NCBI GenBank assembly: GCA_977020255.1 | Contig: CDROCS010002834.1 | Span: forward strand, 434,001 to 498,000 | Reading direction: 5' to 3' | Length of the DNA: 64,000 bases | Source: Obrimoposthia wandeli | Lineage: Eukaryota | Part shown: positions 1 to 64,000 of the stretch, piece after piece | Position numbering within the stretch: position 1 is the first letter of the stretch | Layout of the letters: each line of letters begins with the position of its first letter | Notes under the pieces: generated by a model | Seen by the model: only the letters and a program-made list of their open reading frames with translations | What the model was told of the DNA's origin: nothing | Database searches by the model: none | Position numbers and translations under genes: made by a program

Positions 1-550
1 ATATGAAGGCGCACTCAACGTTTACGGTTACTCAAAGCAGCAATTCGACAACTATGTTCGTCGTATTTGGTTAGACGCCGAAGAGCGTGGCGAGAAGCTA
101 TCTCAGATCACAGGTTTCCGTTACTTCAACGTATATGGCCCTCGTGAACAACACAAAGGCAGCATGGCCTCTGTGGCATTCCACCTAAACACTCAAATTA
201 CTGAAGGCAAAAATCCCAAGCTATTTGAAGGTTCAACTATTTTCAAACGAGATTTTGTCTATGTTGGCGACGTTTGTAAAATGAACCTGTGGTTCTTAGA
301 AAATAGCGTTTCAGGTATTTTTAACTGCGGTACGGGTAATGCTGAATCATTCCAAGCTGTTGCTGATGCTGCCATCAAGCACCACGGAAAAGGCGAAGTT
401 GAAATCGTTCCTTTCCCAGCACACCTAGAAGGGCGCTACCAAAAATATACCCAAGCAGATCTTACGAAAGTACGTGCTGCTGGCTATGATGCGCCGTTTA
501 AATCAGTTGCTGAAGGTGTCGCTGAGTACATGGCAATATTGAATAAATAG
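1..550 (+). CDS. hldD: ADP-L-glycero-D-manno-heptose 6-epimerase, 5' part outside the window
   Basis: The frame is open from base 2: [18 protein letters not shown] (SDR YxxxK), [45 protein letters not shown]. The listed ORF 164..550 is only its C-terminal part. Confidence 0.95.
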
Positions 551-566
551 ATCGCGAAGAAGCTCA

Positions 567-1529
567 ATGAAAGATCACTACGATAAAAAAGCTTATAACC
601 CTGAATTCAAATGGGGGTTTATACACCCCAAATATTGGGGAACTTGGCTAGCAGTGCTAATCGCACTGCCTTTTGCGTTACTGCCAAACAATGTTCGCCG
701 AGTATTCGCAACGTTTTGTACTGACATACTGTTGAAATCCAAAAGTGGTGCCAACAAGCGTGCCCGTATTAACTTAACGCTTTGTTTTCCAGAAAAGACC
801 GATGACGAACGTGAAGTCATCCTTCGTAATATGTATATCACCGCAGCAACGTTTTTGATGGGGTTCGCCTCCGTATCACTGCGCAGTAAACAATGGCTAG
901 CGGAAAACAGCGAAATCAAAAACGAGCATTACCTTACGTCTTTGACTGAGGCTGGAGAGAATGTCATCTTGCTCGTGCCTCATACTTGGGCAATCGACAT
1001 CCCTGCAATTTTACTCGCATCGCGCGGTCTACCAGTATCGGCAATGGCAAAGAGGCAAAAGAATGAAGTTCTTGATTGGCTCATGCACGTTCAGCGTGTT
1101 CAGTATGGTGGTCGAGTCTACGAGCGTGAGGGCGGAATAAAGCCCTTTATTAAATCAATTCGAGATGGTTACTTAGGCTATTATCTGCCAGATGAAGATC
1201 TTGGACCAGACCACAGTGTGTTCGTTGATTTTTTTGCGACCACCAAAGCCACAATGGCAGGTTTAGGCAAGCTTTCAAAAGTAAGCAGAGCGAAAATCGT
1301 TCCTCTTTTTGCCATGTATAATGCTGAAACAGGAAAATTTGAGATTGAAGTCTTACCCGCATTAGAGCCATTTCCTAATGCAGATGAAGCTCTTGATGCT
1401 CGTGCTATGAATATTGCTATCGAGACCTTTGTCAATCCACGCCCAGAGCAATATATGTGGATATTGAAGCTACTGAAAACTCGCCCTAAGGGTGAAATAG
1501 AACCATATTTGAGAAATATTAATGAATAG
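567..1529 (+). CDS. lpxM: Lipid A late (myristoyl-type) acyltransferase
   Basis: HPKYWGTWL N-terminus, catalytic HTWAID (HxxxxD), YLPDED, PEQYMWILKLLKTRP. Lies downstream of hldD as in Vibrionaceae. Confidence 0.88.
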   Translation: MKDHYDKKAYNPEFKWGFIHPKYWGTWLAVLIALPFALLPNNVRRVFATFCTDILLKSKSGANKRARINLTLCFPEKTDDEREVILRNMYITAATFLMGFASVSLRSKQWLAENSEIKNEHYLTSLTEAGENVILLVPHTWAIDIPAILLASRGLPVSAMAKRQKNEVLDWLMHVQRVQYGGRVYEREGGIKPFIKSIRDGYLGYYLPDEDLGPDHSVFVDFFATTKATMAGLGKLSKVSRAKIVPLFAMYNAETGKFEIEVLPALEPFPNADEALDARAMNIAIETFVNPRPEQYMWILKLLKTRPKGEIEPYLRNINE

Positions 1530-2721
1530 AGCACATGTAGTAAAATGGTTAATTTATTTACCCTTTATTTGGCTTTTTACCGGAATGTTCTGGTCTGGGA
1601 ACGGTGATAAAGTGCTAGCAACGCTTATCATCATATCCTCTTTAACCTCCATTATTTATTTTAAAGGAGCGACAGTAAAAGAGAATTGGCACAACAGTAA
1701 ATGGCTTTGGTTATTAGCTACGGCATCTCTTTATGCACTGTTCTCTTACTATTATCATGATTTTAGTGGTCGAGAGATGAGAGCTACGATAGGGGCATTT
1801 TTACTGCTACTCACATTCCCAAAACTGTTTACCCTAAAAGATAAGTATATTGTCTATTTACTTGCTATCGCAGGTACTGTTGGGGTAGCTTTCACCAGTT
1901 ATTACGGTATATATGAAAAAATTGAACGATACAATTGGCCTATCAACGCACTTCCTTACGCCACCATATGCAGCGTAGTCGCAATAGTTTCATTATCATT
2001 TTTGCTCTCTACAAAAGCACATCGACTGATAACTAGCTATGCGCTGTTCATGTCGATAGTCGCAATATTGTTAAGCGAAAGCCGTGGGGTATTTATCGCC
2101 GTTATTGTTGCTAGCCTACTCATATCAGTCTTATTTATTGCCCGAAATAGGATAACTAAAAAAACACTCATCGTATTGTGCCTCGGTATTAGTATTTCAA
2201 GTATTATCGTCTGGCCACTGGTTGAGACTCGTATACAAGAAACACAATATGAACTTAGCCAAATCCAACAAAGCAACCTAAACACCTCGTTTGGGCTCAG
2301 GCTTCAGTTTTGGCAAATGACACCCGACCTAGTCAGCAAGTCCCCAATTATTGGCATCGGTGGCAATTTAACCGAAGCGATTGATGCCTTATACGCTGAA
2401 GGACTAGCGTCAAAAGATGCTCATAATTATCGTCCCGCACATATGCATAACCAATTTATTGATAAATTAATTAAAAATGGCATTATTGGTCTTGCTCTTT
2501 TGCTTCTCATACTATTATATCCATTAGGTCTACTTCGTAAGCTCCCCCCCTTTGGTCAATTTATCACCATCGGGCTAATAACCTTATATGGTATCTCTGG
2601 ACTTACTGACATGCCCCTCTATCATGGTCAAAGTCTTGCCTTGTACTTACTTTGTATTGGGTTAACAATGAGATTAAATACTTTTGAAAATAAAGTAACA
2701 ACTGATAATCTAACCCAATAA
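1522..2721 (+). CDS. waaL: O-antigen ligase family (Wzy_C) membrane protein
   Basis: About 12 hydrophobic segments with LSESRG, SFGLRLQFW, PIIGIG and HMHNQFI motifs. Overlaps the lpxM stop by 8 nt. Confidence 0.8.
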   Translation: MNRAHVVKWLIYLPFIWLFTGMFWSGNGDKVLATLIIISSLTSIIYFKGATVKENWHNSKWLWLLATASLYALFSYYYHDFSGREMRATIGAFLLLLTFPKLFTLKDKYIVYLLAIAGTVGVAFTSYYGIYEKIERYNWPINALPYATICSVVAIVSLSFLLSTKAHRLITSYALFMSIVAILLSESRGVFIAVIVASLLISVLFIARNRITKKTLIVLCLGISISSIIVWPLVETRIQETQYELSQIQQSNLNTSFGLRLQFWQMTPDLVSKSPIIGIGGNLTEAIDALYAEGLASKDAHNYRPAHMHNQFIDKLIKNGIIGLALLLLILLYPLGLLRKLPPFGQFITIGLITLYGISGLTDMPLYHGQSLALYLLCIGLTMRLNTFENKVTTDNLTQ

Positions 2722-2774
2722 TTGAACTATTCATCACAAGATAATTCAAAAGCCTTAGGATTAATGTATTTATA

Positions 2775-3557
2775 ATGAAAATAACTTTATTAATAACAAC
2801 TTACAACTGGAAAGAGGCTCTAGAGGTTGTTCTTGAAAGTGTACTCAATCAAACGCATTTACCAGACGAAGTTATCATTGCAGATGATGGTTCAAGAGAT
2901 GATACACGAGCAATAATCACCAGCATGCAAGAGTCATTTCCAGTCCCCCTAATACACTCATGGATGCCCGATGATGGTTTTCAACTATCTCGCAGCCGAA
3001 ATAAAGCAATCTCCATTGCTTCCGGTGATTATATTCTGATGGTCGATGGGGATATTTATCTATCTCCAACATTTATAGAATCACATAAATCTACCGCCAG
3101 AAAAGGCTGGTTTATCCAAGGCAGCCGTGTAATGGCAAGAAGCAAGATAACAAAAAAAATACTTGAAGAAAAAATTGCTCCTAATTTTTTTTCATGCAAT
3201 ATAAATAATCGACATAATGCTATTTCCAATCAGCTAATAAGCCGTTTAGCCTCAAAAGAAAAAAATAACACCATTAAAACTCGAGGCTGTAATATGGCAT
3301 TCTGGCGAGAAGATGTCCTTGCCGTAAATGGTTTTAATCAAGATTTTATTGGCTGGGGTAGCGAGGATAATGAGTTCACTTTACGCATGCTCCACTTAGG
3401 TCGACGACGCCTTTACCTGAAATTTTCGGGCACTTGCTACCACCTTCACCACAATGAAAACTCTCGCGAGATGCTCACAGAAAATAGACAAATACTCGAA
3501 CAAACAACTTCTCAGAAGCTAATCCGTTGCAAAAATGGTATAGATCAATACTTATAA
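2775..3557 (+). CDS. Glycosyltransferase family 2 (LPS core)
   Basis: ITTYNW, IIADDGSRD, RNKAI, MVDGD (DXD), GCNMAFW, GFNQDFIGWGSED. Confidence 0.88.
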   Translation: MKITLLITTYNWKEALEVVLESVLNQTHLPDEVIIADDGSRDDTRAIITSMQESFPVPLIHSWMPDDGFQLSRSRNKAISIASGDYILMVDGDIYLSPTFIESHKSTARKGWFIQGSRVMARSKITKKILEEKIAPNFFSCNINNRHNAISNQLISRLASKEKNNTIKTRGCNMAFWREDVLAVNGFNQDFIGWGSEDNEFTLRMLHLGRRRLYLKFSGTCYHLHHNENSREMLTENRQILEQTTSQKLIRCKNGIDQYL

Positions 3558-3599
3558 TAAAGGTGGCTATATATGTCACCTCTATTACAATTCACAGCA

Positions 3600-4571
3600 T
3601 TAATTTTTATCAAAAGGTAGCTTTTTAAAATTAGATATTTGCTCACCTATACTTTGATTTAATAGATGACCGTTTATTACTTTTTCATATTTATCAATAT
3701 ATGAAGCAGCCATAACATCAGCATTAAACTTGTCACGAGAGTATTCGTGGCAATGAATGGGATTAAAAGAATCAGCATTCGAAACAGCTGTCACAAGATC
3801 AGCCTCATCTGCAGATAGCACACCAACATCGCTCCCCACTAATTCAGGTAAAGAGCCATAAGGAGTACCGAATACTGGGCAACCAAAAAATAAGCTTTCG
3901 CTAATAGCCAAGCCAAAAGGCTCATGCCATGTTACAGGAAAAACTAAGCCTTTTGATTTACTCATTATTTCTGCTTTCGCGTTATCATCAACCATGCCCA
4001 TAAAATTGACATGACGGTCAAGTGTACACCGAAAGCCCATTTTAAAGTTTATTCTATTTCCACCTAGTACATCTAAAGGCACTTTCGCCTTTCGTGTAAT
4101 ATCGATAGCACCTTGAACATTTTTCACTCGCCATGCAGCTTTACCGAGAAAATGAAAGCGCTGCCTGTGAGCCTGTAGATCTGGCTGATGATAGTTATCC
4201 CAATTTAATCCGTTATAAACAAAACTTTCAGCACCATGGTTAATGGCATGCTGCTGTGAGACAAAAATCGTATTAGGGTTGATAACCCCATGTGAATTAC
4301 CATGTTGGGTTATAACATACGGCGTATCAATATCTTCAAGCTTCGAATGAAAATGAACAATATCAACATCCACTGGAATTTGAGAATCTAAAGACTGAGT
4401 AGGATTATATTCAATGACTCTCGCCCATTCACATTGTGTACCTTTACCCGCCAATAAAGTCACATTGTGATTTTGTAGATGCAAGCTATAAACAAGATCC
4501 CAAATAACACGCTCTGTTCCACCGTAATTTTTAACGGGTAATGTGGCATGAGTATAAATCAGAATATTCAT
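3600..4571 (-). CDS. Glycosyltransferase family 4 (GT-B)
   Basis: YGGTERVI N-terminal motif and EPFGLAISE (ExFGLxxxE) C-terminal motif. Confidence 0.85.
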
Positions 4572-5047
4572 CGAACGACCTTAGCTAATATCGCCTGATT
4601 AACGATCTCAGGCACAAACGTCGAGACATCACCACCATGGATTGCGACTTCCCGCACTAAGGTCGATGATAGAAATGCAAACTCTTCTGACGGTGTCAAA
4701 AATAAACTTTCTAAATTAGGGTTCAAGCGACGATACATCGTCGTAAGACCAAACTCATATTCAAAGTCCATCGTTGTACGCAGCCCTCGAACTAACACGG
4801 TTGCACTTTGCTCTGCAGCAAAATCAACCAACAGCCCAGTAAAACCTGCTATTTTCACATTATCCAAAGACTTACATGTCTTATTGAGCAACTCAACTCT
4901 TTCGTCAAGGCTGAATAATGTTTTTTTGCTGGGGCTAGATGCAACACCCACTATAACTTCATCAAAGATATCGGCTGCACGCCTTATCAAATCAAAATGA
5001 CCATTAGTCACAGGATCAAACGTGCCTGGGTATATCGCTTTTTTCAT
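4568..5047 (-). CDS. coaD: Phosphopantetheine adenylyltransferase
   Basis: [46 protein letters not shown]. Start placed at MKKAI; the ORF track extends it to 5062. Confidence 0.96.
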
Positions 5048-5058
5048 CGTATTATCCA

Positions 5059-6105
5059 TCAATTAGTATGCTGCGCTAAAACACGATCTAACATGTCAAT
5101 AACAGATTGGGTTCCGATCAGTGACATATGCCCTTTCCCCTTAATCCTTGTTCCCCATTTTAGCTCTTCTGCGGGTTTCCCGTATTGTTGCAGCACTAGC
5201 GATTCATAGACTGACACCACCCATGGCTGAGATAAATACGGCCCTGTTCGCTTCGGATTACTGTGGGCGTATAAACCAATAACAGGGGTATTTTGTGTCG
5301 TCGCTATGTGTGCAGGGCCGGAATCTGGAGCAATAACAACTTGTGCTTGGTTAATCAACGCGACTAGCTGTTTTAATGATGTTTGACCAATTAAGTTGAC
5401 CACATCGTGCTGGCAAAATTGCTCAATTTGCTTCCCTAATCGCTGTTCTCGTTCCGTCGGTGACCCACAAAGAACAACCTTTATCCCTTTGCGAACCGCA
5501 TGATCTGCGACAGCAGCATAGCGCTCCGGTAACCAATTACGTTCATCTTTGCTCGCAGCAGGACAAATAATTAAACTTGGAACTGAAATATATTGCTGAG
5601 CAAACGTAACATCAGCTTCTGTGACAGGGATAGTCCAAGACGGCACCGTAAAAGGCACACCGATAAACCGGACAAAATCAGCCAAGTTATCTAAAACATG
5701 ATACGAGATAGAATCTGGTAGCTTTCGATTAGTAAAAAGCCACTGGGCTTCTTTTGCCCGTCGCCAACTGTACCCAACACGGTACTTTGCTTTAATGCCT
5801 GCCGATAACAAACTCGCCCTTAAAGCTAACTGCATATGCAACAAAGCATCAAAACGTTGCCCAGATAGTCTAGACCAAACCTGACGCATCCCTTTCATAC
5901 CTTGAGACTTATCAAATACAATAACCTCAATACCAGGTAAGTCATGAATGAGCTGACTTTCAGTCTTACCGGTGATCCACGTGATTTTACATTGTGGCCA
6001 ATACTGCTGAATTTGCTGCACAACAGCAATGGTATGACACACATCTCCAATTGCAGACAAGCGCAGAATACAAATTGACGTCGGCGGAGCATCAAATAAC
6101 GACAT
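5059..6105 (-). CDS. Glycosyltransferase family 9, OpsX-like heptosyltransferase I
   Basis: [35 protein letters not shown]. This subtype acts on phosphorylated Kdo in Vibrio/Haemophilus. Confidence 0.82.
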
Positions 6106-6110
6106 TCACA

Positions 6111-7220
6111 TCACCTAAGTGGTATAAGTTCTTGAACGGCATCAACTAAGCGCTGTGCCGAAATATCTTGTAAGCAAGGTGAATAAAAATCATCACTGAT
6201 TTGGCACTTATTTTTATAACACGGCACACAACTACGTTCAGATTGCAGTACAGCAACATTATTGATGATTTGCTTCACGGGAATACGATTTTTATAAATA
6301 TTTTCAGTTTCATTAACGGGTAAATCATACGGCCATGGTGACCACATACTCGCCGGAGCGACACTAATGATCGAAACAATCGGGATCGGATAACCAGAAG
6401 CCATATGCCCCGGGCCGCTGTCTGGTCCGACAAACCCCATACTGTGTTTAATCAATGTAGAGGTTTGAGCCAACGATAATTCACCCGCAACATTAATCCA
6501 GTCTCCATCGAGCGTTTTGCTTATCTGAGCAACTATCTGCCGATCTCGATCGGAGTTAGCACCAGTTAAAACAATCCGATAACCAAGACTAAGCAGCTGA
6601 GTGATTGATTGCTGCCAATATTCGACAGGCCATTGCTTTATTTCATTCGAGGAAGGCGTATGAACAACAATATATTGTTTTGGCAGTTTATCTATAATGT
6701 GTATGGGTAAGTCCGCTTCTGGCGATACCACAATCGCTTTTTTAGGTATATCAAGTGGCTCCAGAATACGTAAATTTCGACTTAGCCTATGTTCATAATT
6801 ATCTTGCTCAAAGACATAATCGGTATATACCCACTTTTTAAACCATGCACTTTTTTCTTGTCGATCGACAATCCCCAAGCGCCTTTTACCAAAGACCCAG
6901 CTATAAATTGCGGTACGATCGGTTTGTCGATCGTTAACAACAACATCGTATGCACGGAAGTAGTGCTTAATTAACCTTAAGTAATCTTTTGGCTTTGGTT
7001 TTAATGAAATAGATATCAGATTACTGATGTCGGCATTGCCATTAAAAACCATTCGCCCACGATCAGTAACAAGCACATCTATTTCAGCTTGAGGGTAAGC
7101 ATTTCTTAAGCTTCTCGTTAGGCAAGTGGACAGCAGGCTGTCACCAATACAGTGAGTCGCGATGACTAAGATTTTTTGAACGTTTCTCGATGTTTTCATA
7201 ACGAAATGAGTTGGCAGCAA
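6111..7220 (-). CDS. Glycosyltransferase family 9 (WaaQ-like heptosyltransferase)
   Basis: KILVIATHCIGDSLL, KQWPVEYW, FVGPDSGPGHMA. Confidence 0.8.
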   Translation of the reverse strand: MLPTHFVMKTSRNVQKILVIATHCIGDSLLSTCLTRSLRNAYPQAEIDVLVTDRGRMVFNGNADISNLISISLKPKPKDYLRLIKHYFRAYDVVVNDRQTDRTAIYSWVFGKRRLGIVDRQEKSAWFKKWVYTDYVFEQDNYEHRLSRNLRILEPLDIPKKAIVVSPEADLPIHIIDKLPKQYIVVHTPSSNEIKQWPVEYWQQSITQLLSLGYRIVLTGANSDRDRQIVAQISKTLDGDWINVAGELSLAQTSTLIKHSMGFVGPDSGPGHMASGYPIPIVSIISVAPASMWSPWPYDLPVNETENIYKNRIPVKQIINNVAVLQSERSCVPCYKNKCQISDDFYSPCLQDISAQRLVDAVQELIPLR

Positions 7221-7274
7221 ATATGTATTACCTGTTAGTATGCCATAAATTCATTCGATCATTTATCTTATTCT

Positions 7275-7979
7275 ATGCTCTCTACCCTTCGCTCAAACAA
7301 TACGACCTATTGGTTTTTTGATGAATTACTGACAGAGGATGTTGATACCGCATTCAATATTGAGTATTGGCAACATCGAAACGCCATTTTAGGCTCGGCT
7401 CAGGGCCGTGGGACAACCTGGTTTTTACAAGGTAAAGTCATCGACATGGCACTTCGACACTATCATCGTGGTGGATTATTTGGAAAATTAGTCAGCGACC
7501 ATTACTTTTTCACAGGGTGGAAACGTACCCGTTCATACCAAGAACTCACCCTTCTAAATACGCTTATCCGAAATAATGTCAATGTACCCAAGCCCATTGC
7601 CGCAAAAGTAACCCGTAGAGGGCTAGTATATCAAGCTGATATATTAGTAGAAAAAATTGATGGCGCACAAGATCTAGTCGCATTACTAAAGCAGCAAAAA
7701 CTACCAGCATTCTTGTGGAAAAAAATTGGGCAGGAGATCCGTAAAATGCATAATGGTCAGGTTTGCCACACCGATTTGAATGCACATAATATACTGATAG
7801 ATCATAATGAAAAAGTATGGATTATTGATTTTGATAAGTGCTATCAGAAACGCAAAAATAACTGGAAAGACAATAATATTGAACGCTTGAAACGCTCATT
7901 TTGCAAAGAGGTTATAAAAGCTAACATCTATTGGGATCAAACAGATTGGCAATATTTGCTAGATGGCTACTCTCAATAA
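7275..7979 (+). CDS. kdkA: 3-deoxy-D-manno-octulosonic acid (Kdo) kinase
   Basis: GSAQGRGTTWF, LRHYHRGGLFGK, HTDLNAHNIL, WIIDFDK. Confidence 0.93.
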   Translation: MLSTLRSNNTTYWFFDELLTEDVDTAFNIEYWQHRNAILGSAQGRGTTWFLQGKVIDMALRHYHRGGLFGKLVSDHYFFTGWKRTRSYQELTLLNTLIRNNVNVPKPIAAKVTRRGLVYQADILVEKIDGAQDLVALLKQQKLPAFLWKKIGQEIRKMHNGQVCHTDLNAHNILIDHNEKVWIIDFDKCYQKRKNNWKDNNIERLKRSFCKEVIKANIYWDQTDWQYLLDGYSQ

Positions 7980-8034
7980 GAGCGGGCCGTTCTGTCAAAA
8001 CAACATTAGGCTTATTATCACCTTCAATATATTG

Positions 8035-8777
8035 CTAATATTTTTTTATATTCTCAAATAATTTCTTGTTTTTCTTCCTAAAATTACTCAGGATATGCAT
8101 CCTATAATTATCCTTAAACCAACTCCTAATGGCAGCTTTTACTCCTGCACATTCATTACTCAACTCACTTGCAAACAAGCCACTCTTACTGCCTTGTCGA
8201 ACTAATGGTGGGTGTACCCAGAAAATATTATATTGAATATCATCTCTTACGTTCCCAATCAGTCCATCGATAGGAGTATCAATAACGGTTTCCTCTATAT
8301 ATTTGACCATCTTTTTGGCAAAAGCTAGATCATAGATATATCCACCCAATTTATTTGTTTTGCATAAGTATAGGCTTTGTTCTTTTTTCTGACTGATATG
8401 GGAACTAAACTAGATGCTTCTTCAATATTAACAAAATAATTTGATTCACTCTTTAACTCAGACTGAATATTTTCTAAACATAAGCCGAAATCTGCATGAA
8501 GAAGGACATCATCTTCAAATATAAGGGCTTGCTGAATATTATCCTTTACCACCTTCTTCATGACTAAATAATGCTTATAGAAGCAAGATTTCTGTGCATC
8601 GGTTAACACATCGGAAAAAAACGATTGGTGGATATCATCCGACAGGTCATCGATATCACCTCGAAGCATGTACTCATATTCAGTGAGACCAATTTCGGGT
8701 AAATGCGTATCAATGTGGGCGCGGCGGTCTTCATACCCTTTGCTCACGTGGATAATATACGTTTTAATCATACTCAT
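8035..8777 (-). pseudogene. Glycosyltransferase family 25 (Lex2B/LgtB-like) split by a 1-bp frameshift in an A6 tract
   Basis: ORF 8325..8777 has TYIIHV..YEDRR, SCFYKH and LIFEDD (GT25). ORF 8035..8349 has GGYIYD, TPIDGL and QGSKSG. Adding one A to the run at 8383-8388 joins them (RKKEQSLYLCKTNKLGGY) into a 247-aa ORF. Confidence 0.8.
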
Positions 8778-8780
8778 TTC

Positions 8781-10076
8781 CTAAATCACAGAGTCCACAT
8801 TCAAGAGTGTTTTATTTACTGCGCCTTGATTTTTCAATACCACATTATAAGCCGCATTTCCTGCTTGCTCTAAAGCAGAAGCATCAAGTAATAATGCTGC
8901 AATATGATGTGCAAGCTCATCACTGGAGTAACAGACATTCAGTGCATCAACATCAATAAGCTGTTGCGCTAAATCGGCAAAGTTAAAATAACTAGGCCCG
9001 GAAAGGCAAGGTTTAGCCAAAGCGGCAGGTTCAATAAAGTTGTGCCCTCCCACTTTATCTCCGACTAAACTTCCGCCCATAAATACAATGTCTGACGCTG
9101 CAAACATTGTCATCATTTCTCCCATCGTATCGCCAAGGTAGATATCGACAGTATCATGTAATTTGTCGCCTGATGATTGCGTTCTTCTCTCGATATTATA
9201 GCCAAGGTTTACCGCTAATTCAGCCACTGGACTAAAGCGTTCGGGATGTCGAGGAACCAAAATCAACAGTAGGTTTTCAATCTTTATCTTTGCGACTCTA
9301 AAGGCCTCGATTATCTGCTCATCTTCACCCTGATGGGTACTCGCGGCAATCCAAACCGGACGTTGCTGTCCCAAATAACCCCGTAATTGCAGACCTTGCT
9401 CGATCACTTGTGCATTAACGGAGATATCAAACTTTATCGACCCTGTTACTTCAAGACGATGGGGCTCCACCCCTAGCGATTTAAAGCGTTGGGCATCATC
9501 CTCATGAAGACACAGCACCTTATCCACATTCGCAATGGTTTGACGCATTAAACCACCCAATTTACGGTAGCGATGCAACGAACGTTCAGATAAACGACCG
9601 TTAATCAGTATAATTGGAATGTTTTTTTGCTTAACAGCCTGAAGTGTATTGGGCCAAAGTTCGGTTTCAATAATCAACATCGCCTTGGGCTGAATAATCT
9701 TGAGGAAACCTTTCACACACCACGAAAAATCAATCGGCATATAACGGTGGATAATACCATGACCGAGTTGCTCAACCCGTTGAGCGCCAGTACTTGTGGT
9801 TGTTGTTACAACAATCGTTTGTTCGGGGTATCGTTTTTGCAATGCCTTGAGCAGCGGTATTGCCGCCATAACCTCTCCAACGGATACCGCATGTACCCAG
9901 ATCGGAGATTCTGCTGAAGTCTTTTCAGTTGGGTCCTTTAAAGCGGATGTAAAGCCAAAGTGCTCTTTCCAGCGACGTCCAAACGTCGGCTTTCCTTCTT
10001 TAGGCGCATATAGCCCCCATAGCAATAACGGACTTAATAGACTCAGTAGTAAAGTATAAATGGCTCGATAGATCAC
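8781..10076 (-). CDS. waaA: Kdo transferase
   Basis: IWVHAVSVGEV, IETELWPN, TGSIKFD, WIAASTHQGE, ILVPRHPERF, GDTMGEM, GGHNFIEPA. Confidence 0.96.
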   Translation of the reverse strand: MIYRAIYTLLLSLLSPLLLWGLYAPKEGKPTFGRRWKEHFGFTSALKDPTEKTSAESPIWVHAVSVGEVMAAIPLLKALQKRYPEQTIVVTTTTSTGAQRVEQLGHGIIHRYMPIDFSWCVKGFLKIIQPKAMLIIETELWPNTLQAVKQKNIPIILINGRLSERSLHRYRKLGGLMRQTIANVDKVLCLHEDDAQRFKSLGVEPHRLEVTGSIKFDISVNAQVIEQGLQLRGYLGQQRPVWIAASTHQGEDEQIIEAFRVAKIKIENLLLILVPRHPERFSPVAELAVNLGYNIERRTQSSGDKLHDTVDIYLGDTMGEMMTMFAASDIVFMGGSLVGDKVGGHNFIEPAALAKPCLSGPSYFNFADLAQQLIDVDALNVCYSSDELAHHIAALLLDASALEQAGNAAYNVVLKNQGAVNKTLLNVDSVI

Positions 10077-11131
10077 GCTTTAGCCCTTTGAATTTGCCTA
10101 TCCAGTGTCAATACCGCTTCAATCACTCGCTCGGGTGACAGCTCAGTTAAGCATTTCAGGTGTAATTTCGGGCACTCACGTTCAAAGCAAGGACGGCAGT
10201 CAATATCCGTATTTAATACGGCTAATTTATCCGTCAATGGCGGGGTATATTTAGGAGAACTGGATCCATAAAGTGCAACGACATTACAATCGACTGCTGC
10301 TGCAACATGCATCAAGCCAGAATCATTGCTGATCACAGTGCGGCACGCACCGATTAAATCAACCGCTTGGATAAGGCTTGTGTTACCCGCCAAATTATAG
10401 CAATAGCGTTGATTGTCGTTTTCAACACCATCAATAATGGCAGTCGTTACTTCCCTGTCTTTGGCTGAACCAAATAACCAAATCTGATAGCCTTGTTCAA
10501 TTAATGCATTCGCGGCTTGCGTAAAATGCGTTTCTGGCCAACGTTTAGCGGGACCGAATTCCGCTCCAGGACAGAGCCCGATCACTGGTCGATCACAGGT
10601 TAATCCAAACGTAGTTTTAGCGTGTAACTGTGCCTCATTAAATACGCTCAATTTCGGATAAGGTAAATCCTGTAAATTCCCTAAGCATCCACTACCTGTC
10701 ATCTCAGCTTTTGGGTGTCCCAATGCGATATAACGTTCCAACATGTATTGGAACGCTTTCTTATTTGAACGCAGATCAGTCAGCAAGCCATAGCGCATTT
10801 CGCCTTTCCAACCAATGCGTGATGGAATTTTAGCAAAAAATGGAATAAGCGCTGACTTGGCAGAGTTAGGTAATATATAAGCGTACTCATACCCTTTAGA
10901 GCGTAAAGCCACCCCCATTTGATAGCGGGACTTCAAATCAAACTGACCATGACCTAATGGCATATCAAGCGCTTCATTGACCTCAGGCATCCGTTCCAAA
11001 ATCGGTTTGCACCAAGCGGGAGCCAAAACATCTATCTTTGCCTCTGGGTATTGAGATTTAAGCTCAATATACAAGCCCTGAGACATAACCATATCTCCAA
11101 CCCACGATGGACCGACGACTAATATTTTCAT
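10073..11131 (-). CDS. waaF: ADP-heptose:LPS heptosyltransferase II
   Basis: MKILVVGPSWVGDMVMSQ, GWKGEMRYGLL, CPGAEFGPAKRWP, NDSGLMHVAAA. Confidence 0.95.
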   Translation of the reverse strand: MKILVVGPSWVGDMVMSQGLYIELKSQYPEAKIDVLAPAWCKPILERMPEVNEALDMPLGHGQFDLKSRYQMGVALRSKGYEYAYILPNSAKSALIPFFAKIPSRIGWKGEMRYGLLTDLRSNKKAFQYMLERYIALGHPKAEMTGSGCLGNLQDLPYPKLSVFNEAQLHAKTTFGLTCDRPVIGLCPGAEFGPAKRWPETHFTQAANALIEQGYQIWLFGSAKDREVTTAIIDGVENDNQRYCYNLAGNTSLIQAVDLIGACRTVISNDSGLMHVAAAVDCNVVALYGSSSPKYTPPLTDKLAVLNTDIDCRPCFERECPKLHLKCLTELSPERVIEAVLTLDRQIQRAKA

Positions 11132-11136
11132 ATAAC

Positions 11137-12057
11137 CTACTGACATTGCCCAGATAACTCAAAATAACGCTCAAGTACTTTTATACACACCAATATTTCC
11201 AACTCTTCATCTTGAAAAGAGGCTAAATATTCATGGGCATTTTTAATTATTTGCTCAGCTTCTTCTGGATGTTTGAGATAGTAATGTATCTTTTCATCGA
11301 AATCGGAATAGTCATCTTTCACTTCAATATAATGCTTACCCGCTTCCAACGTCCCTTCCATAAACCATGTTTCAAACTTCATTTTTGGCGTGATCACGAC
11401 TGAGTTTGACGACATTGCCCATTTCAGGTTTGATGCCACATCGTTCCCTTCAAGACAAAGAATAAATTTATGGGTTAGCTGCTCTTCAATCGACATAAAC
11501 GATTTTTGCCATGGCACATCCAGTGCGGGTTTATTCGTCTGCCCAGCATCGCATAAGGGATGATCCCAATAACGTTCAATAAAAAATTGACGGTGTGGCT
11601 GGGTAACAGCCCCTCTAAACACCACGGAGTCTTTCTTATCTTGGAATGCTAAAGAGTCTTGTACAAACTTAAAGTGGCGTCGCTTATCAAGCTTAAAAAT
11701 AACCGAATTTTGGTTCTCCCCCGCGATAGGCCTTGCCTTAAATAGGGTCGGATATGGCTCAATATGCGTTTCATCACCAAAATAGTACTTAAAACGGTAT
11801 TGCTTAGGGAAATAATGAAGAAACTCTTTTAAATCAAAATAATATGACGTATAGCCGTTACGTTTATAATTTCCGATTTGGGTCGTTTTTTCCGGTAATG
11901 TAAATGTATCGGCCACTTTAACGTAGTAATCAACACGTTGCTTAACATACGCCGACTGGTGAGAGAATTTGTCTTCTAACCGTTTTTTCTGAGAGAGAAA
12001 ATAAAAAAGGGGTAACACATCAAGCTTGAGATGCTTAAGGTAATAAAAAAGCTTCAT
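11137..12057 (-). CDS. Glycosyltransferase family 90 / CAP10-like LPS protein (LpsA-like)
   Basis: FRGA, HKFILCLEGNDVASNLKWAMSSNS, FETWFMEG, GKHYIEVKDDYSD. Confidence 0.75.
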   Translation of the reverse strand: MKLFYYLKHLKLDVLPLFYFLSQKKRLEDKFSHQSAYVKQRVDYYVKVADTFTLPEKTTQIGNYKRNGYTSYYFDLKEFLHYFPKQYRFKYYFGDETHIEPYPTLFKARPIAGENQNSVIFKLDKRRHFKFVQDSLAFQDKKDSVVFRGAVTQPHRQFFIERYWDHPLCDAGQTNKPALDVPWQKSFMSIEEQLTHKFILCLEGNDVASNLKWAMSSNSVVITPKMKFETWFMEGTLEAGKHYIEVKDDYSDFDEKIHYYLKHPEEAEQIIKNAHEYLASFQDEELEILVCIKVLERYFELSGQCQ

Positions 12058-12509
12058 TATTATTTTACCTTATCTTGCCGACAAAGAAGGAATATCACGG
12101 ACATCACCAGCAAATACGTTGAAATAGTATCGCCATAAACGGTATTCATATATATAAACACAGAAAATAAGGAGTCATATACCCTGCAACGTAAGCGGAT
12201 CTTAATAAAATTAATAACTCTGTTTCACACAAACTGCTCTTTATTAATTCGCCCATGCCCCAGGAAAAAGGACAACGCCTATCTACCTGTAATCAATGGA
12301 TGTAAAAATATCTGTTAAGCCGCCAACCTTAAACTCAACGTCTACACTACCAGTATAAAAAGTTCGCAGCGTTATTTTGTTTGCCTCATCAAACCATAGC
12401 AAAAAGAGAGGGATGATCTTCTTGATTGACCGTAGAGCCAATTAATAATCGTCATTTACGCCTACCTTCCCGCTACATAACCACCTATCAATCTTGTGGG
12501 TAATACCAC

Positions 12510-12633
12510 CCGATACCACTCCACAAACGCCTTCCTCTCACTTACATTCGTTACGGGTCGATAGCCAATGGTCTTGAACAAACCATCTGTATCCGCATAG
12601 GTCGTCTAGACATGCGTCAGGTTGCACCAGCAT
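12510..12633 (-). pseudogene. Relic C-terminus of an NAD-dependent UDP-glucuronate 4-epimerase-like gene
   Basis: Hand translation gives M.VQP.(D)V*TTYADTDGLFKTIGYRPVTNVSERKAFVEWYR. This resembles the QPGDVxxTYADxxxL..GYxP..FVxWY tail of that family, with a stop, a frameshift and no 5' part. Confidence 0.6.
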
Positions 12634-12690
12634 GATTCAATACAAAAAATGCTATCTACGTATCCGAAATAACAAATAGCTTCGTTTCGG

Positions 12691-13506
12691 TTACTTCAAC
12701 TTCTGGCACTCGCTGCAAAACACACTGGCTCGCTGACCAATTTTCATTTCACTTAACGGATTATCACAACGTGGGCAGGGCTTTCCGCCTTTGCCGTACA
12801 CTTGTAATTCTTGGGCAAAGTAACCGGGTTTACCGTCTGCATTTTTAAAGTCTTTTAATGTGGTGCCACCTTGTTTAATCGCAAACGCGAGTACCGATTT
12901 GATTTCATCGACAAACACCGCGATTTTTTCGGCAGGTATTTCACCCGCAGCACGTTTAGGATGAATACCCGCACTAAATAGCGACTCATTCGCGTAAATA
13001 TTCCCCACACCCACCACCACTTTATTGTCCATGATGAACTGTTTTATTGCCGTGCGCTTACCCTTAGCCCTATCTTGTAAGTATTCAGCGGTAAAATCAT
13101 CGCTAAGCGGCTCGGGGCCGAGTTGACTCAATACTTTATGGTCAAGGCCAGGTAATTCCCATAACCACGCTCCAAAGCGACGAGGGTCGTTATAACGCAG
13201 TACTTCACCACTCGATAGCACTAAATCAACATGATCATGCTTTTCTGGCGGAATAGAGGCAGGTAAAATCCGCAAGCTACCCGACATACCAAGGTGCACA
13301 ATCGCATACCCCACATCGGTATGTAACAGTAAATATTTAGCTCGACGAGTCACCTTTTGAATCACCTGCCCTTCTATTTGCTGAATTTCCTCAGGGATCG
13401 GCCAACGTAATTTAGGATTCCGGACAATAATTTTAGTCACGGTTTGACCAACCACATGCGGGGTGATCCCCATTCGACTTACTTCAACTTCCGGTAATTC
13501 AGGCAT
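12691..13506 (-). CDS. mutM: Formamidopyrimidine-DNA glycosylase
   Basis: [30 protein letters not shown]-terminal C4 zinc finger. Confidence 0.98.
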
Positions 13507-13545
13507 TATGTCTCTCGTCTATTGTGAGCGGAGGTCGGCATCGCA

Positions 13546-14082
13546 TTAAAGAGGGAAAAGGTAAGCTTCCTCTACAGATATAGCGATCCAACTACCCTGC
13601 CAGCTCTTTAACAACCAAAACTGCGGCAATTGATATACCGTCACCCGTATCGGTTCTTCGGCTGCTTGTAACCAAATTTCAACCGTAAGGGGTGATGTGA
13701 GCTGGCTTTTTAACTTCACCATCATGTCATCATTCACTGGTGTACCAGCAATAGATTGCCAATGATCAACCCATACTTGAGGATCTGTATTGATACTCGG
13801 TTCTGAGACCCAAAGATCACCTTTTTTCGTAATTTGATAATCAGGCAAGACTAATTGAGAAATAGTTGCTTTCGCGGGTAATAAAGAATGCAAAATGGGC
13901 GACGCGACTTCAGCAGATGACGCTTCATCAGACGACGCTAAGCGGGCTTTAATTAGATCGGGCAGCTGTATCATAGCGATAAAGATAACAACCGCGATGA
14001 TGATGACATTATTCCAGCCACGTCGTGACAATCTCATTGGGCTTTTCCTTGCGTATGTCTTGTCGGTAATAACTTGAATCAT
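13546..14082 (-). CDS. Conserved hypothetical membrane-anchored protein
   Basis: 178 aa with one N-terminal TM (LSRRGWNNVIIIAVVIFIAMI). Sits between mutM and rpmG as in Vibrionaceae. Confidence 0.7.
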   Translation of the reverse strand: MIQVITDKTYARKSPMRLSRRGWNNVIIIAVVIFIAMIQLPDLIKARLASSDEASSAEVASPILHSLLPAKATISQLVLPDYQITKKGDLWVSEPSINTDPQVWVDHWQSIAGTPVNDDMMVKLKSQLTSPLTVEIWLQAAEEPIRVTVYQLPQFWLLKSWQGSWIAISVEEAYLFPL

Positions 14083-14160
14083 AACACTAAAGGAATAAGG
14101 TCAATCTCGCGAGGAAATAAATAATATTGGTAGATAATATGGGGGTCAAATTTTAGGTAT

Positions 14161-14189
14161 AAAAAAACCCAGCCTAAACTGGGTTTTTA
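14161..14189 (-). terminator. Intrinsic terminator of rpmBG
   Basis: AAAAAAACCCAG-CCTAAA-CTGGGTTTTT hairpin with a U-tract just downstream of the rpmG stop. Confidence 0.8.
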
Positions 14190-14208
14190 TCAAAGCACTA
14201 CAAATCAA

Positions 14209-14376
14209 TTACTTGATTTTAGCTTCTTTGTACATAACGTGTTGGCGAACTACTGGATCAAATTTCTTGATCTCAAATTTGCCTGGCATGTTACGCTTGT
14301 TCTTATCTGTAGTGTAGAAGTGGCCTGTACCAGCTGATGATACTAGACGGATCTTCTCACGAATGCCTTTAGCCAT
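14209..14376 (-). CDS. rpmG: 50S ribosomal protein L33 (not in the ORF track, 55 aa)
   Basis: Hand translation: [55 protein letters not shown]. Confidence 0.98.
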
Positions 14377-14390
14377 TGTTCAAATTCCTC

Positions 14391-14627
14391 TTAAACGTTC
14401 TCGCCGCGGACACGCATCTCTGCAAGAACGGTATCAATACCTTTCTTGTCGATGATACGCATACCTTTAGCAGTAAGACGTAGTTTAACGAAGCGTTTTT
14501 CGCTTTCTACCCAGAAACGATGAGTTTGCAGGTTCGGCAGAAAACGACGCTTGGTGGCATTACGTGCGTGTGAACGGTTGTTACCCGTTACAGGACGCTT
14601 ACCAGTTACTTGGCATACTCGGGACAT
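14391..14627 (-). CDS. rpmB: 50S ribosomal protein L28
   Basis: [21 protein letters not shown]...[13 protein letters not shown]. Confidence 0.98.
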
Positions 14628-14724
14628 TACTGTCTTCTCCAAATCGTTTCGGCTCGATATCTACTATGATTAATTCAATGTGAAAAAGCTTTTCACATAT
14701 AATCATAGCTATCAAAGGTCGCGC

Positions 14725-14753
14725 ATTATACTAAGTCAAAACCAGTTGCTCAA
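14725..14753 (-). promoter_or_regulatory. Sigma70 promoter of rpmBG with GC-rich discriminator
   Basis: Minus strand TTGAGC-N17-TATAAT followed by GCGCGACC, typical of stringently controlled promoters. Confidence 0.75.
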
Positions 14754-14799
14754 GTCCCGAGCGACCCTTTCTCATCTTTTTTATCAAAATTAGCTTATT

Positions 14800-15474
14800 T
14801 TATAGCCAACCTCGTTCGGAAAAAGAGACAATATCTCCATCACCTACAATAAAATGATCTAGTACACGAATATCGACTAAAGCCAGCGCATCGCTGATTG
14901 TTCGTGTAATTCGGAGGTCTGACTGACTAGGTTCAGCTACGCCTGATGGGTGATTATGCGCTAAAATAAGGGCGGCTGCATTAAATTCCAGCGATCTTTT
15001 TACAATTTCTCTTGGATAAATCGCTGCAGAATTGATAGTTCCCTCAAATAAAACTTCTCCAGCAATCACGCGATGCTGATTATCAAGAAATAAAACGTAA
15101 AAAACTTCACGTTGCCGATCGCGTAATAATTGGCTCAAATAATGCCGAGTATGCTGTGGGCTCGTCAGCACATCCCCTTCTTTTAGTGTTTCTTCCAAAT
15201 GTCGCTGGCTCATTTCTATTATGGCTTGCAGTTGAGCATATTTGGCAGGCCCCAACCCTTTGTGCAAACAAAATAGTGTTTGATCTGCGGCAAATAACGC
15301 TCTAAGCGACCCAAACTCTGCCAATAAATGGGTGGCAAGCTCAACCGCATTCATCCCTTTAATGCCAGTTCGTAAAAAGATCGCTAATAATTCCGCATCG
15401 GATAATGCTTTTGCGCCACGTGTTAGCAGTTTTTCCCGTGGACGAGACTCTTCTGGTAATAGCTTTAATGACAT
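14800..15474 (-). CDS. radC: RadC/YicR family JAB-domain protein
   Basis: [50 protein letters not shown]. Start placed at MSLKLLP. Confidence 0.93.
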
Positions 15475-15739
15475 GCATCCCCCTTTTGGTTGTCCTTTTA
15501 AATGAGGGGTTTTTCTCTGCCTGTTCAATTTATCTTGTTGGTTATGGGAATGCCTTCGCACTTTCTATCGAGGCTTACATAATGGGCGACCTTCTTTACC
15601 CGTACCTTCACACTTATGACCAGAAGCGTGTTCCCGATGAATCCATAGCCCTTTAGTGATATCGTATTTGGTATTAAGACAAGGTTTTTTGGGTTTGGAT
15701 AGCGTTTGATTTAGACGCAATATGGATTTGGGTAAAACA

Positions 15740-16963
15740 ATGCAAACACTGGCAGGAAAGAAAATACTTCTTGGTATTAGCGGCGGTATTGCCGCTTATA
15801 AATGTGCAGAATTAACACGTCGCTTGATCGAACGCGGTGCCGAAGTACAGGTAGTAATGACCAAAGCGGCAAAAGAATTCATTACACCTCTCACAATGCA
15901 GGCCGTGTCTGGTAGGCCTGTATCAGACAGCTTGTTAGATCCTGCTGCTGAAATGTCGATGGGGCATATCGAGCTCGCAAAATGGGCAGACTTGATTTTA
16001 TTAGCCCCAGCCACCGCTGATCTTATCGCCCGAATCAGTGCGGGCATGGGTAATGACCTGCTCAGTACATTATGCTTGGCAACAGACTCCCCCATTGCCG
16101 TATCACCAGCAATGAACCAACAGATGTACCTTAATGTCGCTACACAAGAAAACATTGCGACCCTGCAACGCCGTGGCTTCCATATTTGGGGCCCAGCCAG
16201 TGGTGAGCAAGCTTGTGGCGATGTGGGGCCAGGTCGCATGCTAGAACCAATGCAATTGGTACATTTAGCGGAAGATTTCTTCCAGCCAGCCGATCTGACC
16301 AACCTCAGTGTTGTCATTACTGCTGGCCCGACCCAAGAAGCGATTGATCCCGTACGTTACCTGACTAACCGTAGTTCGGGAAAGATGGGGTTCGCGATCG
16401 CAGAAGCCGCCGCTAAACGCGGAGCAAATGTCACACTCATCAGTGGCCCAGTGAGCCTTGCGACACCAGCTGGAGTCAATCGTATTGATGTAGCAAGTGC
16501 CGAACAGATGCACCAAGCAGCAATCGCACAAGCAACTGAACACGACATTTTCATTGCCTGTGCCGCAGTGGCTGATTTTCGCCCTGCTGCCGTTGCAGAG
16601 CACAAAATGAAGAAGAAATCAGATGAAGATGAGATGGTACTAAGGCTGGTGAAAAACCCAGATATCGTCGCAAGCGTTGCTGCTCTGTCAACGCAACGTC
16701 CCTTTACTGTCGGGTTTGCTGCAGAAACACAAGATGTGGAACAATATGCTCGCAGCAAACTGGCTCGCAAAAATTTAGATGTAATCTGCGCCAATGATGT
16801 GTCTCAGCAAGGGCAAGGCTTTAACAGTGACAACAATGCACTGCACTTATTCTGGCCAAACGGCAATAAAGCCCTGCCGTTATCATCAAAAAATGCACTG
16901 GGACAACAGTTAATCACAGAAATTGTGGCACTTTATAAAGAGAACAAACATGAAGAAAGTTGA
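15740..16963 (+). CDS. coaBC: Phosphopantothenoylcysteine decarboxylase/synthase
   Basis: [51 protein letters not shown]. Confidence 0.97.
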
Positions 16964-17405
16964 TCTTAAAATTCTCGACGCACGCGTGGGTCGCGAATTT
17001 CCACTACCCGCTTATGCCACTAGCGGTTCTGCAGGGTTAGATTTGCGTGCTTGTTTAGATAACGCATTAATTGTCGAACCCGGTCAAACCCATTTAGTTC
17101 CAACTGGTTTGGCTATTCATATTGCCGATAATAGCCTTGCCGCCACGATTCTACCTCGCTCAGGGCTCGGTCATAAGCATGGTATCGTGTTAGGGAACTT
17201 AGTCGGTCTGATTGACTCAGATTACCAAGGTCAGCTTATGGTATCGGTATGGAACCGTGGACAAACAACCTTCACTATAGAGCCGGGCGATCGTATCGCA
17301 CAGCTGGTCTTTGTACCGGTAGTACAAGCAGAATTTAATATCGTGACTGATTTTGATGCAACAGAGCGCGGTGACGGGGGCTTTGGTCATTCCGGTCAGC
17401 GTTAA
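16950..17405 (+). CDS. dut: dUTP pyrophosphatase
   Basis: [43 protein letters not shown]. Start at MKKVDLK. Confidence 0.98.
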
Positions 17406-17489
17406 AGGAAATCAAGAGCTACTCACATTCAACGTGATATTGCCAACACCTTAATCTGGCTAGCAATTAAACAAATTAGACTAAATATA

Positions 17490-17519
17490 AAGCGTAAGCC
17501 TTAAGCTTACGCTTTTTTT
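17490..17519 (+). terminator. Intrinsic terminator after dut
   Basis: AAGCGTAAGC-CTTAA-GCTTACGCTT followed by a T-run. Confidence 0.75.
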
Positions 17520-17637
17520 GTCGATAAATAGATCAGTATCGACAGCTTGCGCTTTTCACAACGCAACTGCATCGCTAAGATAGACGGGTTTCAAACTGCA
17601 GCTATATGCAGTCATTTTTGAAAAGGAACGGTTATTC

Positions 17638-18228
17638 ATGGCTGGCACAAAAAAAAACAATCGCCGCGAAGAGATCCTTCAAGCATTAGCACAAATGCTT
17701 GAATCGACTCAGGGCAGCCAACGTATTACAACAGCAAAACTGGCGGCACAAGTCGGTGTTTCAGAGGCGGCACTGTATCGTCACTTCCCGAGTAAAGCCC
17801 GTATGTTTGAAGGCTTAATTGAGTTTATTGAAGATTCAATTACTACCCGTATCAACCGTATCCTTGATGATGAAAAAGACACCATGAATCGTCTACGTAT
17901 GGTGCTCCAGCTTATTTTGGTCTTTGCCGAGCGTAACCCTGGCTTAACACGCATTATGACGGGTCATGCTCTGATGTTTGAACAAGACCGCTTGCAGTCG
18001 CGTATCAATCAGCTCTTTGAACGCATTGAAACCCAAATTCGCCAAGTATTACGTGAGCGTAAATTACGTGAAGGGAAAGGCTTTCCGGTTGATGAAGCTA
18101 TACTTGCCGCACAATTGTTGGGGCAAGTTGAAGGCAGTTTAAACCGCTATGTGCGTTCTAACTTTAGATACAAACCTACCGAGAATTTTGATAACTACTG
18201 GCAGCTATTAAGTGCTCAGCTAGATTAG
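17638..18228 (+). CDS. slmA: Nucleoid occlusion factor (TetR family)
   Basis: [51 protein letters not shown]. Follows dut. Confidence 0.96.
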
Positions 18229-18273
18229 AAACAGTAGCGAGTAACGAGATCCTAGTTACTCGATTCTCGAGAT

Positions 18274-18309
18274 AAAAAAGCGAGAGGTGAATGCCTCTCG
18301 CTTTTTTTT
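18274..18309. terminator. Bidirectional terminator between slmA and pyrE
   Basis: A6-GCGAGAGG-loop-CCTCTCGC-T8. Confidence 0.85.
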
Positions 18310-18381
18310 GGTGCCTAGACCCATAGGAGTCTCTTATTTAAACGCTCTTCCTAGAAACTAGGTTCTCGTATCTTAATATTC

Positions 18382-19023
18382 TTATACACCGTACTCAGCG
18401 CGGTACGCTTTCACGGCTGCTAAGTGTGCATCCATTCCGTCTTGTTCAGACAAGTACGTCACCACATCACCCAGTGATACGATAGAAATAACGGCGCAAC
18501 CAAAATCACGTTCAACTTCTTGAATCGCAGATAGCTCGCCTTTGCCTTTTTCTTGACGGTCAATCGCAACTAATACGCCAGCAAGATCAGCACCATTCGC
18601 TTTAATAATTTCCATTGATTCGCGAATTGCAGTACCTGCCGTAATCACATCATCAACCAACATGATACGACCTTCAAGATCACTACCGACTAAGCTACCG
18701 CCTTCGCCGTGTGTCTTTGCTTCTTTGCGATTAAAGCAATATGGCGTATCGATATCGTGGTGATCAGCCAGTGCAACCGCAGTTGTTGTCGCAATGGGAA
18801 TACCTTTATACGCTGGGCCAAATAGCACATCGTAATCAATACCGGCATCAACCAAAGCTTCAGCGTAAAAACGGCCTAGGCGCGCTAAATCACGACCTGT
18901 ATTAAACAAACCTGCATTAAAAAAATACGGGCTAACACGGCCAGATTTCAGAGTGAACTCACCAAACTTCAACACACCTTTGTCGAGGGCAAATTCGATG
19001 AACAAACGCTGATATGCTTTCAT
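18382..19023 (-). CDS. pyrE: Orotate phosphoribosyltransferase
   Basis: [44 protein letters not shown]. Confidence 0.98.
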
Positions 19024-19053
19024 TGTAATTCCTTAATATTGATAAATAGGTGA

Positions 19054-19319
19054 TATACCCAAGCTACCTCAAGATGCAGGATTCAGAGTGATCTCAGCGT
19101 ATCTAATTCAAGGAAAATGTGTGTAGGAATGGCATTCCCTTTCAAACACATTTGACACAGAAGTAGATACGCTGAATCACTCCCGAAGGGCGAGTTTTGT
19201 TGGGCTCTATGCGGTGTTACTTATTTTCAACTTAGAACGACTAGGTCTATAAATAAGTGCCTTGCCTAGAGTCCAACAAATTCTCGCTGAAACGAGCACC
19301 TTGAGGTAACTTGGGTATA
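19054..19319. mobile_element. 266-bp ERIC-like MITE with 24-bp terminal inverted repeats
   Basis: TATACCCAAGCTACCTCAAGATGC at the left end versus the reverse complement of the right end TATACCCAAGTTACCTCAAGGTGC (22/24). ERIC-type TATACCC..GGGTATA termini and two internal long inverted repeats. Confidence 0.8.
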
Positions 19320-19380
19320 CGTCTTACATGCTGCACCTATCGAATGTAGTCAAAAGTGCACCATTCGACAAAATGCAGAC

Positions 19381-19406
19381 AAAAAAAAGCGACTCAATCG
19401 AGTCGC
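19381..19406 (-). promoter_or_regulatory. pyrE attenuator (UTP-sensitive terminator) directly after the rph stop
   Basis: Minus strand GCGACTC-GATT-GAGTCGC-U8, 7 nt after the rph stop. Same position and a similar stem as the E. coli rph-pyrE attenuator. Confidence 0.8.
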
Positions 19407-19413
19407 CTAATAA

Positions 19414-20130
19414 TTAACTTTCCAATGCCTGTTTCTGCATTATGACGATATCGGCAATGCCGTCTTTCGCCAGAGCCAGCATGGCCAGTAATTCCTCGTG
19501 GCTAAACGCCTCGCCTTCTGCTGTCCCTTGAATCTCGATCATCTTACCTTCTTCGGTCATGACCACGTTCATATCGGTTTCAGCCGCTGAATCTTCAAGA
19601 TACTCAAGATCGCAAATAGCTTCGCCTTTATAGATACCCACCGACACAGCAGCAACCATGCCTTTAATTGGGCTCTTTTTCAGAGTGCCTTTCTCAATCA
19701 TTGAGTTGACTGCATCAACCAAAGCAACCATTGCACCGGTAATAGAAGCAGTACGTGTGCCACCATCTGCTTGGATTACATCACAATCAACGGTGATCAT
19801 TTGTTCACCCAACGCTTCCAAATCAACCGCAGCGCGAAGGCTACGTGCAATTAAGCGTTGAATTTCCATCGTACGGCCGCCTTGCTTACCGCTTGATGCT
19901 TCACGGCGGTTACGCGTATGCGTCGCGCGAGGCAGCATGCCATATTCTGCAGTAACCCAACCTTGTCCTTTGCCTTTTAACCAGCGAGGTACATTTTCTT
20001 CCACACTTGCTGTACAGATTACTTTTGTATCGCCGAACTCGACTAATACTGAACCTTCAGCGTGGGCTGTGAAATTACGAGTGATCGTAATAGGACGTAC
20101 TTGACTAGTGCTTCTTCCGCTTGGACGCAT
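19414..20130 (-). CDS. rph: Ribonuclease PH
   Basis: [59 protein letters not shown]. Confidence 0.98.
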
Positions 20131-20386
20131 CGGGGGTTTACCTTTCGCTGGGCTACATTAACCGGCGATTATAGCCAGTTCTCACTCGCAGTGCACGTTA
20201 AACCCGACCGCGAACCGAACCCATAATATCAAGTGCACGTTACGCTTCATTTCTTTTATAAGTAATGGTGAGTATAATCACCGCAACCTTGTAACTACGC
20301 ACCTATTCTTTCTATTACGCTTCCTGCTCGATAGCAGTAAACTTAATAAGTAGTTACATTCCATCTATATAAAGGGCCATCAGCCA

Positions 20387-21250
20387 ATGATTCATAGCAT
20401 GACCGCTTATGCTCGTCGCGAAGTTAAAGGCGATTGGGGCACTGCCGTTTGGGAAATTCGTTCAGTTAACCAACGCTACCTAGAAACCTACCTTCGTATG
20501 CCTGAGCAATTCCGTAGTTTAGAGCCTGTACTGCGTGAGCGTTTTCGTAAGCGCCTTGCTCGCGGTAAAGTTGAATGTAACCTGCGTTTTGAAGCAAACC
20601 AAGCAGCAAGCAGCGAACTCACCATCAATGAAGAATTAGCCAAGCAAGTCATTAAAGCCGCTAAGTGGGTAAAAGACACCGCTGGTGAAGGCAATATTGG
20701 TCCTTTTCAGGTATTGAACTGGCCGGGTGTAATGGAAGCCCCTGAGCAAGATCTCGATGCGATCAATAAAGATTTGTTGGTTGGTTTTGATGAGGCGATT
20801 ACTGACTTTATTGCCGCACGTGCAAGCGAAGGCGAAAACATGAAGGAATTGATTGTTCAACGCCTTGATGCCATTACTGTTGAAGCAACCAACGTACGCG
20901 CACAAATGCCTGACATTATTAAATGGCAACGTGAACGTCTAACCAGCCGCTTTGAAGATGCGAAAGTAGATCTGGATACAGGTCGTATTGAGCAAGAACT
21001 GATCATGATGGCACAAAAAAGTGATGTCGCTGAAGAGCTAGATCGCCTCGATTCGCATGTTAAAGAAACCCAAAAAATCATGAAGAAAGGAGGCGCATGT
21101 GGTCGTCGTCTTGATTTCATGATGCAAGAATTCAACCGCGAATCAAATACGCTAGCATCAAAATCAATCACGACTGAAATCACAGCATCTGCTGTTGAAT
21201 TAAAAGTATTGATTGAGCAAATGCGCGAGCAGATCCAAAATATCGAGTAA
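20387..21250 (+). CDS. yicC: YicC/YloC family endoribonuclease
   Basis: MIHSMTAYAR, EIRSVNQRYLE, EELDRL..H, GRRLDFMMQEFNRESNTLASK, EQMREQIQNIE. Confidence 0.96.
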   Translation: MIHSMTAYARREVKGDWGTAVWEIRSVNQRYLETYLRMPEQFRSLEPVLRERFRKRLARGKVECNLRFEANQAASSELTINEELAKQVIKAAKWVKDTAGEGNIGPFQVLNWPGVMEAPEQDLDAINKDLLVGFDEAITDFIAARASEGENMKELIVQRLDAITVEATNVRAQMPDIIKWQRERLTSRFEDAKVDLDTGRIEQELIMMAQKSDVAEELDRLDSHVKETQKIMKKGGACGRRLDFMMQEFNRESNTLASKSITTEITASAVELKVLIEQMREQIQNIE

Positions 21251-21280
21251 GGTTTAAGTTAGCCTTCTGCTATTGTCGTA

Positions 21281-21325
21281 TATAACCTACCTTTAACCAT
21301 CTCATGGTAGTTAAAGGTAGGTATA
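21281..21325. terminator. Long hairpin between convergent yicC and the nuclease gene
   Basis: ACCTACCTTTAAC (21285-21297) / GTTAAAGGTAGGT (21310-21322), a perfect 13-bp inverted repeat with TATA at both outer ends. Confidence 0.55.
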
Positions 21326-21385
21326 GTAGACTTACTCAACCAGTGAGTGGTGGGTAAAATGATATTCGCCACTATCATTGTACGT

Positions 21386-23767
21386 TTACACGATACACTT
21401 TTCGTAAACAGAATCTAACTTATCAAAGTCAGTGATCCCTTGCATCAACGTCAAAGTTGTTAGCTTGAGTGATTGCCTGAATCCAGTGCAATTCATATTC
21501 ACTATTGGATGATTAAGCAATAACACCTTACCAAGTTCAAATAGCCAATATTGTTCTTCTTTTACCTGCGATTCTTTCGCACCCGACTGTGCAGGGGAAA
21601 TATAAGATCGCTCTCGCCGCAATACACTTTTGACACGATAAACCTTGGTTATTTCTAACGCGTCTGTACTAACATGTGCAATTGCAAGATAACTTACTTC
21701 TTGTGCTATGTGCTTACCAAACTGTGTATCAAAAACAAAAACGGGTATATGGAACCACTTGGCTTTACCTGCTTTAAAATTATCGATATAAGTTTGAGAG
21801 CGACTCTCACCTAGCCTTGCAGTAAGCACTAAATCTGGGTGTAACACTTGCTTCATGCCAGAGTATGGAATTCTAGCAGCTTCATTGACGTAAAGCGCAT
21901 CACTGATATAGGTATCAGAGTAAGTGCAAGACGGCAAGCCTAACTGCTCAAGCAAAAATGCCTCTAACCAACGGTTTTTATTATTTTCTGCACTGGGCAA
22001 AAGAGCAAAAGCGCCAATACCTACTTCATTGATAACAGCCTGATATGGATTGGAAGCTACAGACTGATCATAAAATCCCGGGTACAAAGCAAAAGCACCC
22101 AATACAGGCCTGCTCTTTGAGTGCAGTCCTTCTAGCCCTTCAATACGAATTAAAGCATCTCGATAACGGTGCATCTGATTAATGGCATCATCAGGAACAA
22201 AATCTTGTTGATCGATATTATCCAGTTCATAGCGATCACTTTTTGTTTTGATTCGGTACTTCGCATCAAATAACCAAATACATTTTTTACCATCAGGAAA
22301 GGTTACTTCCAACAAGATATCTGGTTTTTGGGTCACCCAAAATGAACGGATTTTTTTACCCGCTCTGCGGAAAACGGGCTCATGAGCTAATCTGGCTTTA
22401 AGTCCATCGGAACGCTCAAATACAAAAGCACCAGCGCCACTTAAACCATCTTCTAATTGCAACTCAAAATAGTCATTTAGTTTAAGTTTTGCTTTTTTTT
22501 GTTCTGTCTCTTTAAAGCCAAGTACATCTGTTAGCACCTTACGTACCGCTAAAAAGCACCACACTTCATAGGTTTCAGCGACGGATTTCATCGAAACGGT
22601 TGAGTGCTTTGCAAAGATATCTAAGTAGTACTTAAGCTCTTGCCATGTTTTATAAACCGTGTTGTAGCCAGTCTTTTGCTGAAGCACCAGAGATTCACGC
22701 TGCAAGCCAGTATAGTCGCCGACTTCTTTTAAAAAGCTGTGCCGTTCCATTTTAATTAGCGGCTTTTGCCAGTTTTTCAATTCGGAAAGAAAGTGCCGCG
22801 ATAAACGTGAGTGGGTGTTGTTCTCTTTCTTATTATTCACTTCAAGCTTGTCCGATAACGTTTCGAGCTCTTGCTTACATTGAATAACCACCATTTTGAT
22901 AAAGCGATTTTCCGGTGTATTCAGGCTTAAATATTTTTTATCTTGCTTATAGCGCCTGTCGTAAACTTTATTCGCAATATCCTCTCTAACCTTTTCTGCT
23001 AAGCGATTAGAAAGCCTACCTTTTAGTCGATCCGCTTTAATGTGGGAGGTTTTGCTTTGTAGGCGGTTATGCGGAGAGTTGGTAATAACTTTCAAGCCTT
23101 GATCTAAGCTTTCTCTTAATGTTTTAAATTGCGCCAACCACAATAAAGGAAAGTGGCCACGGTGCTGGCTCTTCGCTGCATTTTGTTCTGTTTTTTCCGC
23201 TAAGCTAAATCGCCACAATGGAAAGACGTCATCGATAGACCGGTACATAGCGGGCAAATCGCGATGTAGCTGCATTTTTGTCGGCAGCACTTCTAATGTC
23301 AGCTGTATCTTTTTTAATTCACCATCAACCAAGTAGCTTAGTGGTAAAGTCAATTGGCCAATGTCATTCCCAGTATTAATGGTACCTATGAGGCTGGCTG
23401 CACTATGCTTGCGCTTCGTCGTAAAACGAAAAGCACCTGAAATGCTTTGCAATGGATGCGCAATATCGGCTTGCTCAATGTCATCTTGCAAGAATACCCA
23501 CTCGAACTGATACGATGTATTTTCAAAGAATAAAGGCATTGGGAGCAGTATTTCTTCTAACGCCGAATCGCTAACCAAGTCACTAACCAGCCCTTGCAAG
23601 CTTACCTTTTCAGGGCTAATCGCGGGTTGAAATCGCAGCATATTGGAGACATGCTCAGACTCTCGACGCTTAAGCATATCAAAATAAGTACTTTGCCTAG
23701 CCTCTAAGTGTTGGCAGCTTACCGTCAACTCCCATTCAGGCGTTTCTATACAAATAAGCTCTTGCAC
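21386..23767 (-). CDS. McrC-like DUF2357 / PD-(D/E)XK nuclease with an extra C-terminal domain
   Basis: NTPENRFIK (DUF2357), GYNTVYK, AETYEVWCF, QKPDILLEV...LFDAKYR (PD-DxK), NQMHRYRDAL. GTG start with AGGAAG RBS 16 nt after the McrB-like stop. Confidence 0.85.
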   Translation of the reverse strand: MQELICIETPEWELTVSCQHLEARQSTYFDMLKRRESEHVSNMLRFQPAISPEKVSLQGLVSDLVSDSALEEILLPMPLFFENTSYQFEWVFLQDDIEQADIAHPLQSISGAFRFTTKRKHSAASLIGTINTGNDIGQLTLPLSYLVDGELKKIQLTLEVLPTKMQLHRDLPAMYRSIDDVFPLWRFSLAEKTEQNAAKSQHRGHFPLLWLAQFKTLRESLDQGLKVITNSPHNRLQSKTSHIKADRLKGRLSNRLAEKVREDIANKVYDRRYKQDKKYLSLNTPENRFIKMVVIQCKQELETLSDKLEVNNKKENNTHSRLSRHFLSELKNWQKPLIKMERHSFLKEVGDYTGLQRESLVLQQKTGYNTVYKTWQELKYYLDIFAKHSTVSMKSVAETYEVWCFLAVRKVLTDVLGFKETEQKKAKLKLNDYFELQLEDGLSGAGAFVFERSDGLKARLAHEPVFRRAGKKIRSFWVTQKPDILLEVTFPDGKKCIWLFDAKYRIKTKSDRYELDNIDQQDFVPDDAINQMHRYRDALIRIEGLEGLHSKSRPVLGAFALYPGFYDQSVASNPYQAVINEVGIGAFALLPSAENNKNRWLEAFLLEQLGLPSCTYSDTYISDALYVNEAARIPYSGMKQVLHPDLVLTARLGESRSQTYIDNFKAGKAKWFHIPVFVFDTQFGKHIAQEVSYLAIAHVSTDALEITKVYRVKSVLRRERSYISPAQSGAKESQVKEEQYWLFELGKVLLLNHPIVNMNCTGFRQSLKLTTLTLMQGITDFDKLDSVYEKCIV

Positions 23768-23782
23768 CCCTGCTTCCTTCTT

Positions 23783-25414
23783 TTATGGCCAAAAACTGGT
23801 AAAGCCATTCTTTAGCTGAGAATTCATCCAATCGAGCTTTGCTTTACTGCGACACTCTATCGTTAATACTGAGCCGTCTTTTGCTGATTTTTGGAATAAA
23901 TCAGGACGAACTTGTGTACCCCATATTTCAGCTAACAAAAGGTTCAGCAAACCACTAAGCTGCTCTAGTATATTTAGCTTAGAGCCCCCTTTGGTCAGTT
24001 TATCTATATCACCTTCGATGCGAGGTAACACTTTACACATCAAGAAATCATCCCATACCGCCTGCAACCCAATCACATCTTCAGGCTTCTGGATCATCAC
24101 CGTTAGCAGCAATTCATTTAAAGCTCGATAAGCAAGCTTAAACGGGGTGTTGTCTAAAATAGCGTTAACTTCGGTGAGAAAATCAATCGACAACGATCCA
24201 TCACTATCATGCGTATCGCTTAACTCTGCCTTGTTTCTTCCATCGGTAAAAACTGGGTAGCTTAAGGCTTTAGGCTCTGAATTTGGCTCGAAGAACGCAT
24301 TAAAATCATTAGGAAAGAACTCACCAAAATCAAACGTTAAAGCACGATCGATCACTTTTCGGGAAAAACCATGCGTGGTTTCATCCATGTTAACCGTACC
24401 CGCCACAATCAAATTAAACGGAATACCAATGCCATTTTCAAGAAAGTGTTGCCATAAATCATCACAACCATCTAAACCTAAATCGCTCTTAAGCTTTTCT
24501 TTATTATCAATATTTTCTAATAGGTTTGGCTTTAACAATGGATCGCATCGGTAACTAAAATTATTACCATCCCAACTCCACTGTCGTGTCTCTAGTACTG
24601 ATAAGTAATCGGCAAAGTATTGTTCGACTGGGGCAAGGTTCATTTCATCTAAGCAAAGCCAAAATGGTTTTACCTGTTGCTGCTGATTTTGTTCGCCCAC
24701 AGCCTCATTCGCTTGAAGTGTAACCCCAGCTTGCTTTAGCTCTATCCACGCTTTAACAATAAACTTAAGCACATCGGTAACGACATATTCAGCACGACCA
24801 CTTAGCCTTGACACATAGCCAAGCAGATCTGAAGACTCATGCCAGTCGGGACGAACAGAAGTCAGGCAGTAAGTTTCAGCAATTGAACCAGTTAGCTTAG
24901 CTTGCTCACGAATGAAGCGGGTTTTACCTGTACCGGAAATGCCAGCAAGGAGAATAAAAGGCTTGGGTAATAATTCATCAATAGCTTTATGTTTGTTTTG
25001 GATTACATATTGACTAAAAGAGTCAGTACTAATATCAAGGGTTTCCCCTACTTTGTGAACATCTTTTCCCAATAGTTGTAGAACTTTATATGTACTACTA
25101 TTTCTTCCAGATTTTCCTTTCATATACCCAACAGGAGGAAAATTGGCCAAAATGGTTTCGATAATACTTCTATCATTACCACCACCACTAAAGAAAGTAT
25201 CCACATGAACAGACGTTCCCTTTAAAAGTTCATCATAAATACTATCGAGCCGTGACCTAGTTATACTAACCTCGGTCCCAGCCCTAACCACTTTTATGGA
25301 TGTATCATCATAAGAAGTCACCCTTACGGTGTTCTTCCCTGATATATATTTAATATCTTTGTTTTTTAAGCTATTTAACCATCCTGTCACTAAATTCTGA
25401 GAACCCACGTCCAT
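23783..25414 (-). CDS. McrB-like AAA+ GTPase with an unrecognised N-terminal domain
   Basis: Walker A GISGTGKT, VRPDW, Walker B LCLDEMN, McrB signature GTVNMDETT (NxxD), FSRKVIDRA, KVLPRIEG. Confidence 0.9.
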   Translation of the reverse strand: MDVGSQNLVTGWLNSLKNKDIKYISGKNTVRVTSYDDTSIKVVRAGTEVSITRSRLDSIYDELLKGTSVHVDTFFSGGGNDRSIIETILANFPPVGYMKGKSGRNSSTYKVLQLLGKDVHKVGETLDISTDSFSQYVIQNKHKAIDELLPKPFILLAGISGTGKTRFIREQAKLTGSIAETYCLTSVRPDWHESSDLLGYVSRLSGRAEYVVTDVLKFIVKAWIELKQAGVTLQANEAVGEQNQQQQVKPFWLCLDEMNLAPVEQYFADYLSVLETRQWSWDGNNFSYRCDPLLKPNLLENIDNKEKLKSDLGLDGCDDLWQHFLENGIGIPFNLIVAGTVNMDETTHGFSRKVIDRALTFDFGEFFPNDFNAFFEPNSEPKALSYPVFTDGRNKAELSDTHDSDGSLSIDFLTEVNAILDNTPFKLAYRALNELLLTVMIQKPEDVIGLQAVWDDFLMCKVLPRIEGDIDKLTKGGSKLNILEQLSGLLNLLLAEIWGTQVRPDLFQKSAKDGSVLTIECRSKAKLDWMNSQLKNGFTSFWP

Positions 25415-25421
25415 TTATCAC

Positions 25422-26561
25422 CTATTCCATTGAATCTAAAAATGATTTTATTGTCTTAGCTACACCTTCTGCGGCTAAAAACGGTACTCCGTTTCCAATA
25501 GTTTTAAACATATTAGAAAGTGTCATGGTTGAAGGGAAGCAAAACTCCTTAGGTAAGGACTGAATAGCTAATGCCTCTGCCGCACTCAACCTGCGATCCT
25601 TATATGGGTGAAGATGTACTTCATTATTCCCATATGCAGCAGTAGGAGAGTACCTCCACCTATGTAGCCGTTTAAAAGACTTTTTACTGTCATCACCTTC
25701 TAGAATTGTCTGAAATTTAGGTAATGCTTGTCTGGGTATAAAGTGATGACTTGCATTCGGGTGAGAGTAAACGTCATTTTTCAAAAACCAGTTTTCAACA
25801 GTTAGTTGCTTAAAGGCTTCTAATGATTTAGGTAGTTCTTTAACTGAGTCTTGGAGGTAAATTTCATGTTTAGGCCACACCTCTTTATTTAACACCTCAT
25901 TTTTATCAAAAATGATAAAGGCATCCCATGCAAATTTGTTTGTTAATGAAGTGGTTGACATGCTTCCAACCTTTGAACGATGTACTCCAAATAACAAAAT
26001 GCGATCACGATCTTGAGGAACTCCATACTCAATACAATTAGTCAAACGATCCGTTAATATATAACCCGCATTCTCTAGGTTAGCTTTCATTTCCTCATAA
26101 AAAGCACGATGCTTTGTTGTCCTCCAAAGTCCTTTTACATTTTCAAATAAGAAAAAATCTGGTTCCTGTTTAATAATTGCTTCAACAAAGACCCGACTGA
26201 GCTTTCCATTCTCCCCCTCAGATCCTTTATTTTTTCCCGCGACAGAGAAGTCTGGACATGGTGGACCTCCTATAAACCCAACTAGAGACTGAGATTTTGC
26301 GTTTGCTACCAGCTCACTTAATAGTTCTTCCCCATCTCCGCTAGCAAAATCCTCTATGCTACCTAAATGGTGACCATAAGATGGTTCTGGTAGATCCATA
26401 ATTTTACGAGAGTACTTATAAGCATCTAAAAATGGTTTATGAAACTCATTTACAAAACGGACATCAAAGCCTGTTAGCTCAAAGCCTAAATCTAAAAAGC
26501 CGCTCCCCGAAAAAAAGGAGAATATTATTGGTGCCTTATTATTACTCAATCGTCTACCCAT
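25422..26561 (-). CDS. DNA (cytosine-5)-methyltransferase
   Basis: Motif I FFSGSGFLDLGF, catalytic GGPPCPDFS, ENVKG, QDRDR, RRLSAAE, motif X IGNGVP. Confidence 0.95.
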   Translation of the reverse strand: MGRRLSNNKAPIIFSFFSGSGFLDLGFELTGFDVRFVNEFHKPFLDAYKYSRKIMDLPEPSYGHHLGSIEDFASGDGEELLSELVANAKSQSLVGFIGGPPCPDFSVAGKNKGSEGENGKLSRVFVEAIIKQEPDFFLFENVKGLWRTTKHRAFYEEMKANLENAGYILTDRLTNCIEYGVPQDRDRILLFGVHRSKVGSMSTTSLTNKFAWDAFIIFDKNEVLNKEVWPKHEIYLQDSVKELPKSLEAFKQLTVENWFLKNDVYSHPNASHHFIPRQALPKFQTILEGDDSKKSFKRLHRWRYSPTAAYGNNEVHLHPYKDRRLSAAEALAIQSLPKEFCFPSTMTLSNMFKTIGNGVPFLAAEGVAKTIKSFLDSME

Positions 26562-26616
26562 CTTGCTAATTCAAAATACTGCAATATTCCTATTGATACC
26601 CATTATACCGTAGTTT

Positions 26617-26718
26617 CTATCGTTCTAATTCTTTTAATAACTGCTCTGCTATTGCCCAAGGTAACCGCCTACCTGCTGCTTTCATTTTCTCATAAGCCGT
26701 TCTAGCACTATTCAGTGC
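26617..26718 (-). pseudogene. Possible C-terminal relic of a PIN-like (DUF3368-type) protein
   Basis: Open frame ALNSARTAYEKMKAAGRRLPWAIAEQLLKELER* has no start codon and resembles, from memory, the tail of PIN/DUF3368 proteins in defence loci. Confidence 0.35.
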
Positions 26719-26749
26719 TCATTATTTGGTTACTGGCTTACCAACAAAC

Positions 26750-26995
26750 TCATGCACCAATAAATAACGATGTTGGTACTTCGAAGCGAGCAGAGAGCGC
26801 TTTCCACTTACTATCATTGATACCGTCGACTTTGCGCCAATTTCAGCGTTGAAATCACTTAAGGTCAATTTATGCAGATCGATGATGACTCGTACGTTTC
26901 AATAACCGGAAACATCAAATCAATAACAGGTTGATGTGCATCATAGTCTTCAATTAGCACTTCCATCGTATCTAAAGCTCTTGATATTCGCTCAT
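26750..26995 (-). pseudogene. Decayed HigA-type HTH antitoxin
   Basis: Three frames give RALDTMEVLIEDYDAHQPVIDLMFPVIETYE / IIDLHKLTLSDFNAEIGAKSTVSMIVSGKRSL / SARFEVPTSLFIGA*. These are colinear with HigA (Y..AL..E.L..., H.LTxSDF..EIGxKS.VS.I..G.RSL, RF..P...F), with deletions between the pieces. Confidence 0.72.
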
Positions 26996-27002
26996 GGTGC
27001 AC

Positions 27003-28010
27003 CTATTGGATCTTAATTTTGAATTGAAAAGTTTGTTTCAGCAATGTCTGCATCTCCGCCTTTCTCTGCACATGATCTTTGGCAAAAAATCGTTTTGGAT
27101 CAACCGTCACAAAGCCCCAAAACTGTAGAAATCGATCAATAAAGCGGGACTCAATCATAGAACCTAATAATTGACTGGGTGATGAGTACTCTTGTGCTGG
27201 GCAATTGAGTAATAAGTCAGGAAATGCCGTGGTCACTTCTTCAATCAATTGATCAACGCAGCCATGACTTTGTAAGCGCCAAAGCATAAAGAGCCAGAAG
27301 GTTCTTAGGTCAACATTCTGATCCCATCCATCTAGGTAGCCCCAATTGTACTGGCTGGTTGCCGCTTCAAGCATGGGGTTGAAAAAAGCCTGAATGCCGT
27401 GTGTTTGATACTGCTTTTGCGCAGATTTTTTCACATGATAACGACCACTACGACGATAAATGATGCCAGCAATCTCCGCCAGCACACGACTATAGTGGAG
27501 CGCATTAAACTTATCTTCGTTACTGCCTGCGTATTCACTGATACTAATATGTTGCTCAAATTTAGACACAGCAAATTCAGGCAATAATTCATTGGCCTGT
27601 TTAACCAGTTTAGTCGGTAAGTTACCTTTACTGGTGGCTTTAAACGAACCGCCATTCTGCATGGCTTCGTCCAAAATGAGCGCTAAATAACGCATTACAG
27701 GGCTAGTAGATAAATCATCTGGCGTGCTTATTGTGACCCAATCCAATTCATTGAATGACGCATACAACCAATTGGCCATTTGTGTTGGCGATAGACCACA
27801 AAAGTCAGGGTTGGGGCAATTATTACATTCATTCATTTTTTGTTCTGCAACGATATTGAGTTCATCTAAAGACAAGTTAGGATTCATCGCGGCAACCTGC
27901 TCAATATCATCCAGCATTGATGCGTGCTGTTTAGAAACGCTGTTCATACAACAACGTTTATATTTTTTACCACTGCCACACGGGCAAAGGTCATTACGGC
28001 CTGGTTTCAT
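27003..28010 (-). CDS. SEC-C (SWIM/SEC-C) metal-binding motif protein of unknown function
   Basis: N-terminal KPGRNDLCPCGSGKKYKRCC and NNCPNPDFCGLSPTQM. 335 aa, intact. Confidence 0.85.
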   Translation of the reverse strand: MKPGRNDLCPCGSGKKYKRCCMNSVSKQHASMLDDIEQVAAMNPNLSLDELNIVAEQKMNECNNCPNPDFCGLSPTQMANWLYASFNELDWVTISTPDDLSTSPVMRYLALILDEAMQNGGSFKATSKGNLPTKLVKQANELLPEFAVSKFEQHISISEYAGSNEDKFNALHYSRVLAEIAGIIYRRSGRYHVKKSAQKQYQTHGIQAFFNPMLEAATSQYNWGYLDGWDQNVDLRTFWLFMLWRLQSHGCVDQLIEEVTTAFPDLLLNCPAQEYSSPSQLLGSMIESRFIDRFLQFWGFVTVDPKRFFAKDHVQRKAEMQTLLKQTFQFKIKIQ

Positions 28011-28086
28011 AGTCAGTATCTCAAATTTATTTTTTACTAGCGCATCATGATATCTTTGATAAATACTTCTAATTTTGGTGTTTGAT

Positions 28087-28204
28087 TCATTGCCCTATCA
28101 GTACCGCATTTTCCTTTCTTCACTGCGTGAGTACTTGTTCAATCGCGGATAGGGTTGCATTACTGCGCATCTTCCCATGTTGAAAAACCAGCACTTGCAG
28201 CAAT
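28087..28204 (-). pseudogene. Relic C-terminal fragments of a HipA-like kinase toxin
   Basis: IAASAGFSTWEDAQ* then, in another frame, TLSAIEQVLTQ*RKENAVLIGQ*. From memory this matches the tail of Vibrio HipA-family proteins found behind XRE genes. Confidence 0.5.
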
Positions 28205-28225
28205 AACCCCCTACCATCAGGAAGG

Positions 28226-28366
28226 CTATCGCCAAAAGGTTGAGGCGGGCACACAGCTACGCTCGGCAAGCGCTTCACGCGACAGCTTCGCCTCTTTACG
28301 AAAACCACGTAAATAAGTAGCAAAAGCTTCGCTAACATCGGTATCATCTAAAAGTGAAAAGCGCAT
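28226..28366 (-). pseudogene. Truncated XRE-family HTH regulator/antitoxin (46 aa)
   Basis: MRFSLLDDTDVSEAFATYLRGFRKEAKLSREALAERSCVPAST is an XRE HTH, cut off just after helix 3 starts (FWR*). Confidence 0.72.
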
Positions 28367-28382
28367 ATAAAGCCACAAAAAA

Positions 28383-28440
28383 AGACACAGTAATGTCTAT
28401 TACAGCCCAAATTGTCGAGCTATGGACACAATAATGTCCA
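28383..28440. promoter_or_regulatory. Tandem palindromic operators upstream of the XRE relic
   Basis: AGACA-CAGTAA-TGTCT (28383-28398) and TGGACA-CAATAA-TGTCCA (28423-28440), with centres 41 bp apart. Confidence 0.6.
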
Positions 28441-28753
28441 AACATATAGAGTGAACACTAACCGGCCTAGCTAAAAACGTTGAAAACTGGTCTTTTGTCG
28501 TAGGCAACAGCACTTTGCTTCCGGTAACAGGCAGTAGCCATACTGCCTTTATAGGCCCACTTTCACACTTTCTTAGCATTAAAATTTAAAATACGAATAG
28601 TCTGAAATTAGCCATAAATCCATCTAGGCTTAAGCTGACGGCTTATAAAGTCGCATTAACCGTATAAAAGATGAAATTTCCAGCAATCAGATAATTTCAA
28701 TTTTGCGCAATTCGTGATAATCTGCGCGCCCTTCTAGCACTGAGTGAAAATAG

Positions 28754-29383
<630 letters not shown>

Positions 29384-29432
29384 GTATTTATATACCATTT
29401 TCTTTCTCATTATATAACCACTGGAGTCCTCC

Positions 29433-29720
29433 ATGGCACGCGTAACCGTTCAAGACGCTGTTGATAAAATTGGCAACCGTTTCGACCTGATCCAAATTGC
29501 TTCACGCCGTGCGCGTCAATTGCAAACGGGCGGCAAGGATCCATTGGTACCAGAAGAAAACGACAAATACACAGTGATCGCACTTCGTGAAATCGAAGAG
29601 GGCCTAATCACTAAAGATATCCTAGATGCTCGCGAGCGTCAGGAACTGCAAGAGCAAGAAGCAGCAGAACTAGCCGCTGTTAGTGCGATTGCAGGCGACC
29701 ATCACCACCACCACCGTTAA
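29433..29720 (+). CDS. rpoZ: RNA polymerase omega subunit with a C-terminal His5 run
   Basis: [39 protein letters not shown], ending in DHHHHHR. Confidence 0.97.
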
Positions 29721-29738
29721 TTCAGGGAACCGGGCGAA

Positions 29739-31850
29739 TTGTATCTATTTGATAGCCTGAAAGAAGTCGCAATCGCATACCTGCCAGAGTCTCAAATTGA
29801 GGCTCTTCGGCAGGCGTATCTCGTTGCGCGTGATGCCCATGAAGGGCAAACCCGCTCAAGCGGTGAACCTTATATTATCCACCCTATTGCTGTTGCACGT
29901 ATTCTTGCGGAAATGCGCCTCGATCAAGAGACGCTCATGGCAGCCTTACTCCACGACGTTATTGAAGATACCGAAGTCACGAAAGAAGACCTTGCAAGTC
30001 GCTTTGGTGATACCGTAGCCGAACTCGTCGATGGTGTTTCAAAACTGGATAAACTTAAGTTTCGTGACCGCAAAGAAGCTCAGGCCGAGAACTTCCGTAA
30101 AATGATCATGGCTATGGCTCATGACATTCGCGTTATTCTCATCAAGCTCGCTGACCGTACGCATAACATGCGCACATTGGGTGCTTTACGCCCAGATAAG
30201 CGCCGCCGAATTGCCAGCGAAACCTTAGAAATATTTTCTCCCCTCGCTCACCGTTTAGGTATCCATAACATCAAAACAGAACTCGAAGAGTTAGGCTTTG
30301 AAGCGTTATACCCAAACCGTTATCGCGTTCTTAAAGGGGTTGTTGCTGCTGCACGTGGTAACAGAAAAGAAATGATCAATAAAATTCACGCTGAAATCGA
30401 GGGACGTCTCGAAGATGCGGGGATCGAAGGCAAAGTCTTAGGCCGCGAAAAGAATCTTTACTCCATCTATAACAAGATGAAAAACAAAGAACAGCGATTC
30501 CATTCCATTATGGATATTTACGCTTTCCGGGTTTTAGTGAAAGATTTGGATACTTGTTATCGAGTATTAGGCCAAGTACATAACTTGTACAAGCCGCGCC
30601 CAAGCCGCATGAAAGACTACATTGCCATCCCTAAAGGCAATGGTTACCAATCATTACATACGTCATTAGTTGGCCCTCACGGTGTACCTGTCGAAGTACA
30701 AATTCGTACTGACGATATGGACCAGATGGCTGACAAAGGTGTTGCTGCTCATTGGTCTTACAAGAAAAATGGCGAAAGCTCTGGCACAACCGCTCAGGTT
30801 AAAGCACAGCGCTGGATGCAAAGTTTACTTGAGCTTCAACAAAGTGCTGGTAGTTCATTCGAATTCATTGAAAACGTTAAATCTGATCTGTTCCCAGATG
30901 AAATTTACGTCTTTACGCCAAAAGGCAGAATCGTTGAATTGCCTGTAGGTGCAACGGCCGTTGACTTCGCGTATGCAGTACACACTGACGTAGGTAATGC
31001 CTGTGTCGGTTCGCGCGTCAATCGTCAACCTTATCCATTAAGCAAGCCACTGAAAAACGGTCAGACCGTTGATATTATCAGTGCGCCTGGTGCTCGCCCT
31101 AATGCAGCATGGCTTAACTATGTAGTGACAGCACGTGCACGTACGAAGATCCGTCAGGTTCTTAAAACCATGCGCCGTGAAGAGTCCATTACATTGGGTA
31201 AACGCCTAATCAACCATGCACTTGGTGAACTGAATATCGACCAAATTGATCCAACTCGCCTACAACAGCTACTGACCGATCAGCGTCTAGAAACATCAGA
31301 TGATTTGCTGGTTGAAATTGGTTTAGGTGAGTTAATGAGTATTGTTGTAGCACGTCGCTTACTTGGTAATACTGAAGATAGCCATTCTACAGATGCTAAT
31401 ACCGGTCGTCGGATGCCGATTCGGGGCGCCGATGGTATTTTAATGACCTACGCCAATTGTTGTCACCCACTGCCGGGCGATGCAATTATGGCGCATGTTA
31501 GCCCAGGTAAAGGCTTGGTTATCCACCGCGAAGAATGCTCTAACATTCGCGGCTACCAGCGTGAACCTGATAAGTATATGCCTGTTGAATGGAGTGAAGA
31601 CTTCGAACATGAATTTGTAACCACCCTAAAAGTGGATATGCAAAATCACCAAGGTGCACTGGCTGATTTAACCAATACCATTGCAGCAACGGGTTCGAAT
31701 ATTCAAGGTTTGGCGACAGAAGAAAAAGATGGCCGTTTATATACCATCACTGTTCGTCTTACGACTAAGAGCCGTATTCATTTGGCCAAGATTATGCGAC
31801 ATATTCGTGTGATGCCAAATGTTGTACGTGTGGCACGACAAAAGAACTAA
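29739..31850 (+). CDS. spoT: Bifunctional (p)ppGpp synthase/hydrolase
   Basis: TTG start, HEGQTRSSGEPYIIHP, LLHDVIED (HD), GREKNLYSIY, YQSLHT, EVQIRT, TGS and ACT domains. Confidence 0.98.
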   Translation: MYLFDSLKEVAIAYLPESQIEALRQAYLVARDAHEGQTRSSGEPYIIHPIAVARILAEMRLDQETLMAALLHDVIEDTEVTKEDLASRFGDTVAELVDGVSKLDKLKFRDRKEAQAENFRKMIMAMAHDIRVILIKLADRTHNMRTLGALRPDKRRRIASETLEIFSPLAHRLGIHNIKTELEELGFEALYPNRYRVLKGVVAAARGNRKEMINKIHAEIEGRLEDAGIEGKVLGREKNLYSIYNKMKNKEQRFHSIMDIYAFRVLVKDLDTCYRVLGQVHNLYKPRPSRMKDYIAIPKGNGYQSLHTSLVGPHGVPVEVQIRTDDMDQMADKGVAAHWSYKKNGESSGTTAQVKAQRWMQSLLELQQSAGSSFEFIENVKSDLFPDEIYVFTPKGRIVELPVGATAVDFAYAVHTDVGNACVGSRVNRQPYPLSKPLKNGQTVDIISAPGARPNAAWLNYVVTARARTKIRQVLKTMRREESITLGKRLINHALGELNIDQIDPTRLQQLLTDQRLETSDDLLVEIGLGELMSIVVARRLLGNTEDSHSTDANTGRRMPIRGADGILMTYANCCHPLPGDAIMAHVSPGKGLVIHREECSNIRGYQREPDKYMPVEWSEDFEHEFVTTLKVDMQNHQGALADLTNTIAATGSNIQGLATEEKDGRLYTITVRLTTKSRIHLAKIMRHIRVMPNVVRVARQKN

Positions 31851-31912
31851 TCAGTAGGGATGAAATAATGAAGATGCCATACACTCATATTTCATCTCTC
31901 TAAGATAAAATA

Positions 31913-31938
31913 GACGCCCGTTTACGGGCGTTTTCTTT
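31913..31938 (+). terminator. Hairpin/terminator between spoT and trmH
   Basis: GACGCCCG-TTTA-CGGGCGTT followed by a T-rich tail. Confidence 0.6.
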
Positions 31939-31961
31939 ATGGTTTAGATAAAAAAGATATT

Positions 31962-32666
31962 ATGACTCCTGATCGTTACCAACGTATTCATTCAGTACTC
32001 GCCACTCGCCAACCGGATTTAACGGTTTGCATGGAAGAAGTACATAAACCTAATAATGTTTCTGCCATTATCCGCACCGCTGATGCTGTGGGTATTCATA
32101 AAGTGCATGCTGTTTGGCCCAAAGAAAATATGCGGGTACTGAGCAATACATCAGCCGGAGCGCGTAACTGGGTTGAACTCGATACCCACGACAATATGGT
32201 CGATGCCATTACGCACCTAAAAGCGCAAGGTATGCAGGTATTAGCAACCAACTTGTCTGATACGGCCATTGATTTTCGTGATGTGGACTACACCAAGCCA
32301 ACAGCGATTATCTTAGGCGGTGAAAAAAATGGGATCACCGCTGAAGCATTAGCGATGGCCGATCAAGATATCATCATCCCTATGGTTGGCATGGTACAGT
32401 CTTTGAATGTATCGGTAGCAAGTGCCTTAATCTTGTATGAAGCACAGCGCCAGCGTCAAAATGCAGGGATGTACGAACGCGAAAAAACGTTATTGCCCGA
32501 TGAGGTGGTTCATCGCATTCTATTTGAACGCGGTCACCCTGTATTGGCAAAAGTGGCTCGCCGAAAAGGGCTGCCTTATCCACCACTTGATGATGAAGGT
32601 CAGATTGTGGCTGGTGATGATTGGTGGGCGACCATGCAGGCTATCGTGCCTAAAAAGCACAAATAA
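31962..32666 (+). CDS. trmH: tRNA (guanosine-18-2'-O)-methyltransferase
   Basis: RQPDLTVCMEEVHKPNNVSAIIRTADAVG, LGGEKNG, IPMVGMVQSLNVSVA. Confidence 0.96.
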   Translation: MTPDRYQRIHSVLATRQPDLTVCMEEVHKPNNVSAIIRTADAVGIHKVHAVWPKENMRVLSNTSAGARNWVELDTHDNMVDAITHLKAQGMQVLATNLSDTAIDFRDVDYTKPTAIILGGEKNGITAEALAMADQDIIIPMVGMVQSLNVSVASALILYEAQRQRQNAGMYEREKTLLPDEVVHRILFERGHPVLAKVARRKGLPYPPLDDEGQIVAGDDWWATMQAIVPKKHK

Positions 32667-32689
32667 AGAATAAAGGATCGACATAAGCA

Positions 32690-34783
32690 ATGAGCGGACA
32701 ATTATTAGAGACCATCGCCCTGACTGAATTGTCTGGCGTTGGCGCTAAAATGGCAGAAAAACTCGAAAAAGTCGGTCTAACTTCGGTTCAAGATCTGCTT
32801 TTTCACCTGCCCCTCCGCTATGAAGATCGCACACGCATCTGGCCAATTGCTCAGGCGATGCCCGGTCAACACATTGCAGTTCAAGGCGAAGTGCTCAATA
32901 GCAGCATTACGTTTGGTAAACGTCGTATGCTAACGGTCCGCATTGCCGACGATAGTGGTTCAGCAACATTACGCTTCTTCAATTTCAATGCGGCAATGCA
33001 AAATAACTTGGCTGAAGGTAAGCAAGTTAAAGCGTTTGGCGAAATTAAACGCGGTAAATTTGGGCTGGAAATCATCCACCCTGATTACTCGGTGTTTGCC
33101 GAATCAGCATCACTCACTGGTGAAGAAACACTGACGCCGGTTTACCCAACCACCGAAGGGCTACGCCAGCTCACTCTGCGAAACCTGACCGATCAAGCGC
33201 TGAGTTTACTCGACAAAGCCGCCGTCACGGAATTATTGCCTGAAGGCTTATACGACCGCCAAATGACCATGGCACAGGCGCTGCACGTAATGCACCGGCC
33301 CACTCCCGATGTCTCGCTGGATCAACTCGAAGCTGGCAAACATCCCGCCCAGCACCGCTTAATTCTCGAAGAGTTGTTAGCCCAAAACTTATCGATGCTG
33401 GCCGTTCGCAGTAAAAGCCAACAACACAGTGCATGGCCATTAGCGGCGTGTAACAACCCACCAGACAGCCTGAAAGCAAAATTACTGGCTAGCTTACCGT
33501 TTAGCCCCACCAACGCTCAACAACGCGTTGTGGCAGACATTGAAGCCGATCTCATCAAACCCTTACCCATGATGCGCTTGGTACAAGGTGATGTAGGTTC
33601 AGGTAAAACCTTGGTTGCTGCTCTCGCGGCTTTGCGGGCGATTCAACACGGCTTCCAAGTCGCACTGATGGCGCCAACAGAACTGCTGGCTGAACAACAT
33701 GTTCAAAACTTTGCCCAATGGCTCAACCCTATGGATATTCAAGTCGGCTGGATGGCAGGAAAACTCAAAGGCAAAGCCCGCGCAACAGAATTAGCACGCA
33801 TTGAAAGTGGTGAAGCTAAAATGGTGGTCGGTACACATGCCTTATTTCAAGACCATGTCACCTTCAAAAATTTAGCGTTAGTTATTATTGATGAACAACA
33901 CCGATTTGGTGTGCATCAACGTTTAGAACTACGAGAAAAAGGGGTGAATGAGGGACGTTATCCGCATCAGCTCATCATGACAGCAACCCCGATTCCACGC
34001 ACACTCGCGATGACGGCTTATGCCGATCTTGAAACCTCGGTGATTGATGAATTACCGCCAGGTCGTACACCGATTCAAACCGTCGCATTACCTGATACAC
34101 GCCGTGCTGCCATCGTAGAGCGTATTCGTTCAGCGTGTCAAAATGAAGGGCGTCAAGCCTATTGGGTGTGTACCCTTATCGATGAATCTGAAGTATTAGA
34201 AGCCCAAGCGGCATCTGATACCGCCGATGAGCTGACCGCCCAACTGCCCGAATTAAACGTGGGATTAGTGCACGGTCGAATGAAAGCCGCCGAAAAAAAA
34301 GAGATTATGCGCCGCTTTAAAGCCGGTGAGTTACAGCTATTGGTCGCAACAACGGTGATTGAAGTCGGGGTAGATGTACCGAACGCTAGCCTAATGGTGA
34401 TTGAAAACCCTGAACGTTTAGGGTTAGCACAGCTCCACCAGCTACGTGGTAGGGTTGGTCGTGGCAAAGTGGCAAGTCACTGTGTTTTGCTGTACCACGC
34501 GCCATTATCAAAAACCGCACAGAAACGGCTTGGGGTATTACGCGATAGTAGTGATGGTTTTGTTATTGCGCAGCGCGACCTCGAAATTCGAGGGCCAGGA
34601 GAACTGCTTGGCACCAAACAAACCGGTATTGCTGACTTTAAAATTGCTGATCTGGTACGAGACCAACACTTAATCCCACAAGTACAGAAACTAGCACGCT
34701 ACATTCATGAGCAATACCCCAGCAATGCCAAAGCCATTGTACAGCGCTGGTTAGGGCAACGAGAAAATTACTCAAACGCCTAA
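32690..34783 (+). CDS. recG: ATP-dependent DNA helicase RecG
   Basis: LRYEDR, QGDVGSGKT, IDEQHRFGV, MTATPIPRTL, QLHQLRGRVGRG, DLEIRGPGELLG. Confidence 0.98.
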   Translation: MSGQLLETIALTELSGVGAKMAEKLEKVGLTSVQDLLFHLPLRYEDRTRIWPIAQAMPGQHIAVQGEVLNSSITFGKRRMLTVRIADDSGSATLRFFNFNAAMQNNLAEGKQVKAFGEIKRGKFGLEIIHPDYSVFAESASLTGEETLTPVYPTTEGLRQLTLRNLTDQALSLLDKAAVTELLPEGLYDRQMTMAQALHVMHRPTPDVSLDQLEAGKHPAQHRLILEELLAQNLSMLAVRSKSQQHSAWPLAACNNPPDSLKAKLLASLPFSPTNAQQRVVADIEADLIKPLPMMRLVQGDVGSGKTLVAALAALRAIQHGFQVALMAPTELLAEQHVQNFAQWLNPMDIQVGWMAGKLKGKARATELARIESGEAKMVVGTHALFQDHVTFKNLALVIIDEQHRFGVHQRLELREKGVNEGRYPHQLIMTATPIPRTLAMTAYADLETSVIDELPPGRTPIQTVALPDTRRAAIVERIRSACQNEGRQAYWVCTLIDESEVLEAQAASDTADELTAQLPELNVGLVHGRMKAAEKKEIMRRFKAGELQLLVATTVIEVGVDVPNASLMVIENPERLGLAQLHQLRGRVGRGKVASHCVLLYHAPLSKTAQKRLGVLRDSSDGFVIAQRDLEIRGPGELLGTKQTGIADFKIADLVRDQHLIPQVQKLARYIHEQYPSNAKAIVQRWLGQRENYSNA

Positions 34784-35013
34784 GTCACTCATACAGTGCA
34801 GCGTTCTAATCAATTAGCGTTGCCTTGTTAAAGAATCACCACTAACCCATGTAAATATTATGTTACTCCACCGCCTTTATGCCCCTTATTGCCTTTCTAT
34901 TTCACACTGTGATTTCTGTACGCCAGTAAATATCTAGCCTACAGCTAATTAGCTATTTTTTTAGCTTACTGATGCTGTTTTATCGCTAAAGGAAAATAAA
35001 TCACCCACAAACA

Positions 35014-35029
35014 AAGCAAACGTTTGCTA
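35014..35029. promoter_or_regulatory. PurR box upstream of the xanthine permease
   Basis: Perfect palindrome AGCAAACGTTTGCT matching the PurR core GCAAACGTTTGC, ~170 bp upstream of the permease start. Confidence 0.8.
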
Positions 35030-35200
35030 TTTTCGGCAAGATAATTAAAATAGCGCACAAATTTCACCCACTTTCACTTCTCCTGGTGTTCGTTTGGATC
35101 TGAGTAACAGCAATCACAGATATATCCAACTTTCGCATATCGGTGCCCATTCAGCGCATTCGATCGGGATTAAGAAGTAAGCCTAAGGAATAAAACGGCC

Positions 35201-36580
35201 ATGACCCGCCAGCATAGCGACATTGAAATACCGCGAAATTCAGATCTCATTTACCGTTTAGAAGATCGACCGCCGCTACCACAAACACTGTTTGCGGCCA
35301 CTCAGCACTTACTGGCTATGTTTGTTGCAGTGATCACCCCATCGTTGATTATCTGTCAGGCACTGGGTTTACCCGCAAGTGATACCAACACCATTGTTAG
35401 CATGTCTTTGTTCGCTTCTGGTATTGCTTCATTTATCCAAATTCGTACATTTGGCCCTATTGGCTCAGGTTTACTGTCGATTCAAGGTACCAGTTTCAAC
35501 TTCTTAGGCCCTATCATTGGGGCAGGCTTAGCCTTAAAAGCCGGTGGCGCTGATGTTCCAACGATGATGGCTGCGATCTTTGGTACCATTCTGGTGGCTT
35601 CATTAACCGAAGTGTTCATCTCTCGTGTACTACAACATGCACAACGTATTATCACACCGCTGGTATCAGGTATCGTTGTCACCCTGATCGGTCTAACCTT
35701 GATCCAAATTGGTCTAACATCGGTGGGTGGCGGTTATGCCGCTATTAACGACGGTAGCTTTGGCAGCCTTGAAAACTTAATGCTGGCGGGTACGGTATTA
35801 GGCTTCATTGTTTTATTAAACCGTGTCAAAAACCCTTACCTACGCGTTTCATCCATTGTGATCGCAATGGCGGCAGGTACGGTATTAGCTTGGTTCACGG
35901 GTATGCTCAATCCCCCTCAAGAAACGCAACATGCCTTCATTGCGATTCCAATACCGATGCAATATGGACTGAGCTTTGATTGGGGACTGCTTATTCCGCT
36001 CGTGATCGTTTTTGCGATTACATCACTTGAAGCCATTGGCGATATTACCGCAACATCAGAAACCTCTGAACAACCCGTTGCTGGTCCTCTTTATTTGAAA
36101 CGTATTAAAGGCGGCGTATTAGCCGATGGCATTAACTCAGCCATGGCATCAGTATTAAATAGCTTCCCTAATTCCACCTTCAGCCAGAATAATGGCATCA
36201 TCCAGTTAACAGGTGTGGCAAGTCGCTATATCGGATATTTTGTTGCAGGCATGCTGGTGCTGCTAGGTTTATTTCCTGGGGTTGCAAACCTTGTTCAGTT
36301 GATTCCAGAGCCTGTACTGGGCGGTGCAACGATTGTGATGTTCGGTACAATCGCCGCTTCTGGTATTCGTATTATCTCGCGCTGCGAGCTAGACCGTCGT
36401 GCCATTCTTATCATGGCGTTGTCTTTCTCTATGGGGCTAGGTATTGCTCAGAAACCTGAAATTCTGCAATTTATGCCAGATTGGGTGAAAGGTATTTTAT
36501 CGTCAGGTATGGCAGCTGGCGGTATCACTGCAATTATCCTGAATATTGTGCTTCCCGAAGAAAAGAAAAATACAGACTAA
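35201..36580 (+). CDS. xanP: NCS2 xanthine/uracil permease (XanP-like)
   Basis: [17 protein letters not shown]2 signature [22 protein letters not shown]. Located after recG as in E. coli. Confidence 0.85.
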
Positions 36581-36606
36581 ACCTTATAGGCTGGCAATCG
36601 ACATAT

Positions 36607-36634
36607 AAAAAACGCGCGTAATGCGCGTTTTTTT
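36607..36634. terminator. Bidirectional terminator xanP/envZ
   Basis: A6-CGCGC-GTAAT-GCGCG-T7. Confidence 0.75.
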
Positions 36635-36656
36635 ATTCTACTTACCCTTTGTTATT

Positions 36657-37982
36657 CTACTTAACCAAAGGCAAGGTAATCTGGACTTTCAAACCACCAT
36701 CACTGCGATTCGTCACAGTAATCACTCCATCGTGTTGGTCGATAATCCGTTTCACTATTGCTAAGCCTAACCCCGTTCCTTCAGCGTCACTACCACGAGC
36801 AGAGTCACCACGGGTTAAGGGTTGGAACATACGAGAAACCTGATCTTCTTGAATCCCAGGGCCATTATCTTCCACACAATACCATGCCGATGTTCGATCT
36901 GCGGATGTACCACTTGAAATTTTAACCCAACCATTGCCATAGCGAAGTGCATTCACCACTAAATTAGCAACACAGCGTTTCATCGCAACAGCATTCGCCT
37001 CAATACGCCCAGGAGTATCACTCAACCCAAGTTCAACTTCGTTCTCGTACCCGCCTTCACTCTCTGCGACTTCTTGTAACAAGTCGTTCAGGTTGATGAC
37101 TTCCATTGCTGGCTTTTTGGTTGATTTAAGATAGTCCATAAACTGACTGATGATCTCGTTACACTCTTCTGTGTCTTTAGTCATGCCATCAGCTAAATAA
37201 CTGTCTTCTGGTGACATCATTTCAGTGGCTAAACGAATACGGGTTAACGGTGTGCGTAAGTCATGGCTAACGCCCGCCAATAATAAAGCACGATCATCCT
37301 CAAGCTGTTTAATCCCTTCAGCCATCTGGTTAAAAGCTTTGGTTACCGCACGGACCTCTGATGCCCCTTGTTCAGGTAAGGCTGGAGGGATCTCGCCACG
37401 AGCAACCAATAATGCGGCTCGCTCTAACTCGACCAACGGTCTGTTTTGCATTCGAATAAATAACCAGCCCCCCGCAATCACCATAAAGGCAATGATCAGG
37501 CTATAACGAAACAGCGGCGCAAAATCTTCTTCTTGCAGTTCCGATAAGGGGATCCGCATAAGGTAGCCAGGCATCGCATCACATTTCATCCACAGCACAT
37601 AACTTTCAGCCCCCAACACTAAACGCACTTCCGTTTTAGCATCAAGTTCATCCGTCATTTCGTCACTGAGATACTCGATTTCTGTGGCACTGTTATATTC
37701 TTTTAGATCAGGGTCATCGACGGAATGCAATGTCACGCCAAGTTGAGCAAGCAACTGGCGACGCACTGGCTGCTCTAGGTGGAAAGTTTCACCATCATCG
37801 AGATCCAGATCCTCTTGCAACATCAAGCGCACTTCATACGCAATAATACGATTAAATTGCTGCAAACTAGGAAGAAGGGCGTAATTAAGCACGGTCAAAT
37901 ACGAGAAAATCTGACTTGCTATGAGCAAGCCAGATAATAGAACAAGCGTACGGGTAAATGTACTGCGGGGAGACATTCGCAT
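36657..37982 (-). CDS. envZ: Osmolarity sensor histidine kinase
   Basis: Two TMs, [45 protein letters not shown]. Confidence 0.95.
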
Positions 37983-37985
37983 GGT

Positions 37986-38705
37986 TTATTTCTCGGTGCC
38001 ATCAGGAACGAAAACGTAACCTAAACCCCATACGGTTTGAATATAACGAGGGCGACTTGGATCTTCTTCAACCATTCGACGCAAACGAGAAATCTGCACA
38101 TCGATAGAGCGTTCCATTGCAGAATATTCACGACCACGCGCCATATTCATTAATTTATCACGTGACATCGGCTCACGCGCATTGGTCACCAACGCTTTCA
38201 ATACTGCAAATTCGCCAGAAGTTAGCGGCATAGGCTCTTCCCCACGGAACATCTCTCGCGTGCCTAAATTCAAACGGAATTCACCAAACTCGACGATTTT
38301 GCTATCAATACTTGGCGCACCAGGTGCCTCAATGGTCTGGCGGCGTAATACGGCACGAATACGAGCCAGTAATTCACGCGGGTTAAACGGTTTTGGCAAA
38401 TAATCATCTGCGCCAACTTCTAGCCCCACAATACGATCAACTTCATCGCCTTTTGCGGTTAACATTAAAATCGGTAGCACATTATTGGCATTACGTAAGC
38501 GACGACAAATAGATAAGCCATCTTCACCTGGTAGCATTAAATCTAGCACCATTAAGTGAAATGTTTCACGGGATAACAAGCGGTCCATTTGCTCGCCGTT
38601 TGCGACGCTACGCACTTGGAAACCTTGTTCCGACAAGTAACGTTCTAATAATGCGCGTAAACGCATATCGTCATCAACAACCAGAATTTTATAATTTTCC
38701 TGCAT
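37986..38705 (-). CDS. ompR: Response regulator OmpR
   Basis: MQENYKILVVDDDMRLRALLERYL, DLMLPGEDG, RSIDVQISRLR, YIQTVWGLGY. Confidence 0.98.
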   Translation of the reverse strand: MQENYKILVVDDDMRLRALLERYLSEQGFQVRSVANGEQMDRLLSRETFHLMVLDLMLPGEDGLSICRRLRNANNVLPILMLTAKGDEVDRIVGLEVGADDYLPKPFNPRELLARIRAVLRRQTIEAPGAPSIDSKIVEFGEFRLNLGTREMFRGEEPMPLTSGEFAVLKALVTNAREPMSRDKLMNMARGREYSAMERSIDVQISRLRRMVEEDPSRPRYIQTVWGLGYVFVPDGTEK

Positions 38706-39129
38706 ATCTCACCTTACCTGCATCGATCGTGTTATCGAGTTGTGTGCGTATCTTACTCGAGTCAACCTGACAGAAGCTTAATTTCGCCGCTAAATGTAAC
38801 CGTAAATTGTAACTGGGTATGTCGAATGCTTACCAATCAAGCTTTAATGCTGATATTGGTTCTTATTTCCATCAATAATAATAGCACTAACCACCCCAAA
38901 CGAGTCAAACTCAACTCATTAAAAATAAACATGAATCATTCTTCACTGATAGATTTAATAACAACCACCATTGCCATATAATCCCTGCTACTCAATTGTT
39001 TGCATTGAAATATACCGATTAGGCCGAGGTAGCACTGCAACTATTTGCTAACCACTTCAAGAAAAATGATTAACACCTAACATCATGCAAATGATCCCCC
39101 CGTAGTCACATTTAACCAATAAGAAAAAC

Positions 39130-40173
39130 ATGAATAAATTCACCTTAGCGACTCTTGTTGCACTCGTTCCTCTTTATACTCACGCCGCAAATTTCAATAC
39201 CATCTCAAGCTTCGGTGACAGTCTGTCCGATATCGGCAACAAACATATGATCACCGTCGAGATGAGCAATAAAACTTCAGGAAAAATTGGCATTCGTGCC
39301 TCAGAACCTAATTTCAACGGCCACTTCAGCAATGGGCCAGTCTGGACCGAATATCTGGCCAGTTTTCTTGCAATGCCAGCGCCAACCCGCGCTCATGGCA
39401 AAATCGAGAGCAAAGTAATTCTTAAAAACCAAGACGACAAACTTGTAGCCTACCACTATAAAGATAAAGCCCTGTTAGGTACGAACTGGGCAGTCGGCGG
39501 TGCGATGTCTGGTCTGGGCAATTTTATCGATATTGATGCCACCAACGGCTTCACCGCCTCTTCAGGTCTTGATGTTCTGGCAAACAGCGGCCAGCAAATT
39601 AAACAACGCATTGCCAACAAAGGCCAGTTCAGTGGCAGCGAGCTGGTCAGCTATATGAGTGGGACCAACAATCTGTGGTTCACTCTGTTCGGCGATCTCA
39701 ATCAAACCGGTGACAAAGCGGCATCCTATGCCCTTGCGGACGTGAAAGCCTTAATTGATGCTGGCTCAAAACAGATCTTAGCCGCAAACATTCCAAATTT
39801 TGTTGATGCACCATGGTTTGCAGGCAAACAGGACAAAACGACCCCGTTTATCCAGTCACACAACCAAGCGTTAAAAACAGGGTTAAAAAAACTGGCAGCA
39901 ACTCATCCTGATATCGACATTTTCTATTTTGATACTTTTGCCGTGTTTAATAAGGTTATTGATAATGTGAACAATCATGGTCAGTACCGTGATGTCGATC
40001 TGGGTGTCACCATCACCAACGTGACCGATGAAGCATATAGCTATGCTACTGGGGCAGTTATCGCCCAGCCAAACCATAACCTATTCTGGGATGGACTTCA
40101 TCCGACAACTGCAATGCACAAAATTATCGCTAAGCATGCCGCAGACCTCATCGAAACCGGACTGCCATTATGA
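39130..40173 (+). CDS. Secreted SGNH/GDSL esterase
   Basis: Signal peptide [19 protein letters not shown]. Block I FGDSLSD, FSNGPVW, block II WAVGGA, block III SGTNN, block V FWDGLHPT. Confidence 0.9.
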
Positions 40174-42272
40174 TCTCACTTAAATCCATACGCCATCAAA
40201 TCATCATCGGCGCAGCAAGCTGCCTTTTAATCTCGCTCGTCGCGGTATTGCTTGTCGGCCTAAAATACTCCAACCAGCTTGAAGGGATGGTGTACAACAA
40301 AACGCATGCCTTTGCCGAGCAAGAACAAACCCAACGGCTGGAAGATACCAGTAAATACCGTTCAGAGCAGATCCAAAACCAGTTATCTGTAGCGATGAAT
40401 TCTGTTGAAGCTCTGGCCAGTGTGATATCTGGAATGGCAAATAACGATGACGGCCAAACCAAACTCAGCCGTGAAGACCTTTCACTGGTGGTACGCGATC
40501 TGCTGGCGGGCAACCAGAAGTTTCTAGGGGCCTATATCGCTTTCGAACCCAATGCTTGGGATGGAAAAGATGCGCTTTACGAAGCTATCGACGGCAAAGG
40601 CCAGTTCAACGTGTATTGGACCCGCGGTAGCGACAACCAACTGAAGCCCTCATCGGTCGATTCCGATCGATTTTATATCCAAGATAAAACCAAAATAGGG
40701 ACCCGTGTCAGTGAATGGTACCTCTGTCCGATTGAGACTGGCCGCAGCTGCCTGATCGACCCGTGGGCATACAATGTTCAGGGCAAACAGGTGTTAATGG
40801 CCAACCTTGTCACCCCGATTAAAGCCAATGGCCGCACCATCGGCATGATAGGTATCGATTTATCGGTAAACTTTATCAATGAGTTGGCACTAAGGCTAAA
40901 ACAAAATCAATTTGGTCAAAACTCCCACGTCAGCATTATCACCTACCGCGGTGTTGTTGCAGGTGATACCGATCCGAGCTCTCCACTTGGTGACGTATTG
41001 TCAGACTGGAACCAGCGCAAATCTCAATTTCAAGCCGGCAAGCAGTTGTGGAACTCTACTGATGAATTCTCCAGCCTGGTGACCCCCATTAAGGTAGGCA
41101 ACACCAACACCCCATGGATGTTATGGATTGCGATTCCTAAAGCCGATCTGCTAGAAGACATCAATGCCTTACAAAAAGAGTTAAAGACGTCGTTCGGTGA
41201 TTTCCTTAACGCCCAATTAATAGCGGGCCTGTTAATTTCTGTCTTAGCACTCGCCATGCTCTACATATTGGCTAAACGTATTTCCACCCCAATTCAGCAA
41301 GTGGTGAACATTGTTCAACAGCTCGGCCGAGCCGGTGGCGATCTGACCTCCCGCTTGGATGTAACGAGAAAAGATGAAACTGGCGCTCTGATGAACGGCC
41401 TTAACATTCTGATGGCCTCGTTGCAGAGTATGATCCGCGATATCGCTGGTTCAGTCGACCATTTAAAACTGTCGGCAAATCGTTCTGCCAGTATTGCTGA
41501 AGCATCGCATCAAGATGTACAACAGCAACGTCAAGAACTGGAACAAGTTGCCACCGCCATTAATGAAATGGCCTCTGCGGCAAGCGAAGTGGCCAGCAAT
41601 GTGGCTAACACAGCCAACTCGGTGGAAGAGGTAAATCAGTCCATTACGCGTTGCGGTGATGTGGTCAATGACAGCGCCAGTATAATCAACAAGTTAGGCG
41701 AAGAAATGGAGCGTTCCTCTTCGACAATTATTGAACTAGAAACTCAGAGCCACCAGATCAGCAGTATTCTTGAGGTGATCCGTAGCATTTCAGATCAAAC
41801 CAACTTACTGGCCTTAAATGCTGCGATTGAAGCGGCACGGGCGGGTGAGCATGGTCGTGGATTTGCGGTTGTCGCTGACGAAGTCCGTCAGTTAGCATCC
41901 AAAACCCAAAACTCCACTGAAGAAATTCAGCAGATGATCAACCAGTTCCAAAATCAAATTAAGCTGACAGTAGAGACTATTGCAACTGGCAGAACCTTTA
42001 CACATAACAGTATAGAAAGCAGCAAAACGGCAGTCTTGGAGTTAGAGTCGGTAGTCGCTGCCACAGCAACCATTCAAGAAATGATGTGCCAAATAGCCAC
42101 AGCTTCAGAAGAGCAACATCAGGTGACTGAAGATATTAATCGCAATATCAATGCGATTACCGATATCACCATCAAAGCCGCCCAAGGGGCAGAGACATCA
42201 AACCAAGAAGCTCAAGGGATGTTGAAGCAAACCAGTGAGGTTGAAGATAAGCTAAATAAATTTAAATATTAG
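40170..42272 (+). CDS. Methyl-accepting chemotaxis protein with a periplasmic dCache domain
   Basis: TM1, ~310-aa periplasmic domain (FNVYWTR, EWYLCP, CLIDP, GIDLSV), TM2, [39 protein letters not shown] overlap with the esterase stop. Confidence 0.95.
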
Positions 42273-42292
42273 GATTGATTCAATCTGTTTCT

Positions 42293-42317
42293 GCGGCGAC
42301 TCAGTCGCCGCTATTTT
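42293..42317 (+). terminator. Terminator after the esterase-MCP operon
   Basis: GCGGCGAC-TCA-GTCGCCGC-TATTTT. Confidence 0.7.
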
Positions 42318-42409
42318 CAGTCGCTATGATTGACGACATCGGCAAACCGTTACACTATCTATCCAGATAAAAAACCATTATTCAGCTTGGTATTACTCAG
42401 GATCAGACA

Positions 42410-42880
42410 ATGAAAACCAATTTAATTACCCGTGAAGGTTATGATAAACTCAAAAAAGAGCTCGATTTCCTTTGGCGAGAAGAACGTCCTGAGATAACCA
42501 AAAAAGTGACGTGGGCTGCAAGCCTAGGTGATCGCAGTGAAAATGCTGACTATCAATACAATAAAAAACGCCTGCGTGAAATCGACCGCCGAGTACGTTA
42601 TTTACGCAAGCGTCTTGAGATTGTCAAAGTGGTCGATTACTCCCCCCAGCAAGATGGCAAAGTCTTTTTTGGCGCATTTGTTGTCATTGAAAATGAAGAA
42701 GCCGAACAAAAAGCATTCCGCATCGTGGGTCCAGATGAAATCTATGGCAGAAATGACTACATTTCGATTGATTCCCCAATGGCACGTGCGTTATTAAAGA
42801 AAGAAGTCGATGAAGAATTTGAAGTGGTGACACCTCAGGGCAAAAAGCTGTGGTTTATAAATACGATTCGCTACGCGTAA
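42410..42880 (+). CDS. greB: Transcription elongation factor GreB
   Basis: ITREGY..L..EL..LWREERPEIT..V.WAASLGDRSENADYQYNKKRLREIDRRVRYL, ISIDSPMARALL. Confidence 0.97.
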   Translation: MKTNLITREGYDKLKKELDFLWREERPEITKKVTWAASLGDRSENADYQYNKKRLREIDRRVRYLRKRLEIVKVVDYSPQQDGKVFFGAFVVIENEEAEQKAFRIVGPDEIYGRNDYISIDSPMARALLKKEVDEEFEVVTPQGKKLWFINTIRYA

Positions 42881-42967
42881 ATAGAGCCAGCAACTCAACG
42901 CAATCAATACAATCAATGGGCAGACTGATCGTTAGCATTAGGAGGTTTTTCTTGATGTCATATCACG

Positions 42968-43870
42968 TCACATTCCTTCACCCTTTAGCTCTTGCTGACA
43001 CATTAGCTCTTGCTGGCATAAGATAAAAAAAGCATGTGCTTGTGGTGAAATATGGCGATCTAACAATCGAAAAATACCAATTTCCCGCTCAACGACAGGG
43101 TCTATCAATGGGATCCACACCAACTCTTTTTCATTGGTCGGAAAAGCCAATTTAGGCAAGGTGGTTATACCTATACCCAATTCTAATACTGAAAATAGCG
43201 AGGTAATATTTTCAACCGAATACAAAGCACTTTCTGCCAATACCCGCGCAGGTGTCGGTGCCAATAATGTGCAGGTACCATTTTTTATAAAGGGATAGGC
43301 TTCAAGCTGCTGCCACTTCAGTCCATTTTTAAATGTGGCTAACGGATGATCGGATAAACACACTACGCCTAATGGATCTGAAATTAAGGGCGTGAAATCA
43401 ATACGACTATCATTAATATGCAAGCAATTCCCCAGCGCAAGATCAACCTCACCAGCGAGCAGCCGTAACTCAACACCAGCCGCATTATCATCAATTAATG
43501 ACACTTCAACTTGCGGGTGACACGCCGTAAAAGCCGCCAACACTTTCGGGATTAGCTTGGCTGCAACGGAAGGCACACTACCAATACGCACTTGCCCTAA
43601 CTGCCCTGCTGCGGCGGCACTCAGATCACACGTTAAACTCTGATAATGATTTAAGAACTGCCGAATTTTAGGTAAACATATTGCGCCAAACGGAGTGAGT
43701 TTTACTTTATGCCCCGTTTCAAACAATGTTTGCCCCAGAATTTTCTCGAGTTCTTTCACTGCCGTCGATAAAGCAGCTTGAGAGCGGTTGGCCTTGCTGG
43801 AGGCTGCACGAAACCCGCCTTCATCCACCACCAGTACAAAATATTTTAACTGCTGCAGCTTAATATCCAT
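42968..43870 (-). CDS. LysR family transcriptional regulator (CynR/AlsR-like), divergent from the catabolic operon
   Basis: N-terminal HTH FRAASSKANRSQAALSTAVKELE, LTPFG, LLAGEVDLAL. Confidence 0.93.
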   Translation of the reverse strand: MDIKLQQLKYFVLVVDEGGFRAASSKANRSQAALSTAVKELEKILGQTLFETGHKVKLTPFGAICLPKIRQFLNHYQSLTCDLSAAAAGQLGQVRIGSVPSVAAKLIPKVLAAFTACHPQVEVSLIDDNAAGVELRLLAGEVDLALGNCLHINDSRIDFTPLISDPLGVVCLSDHPLATFKNGLKWQQLEAYPFIKNGTCTLLAPTPARVLAESALYSVENITSLFSVLELGIGITTLPKLAFPTNEKELVWIPLIDPVVEREIGIFRLLDRHISPQAHAFFILCQQELMCQQELKGEGM

Positions 43871-43929
43871 GTCTTAACGCATCCTTTTTTCACCCGTTTG
43901 TGAGCAACCGAGCATCAACCCTTTCCCTA

Positions 43930-43950
43930 TTGATAAATAAAACTTATCAA
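43930..43950. promoter_or_regulatory. LysR recognition site (T-N11-A)
   Basis: Perfect inverted repeat TTGATAA-N7-TTATCAA containing T-N11-A in the divergent LysR/RidA intergenic region. Confidence 0.72.
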
Positions 43951-44038
43951 TTGTCAAAAATAAAGCGTTAGATTTATCACTATTCTTTGCGCATAATTTA
44001 ACCACACCGAAACATACTCGCAACATAACGGATTAACT

Positions 44039-44431
44039 ATGTCAGCCCAAGCCGCTAAAAAACCAGTAAAAACAGAGCTTTTCGCATCTAAAGCACCCTT
44101 AGAGTGGGCTGTCGTGAATAACGGTACATTGTATACAGCACAAATCCCAATTGATCAGCAAGGTATGGTTGTTGAAGGGGGTATTGAAGCACAAACACGC
44201 CAAACCATGAATAACTTGATTCATACCCTTGAATGCGCAGGCGTTTCTACCGATGCGGTATTACAAGTGCTGATCTATGTTACCGACCGCAGCTATCTTG
44301 CAACCGTCAATCAAGTTTACGCAGAATACTTCAACGCCCCTTTCCCTAACCGTGCAGCCGTTGTTGTAGCAGGTTTAGCGCGTGAAGAAATGCTGGTTGA
44401 GCTTGTGGTTTACGCTGCCGTCGAATCATAA
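44039..44431 (+). CDS. RidA/YjgF/YER057c family imine deaminase
   Basis: LYTAQIP, IEAQTRQTMNNL, VNQVYAEYF...PNRA (conserved Arg), MLVEL. Confidence 0.9.
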   Translation: MSAQAAKKPVKTELFASKAPLEWAVVNNGTLYTAQIPIDQQGMVVEGGIEAQTRQTMNNLIHTLECAGVSTDAVLQVLIYVTDRSYLATVNQVYAEYFNAPFPNRAAVVVAGLAREEMLVELVVYAAVES

Positions 44432-44473
44432 AAATAACCCTAATTAGATTACGTCACATAACAAGGATTTCTC

Positions 44474-45922
44474 ATGACATTTGAAGCAGAAAAAGCCCTC
44501 TACATTGCTGGTGAATGGCAATCAGGTATCTCTACTGTAGCTAACATCAACCCTTCAGATATCTCTCAGCAATTAGGCAATTTTGCACAAGCAAGCCAAC
44601 AGCAAGTGCAACAGGCAATTGATGCGGCTAAAACAGCGCAACCTGAATGGGAAAAAACCCCGTTAGAACACAAGCAAAAAGTACTGCAAGCAATCGGTGA
44701 TGAGCTTATTACCCGTTGTGATGAACTAGGCACATTGCTCTCAAGCGAAGAAGGCAAACCGTTTGCCGAAGGCCGGGGTGAAATCTACCGTGCAGGTCAA
44801 TTCTTCCAATACTACGCGGCTGAAGTATTGCGCCAAATGGGTGACCTAGCCCAATCGACTCGCCCAGGGGTATCGGTAGAAGTGAGCCGCGAAGCCGTCG
44901 GCGTTGTCGCGATTATCTCTCCTTGGAATTTCCCCACCGCAACAGCGGCATGGAAAATTGCCCCTGCATTGGCCTTTGGTAACAGTGTTATCTGGAAACC
45001 TGCCAACCTTACCCCAGCAAGTGCCGTGGCATTAACTGAAATCATTCATCGCCAAGGTTTACCTGCCGGTACATTCAACTTGGTACTCGGTAGCGGTTCT
45101 GAAGTGGGTAATACCCTGATTAATTCAGACCAAATCAATGCCGTTAGCTTCACAGGTTCAGTCGATACAGGTCGAAAAATCGCAACCGCAACAGCCCCTA
45201 ATTTTGTTCGTTGTCAATTAGAGATGGGCAGTAAAAATGCCTTAGTCATCGCTGATGATGCCGATATTCACATTGCCGTTGAAGCCACCATTATGGGGTC
45301 ATTCTCGGGTGCAGGTCAGAAATGTACCGCTTCTTCGCGCTTAGTCGTACTCGATAGCATTCACGATGCGTACGTTGATGCCTTAATCAAACGCATGAGC
45401 ACATTAAAGATTGGTCACGCGCTGCAAGATGGCGTGTTCATGGGGCCGGTTGTGGATGATAAACAACTCGCATCAAACATGTCGTGGATAGATAAAGCCC
45501 GTGGGCATGGCGCTGAGCTAGCCTTTGGTGGCGAGCAACTTAACCTAGAACACGAAGGTTACTACATGTCGCCGACCTTGTTCTTGAACACGAAAAACAG
45601 TTGGGATGTAAACCAAGAAGAAGTCTTCGCTCCGATGGCGAGTGTCATTCGCGTCAACGATCTTGAGGAAGCAATCGCCACCGTCAACGATACGCGCTTT
45701 GGTTTAACGAGCGGCATCATCACGCAAAGCCTACGCTCCAGCGCATTGTTCAAGCAACAAGCACAAACAGGCTGTGTCATGGTTAACCTACCAACAGCAG
45801 GTACCGATTATCACGTGCCATTTGGTGGCCGTAAACAATCAAGCTTTGGTCCCCGTGAACAAGGTCAGTACGCGAAAGAGTTCTACACCATTGTAAAAAC
45901 CGCTTACCAGCGCCCTTACTAA
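44474..45922 (+). CDS. NAD(P)+ aldehyde dehydrogenase (2-oxoglutarate semialdehyde dehydrogenase-like)
   Basis: ISPWNFP, WKPA, FTGS, LEMGSKN (catalytic Glu), GQKCTAS (catalytic Cys), EEVFAP, PFGGRK.SSFG.REQG. Confidence 0.9.
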   Translation: MTFEAEKALYIAGEWQSGISTVANINPSDISQQLGNFAQASQQQVQQAIDAAKTAQPEWEKTPLEHKQKVLQAIGDELITRCDELGTLLSSEEGKPFAEGRGEIYRAGQFFQYYAAEVLRQMGDLAQSTRPGVSVEVSREAVGVVAIISPWNFPTATAAWKIAPALAFGNSVIWKPANLTPASAVALTEIIHRQGLPAGTFNLVLGSGSEVGNTLINSDQINAVSFTGSVDTGRKIATATAPNFVRCQLEMGSKNALVIADDADIHIAVEATIMGSFSGAGQKCTASSRLVVLDSIHDAYVDALIKRMSTLKIGHALQDGVFMGPVVDDKQLASNMSWIDKARGHGAELAFGGEQLNLEHEGYYMSPTLFLNTKNSWDVNQEEVFAPMASVIRVNDLEEAIATVNDTRFGLTSGIITQSLRSSALFKQQAQTGCVMVNLPTAGTDYHVPFGGRKQSSFGPREQGQYAKEFYTIVKTAYQRPY

Positions 45923-45931
45923 GGAACGTCT

Positions 45932-46921
45932 ATGTATCAGGATCGTATCATTATTGATGGTTTGCAGTATTGCAATTGGGATCGCACGTATTTTGAAACA
46001 CTGAAAGCGAGCGGCATTACCGCTGTTCATGCCACGGTGGTTTATCACGAAACAGCCCGCGAAACCTTAACGCGCTTTGCACAATGGAACCTTCGCTTTG
46101 AGCACAACAGTGATCTCATTATGCCGATTATGAGCATGGACGATGTCACCACAGCCAAAGCAACTGGGCGAGTCGGTATTTTCCTTGGTGCACAAAATTG
46201 CTCACCCATTGATGATGAGATCGGTCTGATCAGTGTGATGCGCCAACAAGGGTTGCTGATCATGCAACTGACTTATAACAACCAGAGTCTATTAGCGACT
46301 GGGTGTTATGAGCAAGAAGATGCTGGTGTGACGCGTTTTGGTAAACAAGCCATTGCCGAGATGAATCGGGTGGGAATGATTGTGGATATGTCTCACAGTG
46401 CTGAGCGTTCAACGCTAGAAGCTATCGACATTTCTTCTCGCCCGATTTGTATCAGCCATGCAAACCCGAATTTCGCGCACCCCGCGTTACGGAATAAATC
46501 GAATGAAGTCATTCAATCATTAGCCAATCGCGGCGGTTTGATTGGATTCAGTTTGTATCCGTTCCACTTGCCCAATAGCAGCCAATGTACCTTAGAAACA
46601 TTTTGCCAAATGGTCGCCGATAGCGCCGAATTAATTGGCGTAGATCACCTCGCTATCGGCAGTGATTTATGCCTGAACCAACCACAAGAAGTGCTGGAGT
46701 GGATGCGAAATGGGCGTTGGTCGAAAGCGATGGATTATGGTGAGGGTTCATCAAGTAATTCAGGCTGGCCAGATGCACTACCGTGGTTTTGTGACAGCAA
46801 GGGAATGGAAAACATTTACCACGGCTTGATAAGGCAAGGTTTCAGCGAAACTGAAAGCAGCCAAGTAATGGGAGGAAACTGGTTCAACTTCTTACAGGAA
46901 GGCTTAACACCTGTCAGCTAA
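45932..46921 (+). CDS. Membrane-dipeptidase (M19)-like amidohydrolase with an altered metal site
   Basis: QLTYN.Q, GVTRFGK.AIAEMNRVGMIVDMSH, SHAN, RNKS, IGSD, MGGNW. The N-terminal HxD is replaced by LQY. Confidence 0.85.
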   Translation: MYQDRIIIDGLQYCNWDRTYFETLKASGITAVHATVVYHETARETLTRFAQWNLRFEHNSDLIMPIMSMDDVTTAKATGRVGIFLGAQNCSPIDDEIGLISVMRQQGLLIMQLTYNNQSLLATGCYEQEDAGVTRFGKQAIAEMNRVGMIVDMSHSAERSTLEAIDISSRPICISHANPNFAHPALRNKSNEVIQSLANRGGLIGFSLYPFHLPNSSQCTLETFCQMVADSAELIGVDHLAIGSDLCLNQPQEVLEWMRNGRWSKAMDYGEGSSSNSGWPDALPWFCDSKGMENIYHGLIRQGFSETESSQVMGGNWFNFLQEGLTPVS

Positions 46922-47018
46922 ACTCAATCATGGTCTGCGCATAATAATGACCTTAAGCAGACCTATACCCAATATTTCGTCCAAGCAATACCAATAACGA
47001 CGCCTGGAGATACGCACG

Positions 47019-48581
47019 ATGTCCGACTTTACCAATGCAGTAAAAGCAGAACATATTCCAACACCACAATCGACGGCTGAAAAGCTTGGGCTTGATAATC
47101 CTGCCTTATGGATGAGCGGTGGCTTTATTGCCCTTTTTGTCATATTTGCATTGTACGACAATGCCTTACTCTCAGACGTGGTCAATACAGGCTTTTCTTG
47201 GTCGGTGAAAATCTTTGGTCCTTATTGGCAGGTATTGTTATTACTTACTTTTTTGATCAGCCTCGTTTTAGCCGTAGGCCATACAGGACACGTTCGCTTA
47301 GGCGCGCTTGATAAGCCTGAAATAGATGGTTTCCGTTGGATGGCGATCATTCTATGTACCCTACTAGCAGGAGGCGGGGTATTTTGGGCTGCCGCCGAGC
47401 CTATCGCTCACTATATGAGTCCGCCCCCATTGTTCGGGGCCCAAGAAAGCCCTCAACAAAATGCAATTAATGCCTTATCACAATCATTTATGCACTGGGG
47501 CTTCCTCGCATGGGCCATTCTTGGCAGCTTAACCTCAATTGTATTAATGCATCTGCACTACGATAAAGGATTACCACTGCAGCCGCGTACTTTGCTCTAC
47601 CCCATTCTAGGTAAACGCGCATTAACAGGTTTAACCGGTGCAACGATTGATGCTTGTTGCATTATTGCTGTCGCCGCGGGAACAATCGGCCCAATCGGAT
47701 TTCTAGGGTTACAAATCAGCTTTGCATTAAATGCGCTATTTGATATTCCTGACGGCTTTACCACCCAATTTATCGTGATCCTTTGTGCGATTGCGATTTA
47801 TACCTTATCAGCCTTAAGCGGTCTAAATCGCGGGATTCAAATTCTGAGTCGCTATAACATCATTTTAGCGGTTGGTTTAATGGCCTACATCATGATTTTT
47901 GGCCCCACAAGTTTCATTGTAAATAGCTACATTCAAGGTGTCGGCAGCATGATCGACAACTTCATTCCAATGGCAACCTACCGCGGTGATGAAGGTTGGC
48001 TAAGCTGGTGGACAGTATTCTTCTGGGGCTGGTTCATCGGTTATGGCCCTATGATGGCGATCTTTATTGCCCGTATTTCGCGTGGTCGTACTATCCGTGA
48101 ATTAGTGATGGCGGTGAGTGTCATCGCGCCGATTATTACTTGCTTCTGGTTTACTGTTGTCGGCGGTTCGGGCGTTGCCTTTGAAATGGCCGATCCGGGT
48201 TCTGTCAGTAAAGCTTTCGAAGGTTTCAACCTACCTGCCGCACTACTTGCTATTACTCAACAGCTGCCGTTTCCATTAATTGTCTCGATTCTGTTTCTTA
48301 TCCTAACAACGATCTTCATTGTCACAACAGGAGACTCAATGACCTACACCATCAGTGTGGTGATCAGTGGCGACACCGAACCGAATGCTGCTATTCGCAT
48401 ATTTTGGGGAGTAATGATGGGAGTAACAGCAATAATCCTAATCTCCTTAGGCTCAGGTGGCGTCTCGGCATTGCAGTCCTTTATCGTCATCACTGCTGTC
48501 CCCGTTTCTCTTATCTTGTTGCCATCGCTGTGGAATGCCCCAAAAATGGCCAGAATAATGGCAAAGGAACAAGGTTTATAA
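47019..48581 (+). CDS. BCCT (betaine/carnitine/choline) family transporter
   Basis: 12 TMs, AAAEP, FMHWGFLAW, GIQILS..N, WWTVFFWGWFIGYGP, ARISRGRTIRE. Confidence 0.93.
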   Translation: MSDFTNAVKAEHIPTPQSTAEKLGLDNPALWMSGGFIALFVIFALYDNALLSDVVNTGFSWSVKIFGPYWQVLLLLTFLISLVLAVGHTGHVRLGALDKPEIDGFRWMAIILCTLLAGGGVFWAAAEPIAHYMSPPPLFGAQESPQQNAINALSQSFMHWGFLAWAILGSLTSIVLMHLHYDKGLPLQPRTLLYPILGKRALTGLTGATIDACCIIAVAAGTIGPIGFLGLQISFALNALFDIPDGFTTQFIVILCAIAIYTLSALSGLNRGIQILSRYNIILAVGLMAYIMIFGPTSFIVNSYIQGVGSMIDNFIPMATYRGDEGWLSWWTVFFWGWFIGYGPMMAIFIARISRGRTIRELVMAVSVIAPIITCFWFTVVGGSGVAFEMADPGSVSKAFEGFNLPAALLAITQQLPFPLIVSILFLILTTIFIVTTGDSMTYTISVVISGDTEPNAAIRIFWGVMMGVTAIILISLGSGGVSALQSFIVITAVPVSLILLPSLWNAPKMARIMAKEQGL

Positions 48582-48664
48582 CGCACAACTTATCTACTTA
48601 GGTCGGGCAGTGAACCTTGCTGTCTTTATCAATAATGAGTGACTGAAACTCAAAGAATAGAATC

Positions 48665-50377
48665 ATGGTGAGCAATATGGATGCACATCCTTGTACTGGA
48701 ACCCAATCACAATTACGCCACCCCGATACGGTAATGGCGCCAGAGCGATTGGGCGCAATGCATCAAAGTCGTATCAGTTTTGTACGTAGCTTGATCCGTC
48801 GTATGGCTAATCAGAAATGGTCCGTATCTCAAGTTCAATGGGATATTTCCGAACAAGGGTTTGGGATTGCGGTATACCGCTTAGATACCCCCAACCATCA
48901 TTACCATTTGGTGATCTTTTCTGATGCTATTGCCGATGAAGAACGTAACGATCGCGTGATCGCTGAAAAGTGGGATGTAACGTTTGCACTGGTACAAGGT
49001 GATATTGATAAAGCATTTTTAAGCCAATTACAAAACAATGTGCCACTCCAAGAAGCTGGCCGTAACTCAAGCCAAGTATTGGTGTTGGCTCGCGCCAATA
49101 AAAGTGTGCGGGTCTTTGATCACTTAGTCACTTCACTAGCAAAAGGACAACAACCTGATTCGCAAGTCTTAGCCGATGTCGGTTATATTCTTCGCACGAC
49201 AGCGGTTTATGGTAACGGTAAATTTGGCATTGCAGATTTTGAGATTTTAGATGAGAACCCAGACTTCAACCTCTCTTTCAGCGCTCAAATGTGCGCAGTC
49301 TATATGTTGCGCCAATTCAGTCTTGATTGGGTGCACTTCTTGGCCAAACAGCAAGGGGGCGCTAAAGCAATCCATCTTGCTCGTCCATTACAGCGTTATT
49401 TAGGCGTTGGTAATGCAACAGGACTCGGCATGGCACCCTACCTCATTCGTCATCCGCGTATTGTCGATCAATGGTTATCGGAACGTGAAAAAGCCCTTGC
49501 AGCAGTATCAGCCTGCACCATCACACCTGCTGCCAATCAGGCTATTTGCCCGTTATTGCACCGTGCCATTGCGCACCTAACGCAAGTTGTCACCATTAAC
49601 GAACACCAACAAAAATTGAACGCTGAAGCGATCAGTGACCTTCACAACATAATGGCTAACATCACTGCTGCTCAACAAAAACAGTGGCCATGGAAACAGC
49701 TCATTAAAGACAACCAGCAATACTGTAACGAAGCCCAAGAAATAACTATTTCGTGCATCATGGAGCTGTATCCAGAATTAGTTGATAGTCACGAAAACAA
49801 CATGAATGCTGATGAAACACAGGCATTAACACCCGGCATCACGGTTCAACACCTAACGGATGTATTGAAAGAACGCTACCGCTGGGCGCTAGATATCGAC
49901 TTTGCTTCTGCCGAAAACAGCTATTGGTTTTGGTACCGCTCTGAAGACAAAGAAGAACCAAGAATGGGAATTCGTGGTCAAGAACCCGGTGAAGATCGCG
50001 AGTTAGCCCTCGATATTGCACGCCAGATTTATCGTTTACATGCTGCATTGGCAGCCGTTGAACCGTCACAAACCTTGGCTGAGTTTCTATTACATCAGCC
50101 ACAATATCGCTCTATTGCGCGTCGCGCATGGACACTGGGGCATTGCCATATGGGTGATATTCAAATGAATATCTTAGACCAACATGCCTTGCCGATGCAC
50201 CTATTACGTTGCAAGTTAGCCATGTTCGGTGCCACAAAGTTTGACCCACGTTCAGACCGCTGGGTGCGAGTCACCTTCTTCCAAGGCGCTCCTTTAACGG
50301 ACGAAATTCACGACCAAGAGTGGTTATTCCCATTATTACCGACTAACACTGAATCAACATCGGAGGCGCAAACATGA
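48665..50377 (+). CDS. Conserved hypothetical 570-aa soluble protein, probable enzyme of the operon
   Basis: Long intact ORF with enzyme-like motifs (RANKSVR, LRTTAVYGNGKFG, GVGNATGLGMAPYL, FDPRSDRW). ATGA-coupled to the next gene. No family recognised. Confidence 0.85.
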   Translation: MVSNMDAHPCTGTQSQLRHPDTVMAPERLGAMHQSRISFVRSLIRRMANQKWSVSQVQWDISEQGFGIAVYRLDTPNHHYHLVIFSDAIADEERNDRVIAEKWDVTFALVQGDIDKAFLSQLQNNVPLQEAGRNSSQVLVLARANKSVRVFDHLVTSLAKGQQPDSQVLADVGYILRTTAVYGNGKFGIADFEILDENPDFNLSFSAQMCAVYMLRQFSLDWVHFLAKQQGGAKAIHLARPLQRYLGVGNATGLGMAPYLIRHPRIVDQWLSEREKALAAVSACTITPAANQAICPLLHRAIAHLTQVVTINEHQQKLNAEAISDLHNIMANITAAQQKQWPWKQLIKDNQQYCNEAQEITISCIMELYPELVDSHENNMNADETQALTPGITVQHLTDVLKERYRWALDIDFASAENSYWFWYRSEDKEEPRMGIRGQEPGEDRELALDIARQIYRLHAALAAVEPSQTLAEFLLHQPQYRSIARRAWTLGHCHMGDIQMNILDQHALPMHLLRCKLAMFGATKFDPRSDRWVRVTFFQGAPLTDEIHDQEWLFPLLPTNTESTSEAQT

Positions 50378-51108
50378 TGCAGGTATCACACAACGAATTG
50401 GTCGTACTCAGTGCCAAAGCCTTCGATGGATTACGCCGACATTGCGGTGAATCAGACATGATTGCCAATATGGTGGCTGATTTAGAAATGGCCGGATTAA
50501 ATGGGGTTCAACATTTTGTGAATGCCCTCGCCTTCATGAAAAATGAAAACGATGGCCCTGTACAAGTCGATGCATTTACAGGCTCGCAGCTAACGGCGAA
50601 TCTACACGGTTGCAGTATTTTATGCCACTTACCCACCTTGCTGGATTACACCGTTGAAAAGCTGGTCGACCAACCCACAATTACCCTACACATTGAGCAA
50701 TGCCATAACCGCTGGCTAGCCTTTGGTGAACTGGTCAAACTGGCGGGTAAAGGCTTATCGGTAAAAGCACAGTGGTATAACGGCAGTGATCCTAAGCATG
50801 TGGTGTATGTATTGAATGCGGGGTGCATCTTGCCCGATATTTACCTTTCAAAAGCAGACCCAACAATGAATAAGCACTCTTTGACGATAGAAATCAGCAA
50901 AACGCCTATTCCACAACCTCGACTAACAGCACACCATCAGCATATTTCATCTGCCACCCTCGCCGCGGCGAAACGACATGCTTGGCAACATGGTGTGACG
51001 GTGAATAAATCTGACTGGCTCAAGATCAAGCAAACGGCAGAAGGTATTTTAGTTGAATCCAGTGATGCTTCACGTTTGGGCGCTGGCGAATCTCAGCCCT
51101 GCGAATAA
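50374..51108 (+). CDS. DUF3726-like protein, probably a degenerate Ldh_2/DpkA-type fold
   Basis: N-terminus VSHNEL...KAF.G...A.MVA.LE..G and C-terminus AW.HGV.V...DW..I resemble the ends of Ldh_2 oxidoreductases (recognised by eye). Confidence 0.6.
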   Translation: MMQVSHNELVVLSAKAFDGLRRHCGESDMIANMVADLEMAGLNGVQHFVNALAFMKNENDGPVQVDAFTGSQLTANLHGCSILCHLPTLLDYTVEKLVDQPTITLHIEQCHNRWLAFGELVKLAGKGLSVKAQWYNGSDPKHVVYVLNAGCILPDIYLSKADPTMNKHSLTIEISKTPIPQPRLTAHHQHISSATLAAAKRHAWQHGVTVNKSDWLKIKQTAEGILVESSDASRLGAGESQPCE

Positions 51109-51293
51109 CGCCACTGTACTGTCGATGTAAAGACCTAACGAATACAAAACAAGCCAACAAATTTAACCGTTTACTGGTTTTTTATTACCTAGAATTCGGG
51201 CACTGACACACTCTTAACATGCCATACCTTGTCACCACCTGAATCCTCCGTAGAATACGGTGCATAGTTTAGGCAACCAAGAGATACCAACGG

Positions 51294-53648
51294 ATGAGCA
51301 ACTCTATCAATCAGATGATTGCCAGCGAACTGAATGTTCGCCTTGAGCAAGTTACAGCCGCAGTCACTCTGTTAGATGACGGTAATACGGTTCCTTTTAT
51401 TTCGCGTTACCGTAAAGAAGTCACCAACGGGCTGGATGATACTCAACTACGTAATCTGGAATCCCGCCTAGGGTACTTGCGTGAAATGGATGATCGCCGC
51501 AAGACCATCCTTAAAGCAATCACCGAGCAAGGAAAACTAACCCCACAATTGGAAGCTGAAATTCATTCGGCTGACAGCAAAACACGCTTAGAAGATCTGT
51601 ACCTGCCTTATAAACAAAAGCGTCGAACCAAAGGACAGATAGCGATAGAAGCAGGCTTAGAACCGCTTGCCGATACATTGTGGCAGCAACCGGCTAATGA
51701 TCCTGACGCGACAGCAACCCAATATATCAATGCAGACAAAAACATTGCTGATACCAAAGCAGCACTCGACGGCGCACGCGCTATCTTAATGGAACGTTTT
51801 GCCGAAGATGCCGCACTGCTACATAAGATCCGCCGTCAGCTTCAAACCAATGCCGAGTTCACCTCGTGCATGGTCGCTGGCAAAGAACAAGAAGGCGCGA
51901 AGTTTAAAGATTATTTCGAGCATAACGAACAACTTAAAAATGTACCCTCACACCGCGCACTCGCCATGTTCCGCGGTCGTAATGAAGGCTTCCTACAACT
52001 GTCTTTAAACGCAGATCCGAATCAAGAGGAAGGCGTACGAGGTTCATACTGTGAAGTCATTATTGCTGATCATTATGGCGTCAAACTCGGTACCCAACCT
52101 GCCGATGCATGGCGTAAGCAAGTTATTAGCTGGGCATGGCGCATTAAAATATTGATGCACATGGAAACCGAACTAATGAGTGCATTGCGTGAAAAAGCCG
52201 AAGACGGTGCTATACAGGTATTTGCCGACAACCTGAGTGATTTGTTGATGGCAGCACCAGCAGGTCCGCGTACCACATTGGCACTCGACCCTGGTTTACG
52301 CACTGGCTGTAAAGTTGCGGTGATTGATACCACGGGTAAGTTGGTCGATATCGCGACTATTTATCCGCATCAACCACAGCGTCAAGTTGCACAATCTGAA
52401 GCGGCGGTTTTAGCGTTATTAAACAAACACCAAGTCAACTTAATTGCTATCGGTAACGGAACTGCTTCACGTGAAACAGATGCCTTTGTTGCCAAACTCT
52501 TAAAAGACAACAACCTCAAAATTCAAAGTGTGATGGTCAGCGAAGCAGGCGCGTCGGTTTATTCGGCCTCTGAACTTGCCGCCAATGAATTTCCTGATCT
52601 GGATGTGACGATTCGTGGTGCAGTATCAATTGGTCGCCGTCTGCAAGATCCGTTGGCAGAACTGGTAAAAATTGATCCCAAGGCCATCGGTGTTGGTCAA
52701 TATCAGCACGATGTAAGCCAAAGCATGTTGGCTAAGCGTCTTGATGTTGTCGTGGAAGATTGTGTAAACGGCGTGGGCGTTGATGTAAATACGGCATCAG
52801 CAGCCCTACTCACACGCGTGGCAGGTTTAACCAAAACCATGGCACAGAATGTGGTGGATTATCGTGATGAGCATGGCCGTTTCGAAAGCCGCACCACCTT
52901 AAAGAAAGTCGCCCGTTTAGGGCCAAAAGCCTTTGAGCAGTGTGCCGGTTTCTTACGAATCATGAACGGTAAAAACCCACTCGATAGCTCGGCGGTTCAC
53001 CCTGAATCGTATTCAGTTGTAAAAGCCATTGCCGCGAATAACAGTAAAGCCATGGATGCCATCATTGGTAACACTGAATTTTTACGCAGCCTAAATGCGG
53101 CTGACTATGCCGACGAAAAGTTTGGCCTACCAACCGTTACCGATATTATCAGCGAGCTTGATAAACCCGGTCGCGATCCGCGGCCTGAATTCAAAACCGC
53201 TACATTTGCTGAAGGTGTTAACGAAGTAAAAGATCTAATACCCGGCATGATTTTAGAAGGTGTTATCACCAACGTGACTAACTTTGGTGCCTTCGTTGAT
53301 GTTGGTGTTCACCAAGATGGTTTGGTACATATTTCAGCGCTATCAGATAAATTCATCTCTGACCCACGTGAAGTCGTTAAAGCTGGTGATGTGGTAAAAG
53401 TCAAAGTGATGGAAGTGGACTTACAACGTAAACGTATTGCCATGTCTATGCGCATGAGCGACGAACCGGGACAAGAAAAACCCGCTCGTAAGCCACAGCA
53501 AAACCAAGCACGCAGCACTGCAAACCATAATGCACAGAGTAATAACCGCAGTAGCAGTAATACTCCAAAGAGTAACCAAGGAAATAACTCAGCAGGCGGA
53601 GCGATGGGTGGCGCGTTTGCCGCGGCATTTGCCAAAGCGAAGAAATAA
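51294..53648 (+). CDS. yhgF: Tex/YhgF RNA-binding transcription accessory protein
   Basis: [56 protein letters not shown], HhH, and an S1 domain ([18 protein letters not shown]). Confidence 0.96.
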
Positions 53649-53679
53649 ACCAGTTTAATACCAATCTGGATAAGTAAAT

Positions 53680-53706
53680 GGTCAGTATGAAAATACTGGC
53701 TTTTTT
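53680..53706 (+). terminator. Terminator after tex
   Basis: GTCAGTAT-GAA-ATACTGGC-T7. Confidence 0.7.
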
Positions 53707-53762
53707 ATTGCGTAATCAAGATGCAGTAAAGAGATTGGTCAAAAGGCTATAAAGTAAATGGC

Positions 53763-54227
53763 TTACAGCACCACTAAATATTCAGTCGGTGGATTAGGCA
53801 CCGTCGCTTGTGCATAACGGTGAGCCACGACCCCTTTCGTTCGTTCGTTATTACTGATTTGCTCAAGCTGATCCAGTATTTCCCGCGGCAGTTTAATGTG
53901 CATTGAATAACCGAGTTCGGTCAGTGGTGCCATGTAGCTATCGGCAGATAGGGCTTTTACTAGCAGCTCAAATTCATCTTGATAGCCGTACTGCTTTTCA
54001 ATGGTCTCTGGCAGCTCACTGTAATCTGGGTGCTCACTCGGATCCCATGCTGGCTTTTTAAACTGTTTTTCTTCGCTGCTTAGCGGCTTTTCACGGGGAG
54101 ATTCAGGCGTTTGAGTAGGAGGGACGATTTTTTCACGCACACGGTTATCCCGCGCAGCCTGTTCGGTTGGCGGATTAACAGAGGGAGCAACAATGGGTGC
54201 TCCAGCATTAGCTGGCGAAAAAATCAT
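53763..54227 (-). CDS. Conserved Vibrionaceae hypothetical protein
   Basis: PSVN..TEQAARDNRVRE, WDPSEHPDY and Y..A..P.PP motifs. No catalytic motif. Confidence 0.72.
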   Translation of the reverse strand: MIFSPANAGAPIVAPSVNPPTEQAARDNRVREKIVPPTQTPESPREKPLSSEEKQFKKPAWDPSEHPDYSELPETIEKQYGYQDEFELLVKALSADSYMAPLTELGYSMHIKLPREILDQLEQISNNERTKGVVAHRYAQATVPNPPTEYLVVL

Positions 54228-54316
54228 ACTGTGGTATTACCATATCCTTGTAAAACGCGATCGCTATATATCAAGATCTCATACATCGAGATCAAAAGTA
54301 TATACCCACGAACGGT

Positions 54317-54691
54317 TTAGGCGATGGCAAGTAATACCGTTGCTACTGTTCCTATCGCCGAAAGTACTTGTCCCGCAGTATAAAAGTCATCGCTTTTGGT
54401 TTTTACTTCATCAGGATGATCCATCCCCAATGCACCATAAGCAAAAGATTCCGCGACACTGCTATCTTCTTCTACCTTGCCATCTGCATTCTTTTTAGCT
54501 TGTGTATCCGCTTCAGCGGCCAACTTACGTTTTGCATCATCAGAGATACTTACTGTTGTATCTGCCGCTTTACTCACACTGGCATTATCACCCTGTGATT
54601 TTTCGGCATCCGTTTTCACAATTCCCGTCGTCGAGGCTTGTAATGTTGCCGGAGAATACGTTGAATGATTCCCTACACTTCCTATTGTCAT
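54317..54691 (-). CDS. Small hypothetical protein under a sigma28 promoter
   Basis: 124 aa with a low-complexity N-half (DTTVSISDDAKRKL) and a hydrophobic C-tail. GAGG RBS. Confidence 0.75.
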   Translation of the reverse strand: MTIGSVGNHSTYSPATLQASTTGIVKTDAEKSQGDNASVSKAADTTVSISDDAKRKLAAEADTQAKKNADGKVEEDSSVAESFAYGALGMDHPDEVKTKSDDFYTAGQVLSAIGTVATVLLAIA

Positions 54692-54728
54692 ATGGCCTCT
54701 TGTAAATAGAGTAACTCCATTAAAATCC

Positions 54729-54755
54729 CTATCGGCAAAACAATCAAAAAGTTTA
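54729..54755 (-). promoter_or_regulatory. Sigma28 (FliA) promoter
   Basis: Minus strand TAAA-N15-GCCGATAG, 37 nt upstream of the 54691 start. Confidence 0.82.
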
Positions 54756-54797
54756 ACTTTTAATCACCAATTCCCGATGCACACGACAACAACAGTC

Positions 54798-55562
54798 TTA
54801 TTTAATGAAATTTCTCAACGTTTGCACAAATTCCTCTGGATGAGAAATAAAAGGTGCATGCGACGCGGCGGCAAAGATCTGCCGATGAGACAGAGGCGCT
54901 AATTGGTCCATATCTTTCGCTACTTTCGCGGGAACCAAACCATCTAACCGCCCATATAAGCGCAACCATGGTTGGGTTATACCACCCAGCTGTGCGCGTA
55001 AATCAACATCAGCCAGCAACCTGAGTCCTGTTGATAAGGCTTCAGGATTAGGCTGCGGGCGTGATAACACCGCTTGCTTTAGCAATTTGATATCTTGCCT
55101 TGCTGTTGGGCTTCCCATTGCTTGTAGCGCGAGAAATCGCTCGACGGTCAATTGAAAGTCTTTACCTAATTGATGTCGAAAATCATCTAAGACCTGAGGC
55201 TTAATACCTCGCCATGTGCCTTCTGCCGCAAAACGTGGTGAACTTGCCACTGTGACTAAACGAGTAACACGCTCTGGTGCCAATAAAGCCGCCTGTGTTG
55301 CCACTAAGCCGCCCAACGACCAACCCAACCATGTTGCAGACATTGGTGATTTATCAAGCAACAGTTGTGCCATTTCTTCAATACTATCGGCAGAAATATC
55401 ATGACTGTGACCATATCCCGGCATATCAACCCAGTGCACGCGGTAAAACGGGATCAATAATGGCAATAATTGCTGCCACACCGCACCATTCATTCCCCAA
55501 CCATGAATGAGAACCAGATCCGAACCTTGCCCTTCAGTTTGCCAATGTAGCGCCGTTGTCAT
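54798..55562 (-). CDS. bioH: Pimeloyl-ACP methyl ester carboxylesterase
   Basis: LIHGWGMNGAVW, DMPGYG, GWSLGG, LYGRLDGLVP, SHAPFISHP. Confidence 0.96.
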   Translation of the reverse strand: MTTALHWQTEGQGSDLVLIHGWGMNGAVWQQLLPLLIPFYRVHWVDMPGYGHSHDISADSIEEMAQLLLDKSPMSATWLGWSLGGLVATQAALLAPERVTRLVTVASSPRFAAEGTWRGIKPQVLDDFRHQLGKDFQLTVERFLALQAMGSPTARQDIKLLKQAVLSRPQPNPEALSTGLRLLADVDLRAQLGGITQPWLRLYGRLDGLVPAKVAKDMDQLAPLSHRQIFAAASHAPFISHPEEFVQTLRNFIK

Positions 55563-55612
55563 TTACACTTCCTTTTTAAAATCACATTGTCGAAAACACT
55601 TACCTTATAAGG

Positions 55613-56335
55613 ATGGCAAGGATGTTATCCGTTTCATCGCTAAGATCAATGGTTCTACAACTCAATAAGTATCGATGGCTCAACCCGCAATGTCAGCTAT
55701 GCCAATTACCACTGTCGAACAATGAGTCGATCTGGTGTCGGCATTGCATCGCCCGTTTCCCTCAGCCTCCTCACTGCGCAAGATGCGGCACCACGACTAT
55801 CAACCCTATTGCACAATGTGGGCAGTGCTTACGTTCGCCTCCGCCGTGGCATCGTCTCTATCGATTAGGCGAATACGATTTTCCACTCAAACAGATTATC
55901 CATCAACTTAAATTCAACGGTAAGTTTTGGCTCGCTAAACCATTAGCAGATCAGTTCGTATTATCGATTGACCAGCCCGCCCCTTTGATTTTACCCGTGC
56001 CGCTACATGCAGCACGACGCTTTAATCGTGGCTTCAATCAAAGTGCACATTTAGCGTGGGCGATCGCCAAGGCAACAAATAGCCACTGTATCGCAGATGG
56101 TTTCAAACGTCATCGCCATACCAAAGTACAAAAACAACTGACTAAAAACGAACGGAAGAAAAATCTTCATCAAGCCTTTATACTTAAGGTAAAGTCGTTA
56201 CCCAAGCATGTCGCGATTGTCGATGATGTTGTAACAACGGGTAGCACTGTTGCCGAACTCACCCGTTTATTACTGAACAACGGGGTTGAACGGGTTGATA
56301 TCTACTGTATGTGCTATACGCCCTCAATCGAATGA
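55613..56335 (+). CDS. comF: ComF/GntX phosphoribosyltransferase-like competence protein
   Basis: Zn-finger CQLC..C..C, PVPLH..R...RGFNQS, AIVDDVVTTGST. Divergent from bioH. Confidence 0.9.
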   Translation: MARMLSVSSLRSMVLQLNKYRWLNPQCQLCQLPLSNNESIWCRHCIARFPQPPHCARCGTTTINPIAQCGQCLRSPPPWHRLYRLGEYDFPLKQIIHQLKFNGKFWLAKPLADQFVLSIDQPAPLILPVPLHAARRFNRGFNQSAHLAWAIAKATNSHCIADGFKRHRHTKVQKQLTKNERKKNLHQAFILKVKSLPKHVAIVDDVVTTGSTVAELTRLLLNNGVERVDIYCMCYTPSIE

Positions 56336-56433
56336 TCATGAAAATCATCGAAATTAATCACGAAATTAGTGACAAAAACATGGTTACGAAGATTAAGGGG
56401 TGATAGAAAGTGCGTCTAAGAGTAGAATAGATT

Positions 56434-56458
56434 AAATCTTACTAAATAGGTCAGGTAT
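56434..56458. promoter_or_regulatory. Putative type-1 IscR site upstream of nfuA
   Basis: AAATCTTACTAAATAGGTCAGGTAT matches 20/25 positions of ATASYYGACTRwwwYAGTCRRSTAT. nfuA is IscR-regulated in E. coli. Confidence 0.62.
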
Positions 56459-56464
56459 TACGTC

Positions 56465-57049
56465 GTGTCTATGATCACTATTACTGAAAGCGCTCAGCAG
56501 CACTTCGGCAAGCTTCTTGCCCAGCAGCCTGAGGGTACAAACATTCGTGTCTTCGTGGTAAATCCAGGTACTCAAAATGCTGAGTGTGGTGTGTCTTATT
56601 GTCCACCAGAAGCGGTTGAAGCGAGCGATACTAAAATCGAGTTAGCGCTCTTTGATGCTTACCTTGATGAACTAAGTCTGCCTTTCTTGGATGATGCTGA
56701 AATCGATTTTGTTACCGACAAAATGGGCTCACAGCTAACTCTTAAAGCACCTAATGCTAAAGTACGTAAAGTGTCTGATGACGCAACGTTAATGGAACGC
56801 GTTGATTACGCAATCCAGACTCAAGTTAACCCACAGTTAGCGGGTCATGGCGGTAACGTATCTCTAGCTGAGATCACTGAAGACGGCGTTGCAATCCTCC
56901 AATTTGGTGGTGGTTGTAATGGTTGTTCAATGGTCGATGTGACGTTGAAAGAAGGTATCGAAAAAGAGCTTCTTGCTCAGTTCGAAGGTGAACTGACGGG
57001 TGTTCGTGATATCACTGAACACGCACGTGGCGAGCACTCGTACTACTAA
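56465..57049 (+). CDS. nfuA: Fe-S biogenesis protein NfuA
   Basis: [30 protein letters not shown]-type segment, [23 protein letters not shown] start. Confidence 0.97.
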
Positions 57050-57110
57050 GACTCAGTTTCCTTAACTTAGTCGCGAGAGAATAACGACAAAAAGTCCTTA
57101 TTCCAGATAC

Positions 57111-57138
57111 AAAAAAGCCGCATTTAGCGGCTTTTTTT
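57111..57138. terminator. Bidirectional terminator nfuA / 3D-domain gene
   Basis: A6-GCCGC-ATTTA-GCGGC-T7. Confidence 0.8.
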
Positions 57139-57192
57139 ATTATTCAGCATTAAGTAAAGTCAGTCGACTGTACTACTACCTAAAATCCTTAT

Positions 57193-57576
57193 TTAGATTA
57201 AGGTGATGGTGACACTACGGCGTCCCCAATTCTTGGCAGCTTGAATATCTTTACCCATGTAGATATCAATCTTACGCGTCCAACGCTTATTCATTTTATC
57301 CATAACGGTATATTCACCTGGCAAACCTGAAATCTTCACTTTAGCGCCGTGAGTCAGCCCCATACCTAGAAGATCACGCGATACTGCAATCACCTTCATG
57401 CCTGGTTTTAATCTATCGCCCCAAGCCGCAATGCTCGGGTTAGCGTTGGTTTGTGCTCTTACTGAGTTGTATGCCGTTGCTGTTACTTTAAGGTTATTTA
57501 CACTGCTAGCCAGTGCATTTGTTCCCCAGCCTAATGACATTACCGCCAGTAAAAACACCCAAATCGTTCGTTTCAT
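57193..57576 (-). CDS. Secreted 3D (Asp-Asp-Asp) domain protein
   Basis: Signal peptide MKRTIWVFLLAVMSLGWGTNALA, then VTATAYNS, IAVSRDL, Y.VMDKM, KIDIYMG. True start is at 57576, not the track's 57792. Confidence 0.85.
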   Translation of the reverse strand: MKRTIWVFLLAVMSLGWGTNALASSVNNLKVTATAYNSVRAQTNANPSIAAWGDRLKPGMKVIAVSRDLLGMGLTHGAKVKISGLPGEYTVMDKMNKRWTRKIDIYMGKDIQAAKNWGRRSVTITLI

Positions 57577-57680
57577 TGATATCACCTGTTTAACAATTGT
57601 GCACATTTTAAACAGATCAATAACCAAATTAATAGCATTTTTTGTCGTAAAAAGAATCAATCTCAGTTGAATATTTCTAA

Positions 57681-59030
57681 CTAATTGTTTGCACTCACTG
57701 GAGACAGAAAAATATTTTTTTGCCATTGGTAAGAAAATATTACTGCTAACCCAATTCCACGCATTGCCATGAACCCTAACATGGCAGCCCACAGGGCATG
57801 ATTGCCATGGCTATTGAGCATCCACCAAATGGCAAAGAAAAAGCACATAGCAATAAACATACTGTTGCGCATTTCTTTGCCGCGCGTAGCCCCTATAAAA
57901 ATACCATCCAGTAAGAAACACCACATCGCCACTAAAGGGAAAGCGGCTAACCACGGTAAATAACGCATCGCTTCTTGCTGAACAGTCGGAATATTAGAAA
58001 TTAGCCCAATAATTTCTCGACCAAAAACACTAAATGCAACGGTTAGCACCAAGGAAATGATGACACTCCAAAATGTTGTACCCACTAAATAGCGGCTAAG
58101 TTCATCGCGATTGTTAGCCCCAATAGCTTTGCCGACCAGTGCTTCCATCGCATAGGCAAAACCATCCATTGCGTAAGAGACCAACATCAAAAAACTCATT
58201 AGTACGGCATTAGCCGCCACCACATTGTCACCTAACGTCGCCCCTTGGAAAGTCATAAACACAAAGGTAAGCTGTAAACATAAACTGCGTAAAAAGATAT
58301 CGCGGTTTAGCTTTAATAAACGCCCCATACCATGACGTACACTGTCTAACTTTTCACGTATTGCAGGTAACGAATGGGCAATCCACTGACGAGATACAAA
58401 CCATAAGCCCAGTAACATGCCACTGTAATCGGCAATAACAGAAGCCACCGCAGCCCCCTGCACTTTCCAACCAAAACCAAGTACAAACAACACATCCAAG
58501 CCGATATTGAGCAGGTTAATCACAATCAATAACAACATGGGTGATTTAGCATTTTGAGTCCCGAGCAACCACCCCATAATCACAAAGTTAGCCAAAGCAG
58601 CTGGCGCACCCCAAATACGGATTGAAAAATACTGCTCAGCGTACATTTTCACTTCTGTACTGGCAGTACTGAAGTGGAAAATCAAGGTGGCAACCGGCTG
58701 ATGAAACACAATAAGTAACAATGCCAACAACCAAGCTAGCGCCATCCCCTGCACAAATGTACCGGCTTGTGCTTCTTTATCATGAGCACCGTACGCTTGC
58801 GCACAAATACCCGTTGTTGCCATCCGCAAAAAGCCAAGTAACCAAAACGTCACGTTAATCATGGTGCCGCCCACAGCAACACCCCCTAAATACCACGCAT
58901 GATCGAGATGACCAATCACAGCAGCATCAACCAGCCCAAGCAATGGCACGGTAATGTTGGACAGCACCATAGGAATGGCTAACGCAAAAACTTGGAAATG
59001 GAGCGACTTGTCTCTTAATGCTGCTAGCAC
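57681..59030 (-). CDS. dinF: MATE efflux family protein DinF
   Basis: LAIPMVLSNITVPLLGLVDAAVIGHL, FLRMATTG, SYAMDGFAYAMEA, DGIFIGAT. GTG start behind GAGG is preferred. Confidence 0.92.
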   Translation of the reverse strand: MLAALRDKSLHFQVFALAIPMVLSNITVPLLGLVDAAVIGHLDHAWYLGGVAVGGTMINVTFWLLGFLRMATTGICAQAYGAHDKEAQAGTFVQGMALAWLLALLLIVFHQPVATLIFHFSTASTEVKMYAEQYFSIRIWGAPAALANFVIMGWLLGTQNAKSPMLLLIVINLLNIGLDVLFVLGFGWKVQGAAVASVIADYSGMLLGLWFVSRQWIAHSLPAIREKLDSVRHGMGRLLKLNRDIFLRSLCLQLTFVFMTFQGATLGDNVVAANAVLMSFLMLVSYAMDGFAYAMEALVGKAIGANNRDELSRYLVGTTFWSVIISLVLTVAFSVFGREIIGLISNIPTVQQEAMRYLPWLAAFPLVAMWCFLLDGIFIGATRGKEMRNSMFIAMCFFFAIWWMLNSHGNHALWAAMLGFMAMRGIGLAVIFSYQWQKNIFLSPVSANN

Positions 59031-59174
59031 TGTGAACCTCAAACGAATAACGGTAGGGATTTGCTTAAAATAGCAGCACAGTGTAGCGAGTTGCCGCCAA
59101 TGACAACAGCCATCAGCAGCAGATAAATTAGAAATGTATCAATAGAGGCAGGGGGTTAAATCATCACGGCATGA

Positions 59175-60125
59175 TCACAGCATCAAAGACGTTATCCAAT
59201 GATCGCTAAGTAAGACCACAAACAGGGCTAACAAATGCCAAATTGAATACTTAAAGGTGGCCCAGGCATGTCCCTTTGAATCCGCAAATTTTAGTTTCAA
59301 CGCATAGCCGATAAACCCAATATTCAATAAGCTGCTACCCACTAAATATACGCCACCACTCATTCCTGTTAGCCAAGGTAATAGCCCTACGATAAACAGC
59401 ATAACCGTGTATAACAGCACCATGGTTTTCGTGAATTCAATGCCGTGAGTAACAGGTAACATTGGAATACCTGCTTTGGCATAGTCATCACGACGATGGA
59501 TAGCCAGCGCCCAAAAATGAGGTGGCGTCCAAGTAAATACCAGCATGACTAATAATAATGCATGAGGATCTAGTTGCCCGGTTACCGCCGTCCAGCCGAG
59601 CAATGGCGGTGCTGCACCGGCAATCCCACCAATGACAATATTTTGCGGTGTCGCATGCTTTAGCCACACCGTATAAACGACTGCATATCCCACTAAACTA
59701 GCCATGGTTAACCAAGCCGTTAATGCATTCAGTTCAAGCAATATAACAAAACCCGCCACCATTAGGGTGGATGCAAATACCACGGCTTTCCACGTTTCAA
59801 TACGTCCTTTCGCTAATGGACGGTTGTAGGTTCGCGCCATTTGAATATCAAAGCGACGATCTAAAATATGATTAAAAGCGGCCGCGGCCGCCGATTGAAA
59901 ACCAATACCGATTAAACCCAAGATAACCGCTTTTGCAGGGGGAATACCCGGCACGGCTAAACACATGCCAACCAGTGCTGTCAGCAACAACATGGCCACC
60001 ACTTTGGGCTTAGTCATCGTGAGGTAATCACGCCATACACTTGGTTTGGAAGCGCTTCTCGTTTTCGCAGTTTCAGGTACGGTTGGTGTTCGCGGTGTAT
60101 TGCCTAACACTTGTGATTTAGCCAT
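59175..60125 (-). CDS. cyoE: Protoheme IX farnesyltransferase (heme O synthase)
   Basis: [61 protein letters not shown]. Confidence 0.95.
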
Positions 60126-61188
60126 GATTCCTGCCCTCCCGTGCAAATAAATGCGATCCTTGCAGAGTTTGTTGCCCGCAATAGATACGATAATTGGTTG
60201 CTACAATACTCAATAATAAAACGACACCCATTACGTTATGCCCCACAGCGACTAGCAAAGGTAAGCTCGCCACAATATTCATGACCCCTAAACTCACTTG
60301 CACCATTAATGCAGCAGTGAGGATGAATCCATATTTTCGTAACCCAGCAGTACGCATCAAAAAGCCAATTAATAATATGACTATTGCCGTGGTCACCATC
60401 GCTCCTATTCGATGAGCAACATGAATTGATACACGTTGATGGTAATTTAGCACCCCATATTGATAACTATCATGAACAGGCTGAATCGGTTCAAATGCCG
60501 TTGGATCAAAATTACCTTGCCAATCACCTTCACATACAGGCAATTGAGTACACGCCACTGCGGCATAATTCGCAGCTGTCCACCCACCCAACGCAATCTG
60601 ACCCATCACCACAAATAACGCACCCAGTGCGAATACTTTTAGATAACTTGAAGATGACCGTGGCGAATGCAATATTGAAGAAAAAATAGTAGTAGATTTA
60701 CGATCTTGTTGCCGGACTCTCAGTGCCAATAGCAATAATAAAGAAGCAGTGATAAAGCCGCCTAATAAATGCCCCATCACCACAATAGGCATCAGTGCCA
60801 TCGTGACAGTCCACATACCGAGCAAGGCTTGAAAAATAACCGTGACTAACAATAAGGCAGGCAATAGTTTAGGGGTGTGTTTGCGGCGCCAAGCCAGCAC
60901 ATTAATCAATAAAATGAATACCCCTAAGCTACCCGCAAAATAACGATGCACCATTTCATTCCAAGCTTTTTCAGCTTCGATCGGCGCAGAGGGAAACATT
61001 TGTTGTGCAGCCAGTTGCTGCTCAGCACTTTGGGGTACCGAAATAAAACCATAACAGCCAGGCCAATCAGGGCACCCTAAGCCCGCTTCAGTCAAACGGG
61101 TATAAGCGCCTAAGGCGATAACACAAAGAGAAAGAAGAAAAGTAAAATAGATAAGAGATTTAAAGCTAAATAATCGCATCGGCTCCAT
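60118..61188 (-). CDS. ctaA: Heme A synthase (COX15/CtaA family)
   Basis: [55 protein letters not shown]. Confidence 0.9.
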
Positions 61189-61236
61189 TCCTTGTGCCTA
61201 TCAAATCGACGTATTTGGAAATCGATATACTGCGGT

Positions 61237-61800
61237 TCAACCGATTCTAGAGAGTTTTAATAACCGCTTAAGGTCACGCAACACATCCTTGCCCTGTGCC
61301 AAGATCGCAGCCTGCCCAGTTACCAAAGGATATGCCATCATGACGTTACCCAATGGATCCGCGATATAAATCGCGTTCATACCAAATTCCAGCGTTTTTA
61401 TTTGTGAAACAACCTGCTGAGGAATGGCGATGAGTTCCAATCCATGAATTTGCTCTTCATTCATTATTTTTTCATCAACCACTTTGCCATCTCGTTGCAA
61501 ACCATCGGTAATCAACACCACACTGTTCACGCGATCTTGATAAGCCCCTATCGCTTGTGGCACTTGGCGTAAATTAAATAATGCGCCTTCACATTGTTCA
61601 TCACACGATTCAGGTAACAGATACACTAATTGCCACTTATCTGGCTCACTTAACCATTCAGTGGTGAGTGGCGACGCTAAGAGTTGCCCACGATTAGTCA
61701 CACCACCTTGATACCAATTTAAGTCTAGTACGGTTTTTGCCAATAAAAACGGCAATACAAAGACACCGAGTAATAACAGCAACATCCTATTTTTTTTCAT
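61237..61800 (-). CDS. Cytochrome oxidase assembly-associated protein (N-terminal TM, thioredoxin/SCO-like)
   Basis: TM, TNRGQLL..P, CxxxC (CDEQC), IADPLGNVMMAY, DLKRLLKLSRIG. Confidence 0.72.
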   Translation of the reverse strand: MKKNRMLLLLLGVFVLPFLLAKTVLDLNWYQGGVTNRGQLLASPLTTEWLSEPDKWQLVYLLPESCDEQCEGALFNLRQVPQAIGAYQDRVNSVVLITDGLQRDGKVVDEKIMNEEQIHGLELIAIPQQVVSQIKTLEFGMNAIYIADPLGNVMMAYPLVTGQAAILAQGKDVLRDLKRLLKLSRIG

Positions 61801-61833
61801 TTAACATCCCTATATAGCAGTATCACGATAATG

Positions 61834-62526
61834 TCATTCCTGACGGTGGTGCGTGTTGGATGGTTTTAACCACCAGAATGCTAAACCCGACACAGCGACA
61901 GCTAACAAAAACCATTGCAATGCATAGGCATAATGTTTTTGCGGCCCCATTACCACAGGGATCCATGTTTGCTGCAAAGCGACAGGGCTATCAGGATCAA
62001 TTTGTAATATCCACGGCTGAAGTGGTAGATCCATAACCGTTGATAGCTCATCAATATGCAGATTTTGAACCCTTAACGGCCAGTCAGAATCCTGTGAGTC
62101 AGCAGACAACTCAATCAGTTGTGAAGGCAGGGCAATAATGCCTGTAATTTTAAGCTCACCATGATGTTCAGGCAGTACAGGCAATTGTTCACGGTATTGC
62201 GGAGCTGCAATCCAGCCGAGGTTGACTAAAAACCACCCATCATCCACTGCAAAAGGGTAGAGCAAATGATAACCAGGACGGCCTCGATAGAGCTGATTAT
62301 CAAGCAGCACGGCTTTACTGTGTTCAAACTTGCCATGCAGGGTTAACCCATACCAACGGGGATCACTGGGTAAACTGGCAAGGCTGTAATAAACCTGCTC
62401 ACTACGGCGCTCTAACGCAATACTCAATGCTTCTTTTTCTTGCGCACGCGACATTTGCCACAGACCCAACTTGACCAATGTCATCATTACCGCCAAAGTA
62501 AAAAGTATGAAACCAATCCTTCGCAT
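61834..62526 (-). CDS. SURF1 family cytochrome oxidase biogenesis protein
   Basis: LGLWQMSRA.EK, LDNQ, GYHLL, LVNLGWI, KHYAYALQWF. Confidence 0.92.
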   Translation of the reverse strand: MRRIGFILFTLAVMMTLVKLGLWQMSRAQEKEALSIALERRSEQVYYSLASLPSDPRWYGLTLHGKFEHSKAVLLDNQLYRGRPGYHLLYPFAVDDGWFLVNLGWIAAPQYREQLPVLPEHHGELKITGIIALPSQLIELSADSQDSDWPLRVQNLHIDELSTVMDLPLQPWILQIDPDSPVALQQTWIPVVMGPQKHYAYALQWFLLAVAVSGLAFWWLKPSNTHHRQE

Positions 62527-62552
62527 ACTTACCTTTCACCCTTGGAGACGCC

Positions 62553-62774
62553 ATGCTCATTAAAGCCACCATCGTCTGCCTATTGATATTTATTGTGCTG
62601 AATCTATTTCGGGCATTGCCTCTAATGCTTAAGAGCAAGAATGACTCGCAATCACCCCATAAACCGATGTCGCACTTCTTTGGTCGTCGTCTTCTTCTGT
62701 CTATTTTTGTCTTTGCTCTATTATTACTGGCAATCGCCACGGGTATTATTGAACCGAACCCTCGCCCCTATTAA
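62553..62774 (+). CDS. DUF2909 family small membrane protein
   Basis: Two TMs ending in G.I.PNPRPY, antisense between SURF1 and coxC as is usual for this family. Confidence 0.75.
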   Translation: MLIKATIVCLLIFIVLNLFRALPLMLKSKNDSQSPHKPMSHFFGRRLLLSIFVFALLLLAIATGIIEPNPRPY

Positions 62775-62816
62775 TTAATGAGCCAGTAATTAATGAGCCG
62801 ATAATTAATGAGCCGA
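62772..62816. repeat. 15-bp tandem repeat x3
   Basis: TAATTAATGAGCCAG / TAATTAATGAGCCGA / TAATTAATGAGCCGA. Confidence 0.9.
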
Positions 62817-62855
62817 GCTTAATTACCAACAAGTAAATATTAGCTACAACACTTG

Positions 62856-63773
62856 CTATAAAATATAGACGAAAATAAATAGGCACAGCCAAACCACATC
62901 AACAAAGTGCCAATACCAAGCCCCCGCTTGAAACGCAAAATGCTGATGGGGCGTAAAGTGTCCTTTCAAAATACGGCACCACACCACGAATAACATGATC
63001 GTACCTAAGGTTACATGTAGCCCATGAAAGCCGGTGAGTAAGAAGAATGTGTTGCCATATACCCCAGAATCAAGTTTTAAATCCATCTCTTGGTATGCAT
63101 GGATATACTCCACACCTTGCAAGTAAACGAACAAACTGCCGAGCAAAACGGTTAACAACAAAAATAAGGTCAAGCGTTTACGGTTGCCCTTTTCTAATGC
63201 CGTATGCGCAATATGCACCGTGACAGATGAAACTAATAAAATCATGGTGTTGTATAACGGTAAACCGATAGGCCCCATCGCTTGGGTTTCACTACCATCA
63301 GGGGTTCTAATCAGTGGCCATTGCGCGACAAATTCTGGCCACAACACCAAGTTCGTCATTTCATTATTACCCGCCCCACCCAGCCAAGGTACCGAGATCA
63401 TGCGGGCATAAAATAACACCCCAAAGAAGGCGAAGAAAAACATCACTTCAGAGAAAATGAACCAACTCATGCCTTGGCGAAACGAACGATCCATTTGTGA
63501 GCTATACAAGCCCCCCATCGACTCTTGGATCACATCTCGAAACCAACCCGTCAGCATAAAAAGAATTAAGCCAACCCCTGTCAGTAAAATCCACGGGCCT
63601 TGCCCATTAAACAAATTACCGACCGTTGCACCCGCCCCTAAAGCAATCAAAAAGAGAGCAATAGCACCGACAATCGGCCATATGCTGGCATCTGGCACAT
63701 AATAATGTTCATGGGGTTTATTCGCTGATTGCTCAGGAAGAGACTGTTCATGTTCACTGTAAGGATTAGACAT
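62856..63773 (-). CDS. coxC: Cytochrome c oxidase subunit III (aa3-type)
   Basis: SIWPI, GMSWFIFSEVMFF, LYNTMILLVSS, FFLLTGFHGLHV, WYWHFVDVVWL. Confidence 0.95.
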   Translation of the reverse strand: MSNPYSEHEQSLPEQSANKPHEHYYVPDASIWPIVGAIALFLIALGAGATVGNLFNGQGPWILLTGVGLILFMLTGWFRDVIQESMGGLYSSQMDRSFRQGMSWFIFSEVMFFFAFFGVLFYARMISVPWLGGAGNNEMTNLVLWPEFVAQWPLIRTPDGSETQAMGPIGLPLYNTMILLVSSVTVHIAHTALEKGNRKRLTLFLLLTVLLGSLFVYLQGVEYIHAYQEMDLKLDSGVYGNTFFLLTGFHGLHVTLGTIMLFVVWCRILKGHFTPHQHFAFQAGAWYWHFVDVVWLCLFIFVYIL

Positions 63774-63792
63774 CTTTACAACCTCTTGTTCT

Positions 63793-64000
63793 TCATTGCG
63801 TTAGCGCTGTGCCCGTAGGCTGAGCGTCATATAAGGTATAAGCCAAAGTTAATGTATTTATATCTTCAGGTAGATCTGGGTCGATATAAAACACTAAGGG
63901 TAACTCTGCCGATTCACCCGCCTCTAAAGGCTGACGGTTAAAGCAAAAACATTCGATTTTATTAAAATAACGTGCAGCTAAGCCCGGAGAAACCGACGGC
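63793..64000 (-). CDS. ctaG: Cytochrome c oxidase assembly protein CtaG/Cox11, 5' part outside the window
   Basis: Hand translation: PSVSPGLAARYFNKIECFCFNRQPL...PLVFYIDPDLP...TLTLAYTLYD (CFCF copper motif). Confidence 0.92.
   Translation of the reverse strand, partial: PSVSPGLAARYFNKIECFCFNRQPLEAGESAELPLVFYIDPDLPEDINTLTLAYTLYDAQPTGTALTQ

Follow-up and report, generated by a model that had tools for sequence, protein, structure and literature searches.

The operon at positions 21386–26561 of the window, the whole 64,000-nucleotide stretch of the Obrimoposthia wandeli assembly analysed here, is likely to encode a bacterial three-gene restriction–modification (R-M) system on a McrBC-type chassis. 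In this reading, a C5-methyltransferase (MTase) protects the host, a motor nuclease cuts unmethylated DNA, and the MTase travels with a DNA-reading domain as an exchangeable cassette. Gene content, motifs, folds, homologies, co-variation and allelic replacement were established here. A preliminary description of the sequence had proposed a McrBC-like motor nuclease paired with a protective C5-MTase and directed against unmethylated DNA. The proposal fits all the comparative evidence and has a precedent within the same family, PcaRCI, which that description did not name.

An intact operon between yicC and gmk

The operon lies between yicC and gmk on the minus strand. Its order is C5-MTase (25422–26561; 379 aa, ATG start), McrB-fold AAA+ motor protein (23783–25414; 543 aa, ATG start) and McrC-like nuclease with DUF2357 and PD-(D/E)xK domains (21386–23767; 793 aa, GTG start). 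All three open reading frames are intact, with spacings of 7 nt (25415–25421) and then 15 nt (23768–23782). The preliminary description had reported a tightly spaced, intact three-gene operon with all catalytic motifs; genes and gaps lie exactly where it placed them, and the motifs can be read in the translations of MTase, motor and nuclease. It had also reported no adjacent vsr gene. We found none either, and PF03852 has no match in the entire assembly holding the window, whose size (1.35 Gb, 6912 contigs) makes arguments from genome-wide absence or site avoidance weak.

The flanks are conserved on both sides. The gene yicC (20387..21250, plus strand; Pfam) is convergent with the nuclease gene and occupies this downstream position in 25 of the 80 related loci, and also in L081, L082, L084 and L085. 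On the opposite side lies gmk (28757..29383, plus strand), identified by Pfam and by synteny with L084 and L085. Between leader and gmk, a strain-specific insertion (26797..28518, minus strand) that is absent from L084 and L085 encodes a SEC-C-motif protein (27003–28010) and a 75-aa open reading frame (28120–28347). The SEC-C motif was the only Pfam match in these reading frames and, as far as shown, the insertion lies outside the system.

The leader/promoter region upstream of the cassette (26632..26796, minus strand) is 89–90% conserved at the nucleotide level between alleles and contains a perfect 16-bp palindrome (26704–26719). Its minus strand holds no strong sigma-70 consensus, and a promoter scan gave fewer sites than shuffled sequences, with none convincing within the leader. 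The lack of a strong promoter match could indicate that, in this strain, the operon has fallen silent or is decaying and no longer serves in defence. The same could be said of the polymorphism of the locus, of the extra 1.7-kb insertion upstream of the leader and of the RNA runs looked up for the operon, none of which holds the stretch. However, three full-length reading frames have retained every catalytic motif and align end to end with homologues at 50–81% identity, and the leader is conserved between alleles, so that we regard decay as extremely unlikely.

The methyltransferase and its clade

The MTase matches the DNA_methylase family (PF00145, E = 5e-47) as well as TIGR00675, and carries the motifs GGPPCPDFS, with the catalytic Cys102, ENVKG and YSPTAAYGNNEVHLHP. 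Over its full length, variable region included, it shares 69% identity and 85% similarity with P0402, a C5-MTase of V. cholerae O1 El Tor. The P0402 cluster occurs on more than 1000 V. cholerae contigs, O1 El Tor among them. From this contig distribution, and not from a named record, P0402 is presumably VchM; its catalytic Cys is residue 108 by our count versus C109 in the VchM paper. The window MTase is also 60% identical to the MTase that adjoins an NmeDI_C endonuclease in locus L088, and homologues at 75% and 64% identity carry the source name ‘modification methylase NmeDIP’. Alignment with E. coli Dcm is confined to the N-terminal half, with approximately 27% identity over 200 residues, whereas Dcm-like MTase clusters share 36–43% identity with Dcm over the full length. 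In the MTase tree, the clade of the window MTase is separated from the Dcm-like clade with 100% support. Judged by sequence, the enzyme belongs to the M.NmeDI/VchM clade, which supports, for NmeDI and VchM, the tentative proposal of the preliminary description that it resembles RCCGGY-type enzymes (M.Cfr10I/M.NmeDI group).

A reader domain related to NmeDI-type endonucleases

The N-terminal residues 1–148 of the motor protein (24970..25414, minus strand) form a DNA-reader domain that we term type N2 and that shows homology to the N-terminal region of NmeDI-type Type II endonucleases. No Pfam family matched it, PF12102 (DUF3578) included, and a PADLOC search matched REase_II (PDLC03534) to residues 6–99. 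Whereas a word search with residues 1–145 retrieved three close relatives only, an exhaustive search with a profile built from 36 homologues matched 215 cluster representatives. Aligning the reader with two NmeDI_C-bearing proteins by hhalign yielded probabilities of 97.5% and 95.4% at identities of 23–28%. The catalytic domain NmeDI_C itself (PF27126) is absent from all three operon proteins according to Pfam. The recognition module, postulated as new in the preliminary description, is not entirely so, given its homology to the N-terminal part of NmeDI-type endonucleases.

The Alphafold2 (AF2) model of the reader has a pLDDT of 88.6. Compared with solved folds, it gave no Foldseek match at E ≤ 0.001 and a best VIA-align Z of 5.5. 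Partial matches to Sm/SH3-like (residues ~4–60) and winged-helix-like (~50–118) folds fell below the VIA-align background and were rejected. Because the fold has no significant solved relative, structure offers no argument on the sensitivity of the reader to methylation.

The same MTase type is also accompanied by reader-like domains on three other effector types. A fusion of a reader-like domain to GmrSD_N, whose family is usually associated with modified DNA, occurs as well. One NmeDI_C homologue (L090) adjoins an N6/N4-type MTase and not a C5-MTase. By homology, the reader would be an unannotated RCCGGY-reading domain common to NmeDI-type Type II enzymes, McrB-like motors, a GmrSD-type protein and a family of ~237-aa proteins.

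The predicted recognition site

VchM methylates RCCGGY and has been described as an orphan MTase with regulatory roles (PMC4654547). R.NmeDI, an endonuclease of 351 aa, recognises RCCGGY, cuts 12/7 on both sides and needs two sites (PMC2095814). Since the MTase is 69% identical to the presumed VchM and NmeDI_C endonucleases carry a homologue of the reader at their N-terminus, RCCGGY is the most likely site of the MTase, which would probably produce m5C at the outer cytosine.

As neither 69% MTase identity nor remote reader homology fixes specificity, the R-M logic could be correct and the site nevertheless be a subset, superset or neighbour of RCCGGY, such as RCCGGB, CCGG or another sequence. 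M.NmeDI was itself reported as RCCGGB versus RCCGGY for R.NmeDI (PMC2095814), and the reader is just 23–28% identical to the NmeDI_C proteins. The window contains 25 RCCGGY sites versus 41 ± 6.8 expected, a shortfall that constitutes weak evidence. A different site is still rather unlikely, given that the similarity to the V. cholerae enzyme spans the variable region, that the MTase of an NmeDI-type pair is 60% identical, and that this MTase clade accompanies the reader in 16/16 loci and stands beside three other effector types.

Motor and nuclease

Residues 149–543 of the motor protein (23783..24969, minus strand) form an AAA+ domain assigned to the McrB family by motifs, AF2 fold and homologue names (NCBI name ‘McrB family protein’). 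It contains Walker A GISGTGKT (158–165), Walker B LDEMN (255–259) and VNMDETTHGFSRKVIDR (341–357). Pfam gave a sub-threshold AAA_5 match only (21.1 bits against a cut-off of 22). Single-sequence and profile searches of solved structures with motor and nuclease returned no match, and hhalign of the motor profile against E. coli McrB reached a probability of 12.7%, with a sensible alignment of Walker B and the sensor region. The AF2 model of residues 146–543 has a pLDDT of 90.3, and its ten best Foldseek matches are all Thermococcus gammatolerans McrB chains (E 1.4e-6 to 3.3e-5). VIA-align scored the model against McrB of T. gammatolerans (Z 14.0), McrB of E. coli (13.6) and YdiS of B. subtilis (13.0); NorQ/MoxR ATPases reached 12.5, just 1.5 Z below the top McrB. 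The predicted fold supports a McrB-family AAA+ domain. Of the McrB-like GTPase named in the preliminary description, the likeness to McrB holds by fold and was not recovered by sequence searches against solved structures. The signature region reads V-N342-M-D344-E, and the low-probability hhalign alignment pairs N342 with the N of the McrB NTAD. N342-M-D344 looks like the NxD variant of the McrB signature that has been described (PMC11090510).

The nuclease, likewise encoded on the minus strand, consists of an N-terminal extension (residues 1–126), DUF2357 (residues 127–375, 22643–23389; PF09823, E = 2e-77), a PD-(D/E)xK domain (residues 398–566, 22070–22576; PF04411 PDDEXK_7, E = 2.5e-49) and a C-terminal extension (residues 600–793). 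The catalytic motif comprises P482-D483 and D501-A502-K503. An Atlas look-up with the C-terminal extension gave scores of 0.83–0.84 and no informative match. The protein is 50% identical over its full length to a Pectobacterium homologue, with whose N-terminus the GTG start is consistent.

We propose that the C5-MTase methylates the host’s own sites and that the 148-residue N-terminal domain of the AAA+ subunit would read the same site when unmethylated. By analogy with McrBC, the AAA+ domains may assemble into rings that hydrolyse NTP, grip the nuclease by its DUF2357 part and draw in DNA. The PD-(D/E)xK domain would then cleave foreign DNA that is unmethylated, and would probably require more than one site. 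Relatives combine this chassis with other MTase–reader pairs or, in the Type IV mode, with DUF3578, which reads methylcytosine, in the absence of an MTase. The methylation site, the methylation sensitivity of the reader, the nucleotide used and cleavage are those elements of the scheme that we infer. Restriction of unmethylated DNA by the operon is well supported by the comparative data, and GTP may be the driving nucleotide.

Reader type follows the methyltransferase

To compare reader and MTase across the family, we used a set of 80 related loci plus the window. Of the loci compared, 50 combine a C5-MTase with an AAA+ protein that has its own reader and with a long DUF2357 nuclease bearing N- and C-terminal extensions; L048 is the only relative with two MTases. 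None of the 24 loci with a DUF3578 reader has a C5-MTase. An orthologous MTase (55–81% identity) is present in all 16 loci with the window’s reader type, and a C5-MTase in 34 of the 36 loci with reader types N3–N7 and N10–N12. In one of the two exceptions an integrase takes the place of the MTase; in the other the contig is truncated.

Mapped onto the MTase tree, reader type requires 11 changes (minimum 9; shuffled mean 32.3; 0/200 shuffles as low), compared with 49 on the motor tree (shuffled mean 51.5). In none of 10 phylogenetically independent pairs did MTase presence run the same way as DUF3578; on average, the two were opposed in 9.6 pairs (median p = 0.002). The distribution of N-terminal reader types matches the MTase clades and not the phylogeny of the motor.

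A specificity cassette exchanged on a constant chassis

The MTase gene and the reader-coding part of the motor gene constitute a variable specificity cassette (24970..26631, minus strand), delimited by blastn break points against L084 and L085. These fall at 24969/24970, which is the reader–motor junction, and at 26600/26629. Both loci match the window at ~95% DNA identity from rph and yicC onwards, across the nuclease gene and the motor, as far as 24969/24970, and the match resumes at 26600/26629. In between, the L084 allele has a DUF3578 reader and lacks an MTase, and the L085 allele has a Dcm-like MTase and a different reader. In these near-identical relatives, MTase and reader have been swapped as one block on a constant motor and nuclease, and the exchange of the cassette is recent. 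The combined type II/type IV system considered in the preliminary description finds no support here; the Type IV state, with a DUF3578 reader and no MTase, belongs to a different allele of this locus.

Identical joints were found in contigs of runs X2, X4 and X5, and X1 has them in a minor contig. The depths of the window cassette (7.1) and the alternative joint (11.2) in the probable source sample together approximate that of the chassis (18.9), and this sample appears to contain both alleles side by side. On balance, we favour a scenario for the yicC–gmk locus of this marine gammaproteobacterium and its relatives in which a single recombination, with one junction in the leader and the other precisely at the reader–motor linker, exchanges the MTase and reader cassette. 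The same machine would thereby alternate between an R-M mode blocked by methylation and a Type IV (DUF3578) mode dependent on it, and also between specificities, with both alleles co-occurring and the reader being an RCCGGY-reading domain shared with NmeDI-type enzymes. In an incomplete literature search, we found no paper that links McrB-like proteins to NmeDI or describes cassette exchange; a follow-up to the 2024 McrBC census has been announced.

The block-wise replacement also bears on whether a Type IV McrBC merely sits beside an independent, orphan regulatory MTase of the VchM kind, its nuclease targeting other modified DNA. The description of VchM as an orphan, the Type IV nature of canonical McrBC and the fusion of a reader-like domain to GmrSD_N elsewhere would suit such an arrangement. 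Independence is, however, difficult to reconcile with an MTase that lies 7 nt from the motor gene and is inherited and replaced together with the reader, whose type tracks the MTase clade. Moreover, no MTase accompanies DUF3578, the true Type IV reader, in any of 24 loci, and PcaRCI of the same family attacks unmethylated DNA. We consider a chance neighbourhood very unlikely and retain the R-M reading.

Comparison with known systems

PcaRCI of Pectobacterium carotovorum RC5297 (M.PcaRCI, R.PcaRCIA and R.PcaRCIB; Birkholz et al., NAR 2022) was genetically shown to restrict unmethylated plasmids and phage ZF40, with protection by the MTase (PMC8989522). Both systems combine an MTase, an AAA+ protein and a long DUF2357 protein with N- and C-terminal extensions; PcaRCI lies within a variable region of low GC content. 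M.PcaRCI methylates CCNGG and is reportedly 38% identical to E. coli Dcm (PMC8989522), whereas the window MTase belongs to a separate, non-Dcm clade and its reader is of another domain type. Going by its published description, PcaRCI would fall among the Dcm-like clusters (N3–N5). P. carotovorum also has a locus of the window’s N2 type (L081), with 58/55/50% identity for the three proteins and likewise adjoining yicC. It is not PcaRCI, as its MTase is far from Dcm.

With the McrBC systems of E. coli and Thermococcus, the operon shares the AAA+ fold (Z 13.6–14.0) and the DUF2357 and PD-(D/E)xK partner, and the DUF3578 reader of E. coli McrB is present in near-identical relatives of the window locus. 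In contrast to Type IV McrBC, the window has another reader, which does not match PF12102, a cognate MTase 7 nt upstream, an N-M-D instead of an N-T-A-D signature, and a McrC homologue that, at 793 aa, carries two additional regions. LlaJI (Lactococcus) and BsuMI (B. subtilis YdiR/YdiS/YdjA) likewise pair McrBC-like motors with protective C5-MTases, and the window motor has one of its best structural matches in the YdiS model (Z 13.0). However, each has two MTases for an asymmetric site, and the restriction subunits of BsuMI number three, whereas the window has one MTase and two restriction genes. The reader of LlaJI.R1 has been reported as a B3-like domain. Since PcaRCI, LlaJI and BsuMI have already been characterised and MTase-associated McrBC branches were pointed out in the 2024 census, our finding opens no new category. 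It offers a concrete site prediction, RCCGGY, for a specificity class that is as yet uncharacterised and is common among Vibrionaceae and other marine Gammaproteobacteria. The window, L084 and L085 form a natural isogenic series differing only in the MTase–reader cassette, suited to studying how a McrBC chassis is re-aimed from methylated to unmethylated DNA.

NmeDI of Neisseria meningitidis shares the MTase clade, and the reader resembles the N-terminal ~140 residues of NmeDI_C-bearing endonucleases, through which, and not through R.NmeDI itself, the comparison was made. The window differs in having no NmeDI_C catalytic domain and no vsr, in the fusion of the reader to an AAA+ motor and in a nuclease that is a separate McrC-like protein. 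A sequence-defined reader without a Pfam family would thereby link NmeDI-type Type II enzymes to motor-driven nucleases. As for VchM, the V. cholerae C5-MTase cluster that presumably represents it is close to the window MTase (69% identity, 85% similarity), yet VchM is described as an orphan with regulatory roles, whereas the window MTase is the first gene of a restriction operon. The clade of this “orphan” would elsewhere provide the protective half of restriction systems.

Operon anatomy and genomic setting

The preliminary description had read this region as a tightly spaced operon for a C5-methyltransferase (MTase), a McrB-like motor and a nuclease. ORF calls, Pfam searches and translations bear out the gene order, the spacing and the motifs, with the ORFs lying exactly where it had placed them. 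All three genes are on the minus strand: the C5-MTase gene (25422–26561; 379 aa) is followed after 7 nt by the gene of an AAA+ protein (23783–25414; 543 aa), and after a further 15 nt by a McrC-like nuclease gene with a GTG start (21386–23767; 793 aa). The MTase matches DNA_methylase (Pfam E 5e-47) and its translation contains PPCPDFS, including Cys102, as well as YSPTAAYGNNEVHLHP. The nuclease combines DUF2357 (E 2e-77) with PDDEXK_7 (E 2.5e-49) and carries PD at residues 482–483 and DAK at 501–503. The middle protein scores in Pfam for AAA_5 only, below threshold; its translation shows the Walker A motif GISGTGKT and the Walker B motif LDEMN.

GC content is approximately 0.37–0.42 across the operon versus 0.44–0.50 in the flanks. 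Pfam identifies yicC/rph as the neighbours at one end, and gmk together with a SEC-C-motif gene at the other. In 25 of the 80 related loci that we fetched, from many gammaproteobacterial genera, the McrC-like gene has yicC no more than a few kb downstream, often with rph next to it, and so it is in two Pectobacterium loci (L081, L082). There the island also contains HipA, PIN/Phd, Fic and AbiEii genes. The yicC–gmk interval is a recurrent home of the motor–nuclease chassis and looks like a defence-island hotspot. The contig is bacterial within a much larger assembly (1.35 Gb, 6912 contigs, with PF00145 at 21 places on many contigs) that is probably host or mixed. Among the loci fetched, Vibrio and Shewanella homologues are at most ~77–79% identical to the window's housekeeping proteins.

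The N-terminal reader domain co-varies with the methyltransferase

Homologues of the middle protein have motors that are 50–93% identical, whereas their N-terminal domains are unrelated to each other. We called ORFs in the 80 loci and clustered the N-terminal (reader) domains and the neighbouring C5-MTases, counting reader types over these loci plus L081, L082 and the window. Type N1, which is MrcB_N/DUF3578 (Pfam E 6e-54), occurs at 24 loci, none of which has an adjacent C5-MTase, nor did tblastn find one within 9 kb. The window's own type, N2, is accompanied by an orthologous C5-MTase at 16 of 16 loci, one of them cut off at a contig end. A C5-MTase is likewise present at 9/10 N3 loci (the exception has an integrase upstream in its stead), 8/9 N4 loci (the remaining one sits on a contig that is truncated), 7/7 N5 loci, all three loci each of N6 and N7, and the single loci of N10, N11 and N12. 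None was recognised for N8, N9 and N13 (two, one and one loci).

On the motor tree, reader types are scattered like random labels, with 49 changes against a shuffled mean of 51.5. The MTase tree requires only 11 changes (minimum 9, shuffled mean 32.3), a value that none of 200 shuffles reached. In 10 phylogenetically independent pairs differing in DUF3578, MTase presence was opposite in 9.6 on average and never in the same direction (median p 0.002). The reader domain is a module that co-travels with the MTase. In one Cysteiniphilum marinum locus (L048:6244–8510), the motor gene is preceded by a tandem pair of distinct C5-MTase genes, an arrangement reminiscent of LlaJI and BsuMI with their two MTases.

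Allelic exchange at the yicC–gmk locus

Two contigs from other samples (L084, L085) share with the window the synteny recG-trmH-spoT-rpoZ-gmk ... yicC-rph-pyrE-slmA-dut at ~95% DNA identity. Homology extends from the flank through the entire nuclease gene into the motor and ends at 24969/24970, that is, at codon 148/149, immediately ahead of the first AAA+ strand. It returns at 26600/26629–26796, is lost again over a 1.7-kb window insertion and is permanently back from 28519. Between the junctions, L084 encodes a DUF3578 reader without an MTase, and L085 a Dcm-like MTase (414 aa) with a larger, N5-type reader. Public contigs aligned to 21300–26900 repeat these joints in another three runs, 668–759 other letters replacing 1646–1740. 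The shared junctions and the replaced block in relatives indicate that the MTase gene and the reader-coding segment behave as one exchangeable cassette. In run X1, a public sequencing run that contains 98% of the stretch's sequence words, coarse contig depths were 7.1 for the window cassette, 11.2 for the alternative short DUF3578-type joint and 18.9 for the chassis, which is suggestive of two co-existing alleles or strains in that sample. Among public runs, we found no RNA run that contains the stretch.

The leader, conserved across the three cassette alleles, contains a perfect 16-bp palindrome (26704–26719; 6-bp arms, 4-nt centre) that could be an operator or the terminator of the upstream gene. 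The insertion (26797–28518), absent from both 95%-identical contigs, lies between gmk and this leader. It encodes a 335-aa protein on the minus strand (27003–28010), in which an N-terminal SEC-C motif is the sole recognisable feature, and a 75-aa ORF (28120–28347), and may represent a separate accessory or defence gene.

The modelled motor fold is closest to McrB

Neither single-sequence nor profile searches matched the middle protein to a solved structure, and hhalign against E. coli McrB gave the motor a probability of only 12.7%. The AlphaFold2 model of residues 146–543 is confident (pLDDT 90.3, pTM 0.91). In a Foldseek search with this model, chains of Thermococcus gammatolerans McrB take all of the top ten places (E 1.4e-6 to 3.3e-5). 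VIA-align returned Z 14.0 over 173 residues for this protein, 13.6 over 166 for E. coli McrB and 13.0 over 173 for B. subtilis YdiS, a BsuMI subunit that was itself modelled. NorQ of the MoxR family reached 12.5 over 159 residues, so the margin over MoxR-type ATPases is small. Taking the modelled fold together with the DUF2357/PD-(D/E)xK partner, we accept membership of the McrBC family. Past sensor 1, the motor signature reads N-M-D, which looks like the NxD variant that defines a large McrBC branch in a 2024 census (PMC11090510).

Reader relatives and the predicted recognition site

The window MTase is distant from Dcm, at ~27% identity across the N-terminal half. A C5-MTase cluster present on more than 1000 V. 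cholerae contigs, O1 El Tor strains among them, matches it along the entire length with 69% identity and 85% similarity. Strain N16961 is reported to have four MTases, among which VchM alone is described as a 5mC MTase, with the site RCCGGY (PMC4654547); we infer that the cluster is VchM. Homologues at 75% and 64% identity bear the source label 'modification methylase NmeDIP', and the MTase adjoining an NmeDI_C endonuclease in the locus L088 is 60% identical. Together these relatives back the earlier assignment of the MTase to the RCCGGY-type (M.NmeDI) group.

A profile of 36 N2 domains matched 215 clusters among 1.84 billion representatives. The matches include proteins of 354–358 aa with Pfam NmeDI_C as their C-terminal part, a GmrSD_N protein of 647 aa encoded beside an MTase–NmeDI_C endonuclease pair, other AAA_5 proteins and, as a large share, a ~237-aa family without a Pfam family. 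In hhalign, the reader aligned with the N-terminal ~120 residues of two NmeDI_C proteins at probabilities of 97.5% and 95.4%. The PADLOC REase_II model PDLC03534, whose 351 positions equal the length of R.NmeDI, matches reader residues 6–99. R.NmeDI has RCCGGY as its recognition sequence, cleaves 12/7 to either side and requires two sites (PMC2095814); distant cutting and the two-site need fit a separate recognition domain. The MTase relatives, the reader's kinship with NmeDI_C endonucleases and these properties of R.NmeDI point to RCCGGY as the predicted site, with moderate confidence; the links to R.NmeDI, M.NmeDI and VCA0198 are drawn from the naming in Pfam and in the source records, from distribution and from identities as reported. 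RCCGGY occurs 25 times in the window, where 41 ± 6.8 sites would be expected, a shortfall that gives only a weak hint of the site.

Reader-like domains also occur in other settings. L088:353–4619 and L089:231–4665 encode a C5-MTase (~59–60% identical to that of the window) and a 358-aa NmeDI_C endonuclease, then the 647-aa protein, in which a reader-like N-terminal domain is joined to GmrSD_N, and then an AAA_15/21 ATPase. The 647-aa protein would be a second nuclease having reader and MTase in common with the NmeDI-type pair. At L087:4563–5714, a reader-like domain is present in two proteins, one of 137 aa and one of 237 aa, the latter a member of the ~237-aa family. They belong to a gene cluster that starts with a C5-MTase fragment (60% identity to the MTase of the window) and also encodes a HATPase_c protein of 844 aa and a Mrr_cat–helicase fusion of 576 aa.

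The reader model is confident (pLDDT 88.6). Against solved folds, Foldseek gave no match at E ≤ 0.001, and no VIA-align score exceeded Z 5.5. Weak partial matches to a Sm/SH3-like barrel (~residues 4–60) and a winged helix (~residues 50–118) are a lead rather than a finding. In the N2 profile, the most conserved positions (H70, D72, N80, R82, E86, G96, R104, N105, K110, H120) fall in the winged-helix-like half. An Atlas look-up of the C-extension of the nuclease, which also has an N-extension, was uninformative on function.

Comparison with known systems

A full-text search for DUF2357 retrieved PcaRCI of Pectobacterium carotovorum RC5297 (Birkholz et al. 2022, PMC8989522). The C5-MTase of this system shares 38% identity with Dcm and modifies CCNGG. 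Its AAA+ protein, PcaRCIA, matches McrB only in its C-terminal part. Once both nuclease genes had been deleted, PcaRCI no longer restricted unmethylated plasmids or phage ZF40, and the MTase in trans protected both (PMC8989522). Architecture and protein family are the same as in the window operon, a comparison based on the published description and the identities reported there. The main proposal of the preliminary description, a McrBC-like nuclease that restricts unmethylated DNA and is paired with a protective MTase, therefore has a direct experimental precedent, and overall this reading is supported.

Our analysis shows the parts, their folds and families, the MTase–reader linkage and the allelic swap. 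Restriction of unmethylated DNA with protection by the MTase would carry over from PcaRCI. By analogy with McrBC, the AAA+ domains would assemble into a ring, NTP would drive translocation, and the PD-(D/E)xK domain would cleave once more than one site is engaged. What the present locus adds is the organisation as a cassette, a naturally occurring series of alleles and a concrete prediction of the site. The kind of system is already known and experimentally characterised, with PcaRCI as its precedent, and the window operon is a new specificity within it.

What the first reader, a model, noticed from the sequence alone, without database searches (positions are those of the whole stretch)
42968..51108. 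Uncharacterised LysR-controlled catabolic operon for a BCCT-imported osmolyte, lacking any known demethylase or lyase
Seen: a divergent LysR with a perfect operator, then RidA, a semialdehyde-type ALDH, an atypical amidohydrolase, an atypical BCCT, a 570-aa unknown protein and a DUF3726-like protein, all co-oriented and inserted between greB and tex. Established: BCCTs import quaternary-amine or sulfonium zwitterions. Known catabolic routes use Rieske demethylases (GbcAB, HpbBC, CntAB), flavin oxidases, CoA transferases (DddD, Cai) or glycyl-radical lyases (CutC), and none of these is encoded here. Inference: a new route in which the 570-aa protein performs the committing step, the amidohydrolase opens an amide or ring, RidA hydrolyses an imine/enamine, and the ALDH oxidises a semialdehyde to a central acid. 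Candidate substrates include proline/hydroxyproline/pipecolate betaines, ectoine-like compounds, other algal or invertebrate osmolytes, or DMSP analogues. This is the strongest candidate for an undescribed system in this window.
Basis: partly seen in the sequence, partly recalled or inferred. Interest (0 to 1): 0.82.

Follow-up and report, generated by a model that had tools for sequence, protein, structure and literature searches.

The report
Homarine catabolic operon (homR-EDCTBA)
This seven-gene cluster is real and well conserved, but it is the homarine-degrading "hom" operon published in March 2026, so it is a known system whose first enzyme pair (HomA/HomB) still has no understood mechanism.

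Summary
A divergent LysR gene is followed by genes for a RidA-like protein, an aldehyde dehydrogenase, an M19-type amidohydrolase, a BCCT transporter, a 570-aa protein with no Pfam family, and a DUF3726 protein. All lie at the stated coordinates between greB and tex, with a perfect 8+8 inverted repeat in the divergent promoter region.

The claim that the system is undescribed does not hold. Gene content and order match the homABCDER/homT homarine (N-methylpicolinate) operon of Ferrer-Gonzalez, Heal et al., Nat Microbiol 2026 (PMC13236597).
- All seven window proteins align full length (29-70% identity) to the seven-gene locus of Cobetia marina. The paper gives 98.5% ANI between that species and its model strain OBi1.
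- The cluster recurs in 54 (core homABCD) to 45 (all seven genes) of 63 species loci with enough flanking sequence.

Findings added here:
- HomB has no detectable fold relative.
- HomA is a shortened Ldh_2-fold protein, not a recognisable flavin protein, and is often fused to HomB.
- HomE keeps the RidA catalytic arginine.
- A GATAA-N9-TTATC box is conserved across genera.

The window comes from a close relative of Photobacterium profundum. I rate it already known, with low to moderate interest. The scan had noted the 570-aa gene before (s1-241205), on this same stretch.

The parts
42968..43870 (-). homR, a LysR-type regulator transcribed divergently from the operon
   Evidence: Pfam HTH_1 and LysR_substrate. 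It is 42% identical over its full length to the LysR gene of the Cobetia marina hom locus. A strong LysR homolog is present in 50 of 63 well-flanked loci.
43929..43951 (.). Predicted HomR operator, ATTGATAA-N7-TTATCAAT (core GATAA-N9-TTATC, T-N11-A type)
   Evidence: Sequence and inverted repeat. The same core recurs in the homR-operon intergenic region of Photobacterium, Vibrio, Shewanella, Psychromonas, Amphritea and Pseudomonas, and as GATAG-N9-CTATC in Psychrobacter. Binding itself is inferred.
44039..44431 (+). homE, a RidA-family protein (auxiliary gene)
   Evidence: Pfam Ribonuc_L-PSP. TIGR00004 scores 77 bits against a cut-off of 106. The motif PNR aligns with the PAR of solved RidA-family proteins, so the arginine is kept. 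It is 70% identical to the Cobetia marina RidA gene at the end of the hom locus.
44474..45922 (+). homD, an aldehyde dehydrogenase
   Evidence: Pfam Aldedh, 502 bits. It is nearest to alpha-ketoglutaric semialdehyde and 2,5-dioxovalerate dehydrogenases. It is 64% identical to the Cobetia marina gene. In the paper homD is needed for growth on homarine in both Cobetia and R. pomeroyi.
45932..46921 (+). homC, an M19-type amidohydrolase lacking the usual N-terminal metal motif
   Evidence: Pfam Peptidase_M19, 232 bits, profile positions 35-319. The closest solved structure is 2I5G, an 'amidohydrolase' of unassigned function, at E 7e-57. It is 61% identical to the Cobetia marina gene.
47019..48581 (+). 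homT, a BCCT transporter and probable homarine importer
   Evidence: Pfam BCCT, 521 bits. It is 48% identical to the BCCT gene in the middle of the Cobetia marina locus. In the paper, deleting homT slows growth on homarine.
48665..50377 (+). homB, a 570-aa protein of unknown fold and the specific marker of the pathway
   Evidence: There is no match to Pfam, NCBIfam or PDB sequences and no fold match. The family has 1287 clusters at 50% identity. It is 47% identical to the Cobetia marina protein and 94% identical to the P. profundum protein.
50374..51108 (+). homA, a DUF3726 protein with a shortened Ldh_2 fold, partner of HomB
   Evidence: Pfam DUF3726. A profile of HomA sequences hits YiaK at E 6e-6 and sulfolactate dehydrogenase at 1.7e-4. 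The model has pLDDT 91 and gives 27 Foldseek hits, all in the Ldh_2 family. HomA is fused to HomB in at least 38 of the 150 listed family representatives.
42410..42880 (+). greB, left flank (context only)
   Evidence: NCBIfam GreB equivalog, 255 bits.
51294..53648 (+). tex, right flank (context only)
   Evidence: Pfam Tex domains.

Best explanation
This is the homarine (N-methylpicolinate) catabolic operon in the Vibrionaceae arrangement: homR, then divergently homE-homD-homC-homT-homB-homA.

Shown in the paper for orthologs:
- The operon is induced by homarine.
- homB, homC, homD and homR are required for growth on homarine.
- homT speeds uptake.
- The ring is opened with the N-methyl group intact and one carbon is lost.
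- N-methylglutamate is produced and then converted to glutamate.

Inferred here:
- HomT imports homarine.
- HomR, bound at the GATAA-N9-TTATC box, activates the operon when homarine or an intermediate is present.
- The HomA-HomB complex carries out the committing ring-opening step and leaves an N-formyl, N-methyl, unsaturated C5 semialdehyde.
- HomD oxidises the aldehyde, and HomC removes the formyl carbon. Either order fits the reported C7H9NO5, C6H9NO3 and C6H9NO4 masses.
- The resulting 2-(methylamino)-ene / 2-(methylimino)glutarate is either reduced to N-methylglutamate or hydrolysed by HomE to 2-oxoglutarate plus methylamine.
For: - Paper: PMC13236597 describes a regulator, a betaine-type transporter and five catabolic genes. 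These are a short HomA adjacent to HomB, a HomC peptidase, a HomD aldehyde dehydrogenase and a variable HomE.
- Cobetia comparison: the Cobetia marina locus L084 has LysR divergent from ALDH, M19, BCCT, the HomB-family protein, DUF3726 and RidA. This fits the published tag order ACFLL8_11490 (homE), 11505 (transporter), 11515 (homD). All seven window proteins align full length to it at 29-70% identity.
- Operon criterion: the paper requires homA, B, C and D within 10 kb. Here they span 6.6 kb.
- Conservation: core ABCD is present in 54 of 63 well-flanked species loci and all seven genes in 45.
- Vibrionales: the paper reports that a Vibrio isolate carrying the operon grows on homarine, and assigns in situ homB transcripts to Vibrionales.
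- HomA-HomB complex: it is supported by the 4-nt gene overlap and by frequent fusion of the two proteins.
- HomE: it keeps the RidA arginine.
- HomD: it resembles 2-oxoglutarate semialdehyde dehydrogenases.
Against: - I did not see the sequences of strain OBi1 or of R. pomeroyi SPO3188-3192. The link rests on Cobetia marina as a proxy, and the ACFLL8 tags did not appear in the cluster listings.
- HomB is only 47% and HomA only 29% identical to the Cobetia proteins, so a shifted substrate range cannot be excluded.
- No experiment exists for this organism.
- Every enzyme step is inferred. No Hom protein has been assayed in vitro, and the C6/C7 masses have other possible structures. C6H9NO3 could, for example, be N-methylpyroglutamate.
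Confidence: 0.88

Rival explanations
1. The cluster belongs to the hom family, but the Vibrionaceae clade acts on a different N-heterocyclic or N-methylated zwitterion. Candidates include trigonelline, another pyridinium carboxylate, or a cyclic imino-acid betaine.
For: HomB, HomT and HomA are only 47%, 48% and 29% identical to the Cobetia proteins. The gene order differs from that of Cobetia. The BCCT reaches no equivalog cut-off.
Against: The paper reports that a Vibrio isolate with the operon grows on homarine, and attributes environmental homB transcripts that track homarine to Vibrionales. No second HomB paralog group with a different gene context appeared among 80 loci.
Confidence: 0.07
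2. This is a rival for the mechanism only. As the paper proposes, HomA and HomB form a TgnAB-like two-component flavin system, with HomA as the FAD-binding flavin supplier and HomB as the oxygenase.
For: The paper reports FAD-binding motifs in HomA and a confident AlphaFold heterodimer. The reported masses require incorporation of oxygen atoms.
Against: - HomA matches only DUF3726/Ldh_2 by sequence.
- All 27 significant fold matches of HomA are Ldh_2-family NAD(P)-dependent dehydrogenases.
- No flavin domain is found by Pfam.
- HomB has no match to any solved flavin monooxygenase. The best Foldseek E-value is 0.025 and the best VIA Z-score is 5.3.
Confidence: 0.15
3. The cluster is a truly undescribed pathway unrelated to any published one.
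For: All database names for HomB are 'hypothetical protein'. No library model covers it.
Against: The published hom operon has the same seven-gene composition and the same order in Cobetia.
Confidence: 0.03

Closest known systems
homABCDER/homT homarine catabolic operon (Cobetia sp. OBi1, Ruegeria pomeroyi DSS-3; PMC13236597)
   Same: The same seven protein families are present. homA and homB are adjacent, and homC and homD are nearby. There is a divergent LysR gene, a BCCT gene inside the operon as in Cobetia, and a RidA-type homE as in 93% of gammaproteobacterial examples.
   Different: The gene order is R|E-D-C-T-B-A, against R|D-C-T-B-A-E in Cobetia. Identity to Cobetia marina is 29-70%. 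The operon sits between greB and tex, which is seen only in the P. profundum group.
Trigonelline pathway TgnAB-C-D-E-F of Acinetobacter baylyi (as cited in the paper and from my own recollection)
   Same: The overall chemical logic is shared. An N-methylpyridinium carboxylate is opened with the N-methyl group kept. An amidohydrolase then removes a formyl group, and an aldehyde dehydrogenase follows.
   Different: No sequence or fold relation between HomA/HomB and flavin reductase or oxygenase pairs was found. The end product is N-methylglutamate rather than succinate plus methylamine.
Ldh_2 family (PF02615: YiaK, ComC, AllD, DpkA)
   Same: The HomA model superposes on these enzymes with TM-scores up to 0.69 normalised to the query. 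The HomA profile aligns with the N-terminal 136 residues and the C-terminal helix of YiaK.
   Different: HomA has 244 residues against about 335. The histidine of the YiaK 'sHG' motif is asparagine here and is not conserved in the family. HomA works with, or is fused to, HomB.
PDB 2I5G, an 'amidohydrolase' in the M19-like subgroup
   Same: It aligns with HomC over its full length at E 7e-57 and has the same IDGL N-terminus.
   Different: The structure has no function in its entry title, and I did not establish whether it comes from a hom operon.

Membership tests
hom operon (PMC13236597) | homA and homB adjacent | tested here: met
   The 570-aa gene ends at 50377 and the DUF3726 gene starts at 50374, a 4-nt overlap. 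The same pairing is seen in 57 of 63 loci.
hom operon (PMC13236597) | Orthologs of homA, B, C and D co-located within 10 kb (the paper's survey criterion) | tested here: met
   The four genes lie within 44474-51108, a span of 6.6 kb.
hom operon (PMC13236597) | Sequence orthology to the experimentally studied Cobetia operon | tested here: met
   All seven proteins align full length to the Cobetia marina locus L084 at 42, 70, 64, 61, 48, 47 and 29% identity. This is a proxy: the paper states that OBi1 has 98.5% ANI to C. marina, and the sequences of OBi1 itself were not seen.
hom operon (PMC13236597) | Orthology to R. pomeroyi SPO3188-3192, the genes with Tn mutants | not tested
   No Rhodobacterales locus was among the 80 returned. 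The link rests on the paper's own reciprocal best hits.
hom operon (PMC13236597) | Induction by homarine and growth on homarine | not testable with these tools
   The only data are fragments 95-99% identical in marine-sediment metatranscriptome assemblies. These show presence in RNA libraries, not induction.
hom operon (PMC13236597) | Downstream mgdABCD (N-methylglutamate dehydrogenase) in the genome | not testable with these tools
   It is not in the region examined. An unchecked scan note (s1-250314) reports a sarcosine-oxidase/MGD-like cluster elsewhere in this genome.
Ldh_2 dehydrogenases (PF02615), for HomA | Ldh_2 fold | tested here: met
   There are 27 Foldseek hits with E below 1e-3, all in the Ldh_2 family. 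The profile hits YiaK at E 6e-6.
Ldh_2 dehydrogenases (PF02615), for HomA | Full-length domain of about 335 aa, and the histidine of the HG motif | tested here: not met
   HomA has 244 aa. Only profile positions 1-136 and the C-terminal helix align. The window has NG where YiaK has HG, and the position is not conserved in alignment A4. That this histidine is catalytic is my recollection.
TgnAB-type two-component flavin oxygenase | A flavin reductase partner and a flavin-dependent oxygenase fold | tested here: not met
   There is no flavin domain in HomA or HomB. HomB has no significant fold match in PDB or AFDB Swiss-Prot.
RidA (TIGR00004), for HomE | Conserved active-site arginine and a family score above the cut-off | tested here: inconclusive
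   The arginine is present: PNR aligns with PAR. The TIGR00004 score is 77 bits against a cut-off of 106, so HomE is a Rid-family member but not the archetypal RidA.
Peptidase_M19, for HomC | A Pfam match above the gathering score and the N-terminal HxD metal ligands | tested here: inconclusive
   The score is 232 bits against a cut-off of 26. The match starts at profile position 35, and the N-terminus reads IDGLQ, as in PDB 2I5G. The canonical HxD motif is recalled, not tested.

The most novel reading that the evidence does not exclude
HomA-HomB is a new kind of pyridinium ring-opening enzyme that does not follow the flavin two-component scheme.
- HomB would be a catalytic protein with a new fold.
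- HomA would be a cut-down Ldh_2 (imine-reductase lineage) subunit. It would dock the 2-carboxy-iminium end of homarine, or reduce 2-(methylimino)glutarate to N-methylglutamate.
- HomE would give gammaproteobacteria a branch to 2-oxoglutarate plus methylamine that does not depend on mgd. This would explain why the paper's Vibrio isolate grows on homarine without mgdABCD.
Probability: 0.25. Interest if true: 0.6.

Novelty: already known. Interest (0 to 1): 0.27.

Why it matters
Homarine is one of the most abundant small nitrogen compounds in marine plankton and invertebrates, and the hom operon is the only known route for its breakdown. Recognising this locus lets seven genes, two of them currently 'hypothetical', be annotated in a deep-sea Photobacterium and its relatives.

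The open question is enzymological. HomB defines a large family (1287 clusters at 50% identity) with no known fold, cofactor or mechanism, and its partner is a degenerate Ldh_2 protein rather than a flavoprotein. Solving that reaction would add a new type of N-heteroaromatic ring cleavage.

Tried and rejected
- Fold and sequence searches for HomB found nothing above noise. PDB sequences gave no hit. Foldseek against PDB gave a best E of 0.025 at TM 0.09. AFDB Swiss-Prot gave a best E of 0.018. The VIA wide search gave a best Z of 5.3, to urate oxidase, which is below the background the tool states.
- The protein atlas returned only unnamed clusters.
- A literature search for 'DUF3726' found nothing.
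- The 58-sequence alignment A2 was too diverse for the locus scan, so I repeated it with alignment A3.
- The scan's 80 best loci did not include Ruegeria or Cobetia. I reached Cobetia through a Halomonadaceae query and a contig look-up.
- Cluster listings did not show the paper's ACFLL8 locus tags.
- The paper's supplementary tables are not held, so I could not check whether this genome is in its survey.
- The promoter and terminator scan gave no more sites than shuffled sequence.
- I left the third homolog search unused. It was unlikely to reach R. pomeroyi.
- Known osmolyte routes (Rieske demethylases, DddD/Cai, CutC) are rejected because no such domain is present.
Full report
**What is there**

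The region holds seven intact ORFs. Pfam and NCBIfam identify them as follows:

| Coordinates | Strand | Product |
|---|---|---|
| 42968-43870 | - | LysR regulator |
| 44039-44431 | + | RidA-like protein |
| 44474-45922 | + | Aldehyde dehydrogenase |
| 45932-46921 | + | Peptidase_M19-type amidohydrolase |
| 47019-48581 | + | BCCT transporter |
| 48665-50377 | + | 570-aa protein with no family |
| 50374-51108 | + | 244-aa DUF3726 protein |

- The aldehyde dehydrogenase is closest to alpha-ketoglutaric semialdehyde and 2,5-dioxovalerate dehydrogenases, but below their cut-offs.
- greB and tex flank the cluster.
- The divergent intergenic region carries ATTGATAA-N7-TTATCAAT at 43929-43951.
- No known demethylase, lyase or CoA-transferase domain is present.

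**Which organism**

The 570-aa protein is 94% identical to that of Photobacterium profundum ATCC BAA-1252 and 77% identical to that of P. proteolyticum. Only these two relatives have the cluster between greB and tex. The placement is therefore lineage-specific, consistent with the operon having been inserted there.

**The family of the 570-aa protein**

- It is large and always annotated 'hypothetical'. More than 5000 proteins match in the word-indexed search, and 1287 clusters at 50% identity match in the exhaustive search.
- Members occur in Vibrionaceae, Shewanella, Moritella, Psychrobacter, Halomonadaceae, Marinobacter, Pseudomonas, SAR116, Caballeronia, and a few Bacillota and Chloroflexota.
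- Many members of 750-960 aa carry a C-terminal DUF3726-like domain, so the two proteins work together.

**Conservation of the cluster**

I searched the ORFs of 80 species-representative loci with the seven window proteins. Among the 63 loci with enough flanking sequence:

| Gene | Loci with the gene (of 63) |
|---|---|
| M19 gene | 61 |
| DUF3726 gene | 57 |
| ALDH gene | 54 |
| BCCT gene | 52 |
| LysR gene | 50 |
| RidA gene | 45 |
| All seven | 45 |

Three main gene orders occur (an apostrophe marks a gene on the opposite strand):
- R'|E-D-C-T-B-A in Vibrionaceae, Shewanella, Psychromonas and Psychrobacter (23 loci).
- R'|D-C-T-B-A-E in Halomonadaceae, Marinobacter and some Pseudomonas (14 loci).
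- E'-T'-C'-D'|R-B-A in Amphritea, Marinobacterium and other Pseudomonas (8 loci).

Alphaproteobacterial loci mostly lack the transporter and the RidA gene.

**Identification**

A literature search found Ferrer-Gonzalez, Heal et al., Nat Microbiol 2026 (PMC13236597). In Cobetia sp. OBi1 the paper reports the following:
- Homarine induces a cluster of a regulator, a betaine-type transporter and five catabolic genes (ACFLL8_11490-11520).
- homD (11515) is essential for growth on homarine.
- homT (11505) speeds growth on homarine.

In R. pomeroyi, Tn mutants of homB, homC, homD and homR (SPO3189-3192) lose growth on homarine. The paper also states:
- HomA is short, sits next to HomB in 97.7% of genomes, and is predicted to form a heterodimer with it.
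- HomC is a peptidase-like protein and HomD is an aldehyde dehydrogenase.
- HomE is auxiliary, kept in 93% of Gammaproteobacteria and lost in 94% of Alphaproteobacteria.
- Isotope tracing shows ring opening with the N-methyl group retained, loss of one carbon, intermediates C7H9NO5, C6H9NO4 and C6H9NO3, then N-methylglutamate, and then glutamate through mgdABCD.

**Sequence link**

- Starting from a Halomonadaceae HomB, I reached the Cobetia cluster and fetched the Cobetia marina locus. Its order is LysR' | ALDH - M19 - BCCT - HomB family (599 aa) - DUF3726/Ldh_2 (262 aa) - RidA.
- Read in reverse, this is E-A-B-T-C-D-R. It fits the published tags: first gene homE, fourth gene the transporter, sixth gene homD.
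- All seven window proteins align full length to that locus: R 42%, E 70%, D 64%, C 61%, T 48%, B 47%, A 29%.
- The paper's own operon criterion (homA, B, C and D within 10 kb) is met.
- The paper also reports a Vibrio isolate with the operon that grows on homarine, and homB transcripts from Vibrionales that follow homarine in the sea.

I did not see the sequences of OBi1 or R. pomeroyi themselves. That is the main remaining gap.

**What I can add on mechanism**

(a) HomB
- It has no detectable relative among solved or Swiss-Prot structures. The model is of moderate quality (pLDDT 74, pTM 0.76).
- Across the family the conserved residues are many arginines, one histidine, no cysteine, and a glycine-rich loop LGxGNxTGLGMAP. 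This argues against Fe-S or 2-His-1-carboxylate chemistry and leaves the cofactor open.

(b) HomA
- It is a shortened Ldh_2-fold protein. The Cobetia protein reaches the PF02615 cut-off over positions 1-136.
- A HomA profile hits YiaK (E 6e-6) and sulfolactate dehydrogenase.
- The model (pLDDT 91) gives 27 significant Foldseek hits, all Ldh_2 enzymes, including delta1-piperideine-2-carboxylate reductase.
- The histidine of the YiaK 'sHG' motif is asparagine here and is not conserved.
- I found no flavin domain, so the paper's 'FAD-binding motif' and its TgnAB analogy are not supported by these tests, though they are not excluded either.

(c) HomE keeps the RidA arginine.

(d) HomC belongs to an M19 subgroup that lacks the N-terminal motif, and its closest structure is the unassigned PDB entry 2I5G.

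(e) The GATAA-N9-TTATC box recurs in the regulator-operon intergenic region in several genera. The search was scored against the window's own motif. Matches of 12-14 of 14 positions within 100-170 nt are still far above chance by my estimate.

**Proposed course of the reaction (inference)**

1. HomT imports homarine.
2. HomAB opens the ring between C5 and C6, taking up oxygen and reducing equivalents. This leaves C6 as an N-formyl group and C5 as an aldehyde.
3. HomD oxidises the aldehyde. N-formyl-N-methyl-dehydroglutamate has the formula C7H9NO5, which matches a reported mass.
4. HomC removes formate, giving C6H9NO4.
5. The enamine/imine is then either reduced to N-methylglutamate or hydrolysed by HomE to 2-oxoglutarate and methylamine. 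The only reductase-lineage protein in the operon is HomA, and as I recall the Ldh_2 family includes N-methyl-amino-acid dehydrogenase.

The HomE branch would explain the paper's Vibrio isolate that grows without mgdABCD. Other structures fit the same masses, for example N-methylpyroglutamate for C6H9NO3.

**Expression**

Marine-sediment metatranscriptome assemblies contain fragments 95-99% identical to homD, homC, homT, homB and homA. This shows that a close relative is present in RNA libraries. It does not prove transcription or co-induction.

**Verdict**

It is, however, the published hom operon, so the novelty claim fails.

What remains of interest is the unknown chemistry of HomA/HomB, the role of HomE, and the disagreement between the Ldh_2 nature of HomA and the flavin model in the literature.

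Noticed in passing
window 39130-42272: A GDSL/SGNH esterase (347 aa) overlaps by 4 nt a dCache/HAMP methyl-accepting chemotaxis protein (700 aa), just upstream of greB and the hom operon. A homolog of the chemoreceptor sits in the same place in P. proteolyticum. The paper reports that homarine induces chemotaxis genes in Cobetia. Any link is untested.
   Followed up: partly
P0121-P0124, P0139, P0144, P0199, P0221 and others (family representatives): At least 38 of the 150 listed representatives (50%-identity clusters) are HomB-HomA fusions of 750-960 aa. In the longest ones the HomA-like part is about 280 residues, with a bigger middle insert, so it is closer to a full Ldh_2 domain.
   Followed up: partly
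L068 (Brevibacillus reuszeri), L083 (Thermoactinomycetaceae MAG), L047/L060 (Chloroflexota MAGs), L026 (Poseidonibacter MAG): hom-like clusters occur outside the Pseudomonadota. The two Bacillota loci have the order B-C-D...T and no HomA detectable with the window protein.
   Followed up: no
PDB 2I5G versus window 45932-46921: A structural-genomics 'amidohydrolase' of unassigned function is a full-length relative of HomC (E 7e-57) and shares the unusual IDGL N-terminus. It could serve as a template for the deformylase step.
   Followed up: no
window 43929-43951 and the equivalent intergenic regions of L004-L028, L062-L082: A GATAA-N9-TTATC palindrome is conserved next to homR in several genera. 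Psychrobacter has GATAG-N9-CTATC instead.
   Followed up: partly
same genome, another piece (scan note s1-250314): An earlier unchecked note reports a heterotetrameric sarcosine-oxidase/MGD-like cluster elsewhere in this genome. It could be the N-methylglutamate dehydrogenase that completes the pathway.
   Followed up: no
window 45200-51150: Marine-sediment metatranscriptome assemblies (runs X1-X4) hold contigs 95-99% identical to parts of homD, homC, homT, homB and homA.
   Followed up: partly
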